Translations under genes and position numbers: made by a program
Shown here: positions 1 to 64,000 of the stretch, piece by piece
Position numbering within the stretch: position 1 is the first letter of the stretch
How the letters are laid out: every line of letters begins with the position of its first letter
Source of the DNA: Candidatus Micrarchaeota archaeon
GTDB lineage: Archaea; Micrarchaeota; Micrarchaeia; Anstonellales; Anstonellaceae
Reading direction: 5' to 3'
Assembly: GCA_964650545.1 (NCBI GenBank)
Contig: CAZYTZ010000001.1
Location: forward strand, 23,686-87,685
DNA: 64,000 nt
Notes under the pieces: generated by a model
Database searches by the model: none
Seen by the model: the letters and a program-made list of their open reading frames with translations, nothing else
What the model was told of the DNA's origin: nothing

Positions 1-789
1 CCCATTGTGGTGGACGACGGCAACCCGCAAACCGACCAGCTTGCAGAAATGTACGACATGCTCAAAGGCATCATGTTCGAGTCTGACAATGAAGGTGCGA
101 TTGTAAAGGCAGATACTTTGGGGTCTCTTGAGGCGCTGCGCAAGCTTCTCTCCGACCAGGGCGTGGACATAAAGCGCGCCTCAATCGGCAAAATCACCAA
201 AAAGGACGTGGTGGATGCCTCGGCAGTGTCAGACAGGCACAAAGGCGTGGTGCTTTCCTTCAATGTGGATGTGCCTGACGATGCAGCCGACGAGGCTGTC
301 AAGAGGAATGTCAAGATGTTCTCCTCGCGCGTCATCTATTCTCTTTGCGACGATTATATTGCCTGGGTGGCGGATGAGAAAAAGAAGGCAGCAGGCAGCG
401 CTGTTGAGCGATTGCCCCTGCCTGCCAAGCTGCGCGTTTTGCCAGGATGCACTTTCCGCGCCTCAAAGCCAGCCATAGTGGGAATCGAGATACTTGAGGG
501 CAGGCTGAAAAAGGGCGTGCGATTGATGGACAGGAAGGGCGAAATCATAGGTGAGGTGCGCGAAATCCAGAAGGACGGCAAGCCGGTCAAGGAGACGCAC
601 GCAGGGGAGCAGCTTGCCATCTCGATTGAGGGTGCGGTGTGCGGCAAGAACGTGTGCGAAGGGAGCGACTATTTCGTATACATCATGCGCGACGAGGGCA
701 AGGATCTCATCACCACTGCAGTTCTCCCGCCTGCCGAGCTTGCGCTCCTGGACGAAATACTTGCGATAACTGACGCGAAAAGGATTTGA
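1..789 (+). CDS. infB: Translation initiation factor aIF5B (IF-2 homologue), C-terminal part. The gene continues upstream of the window.
   Basis: The open frame runs from nt 1 (PIVVDDG...). It contains the conserved VKADTLGSLEAL IF2/aIF5B motif and a C-terminal beta-barrel domain (GIEILEGRLKKG...). Confidence 0.7.
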   Translation, partial: PIVVDDGNPQTDQLAEMYDMLKGIMFESDNEGAIVKADTLGSLEALRKLLSDQGVDIKRASIGKITKKDVVDASAVSDRHKGVVLSFNVDVPDDAADEAVKRNVKMFSSRVIYSLCDDYIAWVADEKKKAAGSAVERLPLPAKLRVLPGCTFRASKPAIVGIEILEGRLKKGVRLMDRKGEIIGEVREIQKDGKPVKETHAGEQLAISIEGAVCGKNVCEGSDYFVYIMRDEGKDLITTAVLPPAELALLDEILAITDAKRI

Positions 790-791
790 TT

Positions 792-1496
792 CTACTGCGG
801 CGGCAGGCACTTGGTTATCAATGCCTTGCCAATCTGCTTCTTAGTTATCTGCTGCCCGTTGATGTATTCAATGTACTCAAAGCCAAAGCTCGGCAAAATG
901 GCGGTGCCTGGTGCGGCGGTGGAGTTTGCGCACACCGAAGTCGCGCCCCCTATCGCATGGCTGCTTGAGCTCGTAGTTCTAATTATCATCTCCCTGTCGC
1001 AGGGAACAGTAAAGGGAGCGCTCCACGCCACATATTCCTCCTGTCCAGACGCAAGGTAGAACAGGTCGCTTATGTTGTTCAGCGTGCCGCTTCCCAAACC
1101 GCAGCCGTAAGCTATGAATTGCGTGGCTTTCAATCCGTCGCCGCCCACAAAGCCGGTTATCCTTATGGGGTACGCGCCGTTGTTCTTCACCCTGAGGTAT
1201 GCGTAGGTGTTTGCATTTGGCACATATGCAATCGCGCCCCACTCAGTTATCGCAACCGGCTGCGCACTTTTCCAGTAAGCCTGCGACTGCGTTATCTGCG
1301 CGTCACTTGCCATCCCCGGGAAGAAGCCGAGCAGCGCGACCGAGACAAGCGCCACAATGAGCACAACTGCAAGAAGGACCAAATATTCAGTGGCGCCTTG
1401 CCCGGGCAAGGCGCCAGCAGTCGTCAAGCGAAGCGAAGACGACTCAATGACGTCCTGTCCAAGGAAACGCGGGCGTATTGTTCCCTGTGCGCGCAT
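792..1496 (-). CDS. Hypothetical protein with a hydrophobic N-terminal segment resembling an archaeal class III (type IV pilin-like) signal peptide.
   Basis: ...PGQGATEYLVLLAVVLIVALVSVALL is followed by a Ser/Thr/Gly-rich domain. The start is uncertain: GTG at 1502, ATG at 1496, or an internal TTG. Its start overlaps the dcd stop codon. Confidence 0.4.
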   Translation of the reverse strand: MRAQGTIRPRFLGQDVIESSSLRLTTAGALPGQGATEYLVLLAVVLIVALVSVALLGFFPGMASDAQITQSQAYWKSAQPVAITEWGAIAYVPNANTYAYLRVKNNGAYPIRITGFVGGDGLKATQFIAYGCGLGSGTLNNISDLFYLASGQEEYVAWSAPFTVPCDREMIIRTTSSSSHAIGGATSVCANSTAAPGTAILPSFGFEYIEYINGQQITKKQIGKALITKCLPPQ

Positions 1497-1498
1497 TT

Positions 1499-2023
1499 TC
1501 ACTGTTTCACCGCCACTTTGCCGAATTTCGCGTATGGCTTGCTCGTTGCCGAGTCAAGCCTTTCGAAAATGATTTGCGATATCCTCATGCCTTCCTTGAT
1601 GGTGACTGGGAAGGGCGCGAAATTCACGATTTCAAGCACCTGGTGGTTTTGCGAGCCTGGCATGACAAGCGCGGACGTCACGTGCACGGCGAGGCCCATG
1701 CGCGCATACCTGCTTCTTCCCTCCAGCGTCCCGATAAGCGTGGCAGGCATGTAGATTTTCTCGCGCGTAATGCCTAAGCACATGCCGCCTGGCGGCAGCG
1801 TGATTGATTTCTCCTTGTGCGCCTCAGTTGCTTCCTTGAAGCCCACGCGCGCCAAGTCCAATGCCTTTTTCGAATTAGCATACTTTTTCTTGAAAACCCA
1901 AAACTTGCCTGCAAGCGTGAGGTCAACAGACGCAGAGCCTATCTGGCCATCTGATAGCTTTGGTTCAAAGCGAAGCTTTCGCGAGCGTATGGCTGCGCGG
2001 ATGTCGTTGTCTGAAAGCACCAT
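1499..2023 (-). CDS. dcd: dCTP deaminase.
   Basis: The internal ATG at 2021-2023 gives MVLSDNDIRAAI..., the canonical dCTP deaminase N-terminus (about 174 aa). The ORF-track N-terminal extension to 2302 is rejected. An AT-rich TATA-like element (aataaaaag, 2043-2051) sits about 25 nt upstream on the minus strand. Confidence 0.85.
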   Translation of the reverse strand: MVLSDNDIRAAIRSRKLRFEPKLSDGQIGSASVDLTLAGKFWVFKKKYANSKKALDLARVGFKEATEAHKEKSITLPPGGMCLGITREKIYMPATLIGTLEGRSRYARMGLAVHVTSALVMPGSQNHQVLEIVNFAPFPVTIKEGMRISQIIFERLDSATSKPYAKFGKVAVKQ

Positions 2024-2162
2024 GGCAATTGCAAACCAGTCAAAGAATAAAAAGATGCGCAAACCACGGATTCGCCAAAAGACGTACACAACTTCGATAG
2101 ATTTAAAAGGGTATTTTGCCGAACTAATGTTCGTCGAAAGACAAAGTTTTGAGGTTCTATTA

Positions 2163-2846
2163 ATGGAGAAACTGAGGAACGAAATCGCAGGCGAAATCAC
2201 GCTTTCAGCAACGCCTGGCTCCACCATGAAGAAGTGGCGCGAGATATTCGCAATCACCCAAGTCGAGCTTTCTGAAGCGCTCCAAATCTCACCCTCCACC
2301 ATCTCGGACTATGAGGGCAACCGCCGCAAGTCGCCCGGAAGCGGCGTGATAAAGCGCTTTGTGAACTCATTGCTGCAAATCGACGTGGAGCGCGGCTCGC
2401 CCATGCTCTCCAAGCTGCAGCAGGGCGCTGAGAAAAGCGAGGAGTATTTTGAGCTGCACGAGTTTGCGACTTCGATTTCGGCAATAGACTTCCAGAAAAT
2501 GCTCAATGCCACTGTGGTGGCAAACGAGGAGCTCATGAAAAGCAAGAAGCTTTACGGCTACACGCTGATGGAAAGCTTGAAAATCATCCTTGAAATGCCC
2601 TACTCGCACTTCCCCAAGCTTTACGGGACAATGAGCGAGCGCGCATTCATCTTCACCCAGGTCTCAACAGGAAGATCACCCATGGTGGTGATAAGGGTGA
2701 CTCCCATGAAGCCTTCCCTCGTGGTTCTCCACGGGCTGAAAGAAGTGGATCCGCTGGCAATAAAAATTGCCGAGCGGGAAAAAATTCCGGTAATTGCCAC
2801 GAATATGGACTTGGCAAAGATAAAGGACGTTCTGAACAAAATCTAG
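2163..2846 (+). CDS. Putative HTH (XRE-like) transcriptional regulator with a C-terminal DRTGG/CBS-associated-like domain.
   Basis: It has a helix-turn-helix (ITQVELSEALQISPSTISDYEGNRR). The ORF-track start at 1770 overlaps dcd on the opposite strand, so the start is placed at the ATG at 2163 (alternative 2127), downstream of a TTTAAAA element at 2102-2108. Confidence 0.5.
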   Translation: MEKLRNEIAGEITLSATPGSTMKKWREIFAITQVELSEALQISPSTISDYEGNRRKSPGSGVIKRFVNSLLQIDVERGSPMLSKLQQGAEKSEEYFELHEFATSISAIDFQKMLNATVVANEELMKSKKLYGYTLMESLKIILEMPYSHFPKLYGTMSERAFIFTQVSTGRSPMVVIRVTPMKPSLVVLHGLKEVDPLAIKIAEREKIPVIATNMDLAKIKDVLNKI

Positions 2847-2867
2847 CCTTATTTGCGAGGTAATAGC

Positions 2868-3935
2868 ATGGCTCAACCAGTAGGAATTGTCGGATATGGC
2901 ACCTGCGTGCCAAAGTACCGCATAAAGTCAGGAGAAATAGCGCGCGTATGGGGCGAGGAGCCTGAGCGCATTTCCAAGGGCTTGGGCATTTTGGAGAAAA
3001 GCGTGCCTGACGTTGACGAGGACGCAGCCACGCTGGCAGTGGAGTCATCAAGAAACGCGCTTCTCATGGCGGGAATTGACCCGCAGGCAATAGGCGCAGT
3101 CTACGTGGGCTCAGAGTCTCACCCTTATGCAGTCAAGCCGACTGCTACCATTGTGGCAGAGGCGCTTGGCGCCACGCCAGAGCTCACTGCCGCTGACCTG
3201 GAATTTGCCTGCAAGGCAGGCACAGCAGGCATGCAGATATGCATGGGCATGGTGGCATCCAACATGGTGCGCTACGGGCTTGCAGTGGGCACTGACACTT
3301 CGCAGGGAAAGCCTGGCGATGCACTTGAGTATTCTGCCAGCGCTGGCGCTGCAGCCTTTCTCATAGGCAGGGAAAAGGGAGAATTCGTTGCAGAGCTGGA
3401 AGCAACCTACTCATTCACCACAGACACGCCTGACTTTTGGCGTCGCGAGCACGCGCTCTTCCCATCACACGGAGGCCGCTTTACAGGCGCGCCAGCCTAC
3501 TTCCGCCACGTCATGGGCGCAACCCAGGGCTTGTTTGAAAAGACAGGCACAAAAGCTGCGGAATACGACTACTTTGTCTTCCACCAGCCAAACGGCAAGT
3601 TCCCGCTTGAAGTGGCAAGGAAAATGGGCATTGACATAGAAAAGGTAAAGCCAGGCCTGTTCACGCCCGTGATTGGCAACACCTACTCAGCCTCCTCGCC
3701 AATAGGCTTGGTAGGCGTTCTGGACATTGCCAAACCAGGCCAGAGGATACTTCTCACGTCATTCGGGTCAGGCGCAGGCTCAGACTCGTTTGCCATCCGC
3801 GTGACTGACGGGATTGTTGCAAAGCGCGAGGCATACAAGAAGCTTGGCTGGTCCCTTGCAGATTACATAGCCCACAAGGAGTACATAGACTATGGGGTTT
3901 ACGTGAAGCACAGGCGCAAGCTGAAAAGCCTGTAA
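2868..3935 (+). CDS. Hydroxymethylglutaryl-CoA synthase (archaeal type).
   Basis: [20 protein letters not shown]... has a thiolase-fold condensing-enzyme signature. It is the first gene of an HMGCS-thiolase-DUF35 cluster. Confidence 0.9.
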
Positions 3936-3947
3936 ATGGTGATTTTC

Positions 3948-5111
3948 ATGAGAAAAGTTGCAATTGTTGGAGTCGGAATGAGCAAGTTTGGCGAGGAGTG
4001 GACCCGCGGCTTTCGCGACATGCTGATTGACGCTGGTGGCAAGGCTGTTGAGGATGCCAAGCTCTCAGGAAGCGAGATTGATGCCATGTATGTTGGTACC
4101 ATGGCCCCCGGCTCGCTTGTGGGCCAGGAGCACATTGGCGCTTTAGTGGCTGACTACATGGGCCTCACGCCAGTGCCTTCCACGCGCGTGGAGGCTGCCT
4201 GCGCATCAGGTGGCGTGGCGCTGCGCCAGGGTTACATGGCAATTGCATCTGGCATACACGACTGCGTTGTTGTGGGCGGCGTGGAGAAGATGACTGACAC
4301 GCCGGGCAATGAAGTCGCCTCAGCGCTGGGCGGCGCAGGCGACCAGGAGTGGGAGCTTTTCATGGGTGCCACTTTTCCAGCAATCTACGCGTTCATGGCA
4401 AGGAGGCACATGAAGGAGTATGGCACCACTGAAGAGCAGATGGCGTCAGTGGCCGTGAAGAACCATGCCAATGCCGCGAAAAACAAGTATGCGCACTTCC
4501 AAAAAGAAATAACGATTGAAACCGTGCTGAAAAGCAAGCAAGTGGCATCCCCTCTCAAGCTTTTCGACTGCGCGCCCATCACTGATGGCGCCGCAGTGGT
4601 TGTTCTCATGCCTCTGGACAGGGCGAAAAAGCACTGCGAAAAACCCATTGAAATAACCGCATCAGCGCAGGCATCAGACTACCTGGCACTCCACTCTCGC
4701 GCCTCCATGACCGAGCTTAATGCCACCAAGGTGGCTGTGAAAAAGGCATATGGGCAGGCAAACGTGTCTGTAAAGGACATTGACGTAGTGGAGGTTCACG
4801 ACTGCTTCACCATTGCCGAGATAATGGCAATTGAGGACCTTGGTTTTTTCCCCAAGGGAAAAGGCGGCCAAGCTTCACTTGAGGGCAAGACTGCGCTTAA
4901 CTCAGAAATATCAGTGAACACTTCAGGCGGCTTGAAAGGCTGCGGCCACCCAGTGGGTGCCACAGGAATAAAGCAGGCTGTTGAAGTGGTGTGGCAGCTT
5001 CGCGGCGAGGCAGGAGCGCGTCAAGTGAAAGACGCCAAGGTGGGGATGACTCACAACGTGGGCGGCTCAGGCGCAACTGCCGTCGTGCACATAATGAAAA
5101 AATCAGAATGA
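3948..5111 (+). CDS. Acetyl-CoA C-acetyltransferase (thiolase).
   Basis: MRKVAIVGVGMSKFGE... has the thiolase active-site Cys region and a C-terminal GHPVGATG motif. It follows the HMGCS stop codon directly. Confidence 0.9.
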   Translation: MRKVAIVGVGMSKFGEEWTRGFRDMLIDAGGKAVEDAKLSGSEIDAMYVGTMAPGSLVGQEHIGALVADYMGLTPVPSTRVEAACASGGVALRQGYMAIASGIHDCVVVGGVEKMTDTPGNEVASALGGAGDQEWELFMGATFPAIYAFMARRHMKEYGTTEEQMASVAVKNHANAAKNKYAHFQKEITIETVLKSKQVASPLKLFDCAPITDGAAVVVLMPLDRAKKHCEKPIEITASAQASDYLALHSRASMTELNATKVAVKKAYGQANVSVKDIDVVEVHDCFTIAEIMAIEDLGFFPKGKGGQASLEGKTALNSEISVNTSGGLKGCGHPVGATGIKQAVEVVWQLRGEAGARQVKDAKVGMTHNVGGSGATAVVHIMKKSE

Positions 5112-5181
5112 TTTTTTCAGCTGTCGAACTCGCTTTGGCGAGTTCAACATAATGAAAAATGACGTTTAGAGGTAGATACCT

Positions 5182-5589
5182 ATGCCATCTGAAAACCTTG
5201 CAATAACATGGAGGCGCATACCAGAGCGCTACAGGCTGTCTGGAAGCGCGTGCGAGACTTGCAAAACCAACTATTTCCCCACGCGCAAGCTCTGCCCAAA
5301 ATGCCGTCGCAAGGGAAAAATCGTGATGAAGCAGTTTTCAGGCAAGGGCAAAGTCTACTCATTCACCGGGGTGACCTCCGGGCCGCCTGGCTTTGAGCTG
5401 GAAGCGCCATACGTGCTTGCCATAATTGAGCTTGAGGAAGGGCCGCGCCTCACCGCGCAGGTGGTGGGCGTGAAGGGACAGGACGTAAGCATAGGCGCGC
5501 ATGTTGAGATGATTTTCCGCAAGATACTGGAGGATTCGCCAGAAGGGCTCCTCCACTATGGCTACAAGTTCAGGCTCCTTAAGAAATGA
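5182..5589 (+). CDS. DUF35 OB-fold/zinc-ribbon protein, the scaffold partner of the HMGCS/thiolase complex.
   Basis: It has a C-x2-C...C-x2-C zinc ribbon (CETCKTNYFPTRKLCPKCRRKG) and an OB-fold-like C-terminus. An SD-like agaggtag precedes the start, and its position after the thiolase gene is conserved. Confidence 0.85.
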   Translation: MPSENLAITWRRIPERYRLSGSACETCKTNYFPTRKLCPKCRRKGKIVMKQFSGKGKVYSFTGVTSGPPGFELEAPYVLAIIELEEGPRLTAQVVGVKGQDVSIGAHVEMIFRKILEDSPEGLLHYGYKFRLLKK

Positions 5590-5646
5590 GCAAACACTGA
5601 CTGGGCGTCCGAAAGCTTTATATCTTTATTTCAAAATAATAGCTTC

Positions 5647-6177
5647 ATGTTCAAAAAATTGAATTTGTTTTCAAGAACAGAAATGAAAGTGCTATCGTTC
5701 ATCTCGAGGAAAGATGGCGAGCTTTACGAGCGGCAAATTGCAGATGGCGCAAAGGTGAGCGTTGGGTCGGCGAATTCAATACTCCGGGAATTCGCTGCAA
5801 TAGGGCTGATTTTGCAGGAAAGGAAGGGAAAAATGCTTTTTTACCAGAGGAACGACAGCAACCCGCTCCTGCGGCAATTCAAGGTCTTCTCAACAGTGAA
5901 TGAGCTAATGCCCTTTGTCGGCACCATCATGCCCCTTTGCAGCCGCATTGTCCTTTTTGGCAGCTGCGCGGAAGGCAGGAACGGGGAAGGAAGTGACATT
6001 GACCTTCTTATACTGGCACAGGAAAAGGAAAAGGTCAGGCGGCTGTCAGCGGAAAACCCACACATCCAGGCAATACTTCTAAGCCCTGCTGAGTATTCTC
6101 AGCTGGAAAGGAAGGACAAGCCCCTTTTCAGCCGGATAAGGACTGGGATAGAGATTTATGGTGGTGACAATGGATAG
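5647..6177 (+). CDS. Minimal nucleotidyltransferase (MNT) domain protein with an N-terminal winged helix.
   Basis: It carries the GS-x9-SDIDLLIL nucleotidyltransferase motif (LFGSCAEGRNGEGSDIDLLIL). It overlaps the downstream HEPN gene by 20 nt. Confidence 0.7.
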   Translation: MFKKLNLFSRTEMKVLSFISRKDGELYERQIADGAKVSVGSANSILREFAAIGLILQERKGKMLFYQRNDSNPLLRQFKVFSTVNELMPFVGTIMPLCSRIVLFGSCAEGRNGEGSDIDLLILAQEKEKVRRLSAENPHIQAILLSPAEYSQLERKDKPLFSRIRTGIEIYGGDNG

Positions 6178-6598
6178 CCGGTTTAGCCGTTGCCTGAAGG
6201 AAGGGAAGCTTGTGAAGATTGGCGTGCAGCCAGACTTGGCCAAAAAGGAGGCTGACGCGGCGGCATACGACCTTCAAAGCGCCGAGAAGTCGCTTGAGGA
6301 AGGCAACCCGAAATGGGCAACTGTCCAGGCATACTATTCCATGTTCCACACTGCAAAGGCGCTTGCCTTCCATAAGGGATACCGTGAAAAAAGCCACGCC
6401 TGCCTCTCAATAGCCCTAAAAGCCCTTTTTGTGGATGCCAACGAAATGGAAGCAGGGCAATTCGAGCATTTCAGGGACTGCATGGCGCTGCGCAAAGACG
6501 CGGACTACGGGCTTATCTATTCGGACAAGTCAGCCGAGGAAGTAGTCAGGTGGGCGCGCGAATTTTTGGCTGCTGCGGGCAAAATCCTGCCCAAATAG
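6158..6598 (+). CDS. HEPN domain protein, partner of the upstream MNT.
   Basis: The helical HEPN fold pattern (AKKEADAAAYDLQSAEKSLEEGNPKWATVQAYYSMFHTAKALAFHKGYREKSH) and overlap with the MNT gene fit a classical HEPN-MNT toxin-antitoxin arrangement. Confidence 0.7.
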   Translation: MVVTMDSRFSRCLKEGKLVKIGVQPDLAKKEADAAAYDLQSAEKSLEEGNPKWATVQAYYSMFHTAKALAFHKGYREKSHACLSIALKALFVDANEMEAGQFEHFRDCMALRKDADYGLIYSDKSAEEVVRWAREFLAAAGKILPK

Positions 6599-6605
6599 CC
6601 TGTCT

Positions 6606-6935
6606 TCAGATGAATTTCACGCCGCAGGCAGGGCAGGACACCATGTAGTAGTTCGCCACATAGCCGCACATCGGGCAGCGGTACTGCTGCTGGCTGGGCG
6701 GCGCGCGCTGCTCCACCAGGGAATGGCCGCAGTTCGAGCACTTTTCCGCTTTCAAGTCGTTTGCAGTATCGCATTTCGGGCACTTAATCCTGAACATGGA
6801 CTCAACATGCGTGCCGCACGACGGGCAGCGCTCCATGCCAAGCACCAAGTCAGCCTTGCATTTGGGGCACTTTGCCTTCATCTTCGCGTGCGGCTTGGGG
6901 CGAAGCGCATCTGATATCAAGTCGAGCATTCCCAT
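6606..6935 (-). CDS. Multi-zinc-ribbon protein with five CxxC pairs.
   Basis: It has CPKCKADL, CPSCG, CPKCD, CSNCG, CPMCG and CPACG repeats. The start is placed at ATG 6933-6935, which is 27 nt downstream of a minus-strand TTTTTATAG element, suggesting a leaderless mRNA. The ORF-track GTG at 6956 would leave no room for a promoter. Confidence 0.5.
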   Translation of the reverse strand: MGMLDLISDALRPKPHAKMKAKCPKCKADLVLGMERCPSCGTHVESMFRIKCPKCDTANDLKAEKCSNCGHSLVEQRAPPSQQQYRCPMCGYVANYYMVSCPACGVKFI

Positions 6936-6957
6936 AAGAAAAGTTCCGATGCGCACC

Positions 6958-6966
6958 TATAAAAAG
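6958..6966. promoter_or_regulatory. AT-rich TATA-like element (ctataaaaag). It could serve the minus-strand zinc-ribbon gene and possibly the plus-strand tRNA-Ala transcript.
   Basis: This is the only AT-rich octamer in the 6936-7067 intergenic region. It lies about 27 nt from the zinc-ribbon ATG and about 100 nt upstream of tRNA-Ala, with two hairpins (7017-7038 and 7044-7059) in between. Confidence 0.3.
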
Positions 6967-7067
6967 CCTTCACGTCTGAATGGGGAAGGCAAAATCCTCT
7001 GGGATTTTGCCATCTTCGTCGTGCCCGCAGGCACGACGTCTACCGAAAACCTGCGGGTTTTCGCTAT

Positions 7068-7259
7068 GGGCCCGTGGCGCAGTGGTAGCGCGCCTGCTTT
7101 GCAGAACCCTTTTGCTCGCTCCAGATGGGGACGCTCGCAAAAGCGTTCACGGAAAACGCAAATGGGTTTCAAAAAAGCAGGAGGCCGGGGGTTCGAAGGA
7201 CCTTTTTCGGGATGCCTAAAAAGCTCCGCCAAAAAGGGCTGAAATTCCCCCCGGGTCCA
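7068..7259 (+). tRNA. tRNA-Ala (anticodon UGC) with two introns: one in the anticodon loop (about 7104-7175, after position 37) and one in the T-loop (about 7198-7245, between positions 59 and 60).
   Basis: Manual fold. The acceptor GGGCCCG pairs with CGGGTCC, giving the G3:U70 alanine identity pair, and the discriminator is A73. The D-arm is GCGC-AGTGGTA-GCGC. The anticodon stem is CCTGC/GCAGG with loop TTTGCA...A. The T-arm is GGGGG-TTCGAA[intron]T-CCCCC. CCA is not encoded, and a T-run follows. Confidence 0.65.
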
Positions 7260-7273
7260 TTTTTTCTTTTTGC

Positions 7274-10200
7274 TTAGAAGTTCAAGCCAAATTTCAGGTA
7301 GAAGAGGAAGTCATTCTTGTCCCTGAAGCCTTCGTATCTGAAGCCCGCTCCCCCATAGCCGGTCGTGCCCATAAAGCGCCCCGTTTTCATGTACTCCAGC
7401 TCAATGTTCTTCTTGATTATGTCCTTATAGAACTGGGTGCCAAGGCCAAGGGCTATGCGGTTGGAGCCGAAATATCCCACTCCCTTCATCCCCACGTTTG
7501 TGAAGCCGTCGGAAAAGTCCCTGATGGAGCCCACGCGCGTCAGGTTGACGATGTATGTGACTTTTTTGCCAGCATGGGTGAACTGGAGCTTGTAAAAATC
7601 ATCAAGTGTGCTTGCCGAAGCCTCTATGACGTTGTTCTTTATTCCGATGCCGGCCTCAACGATGTACTTGTCCCGGCGCAAAGGCTCTTTCGTTTCCTGG
7701 GCAATGGCTGTTGGGTAATCCGGGATGGTCTTAAGAACGTCCTTCTCGGGCATGCCCCTGTCCAGCATTTCCTGCGCCGCAGCATCCTTTGATATGCGGG
7801 TGGCGATGATGACTGCCTTGAAGTTTGCGTTTTTGCTTTTGTACACGCCGCCCAATGTCTGGATTTTGCCTGGCGATTCCGCGCTGGTCATGGCGACTAT
7901 GCCCCACCTATTGTTGAAATCAAGGAAAGTGGAGACCATGGGGCCGGGAACGCCCATCTGCTTGCCGCTTGTAATGCTCACCACGCCGCCAAACGTCTTG
8001 TAGGTCCCGTCATCCTGCGGTGTCTGTCGCGTGAAGGTCAGCGATATGTCTGAAATGTCGGTTCCATAGCGCTTGAATATCGAGCTGTAGTCTGCACTGT
8101 TGAAGAGATTATTCATCGTCTTGCACATTCTGTCGCTCGCAGCATTCAGCTCCTGCTCCGTATGGTATGGGTTGTCCAGCACAGCCTGGTATTCCTCATA
8201 TGCTGAGCTGAGCACGGATATGTCCGTGTAAAGATACCCCCCCAAAAGCTCCTTGTCCTCGTTCGTCGGAGGGTTGTACCAGTTCATGGAAAGGTTAAAG
8301 CCGTATTCCACGCCCTTTTTGCTTTCGCCCTCAATCTTAATCGCGCCCTTGTATGATGTCCTGGTGCTGTTCGGGTAGTCATTGTACTGGAGCACATATT
8401 TCATGGGTATGCTCTGGAACTCGCCTTCAGTTCCGACCGTGGCGGAATTTATGGAGGTTTTTTTGGAGCCGTCAGGAAGTTCCTCGTCAGCCCAGCTGAA
8501 ATAGCCATAGTTCCTCAAAAGCGAGCCCGTGCCCTTCCCGTCCTTCGAATAGCTTTTGGACTGGTATGCCGTCCTGCCGCCTGCAAATCCACGGTCAGAG
8601 CCGGCGAACGAAAGGTTGAAGAGCGCTCCATCAAAGCTTTCGTGGCTATAGCCAACCGCGCCCACTCTCCCCAAGCTCTCAATTTTCCTGTAGCTGTCAA
8701 GCCTTGCCTGGCCATAATTGCTTCCAATGTAAAAGCCAGACGATGTCGGAAGGTCCTGTATTGTTCTTGCATCAAGCTCGTAGTAGCTTGCCCAGAAGGT
8801 GTGCTTGTGGTAGCCTTCCGGCTTGCCATCATACCCATCTCCGCGGGCAATGATGCCTGCAGCCGATTCCTTGTCAACCGTCATGCCCCCGACAGCTGCC
8901 ATGTCTAGCCTCTTGCCAAGCTCTTCGCTTCCCATGCCTATGAAAAATCCGACGTCGGTCGCCTGGCGCTCCTTCTGGTTGAGCACCCGCGCCTGCACAT
9001 AGCCAATGCCCTGCGCCTCCTTGTAGCCTATCACTCCTGCCCCCGCGCAATAATTCTGGACAAACTCGGAATTCCTGATGCCTTCCAGCTGCTGCCCAAG
9101 GTACTTTGTGATGTCGTTGCGGTATTCGTCGTTGAAATAAAATTCGACCCAGTTGCTGCCAGCAATTCTGTAGTAGACATGCGCCTCGTCGTAATACCAT
9201 TCGTTTTTGGACTGCGTCCCTGTGGCCTGGTGCACCTCAAGGGAGTAGTGCGGCTTTTGATTGGCATCCAAAACGGTCTTTTTTGACACCACATATATCT
9301 TCCCGTCAATTTCCTGCGAGCCAATGACGCCATCCTGCTTGTCCTTATTGCTGCTCAGAGTATCTGAGGTTATCTGAAGCTGCGAGGCAAGGCTGCTGTA
9401 ATTGGAATCTGAAATGCCGTTTTCGTCAAAGGTGAACAGCAGGGTGCTTGAGGACTCAGAGATGTTGTCTGCGCTGAAATAATGGCGGTTGAAGCGCGCA
9501 AGGAGCCGCGAGTTCTCGCCTGAAGCATTAAGCGTCTGGCTTATGTCCTGGGAAACAGTCTTTGTCTTATGCCCGAAAACAAGGTCAGGTTCAACATCTT
9601 TTCTGACGTAAGCCGACCCGTACGCGTCATCAATTATCATCCTGTCAAGGAACCCATCCTTTACCAGCTTGAAGTTTTTTGCCTGGTCGAGGAAGCTGAA
9701 CGTGTCTGACTGAGTGGTGTCTGTAATTTCCCTGTAATAAACGCCTCTTGCGTCAAGCAGCCCGCCCCTGTCTGTTTTCCCCAAAGCGCCCCCTCCACCG
9801 CCGGAGGTGGTGCTCCTCTCGGTCATCCCTCCTGCCGCAGCCAAGTACCCTGTCCCGCTCCTGTCAAAAAGTGCGGGGGATGTGCCTTGCGAGATGATTC
9901 TCCTGAATATCCTGTCAAGCTCAGCAGAGGCGCTGACTATGTCGAGGGAATATTCCGTAGATGCGCCCCTAAGGAAAATGTCCCTCAGGTACACCCCTGC
10001 CCAGCTCTTTTTCATGAAAACAGCCGATTGGGACTTCAGAACCTGCGCTTGCGACGGAATGTAGCTGTCGTTCCAAAGGTCATAGGGGCTTCTTGGGACC
10101 TCAATCGGCGTCCATTGGCCAAACCTGTGCTGCGGCAGCTGGTCGGTAAGGAGCCTGGTGGCATCGGTAAGGACCGACCTTTCGTATTCGCCGGTTATCA

Positions 10201-12139
10201 GGGCCGGGCTTACCCTGATGTACCCGTTTTTTACAGTAAACATCTGGTTGGTGAAATTGGCAAGCAGGTTGTCAGACCACAGGCGGCTTGTTGCGACGTT
10301 TGTTGTGAATTCCACCAGCTTTCCTATCCTGTTCTGGCTTTGGAATGCCGAGTATATCTGGTATGAATCCGAGAGCGCAAGCTGGAGGAGCTTTGACTTT
10401 GAGTTTATGTCTATCAGGTCGTACTCGTTCTTGTATATGTTGATGAACATCTCGGGCTTGCTGAGAAGCCAGAAAGACATGCCTACTGGGGCTCCATCCA
10501 GGCTCACGAAAATGTCCTTTGGCCTGTTCAGGCCGTTGGCCATGACTCCTGCCTCGGTGACTGTCAGGTCGAATTGGGAGCACTCAAGCATGAAACTGTC
10601 TCTCTCGGTTTTCAAAACATCCGGGTCCGTTGCAATTTCCCAAGCCCCTTCTGCGCCCAGGCCAGTAAGAGTTGTGAGGAAGCCGTCTATCTTGCCCTTA
10701 ACTGTGGCAAGCTGGCTGTTGGCGGCGAATTTCTGCGAAACCGAAGTGATGTCTGACGTGATTTTCTGGAACTCTGCTATGAAATCATCATGTTCAATCT
10801 CATGCGGATCTGCCAAGGCTTTTGCCATTATGCCCTTGAAGCTGTTCCAGGCATTGGCAAGCAGGATGACTGATGCCTGATACTCGTTGATTGTCTGCCC
10901 CCCTGCCATTCCAAGCCCCATTGGGGTTGAAAAAGCCTCGTTCGACCTTATCAGGTCAAGCCCTGCCACTGTGGAAAACATGTTGAATGCCGAGCGGTTT
11001 GACTGCCCCTTCTTGATCCCTTTTGGCAGAAGGACGGTCTTGTCCTTTGCCTCGAAAAGGTATTGTGCAGCATCCGGGTTGATGGCCTGGGCATCGCTGA
11101 AAAGCCTGTTCAGCTTATCCACGTTGTTTGCAAGTATGTTTGCAATGAATGCATAGCCAAGCGTAAGGGCGGAATTGCCGTCTTTTCCCTGGCGCGGGAA
11201 CCCGGCCGGGCTTGTGCCAAGCGCATTTGACAGCACATCATTCATCTTCCCAAGGTGCGTCGAGTCCCCGAATATCGCCCTTATTGCATAGTCCTTTGCC
11301 CTACCGTCGATGTTTTCCCCCTCAAAATCTTCTATTGCTGCAACTGCGGCCTCGGTGCTTCCTGCGCCAACATAGGCGGCTTTCAAAAGGTTGTCAATCC
11401 TGTTGAAGTGGTTGATGCAGCTTGCCACGCCGAATGCGAAATCCCCTACTGCGCGCTGGCTTGCGGATTCCACCTCCAGCTTGCCATCCTTGCCTTCGCC
11501 TATTTTAAGCCCGCCTTTAACCACGATGCCAGCGCCTTCAAGCCCTGCAAAGACGGTCTCTATTTGCCTAATGTAGGGCTTCCTATCTTCCTCTGGAATG
11601 AAGGCAAGGATGTAAAGGTTGCTGCTTATTGCAGCTATGCCGTCATCTATATCCTTTCCAATCGAAACGTAGTATTCCAAGTCGTTCCAGTTGGCGTAAA
11701 GGTTGAATTCATCGGTTTTCCTGCCTATCGTGTTCAATGCCTCTGAAATCGCCTGGGTGCTCTCGTTTATTATGGAAGCATCCTTGTCGGCAGCCCCTGC
11801 AACGGGCTGGTAGAAGGGATTGTCAACTTTTGCGATTTCGCCCTTCGCCCTGCTCAGTATCGCAGCTTCAGACAGGCCCTTCTTCATGCCGTTGTTTATG
11901 ATGTCAACAGAATTCAAGTAGATTGTCACTGCATAGTCCAAAAGCTTCTTGTTGCTGTCGCTGCTGTCTTTGGCATACAAATCATTTGCACAGAGGTGGA
12001 GGTTTTCCAACCCGGTCTTCAGGTCTCTGAGGCTTGTGGCGTTTTTTATGCCGTCAAGTATCCTTTTGATGGCTGGATTGCTGGAAACCTCAACATCTCC
12101 CAAGTCCAGGTTCTTTATCTGCCTAGCTCTAAACACCAT
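7274..12139 (-). CDS. Giant hypothetical protein (1621 aa) with no recognisable domain. Its C-terminus looks like a beta-strand-rich region ending ...FLFYLKFGLNF.
   Basis: It is an uninterrupted 4.9-kb ORF with an ATG start and is the last gene of a four-gene co-directional cluster. The C-terminal alternating hydrophobic pattern ends in a terminal Phe. Confidence 0.65.
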   Translation of the reverse strand: MVFRARQIKNLDLGDVEVSSNPAIKRILDGIKNATSLRDLKTGLENLHLCANDLYAKDSSDSNKKLLDYAVTIYLNSVDIINNGMKKGLSEAAILSRAKGEIAKVDNPFYQPVAGAADKDASIINESTQAISEALNTIGRKTDEFNLYANWNDLEYYVSIGKDIDDGIAAISSNLYILAFIPEEDRKPYIRQIETVFAGLEGAGIVVKGGLKIGEGKDGKLEVESASQRAVGDFAFGVASCINHFNRIDNLLKAAYVGAGSTEAAVAAIEDFEGENIDGRAKDYAIRAIFGDSTHLGKMNDVLSNALGTSPAGFPRQGKDGNSALTLGYAFIANILANNVDKLNRLFSDAQAINPDAAQYLFEAKDKTVLLPKGIKKGQSNRSAFNMFSTVAGLDLIRSNEAFSTPMGLGMAGGQTINEYQASVILLANAWNSFKGIMAKALADPHEIEHDDFIAEFQKITSDITSVSQKFAANSQLATVKGKIDGFLTTLTGLGAEGAWEIATDPDVLKTERDSFMLECSQFDLTVTEAGVMANGLNRPKDIFVSLDGAPVGMSFWLLSKPEMFINIYKNEYDLIDINSKSKLLQLALSDSYQIYSAFQSQNRIGKLVEFTTNVATSRLWSDNLLANFTNQMFTVKNGYIRVSPALITGEYERSVLTDATRLLTDQLPQHRFGQWTPIEVPRSPYDLWNDSYIPSQAQVLKSQSAVFMKKSWAGVYLRDIFLRGASTEYSLDIVSASAELDRIFRRIISQGTSPALFDRSGTGYLAAAGGMTERSTTSGGGGGALGKTDRGGLLDARGVYYREITDTTQSDTFSFLDQAKNFKLVKDGFLDRMIIDDAYGSAYVRKDVEPDLVFGHKTKTVSQDISQTLNASGENSRLLARFNRHYFSADNISESSSTLLFTFDENGISDSNYSSLASQLQITSDTLSSNKDKQDGVIGSQEIDGKIYVVSKKTVLDANQKPHYSLEVHQATGTQSKNEWYYDEAHVYYRIAGSNWVEFYFNDEYRNDITKYLGQQLEGIRNSEFVQNYCAGAGVIGYKEAQGIGYVQARVLNQKERQATDVGFFIGMGSEELGKRLDMAAVGGMTVDKESAAGIIARGDGYDGKPEGYHKHTFWASYYELDARTIQDLPTSSGFYIGSNYGQARLDSYRKIESLGRVGAVGYSHESFDGALFNLSFAGSDRGFAGGRTAYQSKSYSKDGKGTGSLLRNYGYFSWADEELPDGSKKTSINSATVGTEGEFQSIPMKYVLQYNDYPNSTRTSYKGAIKIEGESKKGVEYGFNLSMNWYNPPTNEDKELLGGYLYTDISVLSSAYEEYQAVLDNPYHTEQELNAASDRMCKTMNNLFNSADYSSIFKRYGTDISDISLTFTRQTPQDDGTYKTFGGVVSITSGKQMGVPGPMVSTFLDFNNRWGIVAMTSAESPGKIQTLGGVYKSKNANFKAVIIATRISKDAAAQEMLDRGMPEKDVLKTIPDYPTAIAQETKEPLRRDKYIVEAGIGIKNNVIEASASTLDDFYKLQFTHAGKKVTYIVNLTRVGSIRDFSDGFTNVGMKGVGYFGSNRIALGLGTQFYKDIIKKNIELEYMKTGRFMGTTGYGGAGFRYEGFRDKNDFLFYLKFGLNF

Positions 12140-12147
12140 TCGCCCAC

Positions 12148-14571
12148 CTACAATTGGCTTATCTCATAATGATTAATGGCCTTATTCGCAAGGTCGCCTA
12201 CTTCGGAAATACCCGCGAGGATCTCGATTATTCTAGAGTCTGTTGTCGTGCTTGCCCAATTCACAAACTCCCTCATTATTGCGTCTGTAGCGGCTTGGTC
12301 TATCTGCGTATCCCCTAGCTTTCCCTTTAGCAGCGCAGCATTGATTTCCTGCCTGTTTTTCGTGATGAATCCACTCAGGCGGGACATGCTCACTGGAAGC
12401 GCAGATTCGCCCCATCCCGCCTGCTCGCTTTCCTTCAGCCCCGCAATCCCGGCCGCCAGCTGCGCGGCGCCAAGCCTGCCCTTGGCCAATTTATCATCCA
12501 ATACCAGCCCCTCAAGATGGGAAGTGAGCCTTTCAGCCCCCACCCCCTCCAGCGCGGCTCGCACTGCCGTTTCATTCCCCAATGTCACAAGCCATTGCGG
12601 CAGGGCGACTGCTCGCGTCAGGTCAACGTCTCCAAATGCCGTGGCTGTTACCGCAACATCCTCAGTTATAGTGGTTTCCAGCTGGCTGGCGGTTTTCTCT
12701 TGCTGGCCCGTTGCCGCATTGTAGCCATTTATCGCAGATAGCACTTTTTGCCTGTCAAGGTTTAAGGTGCCATCCTCGCTTCTCAGGCCCGCCCTGTAGC
12801 TGCCATCCTCTTCCTTGAGGCTCGCCACGAGGCCGTCGAACAGCGAGTTTTCAGCCTCGGTGTCTATCTTTCCGTTCTTGTCAGTGTCGCACTTGGCAAG
12901 GATTGCCTGGTAAATGCCGGATGCCGCCCAGCCGCCTTCTGCCACCGCAGGGTCAAGCGCAATGAGCGCTGCAACGCTGTCAAGCTTTGGAACCCTGGCG
13001 GGCTTGGCATTCTCGCCTGCAATGAATGCAAACAAGTCTGCTGCCTGCCCGAGCTTTTCCTTCCCATTGAAGTAATTCAGCATTGCCTCGTTATTCTGCT
13101 CGTTTTCGAATATGATTGTTGCCCGCTTGCCCTTGGCCTCTGAGATTGCGCCAAGCTTCAAAAGGTCGGCTTTGAGCTCATGCATGATAAGCCTCTGCAC
13201 CCCCTCGTCATCCAGCACGCCCTCCTGCCCCTTCCCAAGCGCCGCCACGATTGCTTTGCGGTCAAAGTGGAGGTTTGACACACCTGCCTTGTCTGCAATC
13301 CCCTTGTCCAGAGCGTAAAAGCTGCTGCCTATCTTCTTCACAGTCCCGGTCTCGCCGCCGTTTTCCTTCACTTTCTTCCTGGCATCCCTCTCCACCACAA
13401 TGCCGAGCTCCGCCAGCCTGCCAAGCGCGCTCTTGTCAGTGATGCTCCCAACAAGCTTGCCATCATCATCCAGCGTGCCCGTGATTTTCGTTATCCTGCT
13501 GCAAATGGCCAAGGTTTCCCGGCTAACAGGCACTTTAACGGTCGATTCCCCGGCTTCCTTGACGAAAGCACCCTCTGCCTCCTGCACCGAGTACAGGCCC
13601 TCATCGTTCTTTTCCAAAGCCATTGCGCTGCCATCAAGAACCAGCTTCACGCGCCAGTCCTGCTGGTACACATTCACATCAGTGTAAGCGTCAAGCGCGC
13701 CCGGAGTCTCGGCCACATCCTCTGGCAATTCCACCTCGCCAGGCCTTTTCATTGCCTCCTCGTCCTCAACTTGTGCTTTGTCCCCAACTATTTTCTGGAA
13801 GTTTCTTTGCCAGAAGCTGTCTTTCCTCATGCTGTCAAGCGCAAGCAGGGCATTTTTCACAGCCACTTTCCTGTCCTGCCCATCCTCTGCTTTTGGCAGC
13901 TTGTTGAAGTCCTTGTTGGTCTCCTTGCTGTTCCTGCCGCACAGCATGGTGAAGTATGCGTCAAACAGCTTGCGCTCGTTTGCGCTCATCTCAGTCGCCT
14001 TCCAGTCAAACTCCTGCTCCAGCCAGCCGCGCCTTACCATGTAATCAACAGTGGCTGATACGTTCTTGTCTATCCTCTCCTTTGTAAGCGTTAGGAAGGC
14101 GAACTTGCTGTTTATCTCATCAGCCATGCCATACGCATGACCAAGGAGCTTGTTCTCTGCAGCGGAGGCCTCAGGGACAGGAGCATTCTTGACGCCTGGC
14201 TCTGCGCCGTATTTCAGATAAGAGGAAATCGCATCTATGGCATCAGCGCAATCCTTAGCGTCATTCTCTTTTCCGAGCTCAGCATAGAGCTTTTTTGCAG
14301 CCAAATAGTTCCGGTATGCCAGCTGGTAATTCCCGCCTTCTTCCTTGTCATAGTGGTTTATTGTCAGGTTCCAATGCGCGTCCGCCATTATCACTTTGGC
14401 GTCATCTCTCTGGAGGGTGGTCGCATTCGGCGCCCTCAGGGCTTCATTGCATTTTGATATGGCAAGCCTGTACTCTTCCACAGTGGCGTCTGGCTTGTTT
14501 TTTAGACCTTCTGCGTCGGCCAACAGGCCTGCAACATCAACAGCCTGTGTCGTCTGGGTGACCATTGCCAT
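12148..14571 (-). CDS. Large hypothetical protein (807 aa), predicted mostly alpha-helical, containing an EF-hand-like loop (DTDKNGKIDTEAE).
   Basis: It has an ATG start and sits 8 nt upstream of the 1621-aa gene. No catalytic motifs were recognised. Confidence 0.65.
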   Translation of the reverse strand: MAMVTQTTQAVDVAGLLADAEGLKNKPDATVEEYRLAISKCNEALRAPNATTLQRDDAKVIMADAHWNLTINHYDKEEGGNYQLAYRNYLAAKKLYAELGKENDAKDCADAIDAISSYLKYGAEPGVKNAPVPEASAAENKLLGHAYGMADEINSKFAFLTLTKERIDKNVSATVDYMVRRGWLEQEFDWKATEMSANERKLFDAYFTMLCGRNSKETNKDFNKLPKAEDGQDRKVAVKNALLALDSMRKDSFWQRNFQKIVGDKAQVEDEEAMKRPGEVELPEDVAETPGALDAYTDVNVYQQDWRVKLVLDGSAMALEKNDEGLYSVQEAEGAFVKEAGESTVKVPVSRETLAICSRITKITGTLDDDGKLVGSITDKSALGRLAELGIVVERDARKKVKENGGETGTVKKIGSSFYALDKGIADKAGVSNLHFDRKAIVAALGKGQEGVLDDEGVQRLIMHELKADLLKLGAISEAKGKRATIIFENEQNNEAMLNYFNGKEKLGQAADLFAFIAGENAKPARVPKLDSVAALIALDPAVAEGGWAASGIYQAILAKCDTDKNGKIDTEAENSLFDGLVASLKEEDGSYRAGLRSEDGTLNLDRQKVLSAINGYNAATGQQEKTASQLETTITEDVAVTATAFGDVDLTRAVALPQWLVTLGNETAVRAALEGVGAERLTSHLEGLVLDDKLAKGRLGAAQLAAGIAGLKESEQAGWGESALPVSMSRLSGFITKNRQEINAALLKGKLGDTQIDQAATDAIMREFVNWASTTTDSRIIEILAGISEVGDLANKAINHYEISQL

Positions 14572-14584
14572 CTCCTCCTCAAAA

Positions 14585-17500
14585 TCACTTCAGCTTCAGG
14601 TTCTTCTTGGCTTTCGAAGTACCCGCCTTGGTCTCTTGCACTTCTGGCGCTGCGTTCACAACAGTGTTCGTGTCGCTTGCATTAAGTTCTACTGGCGGAA
14701 CAACAGGCTTTATTGTAGTGTCTGGCGTCTGTCCCTGCGCAAACTTCTCAAGCATTATTGTCCGCTCATCCGCAGGCGTATTCACAATCCCCTGCAGGTA
14801 ATCTCGCATGATTTTAGGCATCTGCGAGCTGTCAGGGGCAGTAAGCGTGACGGCATTCACAAAGCTGGAAAAGCTTTCCGGCTTGCTTGCTATCTCGTTG
14901 AATATGTCTCGCTGTTCATTGGTGAAAGTCATGTCAGCCCTTGCCATGATTTCCCGCATTGCTATCTTGTTGGCTGATTCCTGCTCCCCTGCCTGTGTTG
15001 GGGATGCCTGCACGAACTGCACTCCTGTGATTCCCCTGTTCGCGTAGAGCACGCCATTGTCAACAGTGAAGTTGCCAAGCAGCACCTTGTCTTTCGAGAG
15101 CACCTGGTAAGTTGTGCCTTCAGCAGGGGAAAACACCTTCCCGTCCCCTGCCAAGAGCCTGCCATTCGCGTCAGTTGTGCATGCGATTTCTTTCTTGTCA
15201 TCCCCTACAAGCACAAGGTTCCGGCTGGCAAGCCGCGCGCTGTTGGGCGCGTAGAGCACGACTGCGCCGTTCTCAAGGTCAAAATACGGCGGTTTCACAT
15301 CCACGATCAGCAGCGTCTTCCTGTCAAAGTCCTTCTGCGCGCTGATTTCAATCCTGTGCCTGCCAAAGCCAAGATCGCTCAGGAAGATCCCCTCCCTATT
15401 GCTCTCCCTCTTCGCATCCCTCAGCTCCCCATCAACCAGTCCGATTCTCTGCACCTCGTTGCCATCCGTCCGATAATATATCTTCCCATCATTCTTGCCC
15501 AAAAAGGTGGGGAGGTACTTGAGGTCCAGGCTCGCGATGCCCTCTCCCGGAAGAATGGTTGCTGATTTTACTGTGGTCTTCAGCTTCTTGTCGTATGCTT
15601 CTTCGGTTGCCACCACTCCTGCGTGCGTGAGCCTTCCGGTAAGCGCAGTCACAGGGACATACTGCGCCTTGCTCCAGACCATCTTGCCCAATTTGCCCAG
15701 GCCAACTCCGATGCCAACCCCTCCATCTTTCACAAGGGCGCCTATCATTCCTGGCGCAGCAGGTCCAGTCCAGCTTGCCCACCCAGTGCCTTGCAGGAAC
15801 CGGCCCACAAGCCCCTTTCCATAGTATAGGGACTCCAAGTTGTCCGCAGTTGCCCCAGTATACATGTCTTTTGCCACGGCCGATGTCCACCAGGTAATTT
15901 TCTTAGCTGATTCCTTCAGGGCATTTGCGGCACCTGCCTGGACTGCCTCTTCCACAAGATTGCGGCTGGCGCGAATACCTTCAATTTCAGTCCCTTCAAA
16001 GCCAGCTTTCCGAAGTGCATTTGGCAGGCTTTCCCAAATTTTGCCAGTCAGTGCCTTCCCGTCCTTTGCCGCCTTCTCCAGGGCGTCCTTGGAAACTCCT
16101 TTGAGGAGGTCGCTTGCAACCCCTTCCAGCACCACCTGCCTCATCTGCTTTGCCATCTCGTCCTTCATCTTTGGAAGCACAATTCCAATCTCTTCCTTCA
16201 CGATGGCTGCCAGCTCGGCATCCGCCATCAAAATCTTACCGTTTACCGTAACCTTTCCCTTGACTCTGTTCACAACCCCGCCGACCCAGTTTTCTAATTT
16301 GGTTTCCATCCCGGCCCTTTTCCATACTTCCTGTGGCACGTCCTTGAATGCATCTACAAAGCTCTTTCGCAGCCTGTCTTGTAAGGCAGGAACGAATTCA
16401 TCAAGCTCGCGCAGCGTCTTTTTCCCAATCTTCTTCCCAACCAATGCCGTGGTGGTCGTGATTCCTTTTAACGTTTCCCTTATCCATTCCTCGCTGCCGA
16501 CCTTCTTGGCGGCATCCTCAAGGCTTTTCTTCATCGGGGTAATCAAGAGGTTTTTCTTGACAAACCTCACGGCATTGACCTCAGCATCCAGCACTGCTCC
16601 GCTCAGCCCGACTGAGATGTTGCGGCTCATGCCCTTCACCATCTTTTCACCGAGTTTCTTCTCCACAATCTCTCGCACAGCCGCCTCGCTGAGCTCGCGA
16701 TTGCCAACATCTTTCATTATCTCCTTCAATGTCTTGCCAAAAAGATCGCCTGTTTCTTTGGACACAACTGCCCTTATCTGGTCTTTCGTCAGGCGCTTAC
16801 CCATATTCGTCCAGATGTCGTCTACCAGCATGTTTTCAAAATCGCGCATGGCTTCTTTGGCAAAGAGGCGAGATTTCTCCATGCCTCCTGGCACAACCCT
16901 CACTTCCTTTGCCAAAGCATTTGCTGTCTCCCTGAAGGCTATGAGATTATTCCGTACGATTTCCCTGATTCCCTTCGTAGTGAACTCCTTTGCCAGCAAT
17001 TTTTCCGCCTTTGCCCTGAGGACCGCCTCGCTGCCTGGGATTAGCCTGCCGAACGTGAGGCTCTTGGTGAAAGACCCGTCAATCACGGCTCCCTTCCAAA
17101 GCTTTACCGAGCCTTTCCCAAGGCTTTTGAGAAGCTTAGCTCCGATGAATACATCTGATATCACGCCTATGGTTGCAAGGCTGGCAGTAGTAAAACCTTC
17201 CTGATACAAATATCCGTCCTTGTTGCGGTTTCCCCGCTTCATCTTTTCAATGCCATCTAGGAGGTCTGGGACGCTTATGACCCACCTCAGGGCTTTCCCC
17301 AAAAATGTCCTCTTCTTGACGCCTATTATTTCTACCTCTGCAAGCTGCCAGTTGACCGCGTTCACAGGTATACTCCTAACATCGTCGTATATCTTCTCGC
17401 AAAATTTCTTAGCCTGCTCAACGCTATTTGCCCCTGAAAGCCCCTCTTTCAGGTCTTCCCTGGCTGCTCCCAGAAAAACATCTGCATACGTGGCCCAGCC

Positions 17501-17962
17501 GGTTCCGCCAACGGCTTCCTGGCTGCCTGCCCATATGTCTTTTGCACCCTTCAAATCATTGCTTGCCAGGCATTTTTCAATGGAAGCAAGCCTGTTGTAG
17601 GCCGCGAGCTTGAGTTCGACGTAGGATGCAAAGCTGTCCAGTGCAACGAATGCACGCGCCGCTGTTCCCATATCAGTGATAGCTGTTAGGGCACCTACGA
17701 AACCATTCATCTGCGCCAGCGCAGCTTGCAGGCTCGGGTCTTTTTTGAGAAATTGGGAGTCCTTGACCAAGTCATTTAACCCAGCAATAGCTTTTTTGAG
17801 GTCATCAAAACTGTTTACATTCCCCCCCAAAATGCCATTTACCATCCCGCGCACATTTCCCATGCCGCGTGCCATGGCTGACCATTCCTTATCCATCTTG
17901 GCATAATTTGGGCCAAGCGCGTTTGCTGGGGTCTCCTTGGTTGCTAATTGGAATACAAACAT
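14585..17962 (-). CDS. Large hypothetical protein (about 1125 aa) with a long Lys/Glu/Ala-rich helical N-terminal half and a Gly/beta-rich C-terminal half.
   Basis: The start is placed at ATG 17960-17962 (MFVFQLATKETPANA...), 11 nt downstream of the preceding gene's stop. The ORF-track GTG at 18061 would overlap the upstream gene by 88 nt. Confidence 0.6.
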   Translation of the reverse strand: MFVFQLATKETPANALGPNYAKMDKEWSAMARGMGNVRGMVNGILGGNVNSFDDLKKAIAGLNDLVKDSQFLKKDPSLQAALAQMNGFVGALTAITDMGTAARAFVALDSFASYVELKLAAYNRLASIEKCLASNDLKGAKDIWAGSQEAVGGTGWATYADVFLGAAREDLKEGLSGANSVEQAKKFCEKIYDDVRSIPVNAVNWQLAEVEIIGVKKRTFLGKALRWVISVPDLLDGIEKMKRGNRNKDGYLYQEGFTTASLATIGVISDVFIGAKLLKSLGKGSVKLWKGAVIDGSFTKSLTFGRLIPGSEAVLRAKAEKLLAKEFTTKGIREIVRNNLIAFRETANALAKEVRVVPGGMEKSRLFAKEAMRDFENMLVDDIWTNMGKRLTKDQIRAVVSKETGDLFGKTLKEIMKDVGNRELSEAAVREIVEKKLGEKMVKGMSRNISVGLSGAVLDAEVNAVRFVKKNLLITPMKKSLEDAAKKVGSEEWIRETLKGITTTTALVGKKIGKKTLRELDEFVPALQDRLRKSFVDAFKDVPQEVWKRAGMETKLENWVGGVVNRVKGKVTVNGKILMADAELAAIVKEEIGIVLPKMKDEMAKQMRQVVLEGVASDLLKGVSKDALEKAAKDGKALTGKIWESLPNALRKAGFEGTEIEGIRASRNLVEEAVQAGAANALKESAKKITWWTSAVAKDMYTGATADNLESLYYGKGLVGRFLQGTGWASWTGPAAPGMIGALVKDGGVGIGVGLGKLGKMVWSKAQYVPVTALTGRLTHAGVVATEEAYDKKLKTTVKSATILPGEGIASLDLKYLPTFLGKNDGKIYYRTDGNEVQRIGLVDGELRDAKRESNREGIFLSDLGFGRHRIEISAQKDFDRKTLLIVDVKPPYFDLENGAVVLYAPNSARLASRNLVLVGDDKKEIACTTDANGRLLAGDGKVFSPAEGTTYQVLSKDKVLLGNFTVDNGVLYANRGITGVQFVQASPTQAGEQESANKIAMREIMARADMTFTNEQRDIFNEIASKPESFSSFVNAVTLTAPDSSQMPKIMRDYLQGIVNTPADERTIMLEKFAQGQTPDTTIKPVVPPVELNASDTNTVVNAAPEVQETKAGTSKAKKNLKLK

Positions 17963-17973
17963 CTCAAACACCC

Positions 17974-18369
17974 CTAAGAGCCCTCCGAGGGCGCTTCGTT
18001 TGCCAGCACGTATCTCATGCTGTAATCTATGAACTCCTTCCCGCCGTTCTCGTCCAGCCACGCCTTCACTGCCTTGAAATTCCTTGAAAGCTCGACATCA
18101 GAGTTAATCTGCCCTTTGAAATCTGGTCTGCTTGGATAAGCATAGTAGACCAACATAGCATAAATTTGCAGGACTTTTTCAGCCTCACCGTGTATCGAAA
18201 CTCTCGCCTGCGCGTTCTTTGTTGAATTATATTTCTCAAACAGCGTGGCAACATACTCCTTTGCCAGGCGGTTGGTGAACCACAGCTTGTAGTCGCTGTT
18301 CGCCACCGCGTCCTCAATCGTCTTGTAAAAGTCGGGCGCGCCTTCCACGAATTCGTTTTTTCCTTTCAT
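17974..18369 (-). CDS. Hypothetical protein (131 aa), first gene of the giant-protein cluster.
   Basis: The start is placed at ATG 18367-18369 (MKGKNEFVEGAPDFYK...), preceded by a GGGGTGG SD-like motif. A TTTAAATA-like element lies further upstream on the minus strand (plus strand about 18491-18500). Confidence 0.45.
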   Translation of the reverse strand: MKGKNEFVEGAPDFYKTIEDAVANSDYKLWFTNRLAKEYVATLFEKYNSTKNAQARVSIHGEAEKVLQIYAMLVYYAYPSRPDFKGQINSDVELSRNFKAVKAWLDENGGKEFIDYSMRYVLANEAPSEGS

Positions 18370-18528
18370 TTCGCCACCCCTACCAGAGAGGAATTTGCCT
18401 CTTTTGGCGCGCAGCTTGCACTCTCCAAAAAGCCACAATCTTGCACTAAATGCATCACACGCGCCTCTTCATGTTTATGCGACGTTCTGTATTTAAACCT
18501 TCCCGGCAAATATAAAAACGCGACCAGC

Positions 18529-19095
18529 ATGGAAATGATTGAGCAGGCTCCAGCCCACAGCAGGGCATCCCAAATCCAGCTTGAGCGCGAGCCGCAGTCA
18601 GTGCGCAAGCCCCGCTTCCCGCGCACGCCGCTTGAGCGCGAGGACGCGTTCATCGACCCTCTGCGCGAGGCAAAGCTCCTTCTCCCTGAGCAGACGGTTG
18701 CTTCTTCCACTATAATGCTTGAGAACGCGGTTGCCACTGTAACACGCCAGCCAAGCTCGCAAAAACAGGGCGCGTTTGCCTCCATTTACGATTATCTGCT
18801 TTCCCTTTTCACTTCCGTGAAAAAGCGCCTGAGGGGCAGCGCGCGCTACAAGGCGCGCTTAACGCAGCGCGGCGAGGAAGCATTGGAACAGCTGCGCTAT
18901 CTTTCGCTTCTTTGCGATGCAACAGACTGCCGCACGCCTGAGGAGGTATTGGCTGCAGAAGGTGCATTCGGCGAGGCATACCATGAGATACTGAGCTTAT
19001 CTTCCAACCTTGAGAGGATGGCTGAAAAAGAGGCAGACCACCATCTTCACCACTACAAGAAGCATTTCTCATCTGTCCTGAGGAGCACTGACTGA
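18529..19095 (+). CDS. Hypothetical protein (188 aa) with a low-complexity N-terminus.
   Basis: It is an ATG-initiated ORF divergent from the giant-protein cluster. It has no recognisable motifs, and the true start may be further downstream. Confidence 0.3.
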   Translation: MEMIEQAPAHSRASQIQLEREPQSVRKPRFPRTPLEREDAFIDPLREAKLLLPEQTVASSTIMLENAVATVTRQPSSQKQGAFASIYDYLLSLFTSVKKRLRGSARYKARLTQRGEEALEQLRYLSLLCDATDCRTPEEVLAAEGAFGEAYHEILSLSSNLERMAEKEADHHLHHYKKHFSSVLRSTD

Positions 19096-19106
19096 CGGGC
19101 GATGCC

Positions 19107-19547
19107 ATGAACTGGCGTGCGCATCTTTTCATAGGAATCTCCTGCGGGGCAATTGCCTCCTTCTTCCTCAACCTTTCCTTCACTGAGACTGCGCTTTTCA
19201 CCGCAATATCAGCTGCTTCCTCATTGCTGCCAGACTTGGACATAAGAAGCAGCAAGGCGTCCAGGGCCGCATACGCAGTGGCATTTCTTGCGGTTCTTGC
19301 AGCAGCCTATTTCCTGTCATTCGCAAAAGGAGGAGGCGTGGGCGATTTCCTCTCTTCGTTTGCCATAATCGCCGCAGCTTTGCTTGCAATTGACTTTCTC
19401 CTCAGGCCGCGCCACAGGGGCGCATTGCACGGCGCGCCATTTGCGCTTGCGGCTGCCGCGCTTTGCTACTTCATTTTCGGCGCGCTTCCTGCAGGGGCAT
19501 TTCTCATAGGCTATTGCTCGCACCTTGCTGCCGACAGGCTTTCCTGA
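19107..19547 (+). CDS. Membrane-bound metal-dependent hydrolase-like protein (DUF457/YdjM-like).
   Basis: It has four predicted TM helices and is His-containing (RPRHRGALHGAPF, GYCSHLAADRLS). The 3' end of the gene is partially duplicated downstream (see findings). Confidence 0.45.
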   Translation: MNWRAHLFIGISCGAIASFFLNLSFTETALFTAISAASSLLPDLDIRSSKASRAAYAVAFLAVLAAAYFLSFAKGGGVGDFLSSFAIIAAALLAIDFLLRPRHRGALHGAPFALAAAALCYFIFGALPAGAFLIGYCSHLAADRLS

Positions 19548-19616
19548 GGGCCGGTGCAGGCTGGCGCCTGTCTGCGCGCTTACCGCCTTCCTCATAGGCT
19601 ACCCACTTTTTGCAGA

Positions 19617-19638
19617 GCAAAAAGGGGCCCCTTTTTGC
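19617..19638. repeat. Perfect 22-nt palindrome GCAAAAAGGGGCCCCTTTTTGC, embedded between two diverged copies of the 3' end of the upstream gene.
   Basis: The palindrome is read directly from the sequence. The flanking segments ctcataggcta and gctcgcaccttg each occur twice (19503-19526 and 19591-19669). Confidence 0.6.
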
Positions 19639-19733
19639 CAGCGGGCAAAAAGAGGGCTGCTCGCACCTTGTGGCGGACAGATTCCCCTGAAAGGGCAAAC
19701 AGATTAATTACTTGCCCTCGAAACCATGCCATG

Positions 19734-20204
19734 GCACTTCCAATAGGCTTTTCAGACCTCATCCCGCCGCTCTTGCTTGTAAAGGCGCTTCTGGCATGGC
19801 TTGCTTTTTTCATTTTCATCTACTACTGGCACTACTGGCAAAAGGCAAAAGGAAAGCTCCCAGTGCATTTCTTTTTCACCAAATGGCGCGCGGTGAGGCA
19901 CGCGCTGTTCCTCGGGCTTGCCTCGCTGGGATTTGCCATAGGTTTTTCCATAGAGCTTTTCAGCGCACAGCTTGGCATGGCTGCAGACACCGCCAGGATA
20001 ACGTCCAGCATTTTTGAGACAGCCTCGCTTTTTGGCATGCTCTACGTTTTTTTCTCCCTTGCGCTTGAGGACGTGCCCCACTTCCAAAGGATTTCCGACT
20101 CGTCTGCGCAGAAAGTTGCGCCGCATTCGGAAAAGCCGGCGCACAAGCCTACTAACAAGCCTATTAAAAAGAGGGCAAGGAAAAAGAGAAAGGGGAGAAA
20201 GTGA
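19734..20204 (+). CDS. Small membrane protein with a Lys/Arg-rich C-terminal tail.
   Basis: The start is placed at ATG 19734 (MALPIGFSDLIPPLLLVKALLAWLAFFIFIYYW...). It has 3-4 TM segments and a KKRARKKRKGRK tail. The ORF-track upstream extension (GTG at 19554) overlaps the palindrome region. Confidence 0.4.
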   Translation, partial: ALPIGFSDLIPPLLLVKALLAWLAFFIFIYYWHYWQKAKGKLPVHFFFTKWRAVRHALFLGLASLGFAIGFSIELFSAQLGMAADTARITSSIFETASLFGMLYVFFSLALEDVPHFQRISDSSAQKVAPHSEKPAHKPTNKPIKKRARKKRKGRK

Positions 20205-20232
20205 CCCCTTGCAACAATGGAGGATTGAGCTT

Positions 20233-20643
20233 ATGGGTATCCTTGATGGCCTGATGGGAAAGAAGGAGGCGCCTGCGCGCGCAGGGCTGCCGTTCAACGT
20301 GTCAACAGCACTGAGGCCAGTGCGCTTGAACGCGCGGAAGGACAACTGCCTTGAGCTATTGGTGACTGTTGCAAACGCGTCTGATTCACCAATGATGCTT
20401 TCCGTGAACCTTGAGATGCCAAAGTCCCTTGGATTTGAGAACCTTGGGATTACGAAGATAAAGGAAATCCGCATTGGCGAGCTTCCTGCGCAAAAATCAA
20501 AGACTGTCAGTTTCTCAGTGTGCGCAAACTCCCTGACCCCTGCTGGCACCTACTCGGCGCTTCTTACAGTGAGCCAACACTACCGCGACTATTTGCACGT
20601 GCAAAACTACGCCAAGAAAAGCGTGGAAGTGCGCGTGGTGTGA
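20233..20643 (+). CDS. Hypothetical protein (about 137 aa) that looks beta-rich.
   Basis: The start is placed at ATG 20233 (MGILDGLMGKK...). Its stop lies just before cysS. Confidence 0.35.
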   Translation: MGILDGLMGKKEAPARAGLPFNVSTALRPVRLNARKDNCLELLVTVANASDSPMMLSVNLEMPKSLGFENLGITKIKEIRIGELPAQKSKTVSFSVCANSLTPAGTYSALLTVSQHYRDYLHVQNYAKKSVEVRVV

Positions 20644-20646
20644 ACG

Positions 20647-22107
20647 GTGCGCAACTTGAAAATACAAAACACGCTTTCAGGCAAGAAGGAAGAATTCACG
20701 CCGCTCAAAGGGAACAAGGTGCAAATGTACGTATGCGGCGTCACGCCGTATGACGCCAGCCACCTGGGGCATGCGCGCACGTTCGTCTCTTTTGACAATA
20801 TCCGCCGCTACCTGATTTTCAAGGGCTTTGACGTCAAGTTCGTGCAGAACGTCACCGACATAGACGACAAGATAATCAACCGCGCGCGCGAGCGCAAGGT
20901 GGAGCCCACTGCGCTTGCTGACAAGTACGCCAAGCAGTACGAGAAGGAGTGCGCTCTGCTTGGTGTGATGGCACCAGACACGTCTCCGCGCGTGAGCGGC
21001 TTTATCCCGCAGATAATCTCGCTCATAGAACAACTTGAGAAAAAGGGCGTTGCCTACAAGACTTCATCAGGCGTTTACTTCGAAGTTGGCAAATTCCCTC
21101 AATACGGCAAGCTCTCGCACCAGTCATCAGAGGCGCTGAAAGCCGGTGCCAGGGTGGAAGTGGACGAGGAGAAGAAAAACCCCCAGGACTTTGCTCTTTG
21201 GAAGCTTGGCGAGGAGCCTGGCGCCACGTTCGGCTCGCCATGGGGCAACGGAAGGCCTGGCTGGCACATAGAGTGCTCTGCAATGGCAACCTCGCTTTTG
21301 GGCGACACAATTGACATACACGGAGGCGCGCGCGACCTGATTTTCCCGCACCATGAAAACGAAATCGCGCAGTCAGAGGCTGCAACCGGCAAGCCGTTTG
21401 TGCGCTACTTCGTGCACACAGGCTTTCTCACAGTGAACGGTGAGAAGATGGCAAAGTCGCTTGGCAACTTCATCACCATTTCGGATGGCTTGAAAAAATA
21501 CGGCGCGCAGCCCCTGCGCATGCTTTTTTCACTTTCACACTACTCCAGCCCAATAGACTTTACCGAAGAGTCAGTGAAGGCAGCAGGAAGCGCGCTTTCA
21601 TCTCTTCACGCAGCACTCTCATCAGCGCGCACCTATTCCCCACAAGCATCTGCCAGTGGTGCGCTTGCCGCTGCCGTAGCAGAAGCAGAGGAAAATTTCA
21701 TCTCAGCAATGGACGATGATTTTGATGCTCCATCCGCAATGGCCGCGCTTTTCGCGCTTGCGAAAAAAATAAGCGGCGCCTGTTCAGAGGCAAGCGCAAG
21801 CGAGCAGGAAGTGAAGGCGGCGGCAGCCTTGCTTGAGAAGCTTCTTGGCATCTTTGGTCTTCTCCCGTCTGCAGAGGAAAAGGGCGAGGACGCGTCAGCA
21901 GCCGTGGCAAAAGTTTGCAAGCACTTCAAACTCGCGCACTCAGGCACGCTTGAGGAAATGATAGGCGCGCTCATTGAGGCGCGCAACGAAGCGCGCAAGA
22001 AGAAGGATTTCGCAGCATCTGATTCCATCAGAAGCGAGCTTGCAAAGGCAGGAATCGCGCTTGAGGACAGGAAGGACGGGACAACAGGGTATCGGCTTGC
22101 CAAATAA
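20647..22107 (+). CDS. cysS: Cysteinyl-tRNA synthetase (class I).
   Basis: It has the HIGH motif (SHLGHARTFVSFD) and the KMSKS motif (KMAKSLGN), with canonical CysRS zinc-binding context. It starts with GTG. Confidence 0.9.
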   Translation: MRNLKIQNTLSGKKEEFTPLKGNKVQMYVCGVTPYDASHLGHARTFVSFDNIRRYLIFKGFDVKFVQNVTDIDDKIINRARERKVEPTALADKYAKQYEKECALLGVMAPDTSPRVSGFIPQIISLIEQLEKKGVAYKTSSGVYFEVGKFPQYGKLSHQSSEALKAGARVEVDEEKKNPQDFALWKLGEEPGATFGSPWGNGRPGWHIECSAMATSLLGDTIDIHGGARDLIFPHHENEIAQSEAATGKPFVRYFVHTGFLTVNGEKMAKSLGNFITISDGLKKYGAQPLRMLFSLSHYSSPIDFTEESVKAAGSALSSLHAALSSARTYSPQASASGALAAAVAEAEENFISAMDDDFDAPSAMAALFALAKKISGACSEASASEQEVKAAAALLEKLLGIFGLLPSAEEKGEDASAAVAKVCKHFKLAHSGTLEEMIGALIEARNEARKKKDFAASDSIRSELAKAGIALEDRKDGTTGYRLAK

Positions 22108-22191
22108 TACGGATCCGGCAGGTTTTTCTCGTTTTACACACATATGCATTTAAAAGAACTTCTGGGGCATTTCCCACGGAGAGGTGTTTGA

Positions 22192-22857
22192 GTGTTGCTT
22201 TTCAATGTCGTTTCTGCCGGACCTGCAGCGGCTGTTCAAAAGGAGGCTGCGCCCCCGGCCCAAGTTGCGGAAAAGAAACAGAATAAAGTTTCCCTGTTCT
22301 TCAGAAAGATGTTTTCCACGCAAGAAGTCCAATACAAGCGCCCAACAAAAGAGCCGGCAAGGTTTTTTTCGTTTCTTAAGCAGCACAATGAATCCTTGCG
22401 CATATATTCCATCAATTATAACGCCCTTAAATCTCCCATGCCTGCTATGGGGCAGGCATGCGCCATTGAGGCGGTTAATGTATCTGACCAGAGCATGGCA
22501 TATTCGGTGTCACAGTTGTCTTCTTACAGCAAGGGCAAGGACATAGCCAAAACAATCAAGGTCCACCAGGCAAAAATCAGGACGATGATTTCTGTTGCCG
22601 GGGGGCTGTTAATGGCTGCTGGTGGCTATCTCGCATTCAACTACGGGCAGCTTACCACCCTGTCTTCCACCGTGTTCGCCCTTCCCCAGAACGTCTCTGA
22701 TTGGATCCCGGGCGCAGCCATCGCTTTGATCGGCGCGCTGGTCATCCTGTGGGGCGTGACTTACAAGGTCCAAAAGAAACTCATCTTCGAAAGCAAGAAG
22801 CTGCTTGCCGAGCTTGGAATATCGCTCAACGGCAAGGGCGAAAAGAAGGACGTCTAG
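22192..22857 (+). CDS. Hypothetical membrane protein (221 aa).
   Basis: It has a GTG start with ggagaggtg 7 nt upstream and a TTTAAAAG element at 22150-22158. Two C-terminal TM helices are predicted. Confidence 0.4.
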   Translation: MLLFNVVSAGPAAAVQKEAAPPAQVAEKKQNKVSLFFRKMFSTQEVQYKRPTKEPARFFSFLKQHNESLRIYSINYNALKSPMPAMGQACAIEAVNVSDQSMAYSVSQLSSYSKGKDIAKTIKVHQAKIRTMISVAGGLLMAAGGYLAFNYGQLTTLSSTVFALPQNVSDWIPGAAIALIGALVILWGVTYKVQKKLIFESKKLLAELGISLNGKGEKKDV

Positions 22858-23142
22858 CGGGAAAACCATCACGAGGAGCCAAACAGCCTCTGTTTTTTCT
22901 TTCTCCTAATTTCTGAACAGGTAGTATGCCAGCACAAGCGCAATGCCGCCTGAGACGAGGTTGAAAATAGGGCTTGGCGTGGAGACTGACACATTAACCC
23001 CGATGAAGGGCAGCAGCACCTGTATGCCATAGAGGAAAAGTATCCCAGCGAGAAAGCTTCTCAGTTCCATATGCGCACCAACCATTATCTGTTCACTTCG
23101 GTTTAAAAACTTTGATTGCCAACTTGCAATTGAGGTGCGATT

Positions 23143-23685
23143 ATGAAAATTGATGTTCGCGTAGGCCAATGCATGACCGTCGGGGTATTCACGCTCACTG
23201 CAGACAAGACAGTGTATGACGCCTCTCGCCTCTTGCGCAAGACTAGCATAGGCTCAATCATTGTCATGCAGAAAGGCAAGGCAAAAGGCATAATCACTGA
23301 GCGTGACATAGTCTACAAGGTGATTGCAAACGGCAAGAACCCGAAAACTACCAAGTTAGGCTCGGTAATGAGCCGACCGCTGAAAGTGATAAAGGCATCC
23401 GACCGCGTGGAGTCCGCAGCATCTGCGCTGCGCGCAAACAAGATAAAGCGCCTGCCGGTTGTTGACAGGAAGGGCAAGCTCGTCGGCATTGTGACCGAGG
23501 GCGACCTTCTTCGCGTCTACCCTGGCATGATGGATGTGGTTTCCGAAATGCAGGAAATCCGCAAGAGCAAGCCAAACGAAATCTACACCGGGGTTTGCGA
23601 CGTGTGCGGCTGTTTCACAGAGGAGCTCAAGCGCGACGAGGGCAAGCTCAAGTGCGAGGAATGCATAGAGGAAGACGAGGTTTAG
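23143..23685 (+). CDS. CBS-pair domain protein with a C-terminal CxxC...CxxC zinc ribbon.
   Basis: It has two CBS motifs (TVGVFTLTADKTVYDASRLL... and RLPVVDRKGKLVGIVTEGDLLRV) and a CDVCGC...CEEC tail. A gaggtg SD lies 6 nt upstream of the ATG. Confidence 0.7.
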   Translation: MKIDVRVGQCMTVGVFTLTADKTVYDASRLLRKTSIGSIIVMQKGKAKGIITERDIVYKVIANGKNPKTTKLGSVMSRPLKVIKASDRVESAASALRANKIKRLPVVDRKGKLVGIVTEGDLLRVYPGMMDVVSEMQEIRKSKPNEIYTGVCDVCGCFTEELKRDEGKLKCEECIEEDEV

Positions 23686-23781
23686 CTTTCCCTTCTTATT
23701 CTTTTTCTTCTCTTACCCTACAGGTATCGCCATATCATTCGAGCCTGCTGGCTTGAATACTAAAAATTCCTGGGAATTTTC

Positions 23782-24168
23782 ATGGCATTCGGCACTTACA
23801 AAAAAGGCGCGCGCGCAGAGCGCGAGCTCATCCATTTCTTTTCAGGAAACGGGTTTGAGGTGATACGCGCAGCCGGCTCAGGGGTGAATTCCCTTTCGCC
23901 GGACCTGCTGGCATTCAAGCAGGGCAGGCAATACGCAATCGAGTGCAAGGCATGGGACTCAGGCTCACTGTCATTTCCCAAGGAAAAAGTCGCAGGGATG
24001 CTGAAATGGGAGGAAGTGACTGGCATTACCTATCTGATTGGCTGGCGCGTTTCGCGCGAAGGCTGGCTGCTGTTCCCAGTCCATCTTCTTGCCGAGCAGA
24101 AAAAAACGTTTACCATCACGCTTGCGCGAGCACGGCTTGCTGGCAGGAAGCCTGAAGACTTAATATAA
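23782..24168 (+). CDS. hjc: Holliday junction resolvase Hjc.
   Basis: It has the typical archaeal Hjc size (128 aa) and motifs (KGARAERELIHFFSGNGFEVIRAAGSG...PDLLA...AIECK). Confidence 0.75.
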   Translation: MAFGTYKKGARAERELIHFFSGNGFEVIRAAGSGVNSLSPDLLAFKQGRQYAIECKAWDSGSLSFPKEKVAGMLKWEEVTGITYLIGWRVSREGWLLFPVHLLAEQKKTFTITLARARLAGRKPEDLI

Positions 24169-24230
24169 ACTCCCGCGCAAATCATGGCGGCAGATGATGA
24201 GCATTACGACTCTGACTTGTGATGACGTGA

Positions 24231-24245
24231 CTTGACTCTGATGCC
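24231..24245 (+). repeat. Copy 1 of the exact 15-mer CTTGACTCTGATGCC, which is also found at 29217 and 32488.
   Basis: It is an exact sequence match. A gactctga half-copy lies 26 nt upstream. Confidence 0.6.
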
Positions 24246-24581
24246 CCTATCTAACACTAACTACAACCAATTAGAAATAACCATTAATCATCGAAGAATC
24301 GCCCCGGAAGACGATTGATGCGCACATTATTCACAGGAGATTAATAATACAGCCCAAGGCTAACTCAAAGGAGCAAACTCAGGCGGGCTATAATTTCTTG
24401 TGCCATATCTTGTCGTCCGTCGTCTGTGGCTTATTGACGCCGCCTTCCTTGTCCGTAAGCAAGTCATCGTAGATTTTTGTTTCAGGCTTGCCGTCGCTGT
24501 CTGCGATGGTGCGAAGGCGATAACAAGGACTGAGGTGCCGGAGACGGTGGCGGGGATGTTTGGATAACGGACGGTCTGAAG

Positions 24582-25337
24582 TTATATTGGCTTACTCGCC
24601 CCCCAAAATTCCTCAAAATAAGCTTTGAAAGAATCCGCAATCTGCTGGTTGGTTATCTCTATTGTGACCGGCGCATCCGACTGCAAGCCGATCACCACAA
24701 CATCCTTGTAGCCCATTATCCATGCTGGCGCGCTCAAGCCCGATGGCATGTAGCGTGCGTCACAGCCTGCAAAGCTGTTCCTGTTCTTCAGTATTTTCGC
24801 ATCCGTGTCTTTCTGGAAAAGCAGCCTGCACTTTATGCCTGCCTTCACCCTCCTTGCGTGGTCGCGCTTCCAGTAAGAGTGGAAATGCTCTTCCTGCTCT
24901 GTGGGGATTCCAAGGAAATAGTATTCTTCCCCTGATTTCAGTTTCCCATACATGTTCTCATGAGCAGATACCATTCCACGGAAGCCAATGTATAGGCGCG
25001 CCTCGGGCACCTTTGCCGCTTTCTGCATTGCCATGAGCTTGGGAATCATTTCCTCTATTTTCCTGCTGCTTTCCTCAAGCCTCTTTTTCCTCTCAGCCAT
25101 GTAATCCAGTATGCTTGAAGGGGAGGCTGCCTGGAAGTGCTTTGTCTTCTCCTTTACAACATAGGTGACAAGCCCCTTTTGCGCCAGCCTCTCGAGTAGT
25201 TGGTAGACTATGCAGCGCGCAACCCCCGACTTCTCTACAATGGGGCCGGTGGTCGCGCTTCCCAGCTCAAGGAGGGCAATATACACCTTTGCCTCGCCCT
25301 CGGTCAGCCCTGCTTCGCGAAGTATCGAGATGTCCAT
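24582..25337 (-). CDS. TrmB-family transcriptional regulator.
   Basis: It has the N-terminal TrmB wHTH (LTEGEAKVYIALLELGSATTGPIVEKSGVARCIVYQLLERLAQKGLV). Confidence 0.7.
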   Translation of the reverse strand: MDISILREAGLTEGEAKVYIALLELGSATTGPIVEKSGVARCIVYQLLERLAQKGLVTYVVKEKTKHFQAASPSSILDYMAERKKRLEESSRKIEEMIPKLMAMQKAAKVPEARLYIGFRGMVSAHENMYGKLKSGEEYYFLGIPTEQEEHFHSYWKRDHARRVKAGIKCRLLFQKDTDAKILKNRNSFAGCDARYMPSGLSAPAWIMGYKDVVVIGLQSDAPVTIEITNQQIADSFKAYFEEFWGASKPI

Positions 25338-25483
25338 GCCTACCTTATGCGCGCCAGAGCTTATAATTGTGCCTATTTGCTCTACTAGTCATAGTAGGCA
25401 AACCTATTTATTCCCCTACCACCACAAAACACAACACAGGACAACAGAAAGGGAGGAACAAAAAACAAAACGAGGTGGTTGGG

Positions 25484-27457
25484 ATGATAAAGGGCATTCG
25501 CGGAGAAGCAGCAATCAAGGTCGATAGAAAGAATCCGATGAAATATGCAAAATTCATGATTGTGAAGGTTGAAAATGATGAATTCTATACCAAAGACATT
25601 CTTATCGCCAGGCCACAATCAACACACCCAGTTCACAGAGATATCCTTGCCATGGCTGAGCGGGTCTTTCAGCGTGGCGGAAAAAAGGTAGTCGGGAACG
25701 GCAAAGGCGGCTTCCTGAGGCTCGATAAGGGAACAAAGACTATCGAGATATCTGGAAGCAGCGAACAGTTCGGCATGGCGGACGCCACGCTTGTTGAGGG
25801 AATATTAAAAAGAAACTTTCCTGACTATAGGATAGGGGCCATTGCCAAAGAAGAGGAGGCTGCACCTGCAAAAAAGCAAATCCTGACTCCCGTGCAACTT
25901 TTCAAGATTGTCGTGTCGCATCCTGTCGAGGAGGAGCGGGGCAAAGCCGCGGTAAAATTGGTTGAAGACGCCTATAGAGAACAGGAAACATATAGTGGTT
26001 ATGGCGGGTCTTTGAAAGGCGGAATTGCAAAGAACGACCTGAGCGAGATTAAGCGGCTCATCTTCTATACATCATACGAGAGAGTTGCCCTTCTGGACCG
26101 AATCGCCAAATGCAAGGAATTCCCAGCAGAGGCAAGGGAGCTTGCGGGGATGAGATTGGTCGAAAAGGCCGATTTCGACGGCATAATGTATATCGTCAAT
26201 AATGCGAAGTTTCCTGCAACCGTGAGGGCTGCTGCAAAGCAAAAAACCTGTACTGCTGCACTGGACGATGTTATAGAGACAGCTAGGTATGGCAGGTATG
26301 ATGGTCTAATGGCAATTGCCAGAAACGAACAGCATTACGCTCGGCCAATAGAAGCAAGAGAGGAGGCAGGCATAAAATTAGTAAACGCCACAGCAAGCGC
26401 AACAGGACAAATAATCGAAATAGAGAGGCTAGAACGTTATGCAGGTTTTTGCCCGCGGGAAAATTTAACTAGGTTGAAGGAGATCGGCAATGACCAAAAA
26501 ATGCCGAAAAAGGTTAGGGCTGCTGCTTTGGATGCCATAGTGCCCATGGGCTTAAATTGGGTCAGATATTTTGTGAAACATGAAAATTGCAATGGCCTAA
26601 CCGAGCTGTCAAATAACGCAGAGTTTCCCGAGATTGTCCGTAAAGCAGCGGAAAACGGAGTCGAGGCAGCCAAAATCAAGCATGCCGAATCGCGCGTTAA
26701 AGGCATTAGGAGATGTAGGTTCGCGTCTCATGCCACCGGGGAGCTTATGGAAATCGCGAACGACCTAGGCTTGCCGGAACAAACAAGGGACATGGCAGAG
26801 AAAACAATCGGGCCAACTGCCAGATATTACATCGACCGTGCCACTGGTGAGGGGGACTACGGTATACTCCTAGACGTTCTGGATTGTGCAAAACTGCCAC
26901 AGGCAATCCGGGAGCTTGCAAAGGAGAATCTGGACACTGCAATCAAAAACTACTACGAAGACAAAGACAAAACAGGGCGTATGTGTGATGTTAAAAACGG
27001 TCTCGACACCGTAGATCCAAGAGTAATCGAAACTCTTGGAAATCTGTACGTTGATTATCTGGCCGGATGTCAGCAGTGGGAGGTTGTTGGAGACCTCCTA
27101 AAAATCGCTAACAACGCCAATATGCCAGAAAGCGTCAGAACAGCGGCCCATAATGCGGCGGACAAGGTTGCCGGGCGTGCCTTTGATGGCAGATGCGGCC
27201 GCATAGAAGATTTAGAAAAGCAAAGAGACATTGCCAATGGAGCCGGTTCATTCGAAATACCGCAAAAGTTCATCGAGACTGCCAAAAAGAACCTTGAGCC
27301 AGCAGCGTCAGACCTTATCGAGAGATATGTCAATGAGGGCGACTATGGGCGCTTGGGATGGCTAACTGGTGATAATTGGCCGGGGGAGATTAGGCTAGCG
27401 GCTAAGAAGGGCATGGAAAGATGCGCAATTAATCTGGCAAGCCAACAAAACGATTGA
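25484..27457 (+). CDS. HEAT/PBS-lyase-like repeat protein (about 657 aa) with an unknown N-terminal domain.
   Basis: It has repeated ...N(N/D)A(K/E/N)(F/M/L)P..VR.AA... units (NNAKFPATVRAAA, NNAEFPEIVRKAA, DCAKLPQAIRELA, NNANMPESVRTAA, DNWPGEIRLAA). The start is placed at ATG 25484 with a gaggtgg SD. Confidence 0.55.
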   Translation: MIKGIRGEAAIKVDRKNPMKYAKFMIVKVENDEFYTKDILIARPQSTHPVHRDILAMAERVFQRGGKKVVGNGKGGFLRLDKGTKTIEISGSSEQFGMADATLVEGILKRNFPDYRIGAIAKEEEAAPAKKQILTPVQLFKIVVSHPVEEERGKAAVKLVEDAYREQETYSGYGGSLKGGIAKNDLSEIKRLIFYTSYERVALLDRIAKCKEFPAEARELAGMRLVEKADFDGIMYIVNNAKFPATVRAAAKQKTCTAALDDVIETARYGRYDGLMAIARNEQHYARPIEAREEAGIKLVNATASATGQIIEIERLERYAGFCPRENLTRLKEIGNDQKMPKKVRAAALDAIVPMGLNWVRYFVKHENCNGLTELSNNAEFPEIVRKAAENGVEAAKIKHAESRVKGIRRCRFASHATGELMEIANDLGLPEQTRDMAEKTIGPTARYYIDRATGEGDYGILLDVLDCAKLPQAIRELAKENLDTAIKNYYEDKDKTGRMCDVKNGLDTVDPRVIETLGNLYVDYLAGCQQWEVVGDLLKIANNANMPESVRTAAHNAADKVAGRAFDGRCGRIEDLEKQRDIANGAGSFEIPQKFIETAKKNLEPAASDLIERYVNEGDYGRLGWLTGDNWPGEIRLAAKKGMERCAINLASQQND

Positions 27458-27687
27458 GCTTTCAATTGCAGATAGGCGTTGCGTGACAGCGCTTATGGAG
27501 CCAGTGTCTTGCGAAAATTGCGCGCGTTTAGCGCTCTGAAAAACCATCGTTTTTCGGGCATTCTTTTTAGTGGCTTATGCAGACATATATTTTTTGGGAC
27601 ATTCCCGCCTGTCTTTCCTGATACTTCTTTCTGTGATTCCTTTTTCATTTGAATTAATTCATATTAAATCATATTTCATTTAATACT

Positions 27688-29070
27688 TTAACCTTTCCTG
27701 TCCTTGACATATCTCGACGACCGGTAGCTTCCCAGCCTCTTCAATATCCCCTGCGCCACCAAATCATTAAGGTAACGGATTGCAGTCGGGTGCGAGTAGC
27801 CAATCAATTTGGCATATGCTGGGGCTGTTAGCGTTTCGTGCTTTTCCAGATAAGCCAATGCCTTCTGCTGCATCTCGCTAATCTGGCCATAGGGCTTTGA
27901 TACGCGGTCGGAAAGCGAGCCATAGAGGACAACCCGGAAGAATCCGCCCAAATCATCGAAAACCGGATCTGGGAGGCCGTTCTGGCGCATGATGCGGTAT
28001 ATCGCCCGCACGCCCAAATTCAGCCCTTCGCCCCAGCCAGCATCGTTGAGAATGCGGTGCAGGACCGGATTGCGGTGGCGGCGGATGTCAGCGAAGTTCT
28101 TGAGGGTCTGTCCTGGGAGCAGTGTACCTGGGCTGGTGATTTGGATGCGGTCGTCGAATATCTCGACTAGGATTCCGTTCGGGTCGAAATAGTCGCGGTG
28201 GCCGACTGCGTTTGTGAGGGATTCACGCAGCGCCATGTCCGGGACCATTGGCATCTCGACCCGTTTCCCATCCACCACGCGAGCCGAAAAGCCGGCCTTC
28301 TCCCGGATGGCCTTGAATGCCTTCTCCAGAAGCTCCGGGGCGGTGTCGCTGAACCGCTGGTCGGATTCACGGGCCTCCAGCGTGGCAGTCCGACCCTTGT
28401 ATTTGACTACGCGGATTTCGGTGTTTGAAAAGAAGCGCGAAATGTCCTTGGCGAACGCAAGCACCCCAACATTCTTGACGTAGAACTCCCCTACGCTATT
28501 GGCGACCCCCAAGCTCTGCAAAAGGGTATCGGTGGGCACCCCGTCCATATCTGCAGGCTTTCCAGTCCGCTGGGCAACGTGCTTGCTGACCTTCTGCATA
28601 TCAAGATCCAAAAGTCTGGCCTGGGAGCGGTTTTCCTCGAATGAGATGATGCCGCGTGCCCGGAGGAAGCCCACCAGCTCGTGCTTGCGGATTTCCACGT
28701 TGACCGAGCCTTGGCGGACATAAACCCCTTTCTCGAAGAAGCAAACCTGGTCTATGGGCAGGGCGGTGACGTTGGCTATCAGGACATGTTTGCCCTCGAC
28801 AGTGTGTTCCTCATAGGTGACTGTCGGCTTTGGCTCAAGCAGCGGCAGGATGGCGGCCATTTTCTGGTATGCCTCGTCCTTGGCAACGCCCGCCACGGCT
28901 GTTTTGCTGTCTGTCCTTTCCACTCCAAGGACCAAAAGCCCGCCGCCTGAATTGGCGAAAGCGCAGACTGACCGGCCAACGCTCTCGTTGAAATGGGCGG
29001 ATTTCTTGAACTCCAGCCTGGAGCCTTCCTCTTGGGAGAGGAGGGCGGTTACGTCGCCTTTGGAAAGCAT
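27688..29070 (-). CDS. Putative ATP-dependent DNA-binding regulator of the AlbA_2 (Schlafen, AAA_4) + HATPase-like + C-terminal HTH family.
   Basis: It has the N-terminal AAA_4/AlbA_2 motif (EGSRLEFKKSA...VCAFANSGGGLLVLGV) and a C-terminal wHTH (AIRYLNDLVAQGILKRLG). Confidence 0.55.
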   Translation of the reverse strand: MLSKGDVTALLSQEEGSRLEFKKSAHFNESVGRSVCAFANSGGGLLVLGVERTDSKTAVAGVAKDEAYQKMAAILPLLEPKPTVTYEEHTVEGKHVLIANVTALPIDQVCFFEKGVYVRQGSVNVEIRKHELVGFLRARGIISFEENRSQARLLDLDMQKVSKHVAQRTGKPADMDGVPTDTLLQSLGVANSVGEFYVKNVGVLAFAKDISRFFSNTEIRVVKYKGRTATLEARESDQRFSDTAPELLEKAFKAIREKAGFSARVVDGKRVEMPMVPDMALRESLTNAVGHRDYFDPNGILVEIFDDRIQITSPGTLLPGQTLKNFADIRRHRNPVLHRILNDAGWGEGLNLGVRAIYRIMRQNGLPDPVFDDLGGFFRVVLYGSLSDRVSKPYGQISEMQQKALAYLEKHETLTAPAYAKLIGYSHPTAIRYLNDLVAQGILKRLGSYRSSRYVKDRKG

Positions 29071-29216
29071 GTTAAAATATTAAGACAAAAGGTATTTAAT
29101 TCTATTTAATGTAAACAATAACGGGCAGAGCGCCCTTCAGGGTCAAGAGTGGCTGCTCGACGATAAGGCAAAAAAGCCACGTCGATGTGTCTGATGCCAT
29201 AGTTTGTATAGCATAG

Positions 29217-29231
29217 CTTGACTCTGATGCC
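29217..29231 (+). repeat. Copy 2 of the 15-mer CTTGACTCTGATGCC.
   Basis: It is an exact match. A further ctgatgcc lies at 29191-29198, and an inverted ggcatcaga lies at 29243-29251. Confidence 0.6.
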
Positions 29232-29309
29232 TCATATATAGTGGCATCAGATGCGCATTTTGGCTGTTTTTGCCGCATAATCGGAGGGAAAAAGAAAAGG
29301 CAGGGCGGC

Positions 29310-32300
29310 TTACATCCTTCCTGACAGCTCGTGCTGCGCCGCTGCGATGATGGCAAGGGGCACGCGCATGGGCGTTCCGCTCACGGAATCCAGTCCGCCA
29401 TGGTAAAGGTAGCGGGCTATGGATTCGGGATCCACGCCCTGCTCGCCGCAGATGCCGATTTCAAGCGAGGGGTTGACAGCGCGTCCGCGCTCCACTGTGA
29501 GCTTGACTAGCTCTGCGATTTGCGGGTGCAGGGTCCTGAACGGATCGGACTCCAGCAGCCCGTCGCTTATGAGCCTTGCGATGTAAGCCGCGGTGTCGTC
29601 CCTGCTCAGCCCCAGTCCCGTCTGCGTCAGGTCGTTTGTGCCGAACGAGAAGAAATCCGCGTGCCTTGCTATTTCCCCTGCAGACTGGCAGGCGCTTGGG
29701 ATTTCTATCATGGTGCCAACCTTGTATTTGAGCGATGAGCCGCGCGTCTCAAGCTCATCATGCGCCACCTTGTCAATCCTTTTGCGCGCCCATTCGAAAA
29801 GCTTGGGGTTCTCCACCACGGGCACCATTATCTTTACGACGGGCTCTGCGCCCGCCTCTGCCGCGTCAAGCGCGCCGTTGATGATTGCCTTGACCTGCAT
29901 GTCAAGCATCTCGGGGCACAGGTAAAGCAGCCTCACCCCGCGAACTCCGAGCATGGGGTTCTCCTCATGGAGCGAGCGCACGCGCTCAAGCAACGAGTCC
30001 TGCGCAGGGTCAAGCCGTTCTAGCGTCTTCCTTGTTTCCTCAAGTTCGATAATGACTTTTTTGTATTCTTCCGGGGAAAACAGCGACTTTGCCAGCTCGT
30101 AGCTCATTGAATCGCCAATTTTCATGCCGCCAAACATCTTTTTGGCAAGGAACGCCAGCACTGCCCTTTCTGCCTGTTCGCGCTCCATTTTCACCAGGTC
30201 AGGCAGGAATTCGTGCATGGGCGGGTCAAGAAGTCGTATTGTCACCGGCTTTCTGCTCATCGCCTCGAATATGCTCTTGAAGTCCTCGCGCTGCATGGGA
30301 AGGAGCTGGTCAATGAGCTTTTGCCTCTCTTCAAGCGTTTTGGCAAGGAACATGTCCTGCACTATGCCTATGCGCGACTTGTCGTTGAACATGTGCTCCG
30401 TCCTGCAAAGCCCTATCCCCTTTGCGCCAAGCTCAAGAGCCTGCCTTGCCTGCCCGGGCGTGTCGGCATTTGCCATTATGGGAAGCTGCGAAATGGAATT
30501 CGCCCAGCCAACCACGCGCTTGAAGTGCTCCGTTATCTCCGGGTCGATGAGCTTAAGTTTGCGCGCAAACACCTCGCCGCTGGCGCCGTCAATAGTAATC
30601 CAGTCCCCTCCCTTTACTTCATTGCCGTTGATGAACGCGCGCCCGTTTTCAAGGTCCAGCCTGAGAGCGCCGCATCCCACCACCGCAGGTATGCCGTTGC
30701 CGCCGCACACCACTGCCGCGTGGCTGGTGGCGCCGCCCTCCACCGTGAGGACCCCGCCTCCGCTCCTGCCCGCGGCAATCATGCCATGGTAGTCCTCGGG
30801 TTTGGTCATGTTGCTAAGAAGAATCATGCGCGACTGCTCCTTCTCTTTCTTGCCAGCCAGTTTTTCCTCCTCTGCAATCTTTGCAATTTTCGAGGCGCTG
30901 AAATAAACCTGGCCGCAGGCTGCGCCTGCTGACGCTGGCGCGCCTTTTGCACCCGCGAAAACCCCCCTCTTCGCATCAGGGTCTATCTGCGGCAGGAGCA
31001 CGGACAGCACATTGTCAAAAGTGATGCGCTTCACCGCCTCCTCCTTTGTTATCATTCCTTCATCCACAAGGTCGCACGCAATCTTGAACGCCGCCTTGCC
31101 CGAGCGCTTGCCGGTGCGCACCTGCAGGAAAAACAGCTCCCCGTTTTGCACGGTATACTCTATGTCCAGCATGTCGCGGTAGTGATCTTCAAGCCGCTTT
31201 GCGGTTTCAAAAAGCTCCTTGCCAAGCTTTCCCGGAAGCGGGCATTTTCCGTCGCTTGTGAATGCGATTGGCGTGCGCGAGCCTGACACCACCTCTTCGC
31301 CCTGTGCGTTTGCAAGGTAGTCAGAGCACGCGTGCGGGTCGCCGGTATTCTTGTGGCGCGTGAAAAGCACGCCGCTGCCTGAGTTTTCGTTGCGATTTCC
31401 ATAAGCCATTGATTGCATGTTAACTGCAGTGGGCATCTCAAGGGGCAAGCTGTTTTTCTCCTTGTAAACCATCGCCTTGTCGTTGTAGGATGAGCGGAAC
31501 ACCGCCTTCACTGCGGACATCACCTGCTCGAACGGGTCCTGAGGAATTTCGCCCCCTGCGCGGTAAATAATATCCTTGAACGTGCCGACAAGCCCGGCAA
31601 GCGCCTCTGCGGGAAGCTGGGAATCCGTTTTCACTCCATATTTTTCCCTTGCGCTTGCAAGCGCGTTTTCATAGAGGCTTATTGTCTTGTCGCCTTCCTT
31701 GACAATGCCAACCTCTTCAACTACGCTCCCGTAATACTGCAGGAAACGGCGCTGGAGGTCGTAGACAAAGCGCGGATCCTCGCCGTTTGCCAAAAGCTGC
31801 TCCACGCGCGCGTCGTTCAGCCCAACATTGAGCACGGTCTCCATCATGCCGGGCATGGAAATCTTCGCGCCCGAGCGGACCGAGAAAAGCAGGAGGTCGT
31901 TGCCGCCGTCGTAATCAAAAAAGTCCTTACCTGTTCTTGCCTCGAGCTCGAGCAGGGCTGCGCGCACGTGCGCACGCAGGCTTTCGTCCATTTTTTTCCC
32001 TGCGTTATAGTATGCTTCGCATTCCGTGGTGGGAATGATTGCGGCTGGCGGGACGTTCAGGCCGAGATTTATCATGTCGCAAAGCCCGGTGCCCTTGCCG
32101 CCAAGTGCTTCCTTTGCTTGCGTTTGCGTGCCTATGAAGTCGCCCTGCGATGGCACATATGCGCGCACGCCTTCATATGCCGGCTTGCCGTTCTGGAAGG
32201 AGTCTGTTTTTGTATGAAACTTGATGCGATTTTTCTGCTCTTGAGAAATAGTTGCTTTTCTTTCAGTTATCGGCTTTTTGCCTGAAAATTCCGTTCCCAT

Positions 32301-32336
32301 GGGAATCCCTCCACGGTTTGTGCTTTGTGATAACAT
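29310..32336 (-). CDS. ppdK: Pyruvate phosphate dikinase.
   Basis: It has the PPDK N-terminal ATP-grasp motifs (LGGKGTGLCDMINLGLNVPP, SVRSGAKISMPGMMETVLNVGLND), the central phospho-His domain (GGATSHAAVV) and a C-terminal PEP-utilising domain. The start is M1 (32336) or M13 (32300). Confidence 0.85.
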   Translation of the reverse strand: MLSQSTNRGGIPMGTEFSGKKPITERKATISQEQKNRIKFHTKTDSFQNGKPAYEGVRAYVPSQGDFIGTQTQAKEALGGKGTGLCDMINLGLNVPPAAIIPTTECEAYYNAGKKMDESLRAHVRAALLELEARTGKDFFDYDGGNDLLLFSVRSGAKISMPGMMETVLNVGLNDARVEQLLANGEDPRFVYDLQRRFLQYYGSVVEEVGIVKEGDKTISLYENALASAREKYGVKTDSQLPAEALAGLVGTFKDIIYRAGGEIPQDPFEQVMSAVKAVFRSSYNDKAMVYKEKNSLPLEMPTAVNMQSMAYGNRNENSGSGVLFTRHKNTGDPHACSDYLANAQGEEVVSGSRTPIAFTSDGKCPLPGKLGKELFETAKRLEDHYRDMLDIEYTVQNGELFFLQVRTGKRSGKAAFKIACDLVDEGMITKEEAVKRITFDNVLSVLLPQIDPDAKRGVFAGAKGAPASAGAACGQVYFSASKIAKIAEEEKLAGKKEKEQSRMILLSNMTKPEDYHGMIAAGRSGGGVLTVEGGATSHAAVVCGGNGIPAVVGCGALRLDLENGRAFINGNEVKGGDWITIDGASGEVFARKLKLIDPEITEHFKRVVGWANSISQLPIMANADTPGQARQALELGAKGIGLCRTEHMFNDKSRIGIVQDMFLAKTLEERQKLIDQLLPMQREDFKSIFEAMSRKPVTIRLLDPPMHEFLPDLVKMEREQAERAVLAFLAKKMFGGMKIGDSMSYELAKSLFSPEEYKKVIIELEETRKTLERLDPAQDSLLERVRSLHEENPMLGVRGVRLLYLCPEMLDMQVKAIINGALDAAEAGAEPVVKIMVPVVENPKLFEWARKRIDKVAHDELETRGSSLKYKVGTMIEIPSACQSAGEIARHADFFSFGTNDLTQTGLGLSRDDTAAYIARLISDGLLESDPFRTLHPQIAELVKLTVERGRAVNPSLEIGICGEQGVDPESIARYLYHGGLDSVSGTPMRVPLAIIAAAQHELSGRM

Positions 32337-32487
32337 GGGTTTTTAAGGGGTGTGGGGCAGGAATTGCCCGCCCTTCCCAAACCCATCTATCTTTTCCCTG
32401 TAATCTGACGGGGGCATACAACCTGATGGCATCAGCCGGCCTGATGCCAATGTTCCACGACGCTCACGCCATCAAACCATGCTGGCC

Positions 32488-32502
32488 CTTGACTCTGATG
32501 CC
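32488..32502 (+). repeat. Copy 3 of the 15-mer CTTGACTCTGATGCC.
   Basis: It is an exact match. The palindrome ctgatggcatcag lies at 32423-32435, and ctgatgcc lies at 32441-32448. Confidence 0.6.
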
Positions 32503-32680
32503 AAAAACAGAATTGGCGGCGCTGCCGCACAGATTCCATCAGCTCTTCTTCTTTCCCTTTGACTTTGCCTTCGCTTTCTTCTTTGCCATTGTATCGCCGC
32601 TCGGCCATTCCCGCCGTGCATTTATAACACCAATGCAAATCCATTTAAACTCTTATTATAACATTTCACCCGGTGTTGGC

Positions 32681-33058
32681 ATGATGAAGCAAACAAGGGC
32701 AGTTCCTCCTGTTGGAAAAGGCCAATTCCCGCAGCGCGCGCCGCTTTCAGTATCTCCTGGGGTAAAAGAGGCAATCTCGCTGTTCATCCGGGCGGAAAAC
32801 TCATTCAACAGCGGCTCCTGCCAGGACGCAACCGGCTATTCGGACGCCGTCCTTCTCTGCAAGGAAATAATCGCAAAATACGCCAGCGCCCTGTCCGACG
32901 GGCATTCAAACACCCTTGTCGACACCAAGCTGCTGCTTGCCAAGTCGCTGTGGCACCTTGGGCGCGACGAGGAGGCGCTTGCCGTGCTGACCGAGGCAAG
33001 CAAGGCAGCTGCGCATCCGGAGCTTTCAGAATGGATTGGCATATGCCAGAAAAAGTGA
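32681..33058 (+). CDS. Small hypothetical protein (125 aa) with possibly TPR-like helices.
   Basis: It starts at an internal ATG of a longer ORF-track frame. Only the C-terminal part looks protein-like. Confidence 0.25.
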   Translation: MMKQTRAVPPVGKGQFPQRAPLSVSPGVKEAISLFIRAENSFNSGSCQDATGYSDAVLLCKEIIAKYASALSDGHSNTLVDTKLLLAKSLWHLGRDEEALAVLTEASKAAAHPELSEWIGICQKK

Positions 33059-33462
33059 GCGCTTCCGCTGCCCAATTCTTTTTTCCGAAGAAAAATAGCC
33101 GCTTAAGCCATTCCCATGTAGGAGAGGAGCTCGACTTTCTCCTTCTTGGAAAGCGAGCCATGGTTGACCACGCCCTCCTTGAAAGTGCGCCTGTAGTCCT
33201 CGTCCTGAGCAGTGCTGCCCTCGTTCTTCTTGTAGCGCCTTTCCCTGTTATTAAGGTAGCTGCGCCACGCAGAGATTATTTCATTTTTCGTTTCAGCTGT
33301 CATTTTCCCACTCCCACCCAGTACTCGCCCTATGCGGCAAATTCATTCGCTTAGAACAAATCCGCTGGCAGATTAAACCTGCAAAAGGCGTAAGTCTTCT
33401 TATGTCTGCTCCAATTTATATAGCTTGCTACATGTTTGGCGAATTTTGCACACTCATATCGC

Positions 33463-34587
33463 CTAATCCATTGCTGCCAGCCGCACGCACCAGGCAGCAA
33501 AGCCTATTTCCGTAAGCGCAACAAGCAGGAATATCGGGGCAAAGCCAAACGCCTCTGCTGCAATGCCTGACACGGCTGTCGCTGCAATCGTCACAAGAAG
33601 GCATGGCATGATGAGCATGGAAAGGTCGGTTGCGCGCTTCTTGCTCTCCTTTGCGCCAATGTAGTTCATCTGCTCCCAAAGGACCGCAAGTCCAGCATCG
33701 CCAAACGCCATGAAAAGGAAGAAGAAAGGAGCAAGGGCGGGCGGGGCAAATGCCACTCCCACCAGCCCCGCGCAGAAAATCGCAGCGCCTGCAACCGCAG
33801 CCTTCGGGGTCTCCACCCTGCGGTGCGTTATGACGTGCAAGGTGCCCCCCAATATGAGGAAATAGCCAGCATAGATAATGCCTATCTCGCCAAGCGTGAA
33901 GCCAAGCACGCTGAAGTAAATCGGCAGCAGCACGTAGAATGCAGCGTGGTAAAGCACGCCGCCAAGCGTGAACACGCCGGCAATCTCGTAGAACTTGCGG
34001 CTCCTGCCAAACGGGTTGAAATCTGACAAGCGTACACGCGACGAGGCCTTGTGAATGTTCTTCAGCCTCAACGATGAGAAGACAAGGTATGCGGAAAGCA
34101 CTACCAGGCAAAGCAGGGGCAGGTCATACCCTCCGAACGCGAAAAGCGCACCCACCGCCAGGCTGCCGGCCGCATTGTACACCAGCCTGCCTGAGAGCAT
34201 GTCTGTAAGCACAAAGTGCTTTTTTTCAGGCGAGGCGGCCATGAGGCTTGGCCTTACTGCCGACCATATGGCAGACTCCCTCGCGCCGTCCAGCAGCTTG
34301 CCTGCCGCAAACCCCGTCGCAGTGGTTGAGAAAAGGTAGGCAATTGAAAGAAGGAAGTCTGCTGCCGAGGAGAAGATGTAAATTACCCTGTCACCAAGCG
34401 AGTCAACGATTGCCGCACCTGCCAGCCTCACCACTGCCTTTGCCAACGGCGCGGCTGCAAACACAATGCCTATTGTCGCCAGGTCTATGCCGCGCTCAAG
34501 CATGAGGAGCGGCACAATCACCGTGGTGGCCCCGGCTATGAATGCATCTATGAAGTTTATCGTGTACAGTCGGCGGAGCATATCCAT
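33463..34587 (-). CDS. MFS-type transporter.
   Basis: About 12 TM helices are predicted, with the MFS loop motif (AGAAIVDSLGDRV). The start is placed at ATG 34585-34587 (MDMLRR...), because the ORF-track TTG at 34650 precedes a better ATG with an aaggg SD. Confidence 0.7.
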   Translation of the reverse strand: MDMLRRLYTINFIDAFIAGATTVIVPLLMLERGIDLATIGIVFAAAPLAKAVVRLAGAAIVDSLGDRVIYIFSSAADFLLSIAYLFSTTATGFAAGKLLDGARESAIWSAVRPSLMAASPEKKHFVLTDMLSGRLVYNAAGSLAVGALFAFGGYDLPLLCLVVLSAYLVFSSLRLKNIHKASSRVRLSDFNPFGRSRKFYEIAGVFTLGGVLYHAAFYVLLPIYFSVLGFTLGEIGIIYAGYFLILGGTLHVITHRRVETPKAAVAGAAIFCAGLVGVAFAPPALAPFFFLFMAFGDAGLAVLWEQMNYIGAKESKKRATDLSMLIMPCLLVTIAATAVSGIAAEAFGFAPIFLLVALTEIGFAAWCVRLAAMD

Positions 34588-34662
34588 CCCTTTAAGCCAT
34601 TCTTTTTTATATCCATGTTGTGCTGGCGCACAACATCTATAAAAAAGCAAACAAAGGTTGCT

Positions 34663-34670
34663 TTTTTATA
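34663..34670 (+). promoter_or_regulatory. TATA box (TTTTTATA) for tRNA-His.
   Basis: It is centred about 27-30 nt upstream of the tRNA 5' end, the classical archaeal spacing. Confidence 0.5.
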
Positions 34671-34696
34671 GGCATGCTTTCAAATTCATTTTCAGT

Positions 34697-34770
34697 GGCC
34701 AAGGTGATGTAGCCTGGTAGCATGGGAGCTTGTGGAGCTCTTCGCCCGAGTTCAAATCTCGGCTTTGGCC
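34697..34770 (+). tRNA. tRNA-His (anticodon GUG), without introns and with a genome-encoded G-1.
   Basis: Manual fold. G-1 precedes the acceptor GCCAAGG, which pairs with CTTTGGC, and the discriminator is C73. The D-arm is ATGT-AGCCTGGTA-GCAT. The anticodon stem is GGAGC/GCTCT with loop TTGTGGA. The T-arm is CCGAG-TTCAAAT-CTCGG. Confidence 0.8.
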
Positions 34771-34827
34771 CTATTATTTTCCTTCCGCGCAGATACTCTC
34801 TTAAATTTCACCCGCGAATTATTCCAC

Positions 34828-35424
34828 ATGAAGACTTCCGTGCTCCTGGTGCTTTTGGCAGTGGTGGCGGTGATTGCCATCTACATGGTGTTCTCCAAGC
34901 CAAGCTATCCCATGAGCGAGGAGGACGCAAAGGCGTTCTTTCTGGAGGACCTCAAGGACAAGTATCCTGGTGCTGACGTGCACGAGATCGTGGAGATACT
35001 GCCAGCAACCGCATCTGACGGCTCATTATACTACCAGCTAAAAGCGCGCGTGACTGACGGGCTTTATACCCCCTGCCCGGAACGCATGCACGTGTTCTAC
35101 GACTACCCGCCAAAGAACTTTGTGGCCCAGCCGCCCGAGTACATCACAAAGGGCTGCAGGGTGTGCATTGGCGTTGACAGCTGCATACTTGCTTTTCCCG
35201 AGGAGGCAGTGATTGCATCGCACACCTATGATGGAACTGAGGAAGTGGCGGCATTTGTGAATGGCAACTCTGATGCCAAGGCAGACGCAATATTCCTGGA
35301 AAGCGTCGAAGGCGAGGCTGGCACGTGGAAAGTCACCTGGCGCTCAGCCACAAACCCATCCTATTACGAGGTCTTGCTCTCAAAGCCTCAAAACTCGGTG
35401 CTTTCGGTAAGCAAGCTCTCCTAA
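34828..35424 (+). CDS. Hypothetical secreted or membrane-anchored protein (198 aa).
   Basis: The start is placed at ATG 34828, downstream of tRNA-His. The N-terminus has a TM/signal segment (MKTSVLLVLLAVVAVIAIYMVF). Confidence 0.45.
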   Translation: MKTSVLLVLLAVVAVIAIYMVFSKPSYPMSEEDAKAFFLEDLKDKYPGADVHEIVEILPATASDGSLYYQLKARVTDGLYTPCPERMHVFYDYPPKNFVAQPPEYITKGCRVCIGVDSCILAFPEEAVIASHTYDGTEEVAAFVNGNSDAKADAIFLESVEGEAGTWKVTWRSATNPSYYEVLLSKPQNSVLSVSKLS

Positions 35425-35819
35425 GAAGCAGCTATTTTTGCAGCCATCCTTCCAGTCAGGCAATTCATTTTCCAAAGCGAGAAGAGCTGCGCGATCATGC
35501 TTGCGGCCACGACATAAACCCCGTATTGCACGAAGAAATGCATGGCGGCAATTGGCAGCACAAGCGAAAAGATGCCAATGCCCACTGTCCCGCACGCAGC
35601 GGCGCCGCATGCTGAAAGCGCAACCAGCCCCATTGCCGATGCCAGCACCGAAAGCGTGCCTGTGCCTTTTGCAAGCCTTGCGTTCTCCTTGGCGACATAG
35701 GCAATGCACGCCATTGTGTAGGCAAACACAATGATGAATTCAAATGAAAGCGCCGCATATTGCGCAAAAACCTGGTGCGGGACTATGAAATATGCAAGGA
35801 TAAGGGAAAGAAGGAACAC
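35421..35819 (-). CDS. Small hydrophobic membrane protein (132 aa).
   Basis: Four TM-like segments are predicted, with no homology signal. Confidence 0.3.
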   Translation of the reverse strand: MFLLSLILAYFIVPHQVFAQYAALSFEFIIVFAYTMACIAYVAKENARLAKGTGTLSVLASAMGLVALSACGAAACGTVGIGIFSLVLPIAAMHFFVQYGVYVVAASMIAQLFSLWKMNCLTGRMAAKIAAS

Positions 35820-35855
35820 CAGCCTGCAAACAAGCCCCTGCTGTTTTTTGCCATC

Positions 35856-37625
35856 CTAGCCCTCGTAATAGTAATGCTCGCCAGCCTCTGTCTGCTCCCT
35901 GTCAAGCGCGCTTCCAGGCTTGTTTATCCTGGGGCGGCGGCTTTCCTTGTCGCGCCTCAGCGTGATTCCTGCTGCTTTCAAAAACGCGTTCATGCCCTCG
36001 CGCTTGCCTGAAGGCGCTGTCGCATGCCCCTCTTTGCTTGGCGTGCCAAGAAACATCATCATCCTCGAGGAAACCGCGTCAAGGAGCACCAGGTCGTGGT
36101 CGATTACAAACGCGCACTTCTTGCTGCCTGCTATGAGCGACTGCAGCAGGTCGGCAAAACCCAGCCTCTGCTCAACATCCAGGAAAGCAGAAGGCTCGTC
36201 AAACAGGTAAATGTCTGCCTCGCGGCAAAGCGCAAGGGCGCAGGACACGCGCTGCAGCTCGCCCCCCGACAACTCAGTGAGCTTTTTCTCCATGAGCGAG
36301 GAAAGCGACAGCTTCCTTTTCGCAGTTTCGAAAAACGCGGCATCCACTTTGCCTGAAATGAAAAGCTCGCGCACTTCCAATCCTTCCTCGGCTTTTATGT
36401 ACTGGGGCTTGTAGGAGACGCGGCTGCCTGAAAGCGGCTCGCAGTTGTCCGGCTTTTCAATGCCGGCAATCATTTTCACGAACAAGGACTTTCCAATCGC
36501 ATTCTCGCCCAAAATGCCTATCACTTCGCCCTCCTTCAAGCTTCCCTCTTCCGAGGAGAATTTGAACAGGTCGAATTTCTTTTCGAGCGCGGGATAAGTG
36601 AACTTTGCTGACCTGCTTCCTGCCTCGGTGGCAGAGGTTATCGAGAAAGTGATGGAGTGGTCCCTGAAGCGCGTGTTCTCATCAGTCAGGAAGCCGTCCA
36701 AGTACTCGTTTATCCCGCTTCGCGCAGCCTTGACCCCCGACACAACGCCATAGGCATTCTCAGTGCCGTAAAAGACATGCACATAGTCGGACAGGTAATC
36801 AAATATCGCCAAGTCATGCTCAATCACAATCACGCTTTTCTTCTCGGACAGCGATTTGAGCGCGCGCGCCATGGACAGCCTCTGCTTGATGTCAAGGTAG
36901 GCTGCAGGCTCGTCAAAGTAGTAAAGGTCCGCATCCTTGCAATAGGCAGCCGCAATTGCCACCCTCTGAAGCTCGCCGCCCGACAGCACAGACACCCTCT
37001 TTTCCAATATCTCCTCAAGCGCAAAATGCCCCACTGCCTCATCCAGCACCTTCCTCTCGTCGTTTTTCTGCAGCAATTCCCTTGCAGTTCCCCTGAAAAA
37101 GTCAAGTATTTTGTAGACGCTTTGCGGCTTGAGCGCCACCTTCACCGTTTTGTCGTGTATTGACCTGAAATAATTCTGCAGCTCAGGCGCGAGCCGCGCA
37201 AGCACTTCCTCAGGCGTGTGCTTCACCTCAAACTCCGCAAAGTTCGGCTGGATGTGGCCTGCCAAAAGCTGTATGGCAGTTGTCTTGCCAATCCCGTTCT
37301 TGCCAATCAGGCCGGTCACTCCCTTTTGCGGCAAGGGCATCCCGTAAAGCCTGAAGGTGTTCTCGTCATACTGGTAAATGGGCTTGCCAGTCTCGCTTAG
37401 GAGGTTGATGATGGTGATGCAGTCCATTGGGCATTTTTTCGGGCAGATGCCGCAGCCAGTGCAAAGTATCTCGGAGATTACCGGGAAGCCCTCCGGGTCC
37501 ACAGTTACAGTGTCATCGCCCATCCTCACGCCAGGGCATACTTTAAGGCACTGGTAGCCGCACTTGTCGCGCGTGCAGCGCTCGCGGTCAATTATCGCGA
37601 TTCTCACCTTCCCCTTCTTTTCCAT
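35856..37625 (-). CDS. ABCE1 / RNase L inhibitor-type ribosome recycling ATPase.
   Basis: It has the N-terminal 2x[4Fe-4S] domain (CTRDKCGYQCLKVCP...CTGCGICPKKCP) and two ABC cassettes (LSGGELQRV appears twice). Confidence 0.9.
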   Translation of the reverse strand: MEKKGKVRIAIIDRERCTRDKCGYQCLKVCPGVRMGDDTVTVDPEGFPVISEILCTGCGICPKKCPMDCITIINLLSETGKPIYQYDENTFRLYGMPLPQKGVTGLIGKNGIGKTTAIQLLAGHIQPNFAEFEVKHTPEEVLARLAPELQNYFRSIHDKTVKVALKPQSVYKILDFFRGTARELLQKNDERKVLDEAVGHFALEEILEKRVSVLSGGELQRVAIAAAYCKDADLYYFDEPAAYLDIKQRLSMARALKSLSEKKSVIVIEHDLAIFDYLSDYVHVFYGTENAYGVVSGVKAARSGINEYLDGFLTDENTRFRDHSITFSITSATEAGSRSAKFTYPALEKKFDLFKFSSEEGSLKEGEVIGILGENAIGKSLFVKMIAGIEKPDNCEPLSGSRVSYKPQYIKAEEGLEVRELFISGKVDAAFFETAKRKLSLSSLMEKKLTELSGGELQRVSCALALCREADIYLFDEPSAFLDVEQRLGFADLLQSLIAGSKKCAFVIDHDLVLLDAVSSRMMMFLGTPSKEGHATAPSGKREGMNAFLKAAGITLRRDKESRRPRINKPGSALDREQTEAGEHYYYEG

Positions 37626-37807
37626 CTTAATCGACTCCGTCGATTTCAGGAAAAAATGCGTTCATTTTTTCCATCCAACTCTCCTCGCTTGCTTATTCTT
37701 CCCGCTAGCTTTTATTACGCTTCCCTCTCGGTGCGTGTTGCCTAAAATGTAAAGATAGGTTTAAATAGCCTTGCCACCACAATTTACACATACAGACGAC
37801 AAGAAGG

Positions 37808-38644
37808 GTGGGGAACATGATGGTTGTTAAACAAAAGGTTTCCAAGAAAAAAACACCTCCAATATCAGAAGACCGCGTGACAAAGGAAGCATGGCTGCTT
37901 TGCGACATAAATTCCACCGTCAGGTCCAAAAAGTATGCAGCCGACACGGTGAACACAAGGATAGAAAAACGGATAGAGTCTGCAAGCGAAAGAAGCGGCA
38001 AAGAAAAGCAGGAAAATGGCCACGAAACGACAAAGGCAAAAGAACTCCAGGAAAAAGTCGACTTTCTAACAGAGCTTTACGATTTTGTGCAGATGCAGGT
38101 AAATGCCTTTATCAGCATAAACAACTCCTTCAACGACAAGAAAAAGCACCTGCGGACGTCTCTTGAGAACAAGCTCAAGGCTCCACCACTGGTCAAGTTC
38201 ATGGAAAAGGCGTTTCCCTGGCTCTTTGCCGGGGGCGTGGGTGCTGGAATTGGCCTTACCATATGGTCTGTTGTCACTTCATGGCTCGAAAGCAAGTTCC
38301 CGAGCGCATATCCTGGCATTGTCAAGGACATAACAAACTTCGTAGGCCTCATTTTTGTCGGAGTTGCTGGTTACTTGCTTAACAGGATCCCCGCCTGGAA
38401 CCAGTCCAGGCTCGAGAAAAAATACGACCGAAAAATACGCACGATAAACGAGGAGGAAGGAGAAATCAGGACAAGGATAACCGACTTGGTGCAGGTCGAA
38501 TACCAACGGCTTGCCGAAAAGTACGTCTATGATGTTCCTGATAGCAACGAGCAAGACAAGAAAAACGCCATCAAAATAATAGAAGAAGTGAAGAACAATT
38601 ACGGTTTCACCCTCCCATACCCCCCGTTTGATGGTGTAGTGTAG
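37808..38644 (+). CDS. Hypothetical membrane protein (278 aa).
   Basis: It has a charged N-terminal region and two TM helices (FPWLFAGGVGAGIGLTIWSVV, FVGLIFVGVAGYLL). Confidence 0.45.
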   Translation: MGNMMVVKQKVSKKKTPPISEDRVTKEAWLLCDINSTVRSKKYAADTVNTRIEKRIESASERSGKEKQENGHETTKAKELQEKVDFLTELYDFVQMQVNAFISINNSFNDKKKHLRTSLENKLKAPPLVKFMEKAFPWLFAGGVGAGIGLTIWSVVTSWLESKFPSAYPGIVKDITNFVGLIFVGVAGYLLNRIPAWNQSRLEKKYDRKIRTINEEEGEIRTRITDLVQVEYQRLAEKYVYDVPDSNEQDKKNAIKIIEEVKNNYGFTLPYPPFDGVV

Positions 38645-38676
38645 GCTTTTTATCTTCTTTTCCCCTTCTTTCACCC

Positions 38677-39717
38677 ATGAAACTAGGCAAGCAGGACCCG
38701 AAAGTCGGGGAAATACGGCTCACCCCTGAGAACACAGAGGACTTGTGGCACATTGAGCGGCTGCTTGGCGCAGGCGACACGGTGATTGCGCGCACGTGGC
38801 GCCGCTACAAGGCGGTGGAGGGCGATGCCGGCGAGAAAAAGGCAGTCACGATGAGGCTTGCCGTGGAAAAGGTGGAGTTCTCGCCGCATGCGAACCGCTT
38901 GCGCGTGACAGGCAAAATCATAGAGGGCACGCCGGTTGAATTCGTGCAGACAGGCTCATACCACACGATTGACATCGAGGAGCACTTCCCGGTCTCCATC
39001 ATAAAGGAGAAATGGATGGCGCACCACATGACGCGCATAAAGCAGGCGATTGCCGAGACAAAGCGCCCACGGCTTGGCATGCTGGTGCTGGACGAGAGCA
39101 AGGCAATATACGCAACGTTCCGAGGCTCAGGCGTTGCCTACGAGCTTGAGCTGGAAAACAGCGCAAGAAAGCGCGACGACAAGTTCGACGAGAAGACGCA
39201 GTCATTTTTCGGCGAAATCCTCAAGAAGCTGCAATCCTCCCAAGTGGGCAGGATAATAGTCGCAGGGCCAGGGTTTGGCAAGGAAAACCTAATGAAGTTC
39301 ATAAAGCAGAAAGACGGCAAGCTTGCTTCGCGCATTGTGCTTGAGCACTGCTCATACGCCGAGAGGAGCGGCATAAATGAATTGCTCAAGCGCGGCGTGG
39401 TGGGCAAAGTCGCGGCTGAAGAGCGCGCGGAAAACGAGCTTGTGCTCATGGACCGCTTCTCAACAGAGCTGAAGAAAGACAGCGGGCTTGTGGCATATGG
39501 CAAAAAGGAAATGGCAGCGGCAGTCACCGCATCCGCAGTGGAAACCATTCTTGTGCTTGACGAGTTATTGCGCACTGACAAGGAAGTGGAGCGCATCGTG
39601 GAGCAGGGCGAGGAAAGGAAAGTGAGGCTCGTCATCTTCTCGCACGAGTCAGACGGCGGGCGCGAGCTAGACGGATACGGGGGGTTTGCCGCGCTTCTTC
39701 GCTTCAGGATGCGCTAA
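38677..39717 (+). CDS. pelA: Pelota (Dom34) mRNA surveillance protein.
   Basis: It is about 346 aa and has the N-terminal EDLWHIERLLGAGDTV motif, a central domain, and an eRF1-like C-terminal domain. Confidence 0.8.
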   Translation: MKLGKQDPKVGEIRLTPENTEDLWHIERLLGAGDTVIARTWRRYKAVEGDAGEKKAVTMRLAVEKVEFSPHANRLRVTGKIIEGTPVEFVQTGSYHTIDIEEHFPVSIIKEKWMAHHMTRIKQAIAETKRPRLGMLVLDESKAIYATFRGSGVAYELELENSARKRDDKFDEKTQSFFGEILKKLQSSQVGRIIVAGPGFGKENLMKFIKQKDGKLASRIVLEHCSYAERSGINELLKRGVVGKVAAEERAENELVLMDRFSTELKKDSGLVAYGKKEMAAAVTASAVETILVLDELLRTDKEVERIVEQGEERKVRLVIFSHESDGGRELDGYGGFAALLRFRMR

Positions 39718-39778
39718 AACGCTCTAAAAAGTTGTCAGACGTTGACTGTTTGTGCTAGGTAATAGAAATTAAAACCTA

Positions 39779-40408
39779 GTGAAAACAAGGCTTTTTATGC
39801 TTTGCCCCGCCAATAGCTTCATGGAAAGCGTTTTCGAGCGAAAATTCGGGCTGGCAAAGGCGATTCTTTCCGATGTAGCAGATTGCGTAGACTGCCAGTT
39901 GATACTGGTTGGCGGCACCGCCCTCACGCTTTTCTACCTTCAGCACAGGGTGAGTGTGGACCTGGATTTTGTCCCTCTGTCAGGTGACGATGTTTCCGAG
40001 GCAAAACAGGCGCTCAAAGGATGCATGAGCAAAAAAGGCTACACAACGCAGCGCGCAAGGTGGCACAACCAGTTCGTCGTATGGTCAGAAACCACAAGCA
40101 TCAAGGTGGAGGTTTTTACGCCAGATGAAAAAGTTGCAAAAACGGAAAAGCGCGTTTATGGCGGCAAGGAAATGCTCGTGGCATCGCTTGATGATTTGCT
40201 GAAAATGAAAACACTGGCATTTTCACAGCGGGGCAAGGCGCGCGACCTGTTCGACGTGGTGGCAATTCTCATGAAGACGGGCAAAAGCCTCTCTTTTGCA
40301 GAAGAACTGGTGAAAAAGTGCGGCATTCCGCAAGACACGGAAGAACTTGAGCAGATGGCTCCGGACAAGACTGTGCTTGATGCATTCTATAAGGTGATTA
40401 GAAAATGA
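39779..40408 (+). CDS. AbiEii/DUF1814-like nucleotidyltransferase (toxin-like).
   Basis: It has LILVGGTALTLFYLQHRVSVDLDF, which matches the GGTAL...R.S.DLDF nucleotidyltransferase signature. It starts with GTG, with an alternative ATG at 39797. Confidence 0.5.
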   Translation: MKTRLFMLCPANSFMESVFERKFGLAKAILSDVADCVDCQLILVGGTALTLFYLQHRVSVDLDFVPLSGDDVSEAKQALKGCMSKKGYTTQRARWHNQFVVWSETTSIKVEVFTPDEKVAKTEKRVYGGKEMLVASLDDLLKMKTLAFSQRGKARDLFDVVAILMKTGKSLSFAEELVKKCGIPQDTEELEQMAPDKTVLDAFYKVIRK

Positions 40409-41055
40409 AACCTATTACGGGACAGGCAATAAGCTTTGCACAGCTTCGCAAGGAAGGTAACAGCCGCAAGGCAATTCGCGACATGCTGGCAAGGCTGCTG
40501 ATTTTCCCAACCCCTTTCAAGGGCATCTATTACATTCCCACGCAGGACGAGCGCGGCGGTTGGCTTCTCAAAAGGCCAGAGCTTGCCCTCAAGCAGGCAA
40601 TCGCCATCTACCTTGGCACGGACAACTTCTACTATTCCTGCAAAACCGCGGAAGAGCATTTCGGGATAGACTGGCATCGCTATGGGCAGGTGCACGTTGT
40701 GAACCCCGTGCGCTCAGGAAGGATAAACCTGAAAGAGCGAATTGAGCGCAACAGGAAGAAGAAAACATGGAGGGCAAAGCAGGTCGCGCGCATACTGGAG
40801 TTCTACGGCAATGAAATTGTTTTCCACCGCGCGGACGAAGAGAGCATAAAGAAAGCAAAGCTGAAACGCACGCCCTTCGGCGATTACGCGCTTCCCTCGC
40901 AGATAAAAAAGGACAGGAAGCGCTTCAGAGAGAAAACAAACGACGCTTCCAATGGAATAGCCCTCTCCATCGAAAAAGCAGGTAAGGCGCACATCGAAAA
41001 GCACGGCTTCAGGAAGATGTCCCTTCGTGAACTGGACAGGCTTACAAAAAAGTGA
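40405..41055 (+). CDS. AbiEi-like wHTH protein (antitoxin-like) that overlaps the upstream nucleotidyltransferase gene by 4 nt.
   Basis: It has the RLL...KGIYYIP pattern typical of AbiEi N-terminal domains and a basic C-terminal tail. An aaggtga SD lies upstream. Confidence 0.4.
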   Translation: MKPITGQAISFAQLRKEGNSRKAIRDMLARLLIFPTPFKGIYYIPTQDERGGWLLKRPELALKQAIAIYLGTDNFYYSCKTAEEHFGIDWHRYGQVHVVNPVRSGRINLKERIERNRKKKTWRAKQVARILEFYGNEIVFHRADEESIKKAKLKRTPFGDYALPSQIKKDRKRFREKTNDASNGIALSIEKAGKAHIEKHGFRKMSLRELDRLTKK

Positions 41056-41061
41056 TGGGCA

Positions 41062-42630
41062 CTAGCCTTTCCTCGTTTTTGCACACGATAGTGAAAATAT
41101 GCCCCTCTCCAGCCTTCCCTTCTTCTCAAGCTCACCTGCCACGTAATCAAGCAGCATTCTTTTCACGCGCATGTACTCCTCCCTGCTTACCGACTGGTTG
41201 AGGACAGCGTACCTTGCGCCTTTCAGGTTGAAGCACAGTATTCCTTCCTCCACATTCTCGCAGTTGTGGCAGAAGTAGCAGTTGCGGCACTTGAAAGAGC
41301 TGTCAGTCTCAAGGCACTTGTTGCACTGCGTTGGATTGTAGCAGTTTATCAAAAACTCGCAGTTGAGCGTGCGATAGTAGCCCCCGAAAATGTACTTTGA
41401 CTCAGTCACCAGCGTGGAATAGCCGGAAAGCATGGAGTAGAACGAATACCAAAGCCTGTGCACGCTTGTGGAGTCTGCAGCAGCAGGCGTCTCTGAAATC
41501 TCCAGATTCCTCCCATCGCGCTTTTCGCAGGTGAAAACCGCAATCTTGCCCGCGCGCTCAGCAATCTCATCAAGCGAGGGCGTTTCTCCTTCCTTGAGCG
41601 CTATTTTCATCTTTATCGCAGAGGCAAGTGCCTCATCAAAGGAGGCAAGCCTGGCTGCAGGCACCTTGCCAATGGTTGGAAGTTCTGTGCTGTAGGTTGG
41701 CGAGCCGAACATTCCCTTGATTTTCTTTATTTTCATGGTTTTCTCAGTGAGCCAGCCCTCGCATTTCTCAGGAGAGCCAACCTCTTTTCCAATAACCACC
41801 CTACAGCATGAGGCAAATGCTTTTTCCACGCCTTTGGGGGGCTTTGCGATGATCTGCTCCCCGTTTTCCTCCTTGCTTGCGCCAACAAGGTCCACAATGG
41901 AAAACAGCCTCTTGTCTTTCTTCAGCTTTTCAGCCATTTCGGCCACAAGCTTTTCCTTAAGCGCCAAGTATCTCTCCTTTGTGAGCTGCAGGTTGCCAAT
42001 GCAGTGGTTTTTGCCAAGCAGGTTGAAGCTGAACATGATATCATTGGAGCCGCTGCAGTTGTACGCATAGTAAGCGCCGGAAATTCCCGTGCTTGCGTAA
42101 GTCTCAAAGCAGCGCGCAGCGCCATGGTTGTTCGGCCCTGCGCACCAGGCACAGCGAATCGAGTTGTTCACGCCCCTAAAGCCGCTCACTCCGTAAATGC
42201 TTTCCGAGTACCTGCCAATGGAGCAATAAGCCACGTACTTTGAGCTGTAGACATCGTACGAATCATGCACTTCCACGCAGTCTGCTATATTGTCGCCGCT
42301 GCCCAAGCCAATGTTCTTGCCAAAAGTCTTGTTGCCGCAATAAACCGCGCGCTCTGACGCTGCGGAAAAAAGCGAGTCAATGTCCTTTATGTCATTGATG
42401 TTCATTGGCGCGAATTTGACCTCTGCAATCTCCTCCTGCGAGGCATATTTCGCTCCCTTGGGGTAGTATGGGCCTGACAAGCAAACCTGCTTGCCAGACA
42501 CACACGAGCGCTCCACTGAGTAAGGAAAGAGCATTTCGGAAAGATAAGGCGCGAATTCTTTCAGCTCGCCTACCTCAGAGCCGAACAGAAGCCTGCAGGT
42601 CTTCTTGAAATCAGCGTTAATTTTTCCCAT
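41062..42630 (-). CDS. Cys-rich hypothetical protein, paralog 1 (522 aa), internally duplicated.
   Basis: It is a paralog of 44658-46241 and 46242-47813. It has the conserved N-terminus (KKTCRLLFGSEVGEL) and a C-terminal module (CNKCLETDSSFKCRNCYFCHNCENVEEGILCFNLKGARYAV). Confidence 0.7.
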   Translation of the reverse strand: MGKINADFKKTCRLLFGSEVGELKEFAPYLSEMLFPYSVERSCVSGKQVCLSGPYYPKGAKYASQEEIAEVKFAPMNINDIKDIDSLFSAASERAVYCGNKTFGKNIGLGSGDNIADCVEVHDSYDVYSSKYVAYCSIGRYSESIYGVSGFRGVNNSIRCAWCAGPNNHGAARCFETYASTGISGAYYAYNCSGSNDIMFSFNLLGKNHCIGNLQLTKERYLALKEKLVAEMAEKLKKDKRLFSIVDLVGASKEENGEQIIAKPPKGVEKAFASCCRVVIGKEVGSPEKCEGWLTEKTMKIKKIKGMFGSPTYSTELPTIGKVPAARLASFDEALASAIKMKIALKEGETPSLDEIAERAGKIAVFTCEKRDGRNLEISETPAAADSTSVHRLWYSFYSMLSGYSTLVTESKYIFGGYYRTLNCEFLINCYNPTQCNKCLETDSSFKCRNCYFCHNCENVEEGILCFNLKGARYAVLNQSVSREEYMRVKRMLLDYVAGELEKKGRLERGIFSLSCAKTRKG

Positions 42631-42657
42631 AGATAAGCCTCCGTTTTCGCTGATGCG

Positions 42658-43455
42658 CTATCTTCCCCGCGGCAGTGTCCAGAACACCTTGGCATCAAAT
42701 GTTGGCTTTTTGCCGGGCTTCATTCCAAGCCTTACGTCTGGCATGCCCCACTTTTTGGTAGGAAACTGGAAGCCAAGCCTGATATCTGAAATTTTTCCAC
42801 CACTAACACTCGCCCCGATATTGACCCTGGCACCTTTGCCATTCCGAAGCGCGCTGCCAACGCTTCCGCCATATTCAGTGATTTTTCCATCTGAGAGGAC
42901 AGCGTAGCCGCCAATGCCAGCCACCTTGCCTCCAAATGACCTGCGCGCCTCAAATGCTGTCCTGGCAGAAGCCTTGCCAAAAACATTGTCAACCTGCTCT
43001 CCAATGGAAACCAGCATTTTGTCAGTGTGGATTATGTTTGCCTGCGCGGCAAAGCCTGCCTGCCCCAGTGGTCTGTCCGTCGAAAGCGTAGCGCCAACAG
43101 CTGCTTTTCCGCCAAAAATCTTTTTCGAAGCGTACAAAGTTGCGTTTCCTTTGCCATCAAACGGCTGATTGTAAACAAGGTCCACGCAAAAGCCTCCTGG
43201 CAGCTGCTGGTTCACCTGCAGCACTCCTGTGCAAGTTTTGCCCTTCATGGTAAATGCGAGCGCCTGCCAATCGCCTGTGTAAAGGAACCATGTCGGCATG
43301 ACGAAAACTCCCTTGAATGACAAGTTGGGATACATCGCAATCTTTTCTTTCTTGGCGGGCAGCGTGTCCTGCTGCTGTGCGTTTGCCTCCTCAGAAACAA
43401 AGGGCGACGCGATAATTACAAAAGCGCTGATGAAATTTGCAACGTTTCTTACCAT
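42658..43455 (-). CDS. Secreted beta-rich Gly-rich protein (265 aa) with an N-terminal signal peptide.
   Basis: MVRNVANFISAFVIIASPFVSEEANAQQ is followed by alternating-hydrophobic beta-strand-like repeats (GGKVAGIGGYAVLSDGKITEYGGSVGSAL...). Confidence 0.5.
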   Translation of the reverse strand: MVRNVANFISAFVIIASPFVSEEANAQQQDTLPAKKEKIAMYPNLSFKGVFVMPTWFLYTGDWQALAFTMKGKTCTGVLQVNQQLPGGFCVDLVYNQPFDGKGNATLYASKKIFGGKAAVGATLSTDRPLGQAGFAAQANIIHTDKMLVSIGEQVDNVFGKASARTAFEARRSFGGKVAGIGGYAVLSDGKITEYGGSVGSALRNGKGARVNIGASVSGGKISDIRLGFQFPTKKWGMPDVRLGMKPGKKPTFDAKVFWTLPRGR

Positions 43456-43535
43456 ATTTCCACCACTTATAACTTCTTTCTGATGCCCATTGTATATATA
43501 AATTTGTGGTAAGTTAAAACACCACAGATGGGCTT

Positions 43536-44654
43536 ATGGTGGGCGAAACTGAGGCGCTGCAGGGGCTTGGCTTGACGGCAAACGAGGCCAAGCTCTACCT
43601 TCTTCTCCTTAAAGGCGGAAAGGCAAAGGCGACTGACTTGGCGGCCAAAAGCGGCATGCACAGGCGCGTGGTCTACGACACGCTTGCGCAGCTTGAGAAA
43701 AAGGGCATGGTTGGGCAGGCGTCGGTCGGGGGCGTGCTCACTTTCACTCCCTCGCCCCCTTCCTCTCTCCTGTCTTTCCTTGACGAGAAGCGCGACTCAA
43801 TGGAAAAGGTACTGCCTGAGCTTAGCCGCGCCTTTGAGTCGGAAAAATCAGCGTCAGCGTCAGTAATGCACGGCAGGCAAGGCGTGAAGACAATACTTGA
43901 AGACATTTTAGCGCTTCGCGCGAACTACTGCGTCTACTACGGGCAGATGCAGATCTACGACCTGCTCCCCAAGTTCATGCCAATCTTCAATGAAAAGAGA
44001 AAGCGGCTTGGCATCAAGGGAAGACACATATTGCTTGACACGCCGCTGGTGCGCGAGCGGGCGGCAAAAATCCCCTTCACAGAGTCAAAATTCATTGACC
44101 CATCCTCACCATCGCCTGGCGTGTGGTGGACTTATGCTGACAGACTGGTGCTTATTTTATGGCACGACGAGCCCACAGTCATTCTCATAAAAAGCGATCC
44201 GCTTGCCAAGACATTCAGGAGCACCTTTGACGCGGAATTCAGCTCGAAAACCGCGGTCTTCCGAGGCGACGAGGGCATGAAGGCGATTTTTGAGCAGACT
44301 CTTGACTACAAGGAAACGCTTTTCATTGGCGCAGGAGGGCAGGCGTCAGAGCGCTACAATGACTATTACGTGAAAAGCTTCATACCTCGCGCGAAAAAGA
44401 CAGGCCACAAGTGGTATCTGCTTTCGCACCCGCGCATACTTTCCAGGCCTGCCTCAAAGTACCCGATGAGCATAGTCCGTCTGCTCCCGCGCGACTGGGA
44501 GTACTCGCCGAATGTGGTCTGGATTTACGGCAACTTCGTGGCAAACGTGGTGTGGCTTGACGAGCCTGTCGCGTTCGTGGTGGAGGACAAGCACGTGGCT
44601 GACGCCTACCGCGAGTACTTCTGGCTGCTTTGGAAATTGGCAAAGAAAAAATAG
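43536..44654 (+). CDS. TrmB-family transcriptional regulator (372 aa, full-length type with a C-terminal effector domain).
   Basis: It has the N-terminal wHTH (LGLTANEAKLYLLLLKGGKAKATDLAAKSGMHRRVVYDTLAQLEKKGMV). Confidence 0.65.
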   Translation: MVGETEALQGLGLTANEAKLYLLLLKGGKAKATDLAAKSGMHRRVVYDTLAQLEKKGMVGQASVGGVLTFTPSPPSSLLSFLDEKRDSMEKVLPELSRAFESEKSASASVMHGRQGVKTILEDILALRANYCVYYGQMQIYDLLPKFMPIFNEKRKRLGIKGRHILLDTPLVRERAAKIPFTESKFIDPSSPSPGVWWTYADRLVLILWHDEPTVILIKSDPLAKTFRSTFDAEFSSKTAVFRGDEGMKAIFEQTLDYKETLFIGAGGQASERYNDYYVKSFIPRAKKTGHKWYLLSHPRILSRPASKYPMSIVRLLPRDWEYSPNVVWIYGNFVANVVWLDEPVAFVVEDKHVADAYREYFWLLWKLAKKK

Positions 44655-44657
44655 CCA

Positions 44658-46241
44658 TCACGCTTTCTTCGCCCGCGCAATGCCATAAATGCCAATTGGG
44701 CAATCATGCTTCTTCCCAAGCGAGGACAGGATTTCCGAAAGAACGAGCTTTTTCACGCGCGCAAATTCCTCCTTTCCAACTTCTGAGTTGCCAATCGCGT
44801 ACCTCAGGTTCTTCACGTTGAAGCAGAACATGGAATCATGCACGTTCTCGCAGTTGTGGATGAAGTAGCAGCCCGTGCAGTTCTGGGAAGTGTCAGCCTC
44901 GAAGCAGCGCGAAAGCTTGTAGGAGTTGTAGCAGTGGATGCAGAAGCTCGAGTTCCTCGTGGCGTCAATGCCGAACATGTGGTCGCAGTCGCGCGGCCAG
45001 CAGGAATACGCGCAGTCCTTTGCATGGTACGCCCTGCTGCAGCAAAGCACGTTGTTGCCAAAGTGCACGGTGGAGCACTCTGCGGCATTGGTGGTGAGTA
45101 CAAATTCCTCTGTGGAGAAAACGGCAACCGGCGAAATCAGCTCGCCGATGCCTGATAGCGATATTCTACCTGCCGATAGGCTCTCAGGCACTTGCCTGGT
45201 CTGGCAAATCCCATGAAGCTCCCAAAGCTTCACCACCCTGCCCTTTGCCGCCAAATCATGGTCAATCGCATAGCCCCCAAGATAGACTGCCTCGCCGCTT
45301 GCCGCAGACTTCACGCTGCTGATGTTCCGAGTGTACTTCGTGAGATAGCCCTTGAAATCCCTCACGCTGCCAAGCTTCCTGCCAAGCACCACATTGCACG
45401 CCTCGTCAAACGCCGTTTGCACCTTGCTTTCGTCAAACGCTGGCGCAGGGCTTTTCCTGGCAAGCTTCGGAAGGCGCGGGGCCTGCTTTGGCAGCAGCTC
45501 AAGGATTGATGGCGCGCGCCCCTTTGCCTCAAGCTCATCCGCAATGTCTGAGAGCAGCTTCTTCTTCACGCGCGCGTACTCGCTTTCGCTTAGCTGTGCG
45601 TTTCCCACCATGCGCCTCTTTCCCATCAGGCCAAAACAGAACATGCACTCAGTGCAGCCGTCAAGGTAGTAGGAATAGGCAATGTCGCTTGACTCATAGA
45701 CTCTTTGGCAGCACAGGCACCTGGCAGTCCTCCACGTGTTGTGTCCCCTGATGTTGTGTATTGACTCGCCAATCACCGAGCTTCCGAACGAGGACTTGAC
45801 CTCCCTGCCGATGGTGCAGTAAGCCAAATCCTGTGAAGTGTGGAAGGTATGGCAGCCAAGCACATAGTGGCAGTCCTCCATGCCCGTGCTCTCCTCCGCG
45901 TGCGAGGAATTGCCAAGTATCGCATTGCCGCAGAAAACCGCGCGCTCGCCAAGCGCAGACTGGATGGAGTCAATATCCTTCATTTCATTGAGGGAGAGCG
46001 GCTCAAATTTGCGCGAGTAGTCCACCTCGTCAAAGCTGATGAACGGCGCGCCTTGCGGGTAGGGGCCCACTGCCACCACCTCCTTGCCCGAGCGCGCTGA
46101 CTTCCTTTTCTCAAACGGCTCCAGCGATTCGCAGAGCCATCCCTTGTAGCGCGCAAGCTCGCCGATTTCGCGCCCGAAAAAGAGCCTGCATGTGGACTGC
46201 CACTTGCCGTTCAGCCTGCTGTAAAGTTCAGTGTCACCCAT
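44658..46241 (-). CDS. Cys-rich hypothetical protein, paralog 2 (527 aa).
   Basis: It has the paralogous N-terminus (WQSTCRLFFGREIGEL) and C-terminal module (CIHCYNSYKLSRCFEADTSQNCTGCYFIHNCENVHDSMFCFNVKNLRYAIGN). Confidence 0.7.
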   Translation of the reverse strand: MGDTELYSRLNGKWQSTCRLFFGREIGELARYKGWLCESLEPFEKRKSARSGKEVVAVGPYPQGAPFISFDEVDYSRKFEPLSLNEMKDIDSIQSALGERAVFCGNAILGNSSHAEESTGMEDCHYVLGCHTFHTSQDLAYCTIGREVKSSFGSSVIGESIHNIRGHNTWRTARCLCCQRVYESSDIAYSYYLDGCTECMFCFGLMGKRRMVGNAQLSESEYARVKKKLLSDIADELEAKGRAPSILELLPKQAPRLPKLARKSPAPAFDESKVQTAFDEACNVVLGRKLGSVRDFKGYLTKYTRNISSVKSAASGEAVYLGGYAIDHDLAAKGRVVKLWELHGICQTRQVPESLSAGRISLSGIGELISPVAVFSTEEFVLTTNAAECSTVHFGNNVLCCSRAYHAKDCAYSCWPRDCDHMFGIDATRNSSFCIHCYNSYKLSRCFEADTSQNCTGCYFIHNCENVHDSMFCFNVKNLRYAIGNSEVGKEEFARVKKLVLSEILSSLGKKHDCPIGIYGIARAKKA

Positions 46242-47813
46242 TCAATTCCCCTTCCCAGTGATGTTGTAAATGCTCCTTTTATAGTCGTGCGTTTTTTCAA
46301 GCGATGAGGTTATCTCCGCCAGCAGCAGCCTCTTGGCTTTCTCGAATGCCTCCTTGCCCACTTCAGAGTTCCCGATTGCATACCTGAGGTTTTTCACATT
46401 GAAGCAGAACATGGAATCGTGCACATTCTCGCAGTTGTGGCAGAAATATGAGTCGGCGCATTTGCTGCAGAAGTCCAATTCAAAGCAGCGGTTCAGGCTG
46501 TCTGAATCATAGCAATTGATGCAGAATTGGGAGTTTGAGAGCCTGCCGCCGCCGAATGCGTACTTGGAAGTAACAAGGTACAAGTTGTATGCGCCGTATT
46601 CTGACTTGTATGCTGATGCCTTGTAAAGGAAAGAGGAATCCACTGCTGCCAACGTTTCTATGGCGCCGTGGCATGTGCCTTCGAACATTTCATCTGTGAA
46701 GTACCCAATTTTGCCGAGTGAATTTCTGATGGATGCTAATCCAACAATTTCACTCTCATCAAGATGCAGGCCTTCCAAAAATGGGGATTCTTCGCTTGAA
46801 ACAACCCTTTTGTCAGGCATCAGCGAATAAACCGGGTAGCATTTGCCTGGAAGGGCATACGCCTTGTTTCCAAATGGAGTGGTAAATTCCCGCAGCGAAC
46901 CAACATGCTTTGAAAGCCATTTTTCATACTGCCGTATGTCTCCAGGTTCCTTCTTGAAAAGAATCCTGAATGCGGACGCAAACGATTTGTTGATTATTCC
47001 AATGTCTCCTTGCGCTTCCTTGATTTTCATTGCTGGGGCAGTTGGCAATGCAGTTTCCTTGTTTGGCACAAGTTCAAAGATGGAAGGGAATTTCTTCTTC
47101 CTCTTTAGCTCATCCCTTGATTCCCCGACGATTTTCTCCTTCAGGGCTTTGTATTTGTCCTTTGGCAGCTGAAGGTTTCCAATCCTGTAGCTCTTGTTCC
47201 TCTGATTAAAACAGAAGAGCAGGTCATGGGAGTTCATGCAGGTGGCGCAAAAATAGAGGTCGCTGCAGCTTATGGAAAGCCTGGTTTCAAAACAGCGCCT
47301 GAAGTCAGAGCATCTTACGCACCTTATTGCGAATTCGCCGTTGTCCGAGCGGAGGCTGCCGAATATGCTGCGGCTGTTCGTGGTTATGATGGATGACGCA
47401 TAAACATAAGACGAGCCCTGGATGGTTGTCGAGCCTGACACATATGCCGAGTCCACAACAGCATCAGATGACTCCACAAAGCGGGAGTTGTCCAGAATCT
47501 TGTTTCCGCAATATTCCCACTTTTCTGATATTGCCTCCATTATCGAGTCAATATCCTTGACTTCATTGATTGAAAGCGTGGCAGCCTTGCCTCCTGTCTC
47601 TTCCAATGAAACGAACTTTGCGCTTTTTGGGTAATCTGCGCAGGCAAGCACCACTTCCTTGCCGGAAACGCTGGATTTTTCCCTTGCAGTGGCAGCCATG
47701 TACTCTTCCAGCCAAGCCCTGTAATCTTCCAATTTGCCTATCTCTTCTCCAAGAAGTAGCCTGCACGTGCTTTTCCACTGCCTGTCAAGACGGCTGTACG
47801 TCTCGGAAGGCAT
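46242..47813 (-). CDS. Cys-rich hypothetical protein, paralog 3 (523 aa).
   Basis: Its start is 1 nt after the stop of paralog 2. The C-terminal module is CINCYDSDSLNRCFELDFCSKCADSYFCHNCENVHDSMFCFNVKNLRYAIGN. Confidence 0.7.
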   Translation of the reverse strand: MPSETYSRLDRQWKSTCRLLLGEEIGKLEDYRAWLEEYMAATAREKSSVSGKEVVLACADYPKSAKFVSLEETGGKAATLSINEVKDIDSIMEAISEKWEYCGNKILDNSRFVESSDAVVDSAYVSGSTTIQGSSYVYASSIITTNSRSIFGSLRSDNGEFAIRCVRCSDFRRCFETRLSISCSDLYFCATCMNSHDLLFCFNQRNKSYRIGNLQLPKDKYKALKEKIVGESRDELKRKKKFPSIFELVPNKETALPTAPAMKIKEAQGDIGIINKSFASAFRILFKKEPGDIRQYEKWLSKHVGSLREFTTPFGNKAYALPGKCYPVYSLMPDKRVVSSEESPFLEGLHLDESEIVGLASIRNSLGKIGYFTDEMFEGTCHGAIETLAAVDSSFLYKASAYKSEYGAYNLYLVTSKYAFGGGRLSNSQFCINCYDSDSLNRCFELDFCSKCADSYFCHNCENVHDSMFCFNVKNLRYAIGNSEVGKEAFEKAKRLLLAEITSSLEKTHDYKRSIYNITGKGN

Positions 47814-47817
47814 GGAA

Positions 47818-48774
47818 TCACTTCACCATCAATAACTGCGCGAGCAATGCCTCAATCTGCAGCGTTTCGTTCGCGCCTTCCACGAGGCGGAAGTTGTACT
47901 CGCCAATCTTGTCCACAATCATGACTTTCTGGCGCTCGTCGACCGAGAGTTGGTCAACTGTTCTATACATCTGCAGAAGAACATCCTCGCCGCTCATTCC
48001 GTATTCCACCATGAGCTTGTGAAGCTTTTTCCTCGCGTCAATGAACTTGCGCGCGAGTGCCAGCTCCATCATCTCCTTAATCTCAGCAGGCTCTGCGCGC
48101 GACGCACTTTTGTATACCATCTCAGAAGTTATCTTTTTGCCGTGCATGGATGCGCCCTGAAGTGCGTTTATTGCGCGGCGCATGTCGCCTTCTGAAATGT
48201 AAAGGAGCGCCTCCACTGCCTTTTCGTCAACAGTGAGGCTCTCCTCCTTTGCCACCCTGGAAAGCATGTGCTTCACTTCGTCTTCCTGAAGGGGCCTGAA
48301 GCGAAAAACTGAGCAGCGCGACTGTATTGGCTCGATGATTTTGGAAGAGTAGTTTGCAGACAGTATGAAGCGCGTCACTTTCACGTACACTTCCATGGTA
48401 CGCCTAAGCGCGTTTTGCGCGTCATTGGTAAGCGAGTCTGCCTCATCCAGGAAGATGATTTTGAAGGGAACGGACTCCAGGGACACAGTTCTTGCAAAGT
48501 CCTTTATCTTGCCGCGTACCACGTCAATGCCGCGCTCGTCCGATGCATTGAGCTCAAGTATGCAGTCGCGGTAATTCTCACCGTACAAGTCGCGCGCAAG
48601 CGCAATGGCGGCCGTTGTCTTGCCAATGCCTGGCGGGCCTGCGAAAAGAAGGTTGGGCATGTTCTTTTCCTTCACGTATGCTGCAAGCAGTTTCACTATG
48701 TCTTTTTGCCCCACAATGTCAGGAAGCGTGCGCGGGCGGTACTTCTCAGTCCAGGGTATGTAGTCTGCCATCAT
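47818..48774 (-). CDS. rfcS: Replication factor C small subunit.
   Basis: It has Walker A (GPPGIGKTT), the DEAD-like motif (IFLDEADSLT), SRC and the C-terminal domain, with no intein. Confidence 0.9.
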   Translation of the reverse strand: MMADYIPWTEKYRPRTLPDIVGQKDIVKLLAAYVKEKNMPNLLFAGPPGIGKTTAAIALARDLYGENYRDCILELNASDERGIDVVRGKIKDFARTVSLESVPFKIIFLDEADSLTNDAQNALRRTMEVYVKVTRFILSANYSSKIIEPIQSRCSVFRFRPLQEDEVKHMLSRVAKEESLTVDEKAVEALLYISEGDMRRAINALQGASMHGKKITSEMVYKSASRAEPAEIKEMMELALARKFIDARKKLHKLMVEYGMSGEDVLLQMYRTVDQLSVDERQKVMIVDKIGEYNFRLVEGANETLQIEALLAQLLMVK

Positions 48775-48841
48775 CCTTCCTCCCGCCCTTCTTTGCCCGC
48801 AAATGCCTTAAAAGCTTGCGCTCTCGTATTAAACCGATTAT

Positions 48842-49159
48842 ATGGACGAATTCACCATGCAGCTTGCGGTATGCTTGGCAGTAGCCGCACTTTTCGCGCT
48901 AACAGGCACGGCCTCGCCGCTTTTCGCGGTTTCGCTTTTCGCGCTTTCGCAGGCAGGCTACTTTGCCCTGCTCCAGCTGCAAAAAGGCGGGATAAAGCAA
49001 CCATGGCCTGCGGCCCTTCTCGTGCTTGCCACCTTTGCCTGCTTTTTCATCGCAGCCCTGCTTTTCAACGCGATCAACTCGCTTCCCGCTCTGGTAGTCA
49101 TCCCTGCAATGTTCATTCTTCCATCCATAGTGGTGGCTGCGCGGGAGATCGTCGGGTGA
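48842..49159 (+). CDS. Small membrane protein (105 aa).
   Basis: Three hydrophobic helices are predicted. It lies immediately upstream of ileS. Confidence 0.3.
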   Translation: MDEFTMQLAVCLAVAALFALTGTASPLFAVSLFALSQAGYFALLQLQKGGIKQPWPAALLVLATFACFFIAALLFNAINSLPALVVIPAMFILPSIVVAAREIVG

Positions 49160-52100
49160 TTGTGCTTGCATGACCAGATAAAACTCGAGCAGGAAATCCT
49201 GGCATTCTGGGAAAAGGAAAAAGTCTACGAAGAGGTAAAGCAGTCCCTCTCAGCCGGCACGCCATACTACTTCTGCGATGGCCCCCCATACGCAACCGGC
49301 CAGATACACCCTGGCACTGCATGGAACAAGGCGATAAAGGACGCGGTGTGCCGCTACAAGCGCGCACGCGGCTTTTCTGTGCGCGCTCAGCCAGGCTATG
49401 ACACGCACGGACTTCCAATAGAGGTAAAGGTTGAGCAGGCGCTCAAATTCAACGACAAGCGCCAGATAGAGAAGTATGGCGTGGAGAAGTTCGTGGAAAA
49501 ATGCAAGGCATTTGCCACGCAGTACATCGGCGTCATTTCCGGCCAGTTCAAGCGCACAGGCGTGTGGATGGACTGGGACAACCCGTACGTTACCTACAAG
49601 GACAGTTACATAGAGTCCTCATGGAAGACCATAAAAACCGCTCACGAAAAGGGGCTGCTGCACGAGGGCGTGTACGTTGTCCCATACTGCAGCCGCTGCG
49701 AGACCACGCTTGCAAACTACGAGCTGGAATACGGCGAGCAGGCAGACCCTTCCATTTACGTCAAATTCAAGTCGCTTTCCGTGCCCAACGAATACTTCAT
49801 CATCTGGACCACCACGCCCTGGACACTTGTTTCCAACATGGCAATCATGGCACACCCCATCTACACTTACGTCAAGGCAAAGGTGGGCGACGAGACTTGG
49901 ATAGTGGCAAAGGAGCGCCTTGACCACGTGCTGTCCCTCACAGGCCAGTCTGCAACAGTGGTGGGCGAGCTTTCAGGCAAGAAGCTCGAAAAGCAGAAGT
50001 ACGAGCATCCGCTTCAAGGCCAAATAGGCAAGAAATGCGAGCGGCTCGTGGTGCTGTCAAACGAATTCGTCACGCTTGAGGACGGGACAGGGCTTGTGCA
50101 CTGCGCCCCTGGCCACGGCCCTGAGGACTTCATAATAGGCAAGCGCTTTGGCCTTGAGATCTTCTCGCCAATAGACTCCACAGGCAAATTCACTGCACAG
50201 GCAGGGGCCTACTCAGGCATGCCTGCGCGCGAGGCATCTGCGCATGTGATTGAGGACCTGAAAGCTTCAGGCTCGCTCATACATGAGGCCAAGGTGGCGC
50301 ACCGCTACCCGCACTGCTGGCGCTGCAAGACGCCGCTCATCTTCATAGCCACCAACCAGTGGTTTATCTCGATTTCCAAGCTCAAGGAAAGGATGATGTC
50401 CGAGATTGGCAGCTGCGAGTGGCAGCCGCCGTTTGCCAAGACGCGGTTCTCGGATTTCGTATCCACTGCGCCTGACTGGTGCATTTCACGCCAGCGCTAC
50501 TGGGGCATACCCCTTCCCATCTGGAAATGCGGAAGCTGCCACCACCTCAAGGTGGCAGGCTCGCGCGACGAGCTTCCAAAAGTTGAGGGGCTGCACCGCC
50601 CGCACATAGACAAGGTAAAGCTCAAGTGTGAAAAGTGTGGCTCGTCCGCGCACAGGGTGCCGGACATTCTGGATGTTTGGTTTGACTCGGGCAACGCAGT
50701 CTGGGCATCGCTTGAGCCGGAAGAGCGCGCCAAATTCCCCAAGACCGATTTCATCGTGGAGGGCAAGGACCAGACGCGCGGCTGGTTCTACTCGCTTTTG
50801 GGCTCAGGAGTGGTGCTCAACAACGAAATCCCCTACAAAACGCTTCTCATGCACGGCTTTTTCGTGGACGAAAAAGGCGAGAAAATGAGCAAGTCAGTGG
50901 GCAACTTCGTGCCCCTTGAGGAAGTGCTTGACAAGTACGGCGCAGACGCTTTCCGCCTCTGGGCGCTGTCAAACACCGTGTGGGACGACCTGCGCTTCAA
51001 CTGGGACGAGATAAAGGAGGCGCACCGCGCAATAGGCACGATTTACAACCTTGGGATATTCCTTTCGCGCTTCTGCGCTTCTGACACAAAGCCGCCGCTG
51101 CCCGACGACTCGCTTTTACTCCCAGAGGACAAGTGGCTGCTCTCAAGGCTTTCAGCCACGACAGAGGCTTGCACAGAGACCCTTGACACCTACAGGCCGC
51201 ACATCGCAGCAAAGGCGGTGCGCGCTTTTCTGATAGAGGATGTGAGCCGCGTGTACATGAAGCTTGCAAAAAGAAGGATTGACGATGAAGGGCCGTCCTC
51301 GCCAGCAGCAGGCGTGCTCTACCATTCCATATTCGACGCGCTTTGCATGCTCTCGCCATTCTCCCCTTTCATCTCCGAGCACATCTACCGCTCGTTCTTC
51401 ATGCGCCACGAGGGAAAGAATTCAATCTCGCTTTTCTCTTGGCCTGAAGCGGACAAAAAGCACCACGACGCGCTTCTTGAGAGGCGCTTTGAGGTGGCAA
51501 TGGAAATCTCCGCCGCGTGCGCAAACGCGCGCCAGAAGGCAGACATCAAGCTGCGATGGCCCCTGGAAGAAGCGCGCATAGTGTCAGAGTCAACAGAGGT
51601 GCTATCCACAGTCGAGCACTTGTCCGGGCTTATCGAGCTTCTCACAAACGTCCGCTCCGCAAAGCATGCCCGCCAGCCCAAGGCATCCCTTGAGGTCGTG
51701 GTGAACAAGCCCAAGGTGGGCGCGGCATTCAAGCGCGACTCGCCCTCAGCGCTTGCGGCAATCGAAAAAGTGACGGCGCAGGACATTGAGAAATGGCTGT
51801 CAGGCGAGGAGAAAACGCTTATGGCAGGCACTTTTGAGATAACGCGCGAAATGGTGGAGCTTCGCGAAAGCGCAAAAGGATTTGCAATCGCAGCCTTTGA
51901 GGGTGGCAAGGTCTACCTAAAGACCCAGATGAAAAAGGAGCTCTACGAGGTGGCAATGGTGCGCGAAGTCGCGCGCCGCGTGCAGCTCATGAGAAAGGAG
52001 AAAAAGCTCGTGGAGTCTGACGGCATAGCGCTGCACCTGCATACGGATGACAAGGAGCTTACCTCAATAATCAAGAGGCACTCAGACGAAATCGCGCGCC

Positions 52101-52204
52101 AGGTGAATGCCTCGTCCGTAGGCACGACAATCCCTTCGCGCGGCGCCAAGAAGGAGTGGGAGATTGACGAGGCAAAGCTCACAATCGCGATAGAGAAGAA
52201 GTAG
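49160..52204 (+). CDS. ileS: Isoleucyl-tRNA synthetase.
   Basis: It has the HIGH-region context (PPYATGQIHPGTAWNKAIKD), KMSKS and a C-terminal zinc-binding region. It appears to initiate at TTG (49160 or 49166), with no in-frame ATG near the conserved N-terminus. Confidence 0.9.
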   Translation: MCLHDQIKLEQEILAFWEKEKVYEEVKQSLSAGTPYYFCDGPPYATGQIHPGTAWNKAIKDAVCRYKRARGFSVRAQPGYDTHGLPIEVKVEQALKFNDKRQIEKYGVEKFVEKCKAFATQYIGVISGQFKRTGVWMDWDNPYVTYKDSYIESSWKTIKTAHEKGLLHEGVYVVPYCSRCETTLANYELEYGEQADPSIYVKFKSLSVPNEYFIIWTTTPWTLVSNMAIMAHPIYTYVKAKVGDETWIVAKERLDHVLSLTGQSATVVGELSGKKLEKQKYEHPLQGQIGKKCERLVVLSNEFVTLEDGTGLVHCAPGHGPEDFIIGKRFGLEIFSPIDSTGKFTAQAGAYSGMPAREASAHVIEDLKASGSLIHEAKVAHRYPHCWRCKTPLIFIATNQWFISISKLKERMMSEIGSCEWQPPFAKTRFSDFVSTAPDWCISRQRYWGIPLPIWKCGSCHHLKVAGSRDELPKVEGLHRPHIDKVKLKCEKCGSSAHRVPDILDVWFDSGNAVWASLEPEERAKFPKTDFIVEGKDQTRGWFYSLLGSGVVLNNEIPYKTLLMHGFFVDEKGEKMSKSVGNFVPLEEVLDKYGADAFRLWALSNTVWDDLRFNWDEIKEAHRAIGTIYNLGIFLSRFCASDTKPPLPDDSLLLPEDKWLLSRLSATTEACTETLDTYRPHIAAKAVRAFLIEDVSRVYMKLAKRRIDDEGPSSPAAGVLYHSIFDALCMLSPFSPFISEHIYRSFFMRHEGKNSISLFSWPEADKKHHDALLERRFEVAMEISAACANARQKADIKLRWPLEEARIVSESTEVLSTVEHLSGLIELLTNVRSAKHARQPKASLEVVVNKPKVGAAFKRDSPSALAAIEKVTAQDIEKWLSGEEKTLMAGTFEITREMVELRESAKGFAIAAFEGGKVYLKTQMKKELYEVAMVREVARRVQLMRKEKKLVESDGIALHLHTDDKELTSIIKRHSDEIARQVNASSVGTTIPSRGAKKEWEIDEAKLTIAIEKK

Positions 52205-52259
52205 GGTATATATTCTTTTTGCCTTATATCGAGAAAAACAGAGGAACAGTGGTGATGGT

Positions 52260-52439
52260 TTGATTTGCGAAAGATGCAGTTCACAGGAATACATGCTCGA
52301 GAAGTGCAACTCATGCGGCAAAATGGTCTGCGAGTCTTGCGAAAAGTCGGCAAAGCGTGTAAAGAAGGTTTCGCGCGTCGTGATTTGCAAGGACTGCTGG
52401 AGCGACATGAAGAAGCGCTCCAAGTTCAAGGCGCTTTGA
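52260..52439 (+). CDS. Small 4xCxxC zinc-ribbon protein (about 59 aa). It is not in the ORF track because it is under 60 aa.
   Basis: TTG start with a ggtgatgg SD. The sequence ICERCSSQEYMLEKCNSCGKMVCESCEKSAKRVKKVSRVVICKDCWSDMKKRSKFKAL has four regularly spaced CxxC pairs, which is more protein-like than the alternative 84-aa ORF in the other frame. Confidence 0.35.
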   Translation: MICERCSSQEYMLEKCNSCGKMVCESCEKSAKRVKKVSRVVICKDCWSDMKKRSKFKAL

Positions 52440-52558
52440 GCGTCCTCACCATTTTTTATCTTAGTGGAATTCGCTCTGATCTTCCACTTCTAAAAAAGCA
52501 CTTGCGAATGCTTTTTTAACTATGCCTTCTTTTCTCTTTCGGTGTTCATACGGGCTCG

Positions 52559-53809
52559 ATAAAGCGTATTTTTGCAAGGCAGATACTGGACTCCAGAGGC
52601 AACCCCACGGTGCAGGCAGACGTTTCCACTGCGCGCGGGTTTGGCAGGGCGTCCGCGCCCTCAGGCGCATCCACCGGCATCCACGAGGCACTTGAGCTTC
52701 GCGATGGCGGCAGGAAGTGGGGCGGCAAGGGAGTGTCAAAGGCAGTTGCGAACGTGAATGGCAAGATTGCTCGCGCGCTGCGCGGGCACGAAGTGTCAAG
52801 CCAACAAGGCATTGACGCGCTCATTTGCAGGCTTGACGGCACACCCAACAAATCGCGCCTCGGCGCAAACGCCACCACCGCAGTTTCGCTCGCATGCGCG
52901 CAGTGCGCGGCAGACGAGAAAGGCGTGGGGCTTTACAGGCTGCTTGGCGGAAAAAAGCTTCCAGCGCCCATGATGAATGTGCTCAATGGCGGCAAGCACG
53001 CGATGACCGGCCTGTCCATTCAGGAGTTCATGGTGTTCCCCCTCCAATTCCCTTCGTTTTCCGAAGCGCTTCGCGCAGGCACCGAAATTTACCAAACACT
53101 TCGCGGCATTATTGCGAAAAAATACGGCGGCGCTGCAACAGGGCTTGGCGACGAGGGCGGCTTTGCCCCGCCGTGCAAGGACGCGCACGAGGCGCTCTCA
53201 CTGCTTGAGAAAGCAATAGGCGATTGCGGCTATCAAAAGCGCGTGAAAATTGCAATTGACGCGGCAGCCTCATCATTTTACCAGGAGAAAGCCGGCAACT
53301 ACCTGGTGGACAGGAAAAAGATGTCATCAGGGCAGCTGACAGACTTCTATGCCTTGCTTGCCAAAAGCTATCCCATAATAAGCATCGAAGACCCGTTTCA
53401 CGAGGAGGCTTTTGGCGACTTTGCCGCCCTTCGCAGGAAGCTATCTGGAAAGGCGCAGCTTGTGGGCGATGACTTGGTGGTCACCAGCGTGCCCCGCCTG
53501 CTACAGGCAATGAAGCAGCGCTCCATATCCTCCCTTCTCCTAAAAGTCAACCAGGTGGGCACGCTTTCAGAGGCAATCGACGCGGCCATGCTCTGCCGAA
53601 GGAACAAGCTTGGCGTGGTGGTGTCGCACCGCTCAGGCGAGACTGAGGATGCCACGATTGCGGACATTGCAGTTGGGCTGAACTGCGGGCAGATAAAAAC
53701 AGGCGCGAGCGCGCGCGGCGAGCGCACTGCCAAGTACAACAGGCTGCTCCAGATAGAGGAAGAATTGCCCTCAGGAAGCTTTGCGCGAGCCTCAGGCATC
53801 GTATTATAG
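52559..53809 (+). CDS. eno: Enolase.
   Basis: The conserved enolase N-terminus (I)KRIFARQILDSRGNPTVQADV... is encoded in frame directly after a TAA at 52517-52519. ATA sits at 52559-52561 where the start codon is expected, and the first canonical start (GTG 52610) would delete the conserved ILDSRGNPTV block. Downstream motifs include SAPSGASTGIHEA. Confidence 0.8.
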   Translation: MKRIFARQILDSRGNPTVQADVSTARGFGRASAPSGASTGIHEALELRDGGRKWGGKGVSKAVANVNGKIARALRGHEVSSQQGIDALICRLDGTPNKSRLGANATTAVSLACAQCAADEKGVGLYRLLGGKKLPAPMMNVLNGGKHAMTGLSIQEFMVFPLQFPSFSEALRAGTEIYQTLRGIIAKKYGGAATGLGDEGGFAPPCKDAHEALSLLEKAIGDCGYQKRVKIAIDAAASSFYQEKAGNYLVDRKKMSSGQLTDFYALLAKSYPIISIEDPFHEEAFGDFAALRRKLSGKAQLVGDDLVVTSVPRLLQAMKQRSISSLLLKVNQVGTLSEAIDAAMLCRRNKLGVVVSHRSGETEDATIADIAVGLNCGQIKTGASARGERTAKYNRLLQIEEELPSGSFARASGIVL

Positions 53810-53831
53810 GTTTTTTGCGAGAGGTAAATCC

Positions 53832-54242
53832 ATGCTGTTGTGGACAAACGAAAAGGAACAGTTTTCTCACATTTCGCTCATGTTCACGTTTTCCTTCTCC
53901 ATACTTCTCATTCTTGGCGTTCTTTGCATGGTGTTTGCCAACTTCAACCTGGGTCTGGTGCTCTTCTCGCTTGGCGTGGTGCTTGTGGCAGGCAACGAAT
54001 ACCTGGTCTTTCGGAGGCTGCGCACGCGCGAGCACATCGCGACGCTTCGCATGCCATCCAAGGCGATTGAGGACATGCTGAATTTTGCAATACTTGCCTA
54101 CATACTGCCCTCAACCGCAGCGATTTTCCTTTACTTTTTCGCAGACATGAGCATGCAGGTGCTTATCGTCGTGTTTGCAGGCTTTTTGCTTACCAGCATA
54201 AAGATAGTTTCCCGCTCAATGCAGTTTTACTTCTCAAAGTAA
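53832..54242 (+). CDS. Hypothetical membrane protein (137 aa).
   Basis: ATG start with a gaggt SD. Four TM helices are predicted. Confidence 0.45.
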   Translation: MLLWTNEKEQFSHISLMFTFSFSILLILGVLCMVFANFNLGLVLFSLGVVLVAGNEYLVFRRLRTREHIATLRMPSKAIEDMLNFAILAYILPSTAAIFLYFFADMSMQVLIVVFAGFLLTSIKIVSRSMQFYFSK

Positions 54243-54272
54243 GGGTATGGAAAAATAAAAGGAAAAATGGGC

Positions 54273-54593
54273 TTACTTCCTGTACTTTTTCTTCACGCCG
54301 TATTCGGGATGGTCTGAAACGTCTTTCAGCTGGCCTGCAAGGAACTCTGCCATCTTGTCGCTGTCCTCAGAGCCAACAAGCACGTTGGAGCGCCAGCTCC
54401 ACTGCGCTGCAAGAGTTGCCTTGTCCCCCTCGCTTTTGACAACATAGCCGGTGGTGACTGCAAGCAGGTAGGGCCTGCCAACCATCTCCTTTCGAAGCTC
54501 AACGTCAAGCTTTTCCACAAGTGCCCCAAGCTTTTTCTCATCCACAAACTCAAGCTTGGCCTCTTCCTTCTCTTCCTTTTTTTTGTCCGCCAT
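54273..54593 (-). CDS. Small charged hypothetical protein (106 aa).
   Basis: ATG start. It has a Lys/Glu-rich N-terminus and a KKKYRK C-terminus, with no family recognised. Confidence 0.45.
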   Translation of the reverse strand: MADKKKEEKEEAKLEFVDEKKLGALVEKLDVELRKEMVGRPYLLAVTTGYVVKSEGDKATLAAQWSWRSNVLVGSEDSDKMAEFLAGQLKDVSDHPEYGVKKKYRK

Positions 54594-54604
54594 ACAAACA
54601 CCAG

Positions 54605-54731
54605 CGCCTCGGACAGGACTTGAACCTGTGACCTATGGATCGCTGCCGCGCACGTGCGCGATAACAGTCCATCGCTCTACCTTTCAGTCTCACGAGGACC
54701 GTCCCTCATGAAAAGACTGAGCTACCGAGGC
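54605..54731 (-). tRNA. tRNA-Asn (anticodon GUU) with two introns: about 34 nt in the D-loop (plus-strand 54682-54715) and about 21 nt in the anticodon loop (plus-strand 54642-54662).
   Basis: Manual fold of the reverse complement. The acceptor is GCCTCGG/CCGAGGC with discriminator G73. The D-stem is GCTC/GAGC with loop AGT[intron]GGTA. The anticodon stem is ATGGA/TCCAT with loop CTGTTA[intron]. The T-arm is ACAGG-TTCAAGT-CCTGT. Both introns contain self-complementary segments (AGTCT...AGACT, CGCGCAC/GTGCGCG). Confidence 0.65.
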
Positions 54732-54759
54732 AAATTTTCGCCAAATGCTGCGCATTTGA

Positions 54760-55110
54760 CGATCTTCGTTGGGCGTTGCCCAACGTCTCGCAGTTTTCGC
54801 TTCGCGAAAACTACGATGCCACTGGCCAGCAAACAACCCGAAGTTCAATTCATTTTTCCCTTCGGGGTTCGTGCCATAACGTTTCCAGACCACTTTTGAC
54901 CTATACTGTCTTTTATCTGAAACCATGCCTGTGGCTTCCCCCTTTTGCTGCGATGGTTATTAAAAACTGCGGTTTTCGCCCTGGCAGGTTATTTTGTTGA
55001 AAAATGGCACGGAGCCGTACTTTCCTGCTGCACGAAGATTCCTATTGCAGCTTCACGCAACTTAACTTAGATTAAGCAAATCCCGATTCTGCTTAATCAG
55101 GCTGCAACGC
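54760..55110. ncRNA. Candidate structured noncoding RNA or long tRNA-Asn leader; identity unknown.
   Basis: It spans about 350 nt without a credible ORF. It contains several perfect hairpins (CGTTGGGC-GTT-GCCCAACG, TTTTCGC-TTC-GCGAAAA, CCC-TTCG-GGG, GATTAAGCA...TGCTTAATC) and a long-range complement (CGTGCCAT / ATGGCACG). Confidence 0.2.
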
Positions 55111-55155
55111 AACCATTATAAATTATACATATCAAAAGTATCGTTAAGCGATACT

Positions 55156-55968
55156 ATGAAGATACAGAAATCGATGCGTTTCGGCGAGCAGGAGGTAAAA
55201 CTGCTCTTCGCGCTTGAACAGGGAAAGAGCCCCGTTTTCACGATAGCGCAAGCGCGCAAGGCGCTTGGGACGACTGACGCCTCGGTCAAGAACGTCCTTT
55301 CACGCCTGAAGAGGAAGAAGCGCGTCATTCCTTTGCAGCGTGGGGTTTACCTGTTTGCGCCCCTCAAAAGCGGGCAGGAAGGGCAATGGACTGAAAATGC
55401 TTTTTCTGTTGTGCCTTACCTCGCTGGAACTGGCAAATATTATATCGGATTTGCCGCTGCGATGAACTATTGGGGCATGACAGAGCAGCTGCCCCTGACA
55501 GTGGGCATTGCGATGGAGAGGCAAAAAAAGCCCGTAAGCGCAGTACAGTCGAAATTTGTATTCGTGGCAAAAAAGCGCCTCGGGGATTATGAAAAAATCT
55601 CCATAGCGGGCACGAATGTCAACATCTCTTCGGTTGAGCAGACTGTGCTTGATGCGCTGGCTTTCCCCGAATACTGCAACGGGATTGAGGGGGCGGCCAA
55701 GGCGGTTTGGAGCGCAAGAAATAGCATTGACTGGAAGAAGCTCTCTTTGCTTGCGAAGGCAGGGAAAGGCGCGGTGCGGCAAAGGCTGGGCTATCTGCTC
55801 GAATTGCTGGGGCTGGAAAAGCGCGCAAAAGCAATTGAGGGCAAGTTTGCCGGCTTTTCCTGGCTTGCCCCCAATGCCCAAAAAGCGGAATTCCAATACT
55901 CGAAGAGGTGGGGCTTAAAGATTAACCTGAAAAAAGAGGATGTGCTTGAATTCCAGAGGGGATACTGA
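55156..55968 (+). CDS. AbiEi-family antitoxin-like wHTH protein.
   Basis: The N-terminal pattern LSRLKRKKRVIPLQRGVYLFAP matches the AbiEi N-domain. It lies immediately upstream of the AbiEii gene and overlaps its start. Confidence 0.55.
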   Translation: MKIQKSMRFGEQEVKLLFALEQGKSPVFTIAQARKALGTTDASVKNVLSRLKRKKRVIPLQRGVYLFAPLKSGQEGQWTENAFSVVPYLAGTGKYYIGFAAAMNYWGMTEQLPLTVGIAMERQKKPVSAVQSKFVFVAKKRLGDYEKISIAGTNVNISSVEQTVLDALAFPEYCNGIEGAAKAVWSARNSIDWKKLSLLAKAGKGAVRQRLGYLLELLGLEKRAKAIEGKFAGFSWLAPNAQKAEFQYSKRWGLKINLKKEDVLEFQRGY

Positions 55969-56726
55969 TGGATTTGACTGAATTGAGGAAAAGGGCGATG
56001 AAGGAAGGCATACCTCTGGCAATAATGGAGAAGGATTACGCGCTTTCCGTTGTGCTTCTTGAATTGTCAAAGACTGCCCTGAAGGGCAATTCCTTGTTCA
56101 AGGGTGGCACGGCAATAAAGAAAGTCTATTTTCCAAATGCAAGGTTTTCCGAAGATTTGGATTTCACTGCGCCGAATATGAAACAGGATGAAATAACGCA
56201 CGCGCTGAAAACCATGCTTGAAAACAAGGAGATTCTTGGCATCCGGTTTGGCACCCTTGAGCACGAGAAGACGGGCGCAGGGCTTCGGCTGTCAGTCAAA
56301 TTCTCAGGGTTCCTTGAGCAGCCACAGAGGATACGCTTTGACTTCAGCTTCAGGGAAAATGCAGTCTTGCCGCCTGTTGAAAAAGAAGTGATTGACAGCT
56401 ATTCGCTTGGCAAGGCAGGCATACGGACCTTGCAGGTGGAAGAATTGCTTGCCGAGAAAATCCAGGCGGCATTTTCGCGCACGGTTGCAAGGGACCTGTA
56501 CGACATTTGGTTCCTGCTGAACAACGGCGTCAAATTGGATGTCGCGCTTATCCGCAGGAAATTCGCGTATTACAACGAAAAATACGAACCGGAAAAGCTG
56601 GAAGGCAGGCTCAATGGCTTCAAGCTGAAATGGAATCAGGATTTGGGGCAGTTCCTGAAAGAGGTGCCTGCATTCGAAATGGTCGGAGCGGACGTGCTGA
56701 AGCAACTTTTAGGGCAAAGAGGATGA
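55968..56726 (+). CDS. AbiEii/AbiGii-family nucleotidyltransferase toxin (DUF1814).
   Basis: It has LFKGGTAIKKVYFPNARFSEDLDF, the canonical GGTAL...RFSEDLDF motif. Confidence 0.65.
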   Translation: MDLTELRKRAMKEGIPLAIMEKDYALSVVLLELSKTALKGNSLFKGGTAIKKVYFPNARFSEDLDFTAPNMKQDEITHALKTMLENKEILGIRFGTLEHEKTGAGLRLSVKFSGFLEQPQRIRFDFSFRENAVLPPVEKEVIDSYSLGKAGIRTLQVEELLAEKIQAAFSRTVARDLYDIWFLLNNGVKLDVALIRRKFAYYNEKYEPEKLEGRLNGFKLKWNQDLGQFLKEVPAFEMVGADVLKQLLGQRG

Positions 56727-56730
56727 GAAT

Positions 56731-57231
56731 TTGAACGGAACTTCGCTGAAACTGACGATAGAACTCGTGCCGTCCACCTCCTGGTGGAAAAGCCTCAGGG
56801 CAAAGATGCCAAAGGATGAATGGGATGCGATTAGAAAAAGCGCATACGCAAGGTTTGGATACCGGTGCGCGATCTGCAATTCAAAGGGCAGGATGCACTG
56901 CCACGGGGTTTGGGAATTCGATGATGCAAGGCACGTCCAGAAATTGAAGGATTTCATTGCGCTCTGCGAGATGTGCCATTATGTCAAGCACATCGGCCTT
57001 GCAAGTGTCAAGGCGTCGGAAGGGGAGTTGGATTACAACGAGGTTGTAAAGCACTTTTTGAAGGTGAATGGCTGCGACATGCGGGCTTTTGAAAAGCACA
57101 AGGATGCTGCATTTTCCAGATGGCAGGAGCGCTCCAGTCATGAATGGAGAGTGGATGCGAGTGTGTATGAAAAGCTGCGAAGCGCGATGCTTGATAAAAA
57201 GCAGCACAGGCTGTTTGAGGAGAGCTTATGA
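56731..57231 (+). CDS. Cys/His-rich HNH-like nuclease-fold protein (166 aa).
   Basis: It has CAICNSKGRMHCHGVWEFDD...CEMCHYVKH, a CxxC...HxH...CxxCH pattern. It starts with TTG, and its stop overlaps the next gene's ATG. Confidence 0.4.
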   Translation: MNGTSLKLTIELVPSTSWWKSLRAKMPKDEWDAIRKSAYARFGYRCAICNSKGRMHCHGVWEFDDARHVQKLKDFIALCEMCHYVKHIGLASVKASEGELDYNEVVKHFLKVNGCDMRAFEKHKDAAFSRWQERSSHEWRVDASVYEKLRSAMLDKKQHRLFEESL

Positions 57232-58217
57232 AGAAGCTGGAGGGGATGACGCGCGAGGATGTGCGAAAGCTTGTCGACTACAAGATATTCGAGCGCGGAG
57301 TCGAGTACTTTGCAGAAGGGCATGTGATTGAGCCATCTGTTTCCGGCAATAAAATCATGGCTGAGGTTGAGGGTTCGTCATACCAGAATTACAGGACTTC
57401 TGTTGAACTCGCCAATGGGCAACTGGAATGCAAATGCGACTGCCCGTATGATTGGGGAACCTGCAAGCACGTGATTGCGCTGCTTCTTCATTGGGTAAAG
57501 GAAAAGGATGATTTTGAAGACCTTGGCCACGTTGCCGAGAAGATGGAAAAGATGCCGCGCGAGGATTTGCTGAAGATTCTGAGGCGCTTTGCCAAGGATG
57601 AGCCGCAAAGATTCGTCGAAATTGTTGATTTGGCGCTGGTGGGCGAAATAGCTGACGAAACAAAGGCACTGGACTTCGTCACGAAGGCTAAGAATATCCT
57701 TAGAAATGGCGATGACCGCAGAATTTCCGATGTTGTGAGGAGAGTGATCATCATTCATGAGCAAGCCCTTGGTCGCTTTAAGAGCGATGGAGCGAACTAT
57801 GCTGCTGGCCAGCTGTTCAGAATCGCTTGCGCCTTTCTTGACGCACCTTGGGTTTGCGAGGATTCGAAAGGCGAGGGCATCGGGCTGGTTTCGGAATTGC
57901 TTGACGATGTGCGGTTGATATGGATGAACCACAAAATTTCTAAGAAGGTGAAGAAGGAAATCCTGGATGAGACCTGGAAAATAATAAATGCCGACACAAC
58001 GCTCTTGACCGATTCTTTTGACGACTTTTTCGAAAGCACATGCAAGGGCGAATGGGAACGGAAAATCATGCGAAAGCCAATAATCCAGCGATTGGTTCGG
58101 CTAGAAGAACTTGAAAATAGGGGGCGGCAGTACAAGTCGTATAGGTATGAGCAAACGCTTCACTTTGCACGGAAGTTCGGTTACATCAGCCAAAAGGGAG
58201 TTTACATCCAAGATTAA
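57228..58217 (+). CDS. SWIM zinc-finger domain protein (329 aa).
   Basis: It has the CxCx(n)CxH SWIM signature (CKCDCPYDWGTCKHVIALLL). Confidence 0.55.
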   Translation: MKKLEGMTREDVRKLVDYKIFERGVEYFAEGHVIEPSVSGNKIMAEVEGSSYQNYRTSVELANGQLECKCDCPYDWGTCKHVIALLLHWVKEKDDFEDLGHVAEKMEKMPREDLLKILRRFAKDEPQRFVEIVDLALVGEIADETKALDFVTKAKNILRNGDDRRISDVVRRVIIIHEQALGRFKSDGANYAAGQLFRIACAFLDAPWVCEDSKGEGIGLVSELLDDVRLIWMNHKISKKVKKEILDETWKIINADTTLLTDSFDDFFESTCKGEWERKIMRKPIIQRLVRLEELENRGRQYKSYRYEQTLHFARKFGYISQKGVYIQD

Positions 58218-58301
58218 TGCCTCAAGCCCCTCTGAAATCCATCATGTGTGCTTTTTATCGCCTTTCATTTCTTAATGTGGTATTAAATGTATACTCGTGA
58301 A

Positions 58302-58376
58302 TGCCACTGGCCGGATTTGAACCAGCAACACATCGGTCTTCAGCCGATTGCTCTCCCAGGTTGAGCTACAGTGGCG
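58302..58376 (-). tRNA. tRNA-Phe (anticodon GAA), without introns.
   Basis: Manual fold of the reverse complement. The acceptor is GCCACTG/CAGTGGC with discriminator A73. The D-arm is GCTC-AACCTGGGA-GAGC. The anticodon stem is ATCGG/CCGAT with loop CTGAAGA. The T-arm is GCTGG-TTCAAAT-CCGGC. Confidence 0.85.
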
Positions 58377-58402
58377 CGTAGTCGGACATTTGCTCAAAAA
58401 AG

Positions 58403-58411
58403 TTAAAAAGG
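58403..58411 (-). promoter_or_regulatory. TATA-like element (minus-strand CCTTTTTAA) for tRNA-Phe.
   Basis: It lies about 27 nt upstream of the tRNA 5' end on the minus strand. Confidence 0.4.
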
Positions 58412-58416
58412 CACTA

Positions 58417-59519
58417 TCAGGCGTGCTTGCTAGAAAGCAGAGCGAGGGCCTTTTCATGCGGCGCGTCCGTCCTCAACGCTGTCGGGCAAAAGTGCGTGCG
58501 CGAGGCACAAAAGCCTGCCTTGCGCAATTTTTCCACAGCATCCTCAATGGGCAGTATCTTGCAGCCCCTCTTTTTCGCAACCTCGTGCAAGTCATAGTAG
58601 CCAATGGACTTCACGCCAGCTTCGTCGCTTACAGTGCGCAGCAGCTTTTCAATCTCTTTTGCTTTTGAGTATTTCCTCTCTGCATTGAGCGACAGCATTC
58701 TTTCAACAAGCACAGCATCCCAAAGCTCGCCTAGGTAAAGCTGGCCGCCGATCATAAGCTGCGCGCCGCAGTGCGGGCACTCTTTTTGAAGCGGCAGCCG
58801 CTTCCCATCGCGCCACTGGCAGGAGGGGCAGTAGGAAACATAGCCTATTTTTTTCATCGCCTCAACTGCTTTCACTGCGCCTTCCTCAACTTTGAAAAGC
58901 ACCTTCACATAGTGGCGATGCGACAGGGTGAAAATCGGCGTTGCAGCCAAATTCAGGGGCGCAAATTCCCTTACCACTGCAGCCGACAGTATCCTGCACG
59001 CATTCTCATGGCAAAACTCGTTGTTCAGAGGGGCTGCGGCATAATTCTTCAGGCAGGCTGCGTGGTGCGCGCCGCAAAGCACTGCGACGTCAGTGGCAGT
59101 TGCGGATAGATAGCCTCCCCTGTTGGCGGCAAGGCAGCGCGCGGCATCATGCAGGAACGGCTGCGGCGAGCCAAACGGGTCCAGCTCCACAAACCCGGAT
59201 GCATTCTCCCGCAAAAACTCGTTTGCATCAGAACAGGCAACGTTGCACTTCACCTTGTTTTTCACAGCATTTTTCTTCGCGCACGCGGCTGCTTGCCTGC
59301 TGGCATCCACAAGCGCCAGTTTGCCAACATTCCTGTTCTCAAGCTTGTAGCGCAAGCCACGCACGCCGGACGCGCACATGGCATCCACAACATCAACTTT
59401 CCCGCCAATCGCGCCTACTGAAAGCGAGAAAAGCGAGCGGCAAAGTTCCATCTGCGGGTTGTAGAACACGCCTGATGCCAGCGCGATTTTCACCTTCCCC
59501 TCCGCAATGGTGGCTGCCA
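58417..59519 (-). CDS. trm1: tRNA (guanine26-N2)-dimethyltransferase Trm1.
   Basis: The internal ATG gives MAATIAEGKVKIALASGVFYNPQMELCRS..., the canonical Trm1 N-terminus. It has the SAM-binding region and a C-terminal CPSC...CPHCG zinc ribbon. The ORF-track GTG extension to 60006 overlaps aroA and is rejected. The start coordinate is within ±1 nt. Confidence 0.8.
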
Positions 59520-59611
59520 TGTGGGCTAATAGCAAACAAAGCAATAAAAAAGCGCCATGATGCGCTTTTTTAGATTTGGAATTGCCAGTTCCAAAGTAAT
59601 AAAAAATACCC

Positions 59612-60865
59612 ATGCGTCTCACTAGCATGCAAGCAGAGATACGCCGCTCTATCATCTCAGGCTCAGCCCAAGCGCCGCCAAGCGCGCCTCTTTCCCACCG
59701 TGCCATTGTGCTTGCCACTCTCTCGCCCGGGCAGACGCAAATATCAGGCATCCCCTCCCTGCCGGGCATGCAGGCAACAATTTCTGCCTGCCGCGCCTTG
59801 GGCGCGGACATCGTCCAGTCAGGAGCCATTGTGGACGTCTTTGGGCCTGAGGGGCTTGCGCAGCCTTCCGAAGTGGGCTGCGCAGACAGCAACACCACTC
59901 TCAAGTTCATGCTGCCGCTTTGCGCCTCGCTTGGCTCTGAGATGAACATCACGGCATCCAGCAGGCTTTCAGGCGCAGACCTGTCGCCATTCCTTGACTT
60001 TCTCACCGAAGCGGGCGCGCAGGCATCTCAAAGCGTGTCATTCCCCGCCCGGGTGAAAGGGCCCATTTCACTGGAGGAAAAGCTCTATCTCGGGGGGTTG
60101 GGCTCGCAATTCCTGTCAGGCCTGCTTCTCTGCGCGCCGCTGCTTCCAGGCGGCTCGTCAATCGGAATTGAGGGTGGGGTGCCTGGCTGGCAATATGTGA
60201 GGGAGACAATGATAATGATGAAGGAATATGGCATTGAGTTCTACTCTGACACACATGACTTTCTCTCCTTGCCAGGCGGCCAGGTCTATTTGCCGCCTGA
60301 GAACATACGTGTGCCTGCCAGCTCCTATCTTTCCTCCTTCCTTCTCCTCGCAGGCGCGCTTTCAGGCAAGGCAACCCTAAAGGGAAGCTGCGACTGGCAG
60401 TCGCACGACCACATTTTCCGCGCATTTGGCGCAGGCGTAACCATCCGCAAGCACGAAATCTCGGTTTCCGCAGGCTCGCTTTCAGGAATTGAGCTTGAGG
60501 CAGAGGAAGCGGGATTGCTGCTTCCTCACGCAATAGTCCTTGCATGCGCATCATCCGGCGAAACAAGTATAAGCGGCCTCGCGTCAGTGCCGCGCCGCCT
60601 TCAGGCGCGCGTATCCAAGCTCTGCCGCGAGCTTGGCAGGATGGGCGCAAAAATCACAGAGGAAAAAGGTGGTCTGTCAATAACAGGGGGAAAATTGGCC
60701 GGCGCCAAGGTGACTCCTGACGGTGATGCAGCGGTGGCAATGGCTGTTGCGGCAGCTGCAGTGTGCGCGTCCGGGCCCACCGCAATAGATGGCGCGGAGT
60801 GCGTGGAGCGCACCTACCCGAACTTCTTCCGCGACCTTGTTTCGCTTGGCGCGATTGTAAGGTAG
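59612..60865 (+). CDS. aroA: 3-phosphoshikimate 1-carboxyvinyltransferase (EPSP synthase).
   Basis: It has the N-terminal LSHRAIVLATLSPGQTQISG motif and is 417 aa with the two-domain inside-out alpha/beta fold pattern. Confidence 0.85.
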   Translation: MRLTSMQAEIRRSIISGSAQAPPSAPLSHRAIVLATLSPGQTQISGIPSLPGMQATISACRALGADIVQSGAIVDVFGPEGLAQPSEVGCADSNTTLKFMLPLCASLGSEMNITASSRLSGADLSPFLDFLTEAGAQASQSVSFPARVKGPISLEEKLYLGGLGSQFLSGLLLCAPLLPGGSSIGIEGGVPGWQYVRETMIMMKEYGIEFYSDTHDFLSLPGGQVYLPPENIRVPASSYLSSFLLLAGALSGKATLKGSCDWQSHDHIFRAFGAGVTIRKHEISVSAGSLSGIELEAEEAGLLLPHAIVLACASSGETSISGLASVPRRLQARVSKLCRELGRMGAKITEEKGGLSITGGKLAGAKVTPDGDAAVAMAVAAAAVCASGPTAIDGAECVERTYPNFFRDLVSLGAIVR

Positions 60866-61126
60866 AACGAAACTAGCGCTTGCGCTATATGGGCAATTTT
60901 TTCAGGCAGGCACAGCCGAGCTTACAGCTCGCCGACCCTGCGCTTCATCTTGCGCTTAAGGCGCTTGCGCCTCTTTTTCAGCCATTTCCAGCGCATTCTC
61001 CCCTTCTTTTTGTGGGCTTGAAGGGCGAGCCTTCAGGCTTTCCACTTTCGGGGACGCGAACCCATGTCATATCACCTGATTTTAGCATAATTTGCTGCCT
61101 TCTTATTTTCCCATGCCTATAAAAAG

Positions 61127-61372
61127 CTATTCTTTGCGCCACTTCTTCCGGTAGGCGTCAATCAAGCCATGCGCGTAGTTTATGCAGCCAAAAGCTGTGA
61201 CGTAGTCGCGCTTCTTCAGGAAGTATTTTGTGTCCTCGCAGTAGCGCTGAGCAAGCCCGATGACATCGCGCGTCTCGTCGGTTTCTTTCACTTCCCCCAC
61301 GTTTTGGTAGAACTGCCTTATGTCCGACTCAATGCGTGCCTTGTCGGTTGCCATCCTCTTTTTCGCAGCCAT
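61127..61372 (-). CDS. Small conserved-looking hypothetical protein (81 aa).
   Basis: ATG start. It is helical and charged (MAAKKRMATDKARIESDIRQFYQ...). Confidence 0.4.
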   Translation of the reverse strand: MAAKKRMATDKARIESDIRQFYQNVGEVKETDETRDVIGLAQRYCEDTKYFLKKRDYVTAFGCINYAHGLIDAYRKKWRKE

Positions 61373-61375
61373 ATT

Positions 61376-61951
61376 CTAACCCCGCTCCATGTACCTTGCG
61401 CGCTTCTCTATTTCGCGGCTCATCCTCACAACGGACGGCTTGCCGCCTGTGCGCGCGTAGGCTGCCACAAACGCCTCTCCGCGCCTTCCCAATGCCTTTT
61501 TCATTGTTACAACATCAGTTCCCTTGTCCTCAGCATCGTGCGAAATGCTCCCAAGGCCAAAGTCAATCACAGCCATGCCATCAGATGTGAGCATGAGATT
61601 CGCCGGCGTGAAGTCGCCATGCACAACATCAACCGAGTGCAGCGCGGAAAGTATTTTCGCAGCAGAGGCAATTTCGCGCGCTTTTATTGGCCTGCTGGCA
61701 AGCGCATGGTAAAGCATCACCCCATCCAGGAACTTCATGAGGATGGCAAAGTCAGACACTTCATAAACTACCGGGCAAATCACGTCTGCCTGCTTTGCGC
61801 GCGACAGCAGCCTTGCCTCGCGCCGCGTGCGCTCGCGCCTTATCTTTTCATCAAGCGCAGGCGCCCTGTAGCGCTTCTGACAGCGGAATTTCTCCACTGC
61901 TGGCAAGGACAGCACGCGCGTTTTTTTCAGAATTGCTTCAGCGCCTTTCAT
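61376..61951 (-). CDS. Bud32/Kae1-associated small protein kinase (KEOPS subunit).
   Basis: The start is placed at the internal ATG (MKGAEAILKKTRV...). It has the kinase catalytic loop VVHGDFTPANLML and IDFGLG in a protein of about 191 aa. Confidence 0.65.
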   Translation of the reverse strand: MKGAEAILKKTRVLSLPAVEKFRCQKRYRAPALDEKIRRERTRREARLLSRAKQADVICPVVYEVSDFAILMKFLDGVMLYHALASRPIKAREIASAAKILSALHSVDVVHGDFTPANLMLTSDGMAVIDFGLGSISHDAEDKGTDVVTMKKALGRRGEAFVAAYARTGGKPSVVRMSREIEKRARYMERG

Positions 61952-61959
61952 TTTACCCC

Positions 61960-62613
61960 TCAGGCAATGGACGGCAGGCTGACAAGGAAGAAAGAAAGAG
62001 CAACCGCGCCAAGCCAAATTTTCCAGTCCCAGGCAAATATCTTGCTTCCGTCAAGCGGATAGAACGGAATGAGGTTGAAAAGCGCAAGCCAGGCATTCAC
62101 CATGAACCCTATTGAAAATATCCTGGCAAGTTGCAGCGGAAGGTCAAGGAACAGCAAAGGCGCGAGAAACACCACGCACAGCACCCAGTTTGCAGCAGGC
62201 CCAGCAAGCGAGATGAGGCCATTCTCCTTTATTGAAATGGGGCGCATGGCATAGATGTAGACTGCGCCTGGAGCAATGAAGAATATGCCCGCCCCTGGCC
62301 CCCAGATTATTTGGGGCACAACCACCAAGGCAAGCGCAAATGCCAGGCCTGCTGGCCAGGCGACAAAGCGCGCACGCGCGCCGTACTTTATTGCAAAGTA
62401 CTTGTGCGAAAGCTCGTGGAGCACAAAGCCGCTTCCCAGCGTGATTATGGCTGCGGCCATGTAGAAAAGAAAGGTGGAAGGCTCAAGCTTGAGGCCCAGC
62501 TGGTAGAATGTGAACACGAGGGAGATTGCAAGCACGGAGACTATGATGTCAAATGCCTCCTGCTTGCCTATTGCCAACCTGTTGAAGTTAATCATAGAAA
62601 CACCGCACGCCAT
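61960..62613 (-). CDS. Membrane protein with an HExxH motif (HELSH), possibly a short M50/site-2-protease-like metalloprotease.
   Basis: It has 5-6 TM helices, and HELSHKYFAIKYGAR lies within a TM region. Confidence 0.45.
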   Translation of the reverse strand: MACGVSMINFNRLAIGKQEAFDIIVSVLAISLVFTFYQLGLKLEPSTFLFYMAAAIITLGSGFVLHELSHKYFAIKYGARARFVAWPAGLAFALALVVVPQIIWGPGAGIFFIAPGAVYIYAMRPISIKENGLISLAGPAANWVLCVVFLAPLLFLDLPLQLARIFSIGFMVNAWLALFNLIPFYPLDGSKIFAWDWKIWLGAVALSFFLVSLPSIA

Positions 62614-62622
62614 TGCCAGGCG

Positions 62623-64000
62623 TTACCTGTACATGGTGTTTGCCTCTCCTTTGGCAAACTTCTTTATCTTGTCCACGTACGCCTTGGTGATGGAGGGCTT
62701 GACCGTCCCAAGCGACTCCTCAAAGTCCTTCGGCTCAACCTTGTCAACATTCACGCCGCGCCTGATTGCCGCCATGCCTGCCTCGCGGCACACGTTCTCA
62801 ATGTCGGCGCCTGTGTAGCCATCCGTCTTTGTCGCAATTTCCGGCAGGTTCACTGCCTTTGTAATAGGCATTGCCTTTGTGTGTATCTTGAGTATCTCCA
62901 AGCGGGTTTTCTCGTCAGGCGGGGGAATCTCTATTATCCTGTCAAACCTGCCGCCGCGCATGAGCGCCATGTCCATAAGCTCAGGCCTGTTGGTGGCTGC
63001 AATCACCACCACGTTCTTCAGGCCCGTAAGGCCGTCCATTTCGGTGAGCAATGTGTCAACAACCCTCTCAGTCACGCGGTTGCCTTCATCCCCTCCTCCC
63101 CTGTGCGGGGCTATGGAGTCGATTTCGTCAATGAAAATCACGCAGGGAGTTGCCATGCGCGCCTTCCTGAATGTCTCGCGCACTGCCTTTTCCGAGTTGT
63201 GGACAAGAAGATCCCCATTGCCTGCGAGGAACCGCTGGCAGCCTGGCACTCCTATGTCATAAACGTGCTGCCTGTTATAAGGAATTTTAGCCACAGAAAT
63301 TACCTTATCCCAGTGATAGTCGCTTTCCACAAGCTCCCACGCGAGCTTGAAAGTGCGTTGCGGGTCATGCCTTTCAAGCGCCTGGCGCAGCCTGTCAATT
63401 CCAATTGTCGCGCTCTTTGCCCACTCCTCAAACCCGTTCTCCACGAGCCATATTCGCAATCCCAAATCCAGTGGCACCTGGCTGCTGCGCCTCCACGCTT
63501 TTCTGGAGGGATATGCCATAAGGCGCTCCTGCTTTGATTTTTGGCTGAACCCGATTTCGAAGAATTTTTCGAAGTTTGACACTCCGCTGAAGAGGACCTT
63601 GAACTTTTCTTTTCCATTCCTTTTTTCAACACCTCTGTAAAGAGTGGCTACAATGCCGAAATGAAGGAGCATGTGCTGCAAATCGTGTGCGAGTTGCCGG
63701 CTGGACGTTGACGCTTCCACGTATGAGCGGTGGCTGTTGCCGTGCACGCTTCCATCGCCGCTGTAATAGGCGCGCAGGAAAGCCGCCATGTGGAGATTGG
63801 GCGCGGCGAAAAGGAAATCAGGAATCCGTTTGTTGTCCGCATAGGGGGCAAGCGCCAGTGTTTTTTGGAAGAAGAGGGCGAGCAATGGGTGCTCTGCCCT
63901 TATCACTCCGTCATATGCCTTGGCTTCAATTCCAAGGCGGGCGAGGGATGCCGAAAGCTCACATCGGTTTTCCTCATTATGGTTGGAAAAGCGAAGGCAT
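62623..64000 (-). CDS. AAA+ ATPase (CDC48/PAN-like) interrupted by an intein. It is partial, and the gene continues beyond the window edge.
   Basis: The C-extein reads SEKAVRETFRKARMATPCVIFIDEIDS...AATNRPELMDMALMRGGRFDRIIEIPPPD (Walker B, SRH). The upstream frame is open to nt 64000 and encodes intein blocks (LRAYYSGDGSVHGN, a LAGLIDADG-like block, and ...NGDLLVHN, the C-terminal splice junction before Ser). Confidence 0.75.
   Translation of the reverse strand, partial: CLRFSNHNEENRCELSASLARLGIEAKAYDGVIRAEHPLLALFFQKTLALAPYADNKRIPDFLFAAPNLHMAAFLRAYYSGDGSVHGNSHRSYVEASTSSRQLAHDLQHMLLHFGIVATLYRGVEKRNGKEKFKVLFSGVSNFEKFFEIGFSQKSKQERLMAYPSRKAWRRSSQVPLDLGLRIWLVENGFEEWAKSATIGIDRLRQALERHDPQRTFKLAWELVESDYHWDKVISVAKIPYNRQHVYDIGVPGCQRFLAGNGDLLVHNSEKAVRETFRKARMATPCVIFIDEIDSIAPHRGGGDEGNRVTERVVDTLLTEMDGLTGLKNVVVIAATNRPELMDMALMRGGRFDRIIEIPPPDEKTRLEILKIHTKAMPITKAVNLPEIATKTDGYTGADIENVCREAGMAAIRRGVNVDKVEPKDFEESLGTVKPSITKAYVDKIKKFAKGEANTMYR
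63196..64000 (-). mobile_element. Intein with LAGLIDADG-type homing-endonuclease features inside the AAA+ ATPase gene. Only the C-terminal part is in the window.
   Basis: The C-terminal splice junction HN|S lies at 63193-63201. The insertion is between the Walker A region and the (W)xGES|E(K/A)xVRExF block of the AAA domain. Confidence 0.6.

Follow-up and report, generated by a model that had tools for sequence, protein, structure and literature searches.

A probably functional tRNA-Asn(GUU) gene with two BHB-type introns in an uncultured Micrarchaeia archaeon

The closest described counterpart of the gene reported here is found in ARMAN-2 (Candidatus Micrarchaeum acidiphilum), a member of the same phylum-level lineage, Micrarchaeota. 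According to the main text of Fujishima et al. 2011 (PMC3239211), 56% of the tRNA genes of ARMAN-2 are disrupted, some of them by more than one intron; strict hBHBh' and relaxed motifs both occur, the ε2 splicing endonuclease (EndA) of this organism cleaves strict as well as relaxed BHBs in vitro, and introns at 59/60, in the T-loop, interrupt tRNA-Cys and tRNA-Pro. Enzymes of the ε2 and (αβ)2 types cleave introns outside the anticodon loop, and Mancarchaeum has the same ε2 endonuclease type (Kaneta et al. 2018, PMC5829648). In the Thermoproteales/Crenarchaeota, up to three BHB introns have been described per gene, D-arm positions included (Sugahara et al. 2007, 2008; PMC4090602). The known D-arm insertion sites include 20/21, 22/23 and 25/26, and tRNA-Pro(UGG) of Pyrobaculum islandicum has introns at 25/26, 37/38 and 56/57 (reviewed in PMC4090602). 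Similar introns recur there in different tRNAs, which has been read as transposition (PMC4090602). An interruption of another kind is that of the tRNA-Asn and tRNA-Asp genes of Patescibacteria by group I introns (PMC13011429), where, as here, an insertion hides tRNA-Asn from standard annotation in an ultrasmall, episymbiont-type organism.

We have analysed a 64-kb stretch of DNA (the window, to which all coordinates refer) from an uncultured Micrarchaeia (DPANN) archaeon, and we are highly confident that one locus in it is a probably functional gene, and probably the only gene, for tRNA-Asn(GUU), made of three exons and two BHB-spliced introns. It resembles ARMAN-2 in that standard tRNA finders miss the disrupted genes, and in that a 59/60 T-loop intron is present, in this case in the tRNA-Ala gene of the window. 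ARMAN-2 comes from acid mine drainage, whereas the present gene and its relatives belong to Micrarchaeia genomes and metagenomes from neutral environments. A 17/18 intron in tRNA-Asn, such as the D-loop intron found here, is not mentioned in the main text of Fujishima et al. 2011 (PMC3239211), supplementary tables aside. Unlike the mixture of motifs in ARMAN-2, the strict BHBs of both introns do not in themselves require a broad-specificity enzyme, and the gene alone tells nothing about the breadth of enzyme specificity. With the Thermoproteales it shares a BHB formed by intron-exon pairing at the cost of the cloverleaf, and introns that are present or absent among close relatives; the Thermoproteales differ in belonging to another archaeal superphylum and in having an (αβ)2-type endonuclease. 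The second intron is a textbook 37/38 strict BHB of the Thompson and Daniels model in the nomenclature of Marck and Grosjean 2003 (both cited in PMC4090602). The gene is thus an ordinary archaeal two-intron tRNA-Asn and, interrupted tRNA genes being already known in Micrarchaeota, no surprise to the specialist; it leaves the knowledge of tRNA splicing unchanged.

The gene lies at 54605..54731 on the minus strand and runs for 127 nt from G1 to the discriminator G73. From 54731 to 54605 it reads GCCTCGG-TA-GCTC-AGTC[33 nt]GGTA-GAGC-G-ATGGA-CTGTTA[21 nt]A-TCCAT-AGGTC-ACAGG-TTCAAGT-CCTGT-CCGAGGC-G. The acceptor stem GCCTCGG/CCGAGGC pairs at 7/7 positions, and the T-arm (ACAGG-TTCAAGT-CCTGT), the D-stem (GCTC/GAGC), the anticodon stem (ATGGA/TCCAT) and the anticodon loop (CTGTTA..A) are intact. 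Exon 1 (positions 1-17; 54715..54731, minus strand) holds the acceptor 5' strand, U8, A9, the D-stem 5' strand GCUC and the D-loop bases A14 G15 U16 C17. It is followed by a D-loop intron of 33 nt between C17 and G18 (54682..54714, minus; nt 18-50 of the pre-tRNA; UUUUCAUGAGGGACGGUCCUCGUGAGACUGAAA). Exon 2 (positions 18-37; 54662..54681, minus) contains G18 G19 U20 A21, the D-stem 3' strand, G26, the anticodon-stem 5' strand and C32 U33 G34 U35 U36 A37, with the anticodon GTT at 54663-54665 (minus), which ARAGORN gives as gtt. The canonical 37/38 intron of 21 nt (54641..54661, minus; pre-tRNA nt 71-91; UCGCGCACGUGCGCGGCAGCG) separates it from exon 3 (positions 38-73; 54605..54640, minus), which comprises A38, the anticodon-stem 3' strand, the variable loop AGGUC, the T-arm, the acceptor 3' strand and G73. 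The exons are thus 17, 20 and 36 nt long. CCA is absent from the gene, the bases directly after G73 being CTG.

The initial annotation, which was made from the letters and their open reading frames, had proposed a minus-strand tRNA-Asn(GUU) of this extent with an intact cloverleaf and G73, interrupted by one intron in the D-loop and another in the anticodon loop. The sequence, the ARAGORN call and the minimum-energy fold agree on the tRNA, and each intron was found in a strict hBHBh' motif; the lack of a BHB at the junctions, which would have spoken against the proposal, was thus not what the scan showed. The intron placed after position 37, estimated at about 21 nt, is exactly 21 nt long at 37/38. 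The D-loop insert, which had been put at about 34 nt between AGT and GGTA, stands as an insert, while its length is 33 nt and its 5' boundary lies one base away, at C17|G18. The AGT|GGTA junction yields a 72-nt product that ARAGORN still calls tRNA-Asn(gtt), yet it is one base off the junction defined by orthologues.

We defined a strict BHB as a central helix of 4 nt followed on each strand by a 3-nt bulge, cut after the second bulge base; in the central helix, exon bases pair with the intron's 3' end. We searched the 127-nt precursor exhaustively for such 3-4-3 motifs, requiring 2 bp or more in each flanking helix, and obtained four matches, corresponding to introns 71-91, 18-50, 19-49 and 25-52. 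In the first of these, the canonical intron, the 5-bp anticodon stem serves as outer helix, C32U33G34U35 pairs with GCAG as central helix, the bulges are U36 A37|U and C G|A38, and the inner helix CGCGC/GCGCG (5 bp) is closed by the loop ACGU. In the second, the D-intron, U12C13A14G15 pairs with C45U46G47A48, the bulges are U16 C17|U18 and A49 A50|G51, and the inner helix is 11 bp long (19-29 with 34-44). Its outer helix of 2 bp (C11-G52 and G10-U53) is the allowed minimum and is present in 20/20 orthologues, with one GU to GC change. The match for intron 25-52 is weak (inner helix of 2 bp, outer of 3 bp) and was set aside. A strict BHB with a long inner helix also turned up in 14% of shuffles of the locus sequence and is not rare alone; the weight of the argument therefore lies in position, product and conservation.

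Removal of both introns leaves a 73-nt RNA that ARAGORN calls tRNA-Asn(gtt) and whose minimum-energy fold is exactly the cloverleaf (-27.9 kcal/mol). The exon junctions of the spliced RNA are GCUCAGUC|GGUAGAGC and CUGUUA|AUCCAU (GCTCAGTC|GGTAGAGC and CTGTTA|ATCCAT as DNA), and the mature D-loop is the 8-nt AGUCGGUA. As read from the sequence, this product has U8, A14, G15/C48, G18G19, A21, G26, U33, A37, G53-C61 and U54U55C56. The identity elements for AsnRS are the anticodon G34 U35 U36 and the discriminator G73; reading the sequence, we find all of these, with A37 after U36.

The unspliced locus is poorly seen by standard tools. ARAGORN, run by default or with its intron option (-i0,120), reported no tRNA-Asn at the locus, its only matches in the window being tRNA-His (34698-34771) and tRNA-Phe (58302-58375, minus); this is a limit of the tool and not evidence against the gene. 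The Rfam tRNA model (RF00005) scored the raw locus at 29.7 bits, against a gathering score of 29, with the exon 3 half cleanly aligned and the 5' half misaligned. This match, at 54606-54697, is misleading, the acceptor 5' strand being falsely placed at CCUCGUG within the D-intron. The sole detectable tRNA-Asn at this conserved locus thus escapes ARAGORN, while Rfam picks it up only just and misaligned, and because both fail on the locus, genomes of this group will seem to be without a tRNA-Asn unless splice-aware prediction is used.

Other classes of insert do not fit these sequences. Group I introns have a ribozyme core (P3-P8) and are typically longer than 200 nt, those of Patescibacteria being hundreds of nucleotides long. 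The Patescibacteria introns are bacterial self-splicing ribozymes; in contrast, neither a ribozyme core nor an Rfam intron match is seen in the inserts here, which measure 33 and 21 nt and carry BHB signals for a protein enzyme. A C/D box guide RNA, of the kind found in the tRNA-Trp intron of Haloferax, has C (RUGAUGA) and D (CUGA) boxes and a guide of 10-12 nt; the 33-nt intron lacks a C box and is too short to accommodate a guide, its CUGA is the strand paired with exon UCAG, and no Rfam snoRNA model matched the locus at E values up to 10. Nor did the Rfam search point to any other functional RNA within the two introns.

Folded as a whole, the 127-nt precursor reaches -61 kcal/mol (z-score -5.56; 0/200 shuffles were equally stable) and keeps its acceptor and T arms. 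In this minimum-energy fold the D-arm adopts a register (helix 12-17 with 43-48, with a UUU bulge) for which the BHB cutting rule would give a 12-nt D-loop. We rejected it, since pair 16-44 is broken in 4/20 orthologues and the D-intron-free orthologues fix the junction elsewhere. The complementarity AGTCT...AGACT, originally described as internal to the intron, turned out to be largely exon-intron pairing and part of the minimum-energy register; the register that permits splicing retains only two of its pairs, A14-U46 and G15-C45, which make up half of the 4-bp central helix. The conformer carrying both BHBs lies at -50.7 kcal/mol versus -61.0 kcal/mol for the minimum-energy fold of the whole precursor, and is 3-5 kcal/mol worse for each arm alone. 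Such an energy gap is usual for bulged motifs, the enzyme being assumed to stabilise the fold. Thermodynamic folding alone would have missed the correct register of the D-intron.

The boundaries of the D-intron follow from comparison with relatives. Among the tRNA-Asn genes with the same anticodon stem, those of genome loci L014, L015, L032, L036 and L052 and of many metagenome contigs have the D-loop insert, and a metagenome scan with a pattern specific for the D-intron added 21 loci. The D-intron is cleanly absent from L011, L017, L049 and L061, where the D-loop reads AGTCGGTA; these D-intron-free orthologues, together with the strict BHB, set the 3' boundary of exon 1. As tRNA genes they score 65.9-66.3 bits (L011, L017 and L061) and 66.8 bits (L049, with 2 exon differences) in the Rfam tRNA model. 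Set against the spliced exons of its syntenic orthologues from Micrarchaeia genomes and metagenomes, the 73-nt product shows 0/73 differences for more than 17 of them, the D-uninterrupted L011, L017 and L061 being among those with 73/73 identical exons, while the introns of orthologues with identical exons are 3-10 substitutions apart and also vary in length. Between L014 and L017 neither the exons nor the canonical intron differ, and the sole difference is the D-intron, which is therefore a clean indel, its junction fixed at C17|G18.

We aligned 20 distinct orthologous D-region sequences on this register. In the alignment, 90.9% of the cells are paired and compensatory changes are seen at 9/11 pairs of the inner helix, with 25 double-change cells; 0/500 shuffles matched this pairing, and slid registers were 27-50% paired. 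The four central-helix pairs are invariant and hence uninformative on covariation, and the pairs that are diagnostic of the register, 19-44 and 20-43, are paired in 20/20 sequences, including a UA to CG double change. The canonical intron keeps the same architecture across orthologues, at lengths of 19-27 nt, with a U-U mismatch in the central helix of some of them.

The same alignment bears on a cut one base further in on each side, by which an intron of 31 nt (19-49) would be removed to leave a 75-nt tRNA with a 10-nt D-loop, AGUCUAGGUA, and the exon junction GCTCAGTCT|AGGTAGAGC. The window sequence allows a strict 3-4-3 BHB in this register too, with an outer helix of 3 bp and an inner helix of 10 bp, and the 75-nt product passes as tRNA-Asn in ARAGORN. 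Pair 16-44 of the shifted central helix, however, is broken (C opposite A) in 4/20 orthologues, whereas the 18-50 register holds in 20/20, and the two bases it leaves over, columns 18 and 52, vary freely (U/A and A/C/G), unlike all other exon positions, which are invariant in close orthologues. The D-intron-free orthologues, moreover, have the 8-nt D-loop AGUCGGUA and not one of 10 nt. We consider the 19-49 cut improbable and keep to removal of nt 18-50.

Retention of the 33-nt insert as an extra hairpin, with only the 37/38 intron removed, would give an expanded D-arm. The insert does form a stable hairpin of 9-11 bp that could protrude from the D-loop. The exact 3-4-3 bulge geometry that it keeps, and its CUGA paired with exon UCAG, would nevertheless be needless in an inert protrusion, and retention would part G18G19 from A14-C17 and disrupt the D-stem. 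Close orthologues with identical exons do without the insert, and relatives bear comparable inserts elsewhere, in the T-loop of L068 and at apparently three places in L010, which points to diversity of splice sites and not to structural expansion. Retention thus appears very improbable, and excision of both introns is the reading that we follow.

The failure of standard finders on this locus, and the integrated island directly upstream of it, a sign of mobile DNA active nearby, would also suit a decaying pseudogene inactivated by insertion into the D-loop. Against this stand the exons, 73/73 identical across many lineages whose enolases are only 67-87% identical, which argues for strong purifying selection, and the structure of the insert, conserved in 20 distinct sequences. 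The locus is, in addition, the syntenic tRNA-Asn position in all relatives, and the identical 127-nt gene is carried by 6 independent metagenome contigs. Decay of the gene is accordingly hard to credit, and we regard a functional tRNA-Asn with two introns as the far better account.

On the established archaeal pathway (PMC4090602, PMC5829648), from which cleavage, ligation and end maturation are inferred, expression of the gene would proceed as follows. Transcription would yield a precursor with a structured leader, and on folding each insert would present a strict BHB, that is, two 3-nt bulges on opposite strands with a 4-bp exon-intron helix between them. The archaeal tRNA splicing endonuclease EndA would cut the D-intron at C17|U and A|G18 and the canonical intron at A37|U and G|A38. 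An RtcB-type ligase would then join the exons, and RNase P and tRNase Z would trim the ends. CCA would be supplied by the CCA-adding enzyme, because the gene does not encode it. The D-arm is predicted to form only after excision of the D-intron, since the BHB ties up U12 and C13 of the D-stem in pairs with the intron. No match to the Pfam families of the tRNA intron endonuclease (EndA) was found among the 28 ORFs scanned in the 64-kb window.

Gene order around the locus, followed by local tblastn, is kept across loci as IleRS, enolase, p136, p106, tRNA-Asn, (tRNA-Phe), Trm1, and judged by this order the loci are true orthologues. The window also encodes the archaeal housekeeping genes aRF1, RLI/ABCE1, RFC, CysRS, IleRS and Trm1. 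In a neighbour-joining tree built from this one gene, enolase, and lacking support values, the D-intron-free loci with a complete enolase (L017 and L049) fall separately in a clade whose other members all bear the D-intron. The tree is suggestive of two or more precise losses of the D-intron, and the distribution resembles that of an old intron that has been lost precisely, not of one gained recently. The D-intron spans three different acceptor stems: distant members with the acceptor stems GCCCTGG and GCCCCGA have the same D-intron, with a very different inner-helix sequence.

Other arrangements were met in tRNA-Asn genes. The D-intron occurs without the canonical intron in L067, and L068 has inserts in the D-loop and in the T-loop, the latter lying within T-loop sequence and seen as an insert only. 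The 167-nt gene of L010 (Micrarchaeota) apparently has three inserts, as does the 163-nt gene of L037, from an unclassified archaeon. The further insert configurations seen in DPANN tRNA-Asn genes, L029, L035 and L053 among them, include long 37/38 introns of 60-84 nt in Altiarchaeota.

The first four inner-helix pairs of the D-intron (U-A, U-G, U-A or C-G, and C-G) and the bulge base A49 are nearly invariant, which exceeds what BHB geometry needs. This near-invariance and a D-stem blocked until excision are hints of a retained function. That the 17/18 intron is old, has been vertically inherited in a broad Micrarchaeia clade and has perhaps been retained for a function is, taken as a whole, a proposition that we hold to be unlikely, if not negligibly so. 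Were it true, the D-intron might enforce an order of maturation or modification, or act as a specific determinant for the endonuclease of the lineage, and its apparent precise losses, at least two in number, would be informative on how introns of this kind disappear. The comparative set, with 20 D-intron variants, four syntenic D-intron-free orthologues and variants with one, two and apparently three inserts, supplies exact splice junctions and is a clean natural series for the precise loss of BHB introns.

The tRNA-Asn gene had been noted as the second multi-intron tRNA of the window, and this is borne out by tRNA-Ala(TGC), at 7068-7259 on the plus strand, where G3 pairs with U70 and two introns are again present. 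Of the four tRNA genes identified in the window, two are thus interrupted twice. The inference drawn earlier of a lineage with pervasive non-canonical tRNA introns fits its placement in Micrarchaeia and the data published for ARMAN-2 in the main text of PMC3239211. The first tRNA-Ala intron, of 72 nt at 37/38 (7104-7175, plus), has a strict BHB. The second, of 48 nt at 59/60 in the T-loop (7198-7245, plus), was partly read by hand: its central helix pairs UUCG with UGAA, the bulges are AA|G and AU|U, and there is one A-G mismatch in the inner helix. This gene was missed by ARAGORN and by Rfam at its gathering threshold; a scan for T-arm and acceptor stem missed it as well, owing to the T-loop intron, and a motif search found it.

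The D-intron of tRNA-Asn and the T-loop intron of tRNA-Ala both end in CUGAAA, and we considered whether the two are homologous. The shared ends are no evidence for intron transposition because each is forced by pairing to its own exon, UCAG in one case and UUCG in the other, and no convincing similarity between the tRNA-Asn D-intron and the tRNA-Ala introns was found beyond these pairing-forced ends (CUGA/UGAA). This differs from the Thermoproteales, with their similar introns in different tRNAs.

Three tandem hairpins lie in the presumed 5' leader of tRNA-Asn, directly upstream of the gene on the minus strand at 54738-54816 (54738-54762, 54767-54785 and 54788-54816), as seen from inverted repeats and folds, and this stretch is orthologous to the spacer between tRNA-Phe and tRNA-Asn of the relatives. 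Each hairpin module is about 26-28 nt long, with a stem of 8-11 bp, a loop of 3-5 nt and short GA/AGAU linkers; besides the three at tRNA-Asn there are three directly upstream of tRNA-Ala (6988-7063, plus) and one directly upstream of tRNA-His (34615-34636, plus). The window has 16 perfect hairpins whose stems reach 8 bp or more, versus about 2 in shuffles. The orthologous spacers (L011, L014, L017, L032, L049, L062, L064, L066, L070, L072, L075-L077 and L080) apparently hold from 1 to about 7 modules of differing sequence, whose stems are kept by compensatory changes, including those of the module adjoining tRNA-Asn.

In relatives without the island mentioned above, tRNA-Phe is directly upstream of this spacer. 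In the window this ancestral partner is now 3.5 kb off, beyond an inserted island of 3.5 kb (about 54835-58301) that lies between tRNA-Phe (58302-58375, minus) and a degenerate copy of the tRNA-Phe 3' end (54817-54834, minus). The copy adjoins the tRNA-Asn leader, reads TTGCTGG..CCAGTGGCA and is missing 11 nt. The island encodes AbiEi (55156-55968), AbiEii (55968-56726), a 166-aa ORF (56731-57231) and a SWIM-finger protein (57228-58217), and no integrase was recognised in its 3.5 kb. Its proteins are 91-98% identical to those of L036 and L072, whereas the core genes compared on the flanks of these two loci show 68-84% identity, which suggests a recently mobile element integrated into tRNA-Phe.

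In L015/L063, L071 and L076, the last 11-16 nt of tRNA-Asn (e.g. TCCTGTCCGAGGCG) are repeated about 60-70 nt downstream, past one or two hairpins, and these repeats may be what an integration at tRNA-Asn left behind, as att-like remnants; a tRNA-Asn 3'-end repeat of this kind is absent from the window. Elsewhere in the window, a candidate archaeal C/D-box sRNA was detected at 24189-24243 (plus), with matches to the Rfam families sR1, sR5, sR3 and snoPyro_CD at 25-30 bits, under their gathering scores.

Follow-up and report, generated by a model that had tools for sequence, protein, structure and literature searches.

A probable non-autonomous integrative element carrying an AbiE-HNH-SWIM operon at a tRNA-Phe 3' end in a Micrarchaeota archaeon

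The window analysed here, a stretch of 64,000 nucleotides from Candidatus Micrarchaeota archaeon, carries a 3,485-bp element (positions 54828-58312) inserted into tRNA-Phe, at the 3' end of the gene. This islet is probably a non-autonomous integrative element carrying a composite addiction and anti-invader operon of four genes (g1 to g4), in which an AbiE-type toxin-antitoxin pair is followed by the genes of an HNH endonuclease and of a SWIM zinc-finger protein. An earlier note, made from the letters of the sequence, had described an accessory and horizontally acquired islet, a description borne out by border repeats, by empty sites in relatives and by an identity between copies that exceeds that of the core.

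Borders and integration site

Both borders of the element are marked by an exact 12-nt repeat, ATGCCACTGGCC, which occurs only twice in the whole window. The distal copy (54816-54827, + strand) consists of the duplicated tRNA-Phe 3' end plus 1 nt. The proximal copy (58301-58312, + strand) overlaps the final 11 nt of the tRNA-Phe gene. The direct repeat of a tRNA 3' end, for which the earlier note had proposed to look, is therefore present. The integration target, tRNA-Phe(GAA), is an intron-less gene of the minus strand (58302-58375) detected by ARAGORN and matched by Rfam at 64.1 bits, and its linkage to Trm1 is conserved in relatives. The islet had also been described as bounded by tRNA-Asn and tRNA-Phe. 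Both tRNA genes are real and tRNA-Phe is the insertion site, but tRNA-Asn lies outside the element and is not one of its borders. Indeed, tRNA-Asn(GUU), on the minus strand (54606-54697; 22-nt intron; Rfam tRNA 29.7 bits, missed by ARAGORN), is a native chromosomal neighbour that is 91-97% conserved in syntenic relatives and lies 458 nt upstream of g1 and 118 nt from the left border of the element (54816/54828).

The element includes about 330 bp of non-coding DNA ahead of g1. Its left end is a conserved non-coding block, R (54828-55003), absent from all empty-site relatives and present with 92% identity in the genome L086 and about 93% in copy R1 of the genome L001, where a second copy, R2 (80-82%), comes directly after the cassette. 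The RNA fold of block R is not unusual (z -0.27 and -0.03) and a minus-strand ORF within it is not conserved in R2. This block may serve as a recombination arm or have a regulatory role. At the right end, conservation with both L001 and L086 extends through a spacer (58218-58300; 88% identity in L086) as far as the att copy. The GC content of the element, 48.9%, is lower than the mean of the window (52.8%; sd 1.7%, windows of equal size).

No integrase or other recombinase is encoded inside the element, the four genes being those of AbiEi, AbiEii, HNH and SWIM proteins, and a tblastn search with the integrase of the relative L016 retrieved no homologue in the 64-kb window. The islet thus displays the border repeats and empty sites of an autonomous tRNA-integrating element and is devoid of an integrase of its own, which led to its filing among autonomous elements being rejected.

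Empty sites and recent spread

The gene order EPSPS-Trm1-tRNA-Phe-[gap]-tRNA-Asn-p106-p153-enolase is kept in at least 10 relatives, in which the gap measures 100-170 bp (several relatives, empty site) or about 900 bp. The earlier note had named the presence of the same genes at this locus in all relatives as evidence against acquisition; at least 10 syntenic relatives are devoid of all four. The empty site of the relative L017 aligns to the window through 54827, where the distal att copy ends, and resumes at 58296. The relative whose Trm1 is the most similar over its full length (L013) also lacks the element.

The same element is found at the same site in three other genomes, two of which (L001 and L086) were compared over the element DNA. 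The cassette of L001 is 93.5% identical to that of the window, with flanking core at 74-79%; in L086, a MAG of Ca. Micrarchaeota LacPavin, the element is 92-98% identical and its genes 95-98%, with Trm1 at 75%. A fourth contig (P0121) carries AbiEii, g3 and SWIM genes beside Trm1. As the element is 92-98% identical between genomes whose core genes are only 75-80% identical, the comparison indicates that it recently spread horizontally between related genomes or Micrarchaeota lineages.

The site is also used by other DNA. In L001, R is separated from the cassette by a TrmB-like gene and an ORF of 273 aa, and the cassette is followed by a second element that starts with R, with a single att copy in between. 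In L016, where block R does not occur, a tyrosine integrase gene (Pfam 6.4e-17) lies directly 3' of tRNA-Phe, and foreign DNA extends over more than 9 kb beyond it; the same att site is therefore used by an integrase-bearing element in this relative.

Insertion in a tRNA end, a short direct repeat and empty sites are features that the islet shares with archaeal tRNA-targeting integrative elements and their integrase-less derivatives, as are the tandem accretion seen in L001 and the integrase-bearing element at the same site in L016. Unlike them, it carries no integrase, replication or transfer gene, and its cargo is a single operon within 3.5 kb. We take such an integrase-less islet to be comparable to the cis-mobilisable elements (CIMEs) of bacteria.

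A compact four-gene operon

The four ORFs announced by the earlier note are all present on the + strand, and the strings that it had quoted were located in g3 (CAICNSKGRMHCHGVW...CEMCHYVKH) and g4 (CKCDCPYDWGTCKH). The genes are co-directional, overlapping or abutting, and packed like a single operon. The stop codon of g1 and the start codon of g2 have one base in common (TGATG), 4 nt separate g2 from g3, and g3 and g4 overlap by ATGA. Both overlapping pairs that had been proposed are thus confirmed, the AbiEi/AbiEii pair by Pfam and PADLOC matches and the HNH-like/SWIM pair by matches to PHROG 5200 and Pfam SWIM. The dN/dS ratios between copies range from 0.08 to 0.42 across g1-g4 (0.08-0.13 for g1 and 0.26-0.34 for g2), and therefore these are real genes rather than chance ORFs; all four are under purifying selection.

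The region upstream of the operon (55004-55155, + strand; 96.7% identity in L086) was searched for inverted repeats. It contains two palindromes, GATTAAGCA-N11-TGCTTAATC (55070-55098) and AGTATCG-N5-CGATACT (55137-55155), only the latter falling in sequence common to L001. A TATA-like box rich in A and T (TTATAAATTATA) precedes the g1 ATG by about 30 nt. These motifs may correspond to the promoter and operator of the operon.

The AbiE-like pair

The first gene (g1; 55156-55968, + strand; 270 aa) encodes a predicted antitoxin and repressor of the AbiEi type, in which a winged helix-turn-helix at the N-terminus precedes an AbiEi domain at the C-terminus. It matches Pfam AbiEi_4 (8.4e-07; residues 17-68) and AbiEi_1 (5.8e-11; residues 94-217), both above cut-off. 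The second (g2; 55968-56726, + strand; 252 aa) encodes a predicted AbiEii (DUF1814) toxin, a nucleotidyltransferase of polymerase-beta fold, matched by Pfam AbiEii at 1e-35 (124 bits for a cut-off of 22.5 bits). It also matches the structure PDB 6y56 (7.9e-10), with the FKGGT, RFSxDLDF and ARDLYD motifs aligned and conserved, and the AbiGII structure 9hlo (1.4e-07). PADLOC, which the earlier note had suggested running on the region, recovered both AbiEi (g1, 2.5e-56, residues 10-265) and AbiEii (g2, 3.6e-52).

The pair therefore shows the features expected of the AbiE type IV toxin-antitoxin and abortive infection systems (AbiEi-AbiEii of Lactococcus and Streptococcus agalactiae, MenA-MenT of mycobacteria): the two-domain layout of the antitoxin, a DUF1814 toxin keeping intact catalytic GG, DxD and RDLYD motifs, and a bicistron of overlapping genes in which the antitoxin comes first. 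It also rides mobile DNA, like the AbiE systems known to stabilise plasmids (PMC13064643). AbiE is elsewhere a complete and self-sufficient two-gene system (PMC13064643), whereas the pair of the window opens a four-gene operon whose second half encodes HNH nuclease and SWIM proteins. Furthermore, its host is a DPANN-type archaeon.

The HNH endonuclease

The third gene (g3; 56731-57231, + strand; 166 aa, TTG start) encodes a predicted endonuclease of the HNH (His-Me finger) type. It belongs to the phage family PHROG 5200, which it matches over its full length (1.8e-39); no Pfam family and no PADLOC model matches it. The protein shows an HNH-like fold, in line with the beta-beta-alpha metal fold of these nucleases, with a Cys4 zinc site and conserved His residues that include the putative catalytic one. 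Residues C46, C49, C79, C82, H58, H83, K86 and H87 are invariant in its homologues. In an alignment with DotN, the His residues kept in g3 are missing from DotN.

The window copy carries the substitution E59G. This Glu, which adjoins the putative catalytic H58, is conserved in at least 90% of homologues and retained in the L001 and L086 copies; judging from this conservation, the window copy may be weakened.

In phages, including rV5-like phages of Escherichia, Cronobacter and Klebsiella, whose annotated HNH endonucleases are 44-47% identical to g3, the genes of this family are mostly solitary and have unrelated neighbours, whereas g3 is translationally coupled to a SWIM gene and linked to AbiE. 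Elsewhere, the family pairs with other partners, such as Bles03. In four viral contigs, g3-family HNH genes are followed by genes of small SWIM proteins, without AbiE.

The SWIM protein

The fourth gene (g4; 57228-58217, + strand; 329 aa) encodes a SWIM zinc-finger domain (about residues 1-91) and an all-helical repeat domain (about 150-316). Pfam SWIM matches it at 23.9 bits (cut-off 19.6 bits), and the CxCxnCxH signature is present, C70, C72, C79 and H81 being invariant in 11 homologues. No enzymatic fold and no helicase domain were detected in g4. Matches were obtained to ZSWIM8, to positions 9-125 (of 566) of PDC-S62, an unvalidated PADLOC candidate (g4 residues 7-119), and to the first ~90 positions only of DpdE. 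Assignment of g4 to PDC-S62 (566 aa) or to DpdE (a helicase of more than 1000 aa) was rejected, as only its N-terminal third aligns.

Comparable SWIM proteins are those of about 580 aa in bacteria and archaea, PDC-S62, the N-terminus of DpdE and eukaryotic ZSWIM8. Like these, g4 carries a CxCxnCxH finger, with a small beta-sheet ahead of it and helices behind. Thousands of the ~580-aa proteins can be aligned with a profile of the g4 clade over about 300 residues; unlike them, g4 is a short version. The g4 clade is rare (13 matches in a word-indexed search, about six close cluster representatives). Its members nearly always adjoin an HNH gene and usually a winged-helix/nucleotidyltransferase pair, whereas no HNH or nucleotidyltransferase neighbours were found at the distant SWIM relatives examined, on plasmids and in Paenibacillus.

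Recurrence of the module

In all readable neighbourhoods of the g4 clade, an HNH or Cys-rich gene adjoins the SWIM gene, and in a raw count five of the seven contexts, a small sample in which some are related, also include a winged-helix and polymerase-beta nucleotidyltransferase pair. The families of these pairs differ: AbiEi_4/AbiEii, AbiEi_2/268 aa, wHTH/DUF6036 and TrmB-like/260 aa. The window, L001, L086 and the P0121 contig carry modules of one and the same type. L005 shows the order AbiEi_4-AbiEii-HNH-SWIM with a type 2 HNH gene that contains an in-frame stop, from which it follows that the nuclease is dispensable at least in L005. The order is wHTH-DUF6036-HNH-SWIM in L118, with a Pfam-recognised type 2 HNH that matches the ZorE and PtuB models, and AbiEi_2-268 aa (GG/DxD motif)-105 aa Cys-rich-SWIM in L002-4. 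In L116, the SWIM gene is divergent from a g3 homologue, after which come a wHTH gene and a nucleotidyltransferase gene, and L117 carries an HNH-SWIM pair without nucleotidyltransferase pair, within a 3.4-kb contig. The adjacency of wHTH, nucleotidyltransferase, HNH and SWIM genes is thus recurrent in unrelated genomes, which supports, at the level of gene neighbourhoods, a single conserved module of four genes over two unrelated pairs.

Two of the divergent modules, those of L005 and L116, are also compact units (3.4-3.9 kb) bounded by repeats of a tRNA end. These repeats measure 13 nt in L005 and 18 nt in L116, both corresponding to the tRNA-Trp 5' end, and 12 nt (tRNA-Phe 3' end) in the window.

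The earlier note had called HNH+SWIM pairs typical of defence islands. This is not established; no PADLOC defence-system model matches the g3-g4 pair. The literature searches retrieved no description of an AbiE-like pair combined with HNH nuclease and SWIM genes. Systems such as Septu (PtuA-PtuB), retron-associated HNH and Zorya II (ZorE) likewise place a small HNH effector beside a non-catalytic or regulatory partner that would control or target it. Unlike in these systems, the partner is here a SWIM/helical-repeat protein and not an ATPase; the pair resembles them in its logic without belonging to them.

A model for integration and function

The element would insert by site-specific recombination between its 12-bp core and the tRNA end, leaving one copy of the core on each side. 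An integrase supplied by a larger element with the same att site would move the cassette in trans; alternatively, the cassette may have been cut down from such a larger integrase-bearing element. For the AbiE half, the mechanism used here is that reported in PMC13064643. AbiEi (g1) would repress the operon and neutralise g2; by analogy with AbiE and MenT, AbiEii would extend the acceptor ends of tRNAs with added nucleotides and so halt translation once AbiEi control is lost. The g3 product would act as a DNA endonuclease of the phage-type HNH family. The non-enzymatic and translationally coupled g4 product most likely binds it, and we infer that it supplies target recognition or control. Together, the four genes would keep the element in the genome and may defend its host against viruses or against other mobile DNA.

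Alternative explanations

Vertical inheritance of the four genes as ordinary chromosomal genes of the lineage has a negligible probability: purifying selection on all four would fit it, but it is refuted by their absence from at least 10 syntenic relatives, L013 with its most similar full-length Trm1 among them, by the empty site of L017 and by the L086 identities, the copies being far more alike than the flanking core; the low GC content and the direct repeats at the borders also argue against it. The islet could instead be the decayed and immobile remnant of a larger integrated virus or plasmid, whose four genes were kept because the toxin-antitoxin pair makes their loss lethal. This is unlikely, although the missing integrase, the gain and loss at the site illustrated by the extra genes and further element of L001, the substitution at a conserved site of g3 and the stop codon of the L005 HNH gene all agree with decay. 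Indeed, the 3.5-kb unit has both att copies intact in two examined genomes, and its divergence (about 2-8%, against 20-25% for the core) implies that the short form itself moved recently. Furthermore, L005 and L116 are also compact units bounded by tRNA ends, and three independent decays to one gene set are improbable.

If the unit is mobile, it might owe its mobility to its own genes, a SWIM-guided HNH nuclease (perhaps with the winged-helix and nucleotidyltransferase proteins) cutting and joining at tRNA ends, or homing to them, without any tyrosine or serine recombinase, transposase or Cas1; the cassette would then be a novel type of self-sufficient mobile element. HNH nucleases drive the homing of other selfish elements and SWIM domains occur in Mutator-type transposases, and the three divergent versions bounded by tRNA-end repeats all lack integrase and transposase genes. 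We nevertheless regard this as very improbable, and we know of no precedent for a self-mobile cassette of this kind. The repeats vary in length and match tRNA termini exactly, as do the att cores of tyrosine integrases and unlike fixed-length target duplications; an integrase-bearing element uses the same site in L016, and the tandem elements with R in L001 fit integrase-mediated accretion. Moreover, genes of the g3 family are frequent in phages, where their contexts are unrelated, and the HNH gene of L005 contains a nonsense codon. The AbiE pair and the HNH-SWIM pair may be independent modules that travel together without functional connection, a reading that we hold possible, if somewhat doubtful. 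The self-sufficiency of AbiE elsewhere (PMC13064643), the L117 HNH-SWIM pair without nucleotidyltransferase pair, the association of HNH and small SWIM genes without AbiE in viral contigs, and the clustering of defence and addiction genes on mobile elements for causes besides common function are consistent with it. However, the adjoining winged-helix/nucleotidyltransferase pairs of the five contexts come from at least three or four families, a pattern typical of functional linkage, the window genes overlap or lie 4 nt apart in one operon, and conservation between copies is equal for the four. The reading that we retain as probable is that of one composite operon on a non-autonomous integrative element.

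Significance

What had been loosely seen as a defence islet becomes a defined object, with exact borders, an att site, empty sites and sister copies showing recent transfer, in tiny symbiotic Micrarchaeota whose mobile DNA is poorly known. The three versions of compact, integrase-less units at tRNA ends raise a testable question about how mini-elements move. If the four genes act together, AbiE-type systems would gain an accessory nuclease arm, and a large uncharacterised SWIM family, with thousands of relatives, would obtain its first functional context.

Insertion of a compact element into a tRNA-Phe gene

The two tRNA genes between which the earlier note had placed a four-gene islet (55156–58217) are both present on the minus strand. 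The tRNA-Asn(GUU) gene (54606–54697) carries a 22-nt intron and lies 458 nt from the first gene of the cassette, while the intron-less tRNA-Phe(GAA) gene (58302–58375) is the integration target. Rfam alone finds the tRNA-Asn gene (29.7 bits for a cut-off of 29), which ARAGORN does not detect even with introns allowed; despite this score, it is 91–97% conserved in relatives.

Using the neighbouring Trm1 protein as query, 43 loci were found in metagenome contigs. At least ten close relatives (Trm1 70–84% identical) keep the order EPSP synthase, Trm1, tRNA-Phe, tRNA-Asn, 106-aa gene, 153-aa gene and enolase, and the four genes (g1–g4) are absent from all of them. The earlier note had named their presence at the same locus in all relatives, with core-like composition, as one observation that would argue against an acquired islet; with such syntenic relatives, the proposal that g1–g4 are vertically inherited core genes is refuted.

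The gap between the two tRNA genes amounts to 100–170 bp in four relatives (L017, L020, L023 and L049), to about 900 bp in four others (L013, L014, L021 and L022) and to 3,604 bp in the window. The alignment of the window with the empty site of L017 runs to 54827 and picks up again at 58296. Furthermore, the 12-mer ATGCCACTGGCC, which corresponds to the final 11 nt of the tRNA-Phe gene plus one base, is found at two positions only, 54816 and 58301, of the 64-kb window; this is the direct repeat of a tRNA 3' end that the earlier note had recommended looking for. The empty-site alignment and the two border copies thus delimit an inserted element of 3,485 bp (54828–58312). It consists of a conserved 176-bp non-coding block at its left end (R), a 152-bp upstream region, the four genes and an 83-bp spacer, and its GC content is 48.9% versus a window mean of 52.8%. 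The junction predicted for the empty allele is ...GAAAACTACG-ATGCCACTGGCC-GGATTTGAACC and that predicted for the circular form is ...GTATACTCGTGA-ATGCCACTGGCC-AGCAAACAACCCGAAG.

The window and L013 have identical tRNA-Phe genes (100%). Comparison of the window with L013, L016, L017, L020–L025, L049 and L086 revealed a 26–42-nt intron in most relatives, indicating that the presence of the intron is variable within this genome group.

In several relatives, the gap is filled by a gene encoding a 257–271-aa protein (L013 5148–5963; L014 6024–6818; L021 3100–3915; L022 11406–12179; L086 5446–6261), the only gene of the 900-bp gaps, which is missing from the window. Its product has an HTH-like N-terminus and a weak match to Pfam Phage_endo_I, and its YFPDF...IIECTMW motif is suggestive of a PD-(D/E)xK nuclease. 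This gene adds a second variable component to the tRNA-Phe/tRNA-Asn hotspot. In one relative, L014, a 779-aa coiled-coil/membrane-type protein is encoded between the tRNA-Asn and the 106-aa gene (6975–9314).

Recent transfer between lineages

The element is found at the same site in three other genomes: L001 (JGI 3300029959), L086 (Ca. Micrarchaeota archaeon LacPavin_0419_WC90_MAG_54_17) and an ENA contig, P0121, where the AbiEii, g3 and SWIM genes adjoin Trm1. DNA identities of element and core were compared for the first two. The cassette of L001 is 93.5% identical to that of the window, whereas the flanking core is only 74–79% identical. In L086, the genes reach 95–98%, the upstream region 96.7%, R 92% and the right spacer 88%, for a Trm1 identity of 75%; its tRNA-Phe gene contains an intron and its two copies of the 12-nt core (att) are spaced by 3,477 bp. 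The most similar full-length Trm1 (84%) is that of L013, which lacks the element. Ratios of dN/dS of 0.08–0.42 between copies (g1–g4 for window versus L001; g1–g3 for window versus L086) indicate that selection maintains the genes. These identities argue that the element moved recently between lineages, and the horizontal acquisition that the earlier note had considered from the tRNA-flanked position alone is borne out.

Gene content of the element

All four ORFs lie at precisely the positions proposed in the earlier note, whose assignments also hold. The first gene, g1 (55156–55968), encodes an AbiEi protein (Pfam AbiEi_4 and AbiEi_1; PADLOC 2.5e-56) and g2 (55968–56726) an AbiEii protein (Pfam 1e-35; PADLOC 3.6e-52), their stop and start codons having one base in common. 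After 4 nt comes g3 (56731–57231), which has a TTG start and encodes an HNH endonuclease (PHROG 5200, 1.8e-39); it overlaps by ATGA with g4 (57228–58217), which encodes a SWIM zinc-finger protein (Pfam 23.9 bits versus a cut-off of 19.6 bits). This layout of overlaps and a 4-nt gap is the arrangement of a single operon.

The AbiEii protein aligns with PDB 6y56 (7.9e-10), labelled 'uncharacterized protein' by its depositors and which we take to be the mycobacterial MenT4, and with AbiGII (9hlo); the GG, DxD and RDLYD motifs are retained. A sequence search of PDB with AbiEi gave no match.

The HNH protein has more than 200 homologs of 145–170 aa in which C46, C49, H58, C79, C82, H83, K86 and H87 are invariant, and its AF2 model is confident (pLDDT 89.5). 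Unlike g3, DotN, with which it aligns, lacks these retained histidines. The window copy carries a substitution, E59G (codon 56905–56907), adjoining H58 in the nearly invariant motif CHE(I/V)W; this residue is E in L001, in L086 and in at least 90% of the homologs. Viruses frequently carry this family: IMG/VR contains 277 relatives, and 236 genomes of cultured phages encode proteins 44–47% identical that are annotated as HNH endonucleases. Most viral contigs show unrelated neighbours, and four high-GC ones encode small SWIM proteins (142–191 aa) after the HNH gene; the small viral SWIM protein had no match in cultured phages. Elsewhere, g3 homologs overlap other partners in defence-island-like settings: in L008/L009 (6001–6830) and L010–L012 (6001–6958), the downstream gene encodes either a hypothetical 142–150-aa protein (Bathyarchaeia) or a Bles03-domain protein, and HD, Cas4, CAP12-TIR, NERD and ScoMcrA_N genes adjoin. 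In defence islands, the partners of the g3 family seem to be interchangeable.

The SWIM protein g4 starts with a SWIM domain and continues into a tail that is helical throughout (AF2 pLDDT 80), and no enzymatic fold was found in it. In PADLOC, only its first ~120 residues find a match, in the candidate PDC-S62 and in the N-terminal part of DpdE. An exhaustive profile search retrieved 8,603 representatives (E ≤ 1e-3), typically of ~580 aa and aligned over residues 5–300 of g4, which thus belongs, as one of its short forms, to a very large SWIM family; its close clade of 330-aa proteins has about six representatives only, and a search of IMG/VR for the g4 family gave no relatives. Distant SWIM relatives from plasmids and from Paenibacillus were rejected as instances of the same context, their neighbourhoods being unrelated.

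Recurrence of the module at tRNA ends

All readable neighbourhoods of the g4 clade were analysed, L006 and L007 ending at a contig edge. L005 encodes an AbiEi_4 protein (41% identical to g1), an AbiEii protein (48% to g2), a type-2 HNH protein and a SWIM protein (44% to g4). A stop codon interrupts the reading frame of its HNH gene (~6430–6990) just ahead of the catalytic His (SEKY*IADH), which led the gene caller to split it into ORFs of 66 and 112 aa. In L118, a winged-helix protein and a DUF6036 nucleotidyltransferase precede a Pfam HNH protein (22.9 bits; 22% identical to g3) and a SWIM protein. In L116, the SWIM gene is divergent from a g3 homolog (56%), after which come genes for a winged-helix protein of TrmB type and a 260-aa GG...DxD protein. 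L002–L004 (Micrarchaeota) encode an AbiEi_2 protein, a 268-aa GG...DxD protein, a 105-aa Cys-rich protein and a SWIM protein. Finally, L117 harbours a SWIM gene divergent from a g3 homolog (53%), with no nucleotidyltransferase pair within its short contig. PADLOC did not recognise AbiE in the pairs of L118, L116 and L002; their nucleotidyltransferase calls are based on Pfam DUF6036 (L118), on weak matches (L116) and on inspection of the sequences for the GG...DxD motif. Such recurrence of analogous, non-orthologous nucleotidyltransferase pairs beside the same HNH-SWIM core is, on raw counts from a small sample, the pattern expected of functional linkage.

Two of these modules are also bounded by tRNA-end repeats. 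That of L005 lies between a tRNA-Trp gene, whose 5' end is at 4200, and positions 8094–8106, where 13 nt of this end recur (chance expectation ~0.007 by our arithmetic), and the 3.4-kb module of L116 is bracketed by the tRNA-Trp start at 4413 and an 18-nt copy of the 5' end at 958–975 (~4e-6). Neither module encodes an integrase. Together with the window, three divergent versions are therefore compact integrase-less units bounded by tRNA-end repeats. L002 has neither a tRNA gene nor convincing border repeats; the region upstream of its AbiEi_2 gene (4440–6210) contains an IS256-like (Transposase_mut) pseudogene interrupted by a stop codon, and densely arrayed GTTCAC/GTGAAC inverted repeats.

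Proposed mode of mobilization

None of g1–g4 encodes a recombinase. In L016, a tyrosine integrase of 400 aa, bearing a zinc ribbon at its C-terminus (12237–13439; Pfam Phage_integrase 6.4e-17), starts 40 nt past the tRNA-Phe gene. The DNA beyond it is foreign and non-syntenic for more than 9 kb, and this element extends past the edge of the analysed locus. No homolog of the L016 integrase occurs in the 64-kb window. In L001, two additional genes separate R from the cassette, which is followed by one att copy and a second R block (80–82% identical). The latter opens a further element carrying Schlafen/AlbA_2 and MarR-type genes, a pattern of tandem accretion at the att site; this array also produces the junction predicted for the circular form. 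The 3.5-kb unit is probably a non-autonomous one that is moved in trans, as are the cis-mobilisable elements of bacteria known from the literature. In the LacPavin MAG (L086), the locus edge beyond the tRNA-Asn shows a weak integrase-like match (7691–7996; 26% to the L016 integrase over 108 aa), a hint of a further element integrated there.

The R block may be a recombination arm. It was ruled out as a structured RNA (z-scores of about 0 on both strands) and rejected as the coding remnant of a split integrase: the minus-strand ORF would span only ~42 aa across a circular junction, its ATG is lost in the second R of L001, and R contains no conserved ORF. A 17-mer of R gave 58 matches in genome contigs, about the number that we estimate for chance, of which just L086 matched the window; neither of two IMG/VR matches did. 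The modules of L005 and L116 have no more than an 11-mer in common with R in their non-coding ends.

Possible roles of the cassette

AbiE, HNH and SWIM proteins are each already known, as is tRNA-targeted integration. In the openly accessible literature, we did not find the four-gene combination, a 3.5-kb integrase-less carrier in DPANN-type archaea or repeated cases of such units at the ends of tRNA genes.

The reading that we consider rather probable is that of a composite cassette in which AbiE, HNH and SWIM proteins combine addiction with action against invaders. The AbiE pair and the HNH-SWIM pair could instead be two independent modules hitch-hiking together, which is less probable; the recurrent linkage of the two pairs speaks against it. 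That the element is a dead remnant of a larger one fits its lack of a recombinase and appears improbable, given the recent transfer of the short unit and the compact modules of L005 and L116. It is very improbable that the HNH/SWIM element is self-mobilising, given the integrase found at the same tRNA gene in L016.

For the composite cassette, AbiE and MenT serve as a model of the roles of AbiEi and AbiEii (PMC13064643). By analogy with these systems, AbiEi would repress the operon and neutralise AbiEii, which, once released, would arrest translation by modifying tRNA ends (PMC13064643). The HNH protein would cut DNA, and the SWIM/helical protein, translationally coupled to it, may bind this nuclease and supply recognition or control. 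As a whole, the cassette would stabilise the element and act against invaders.
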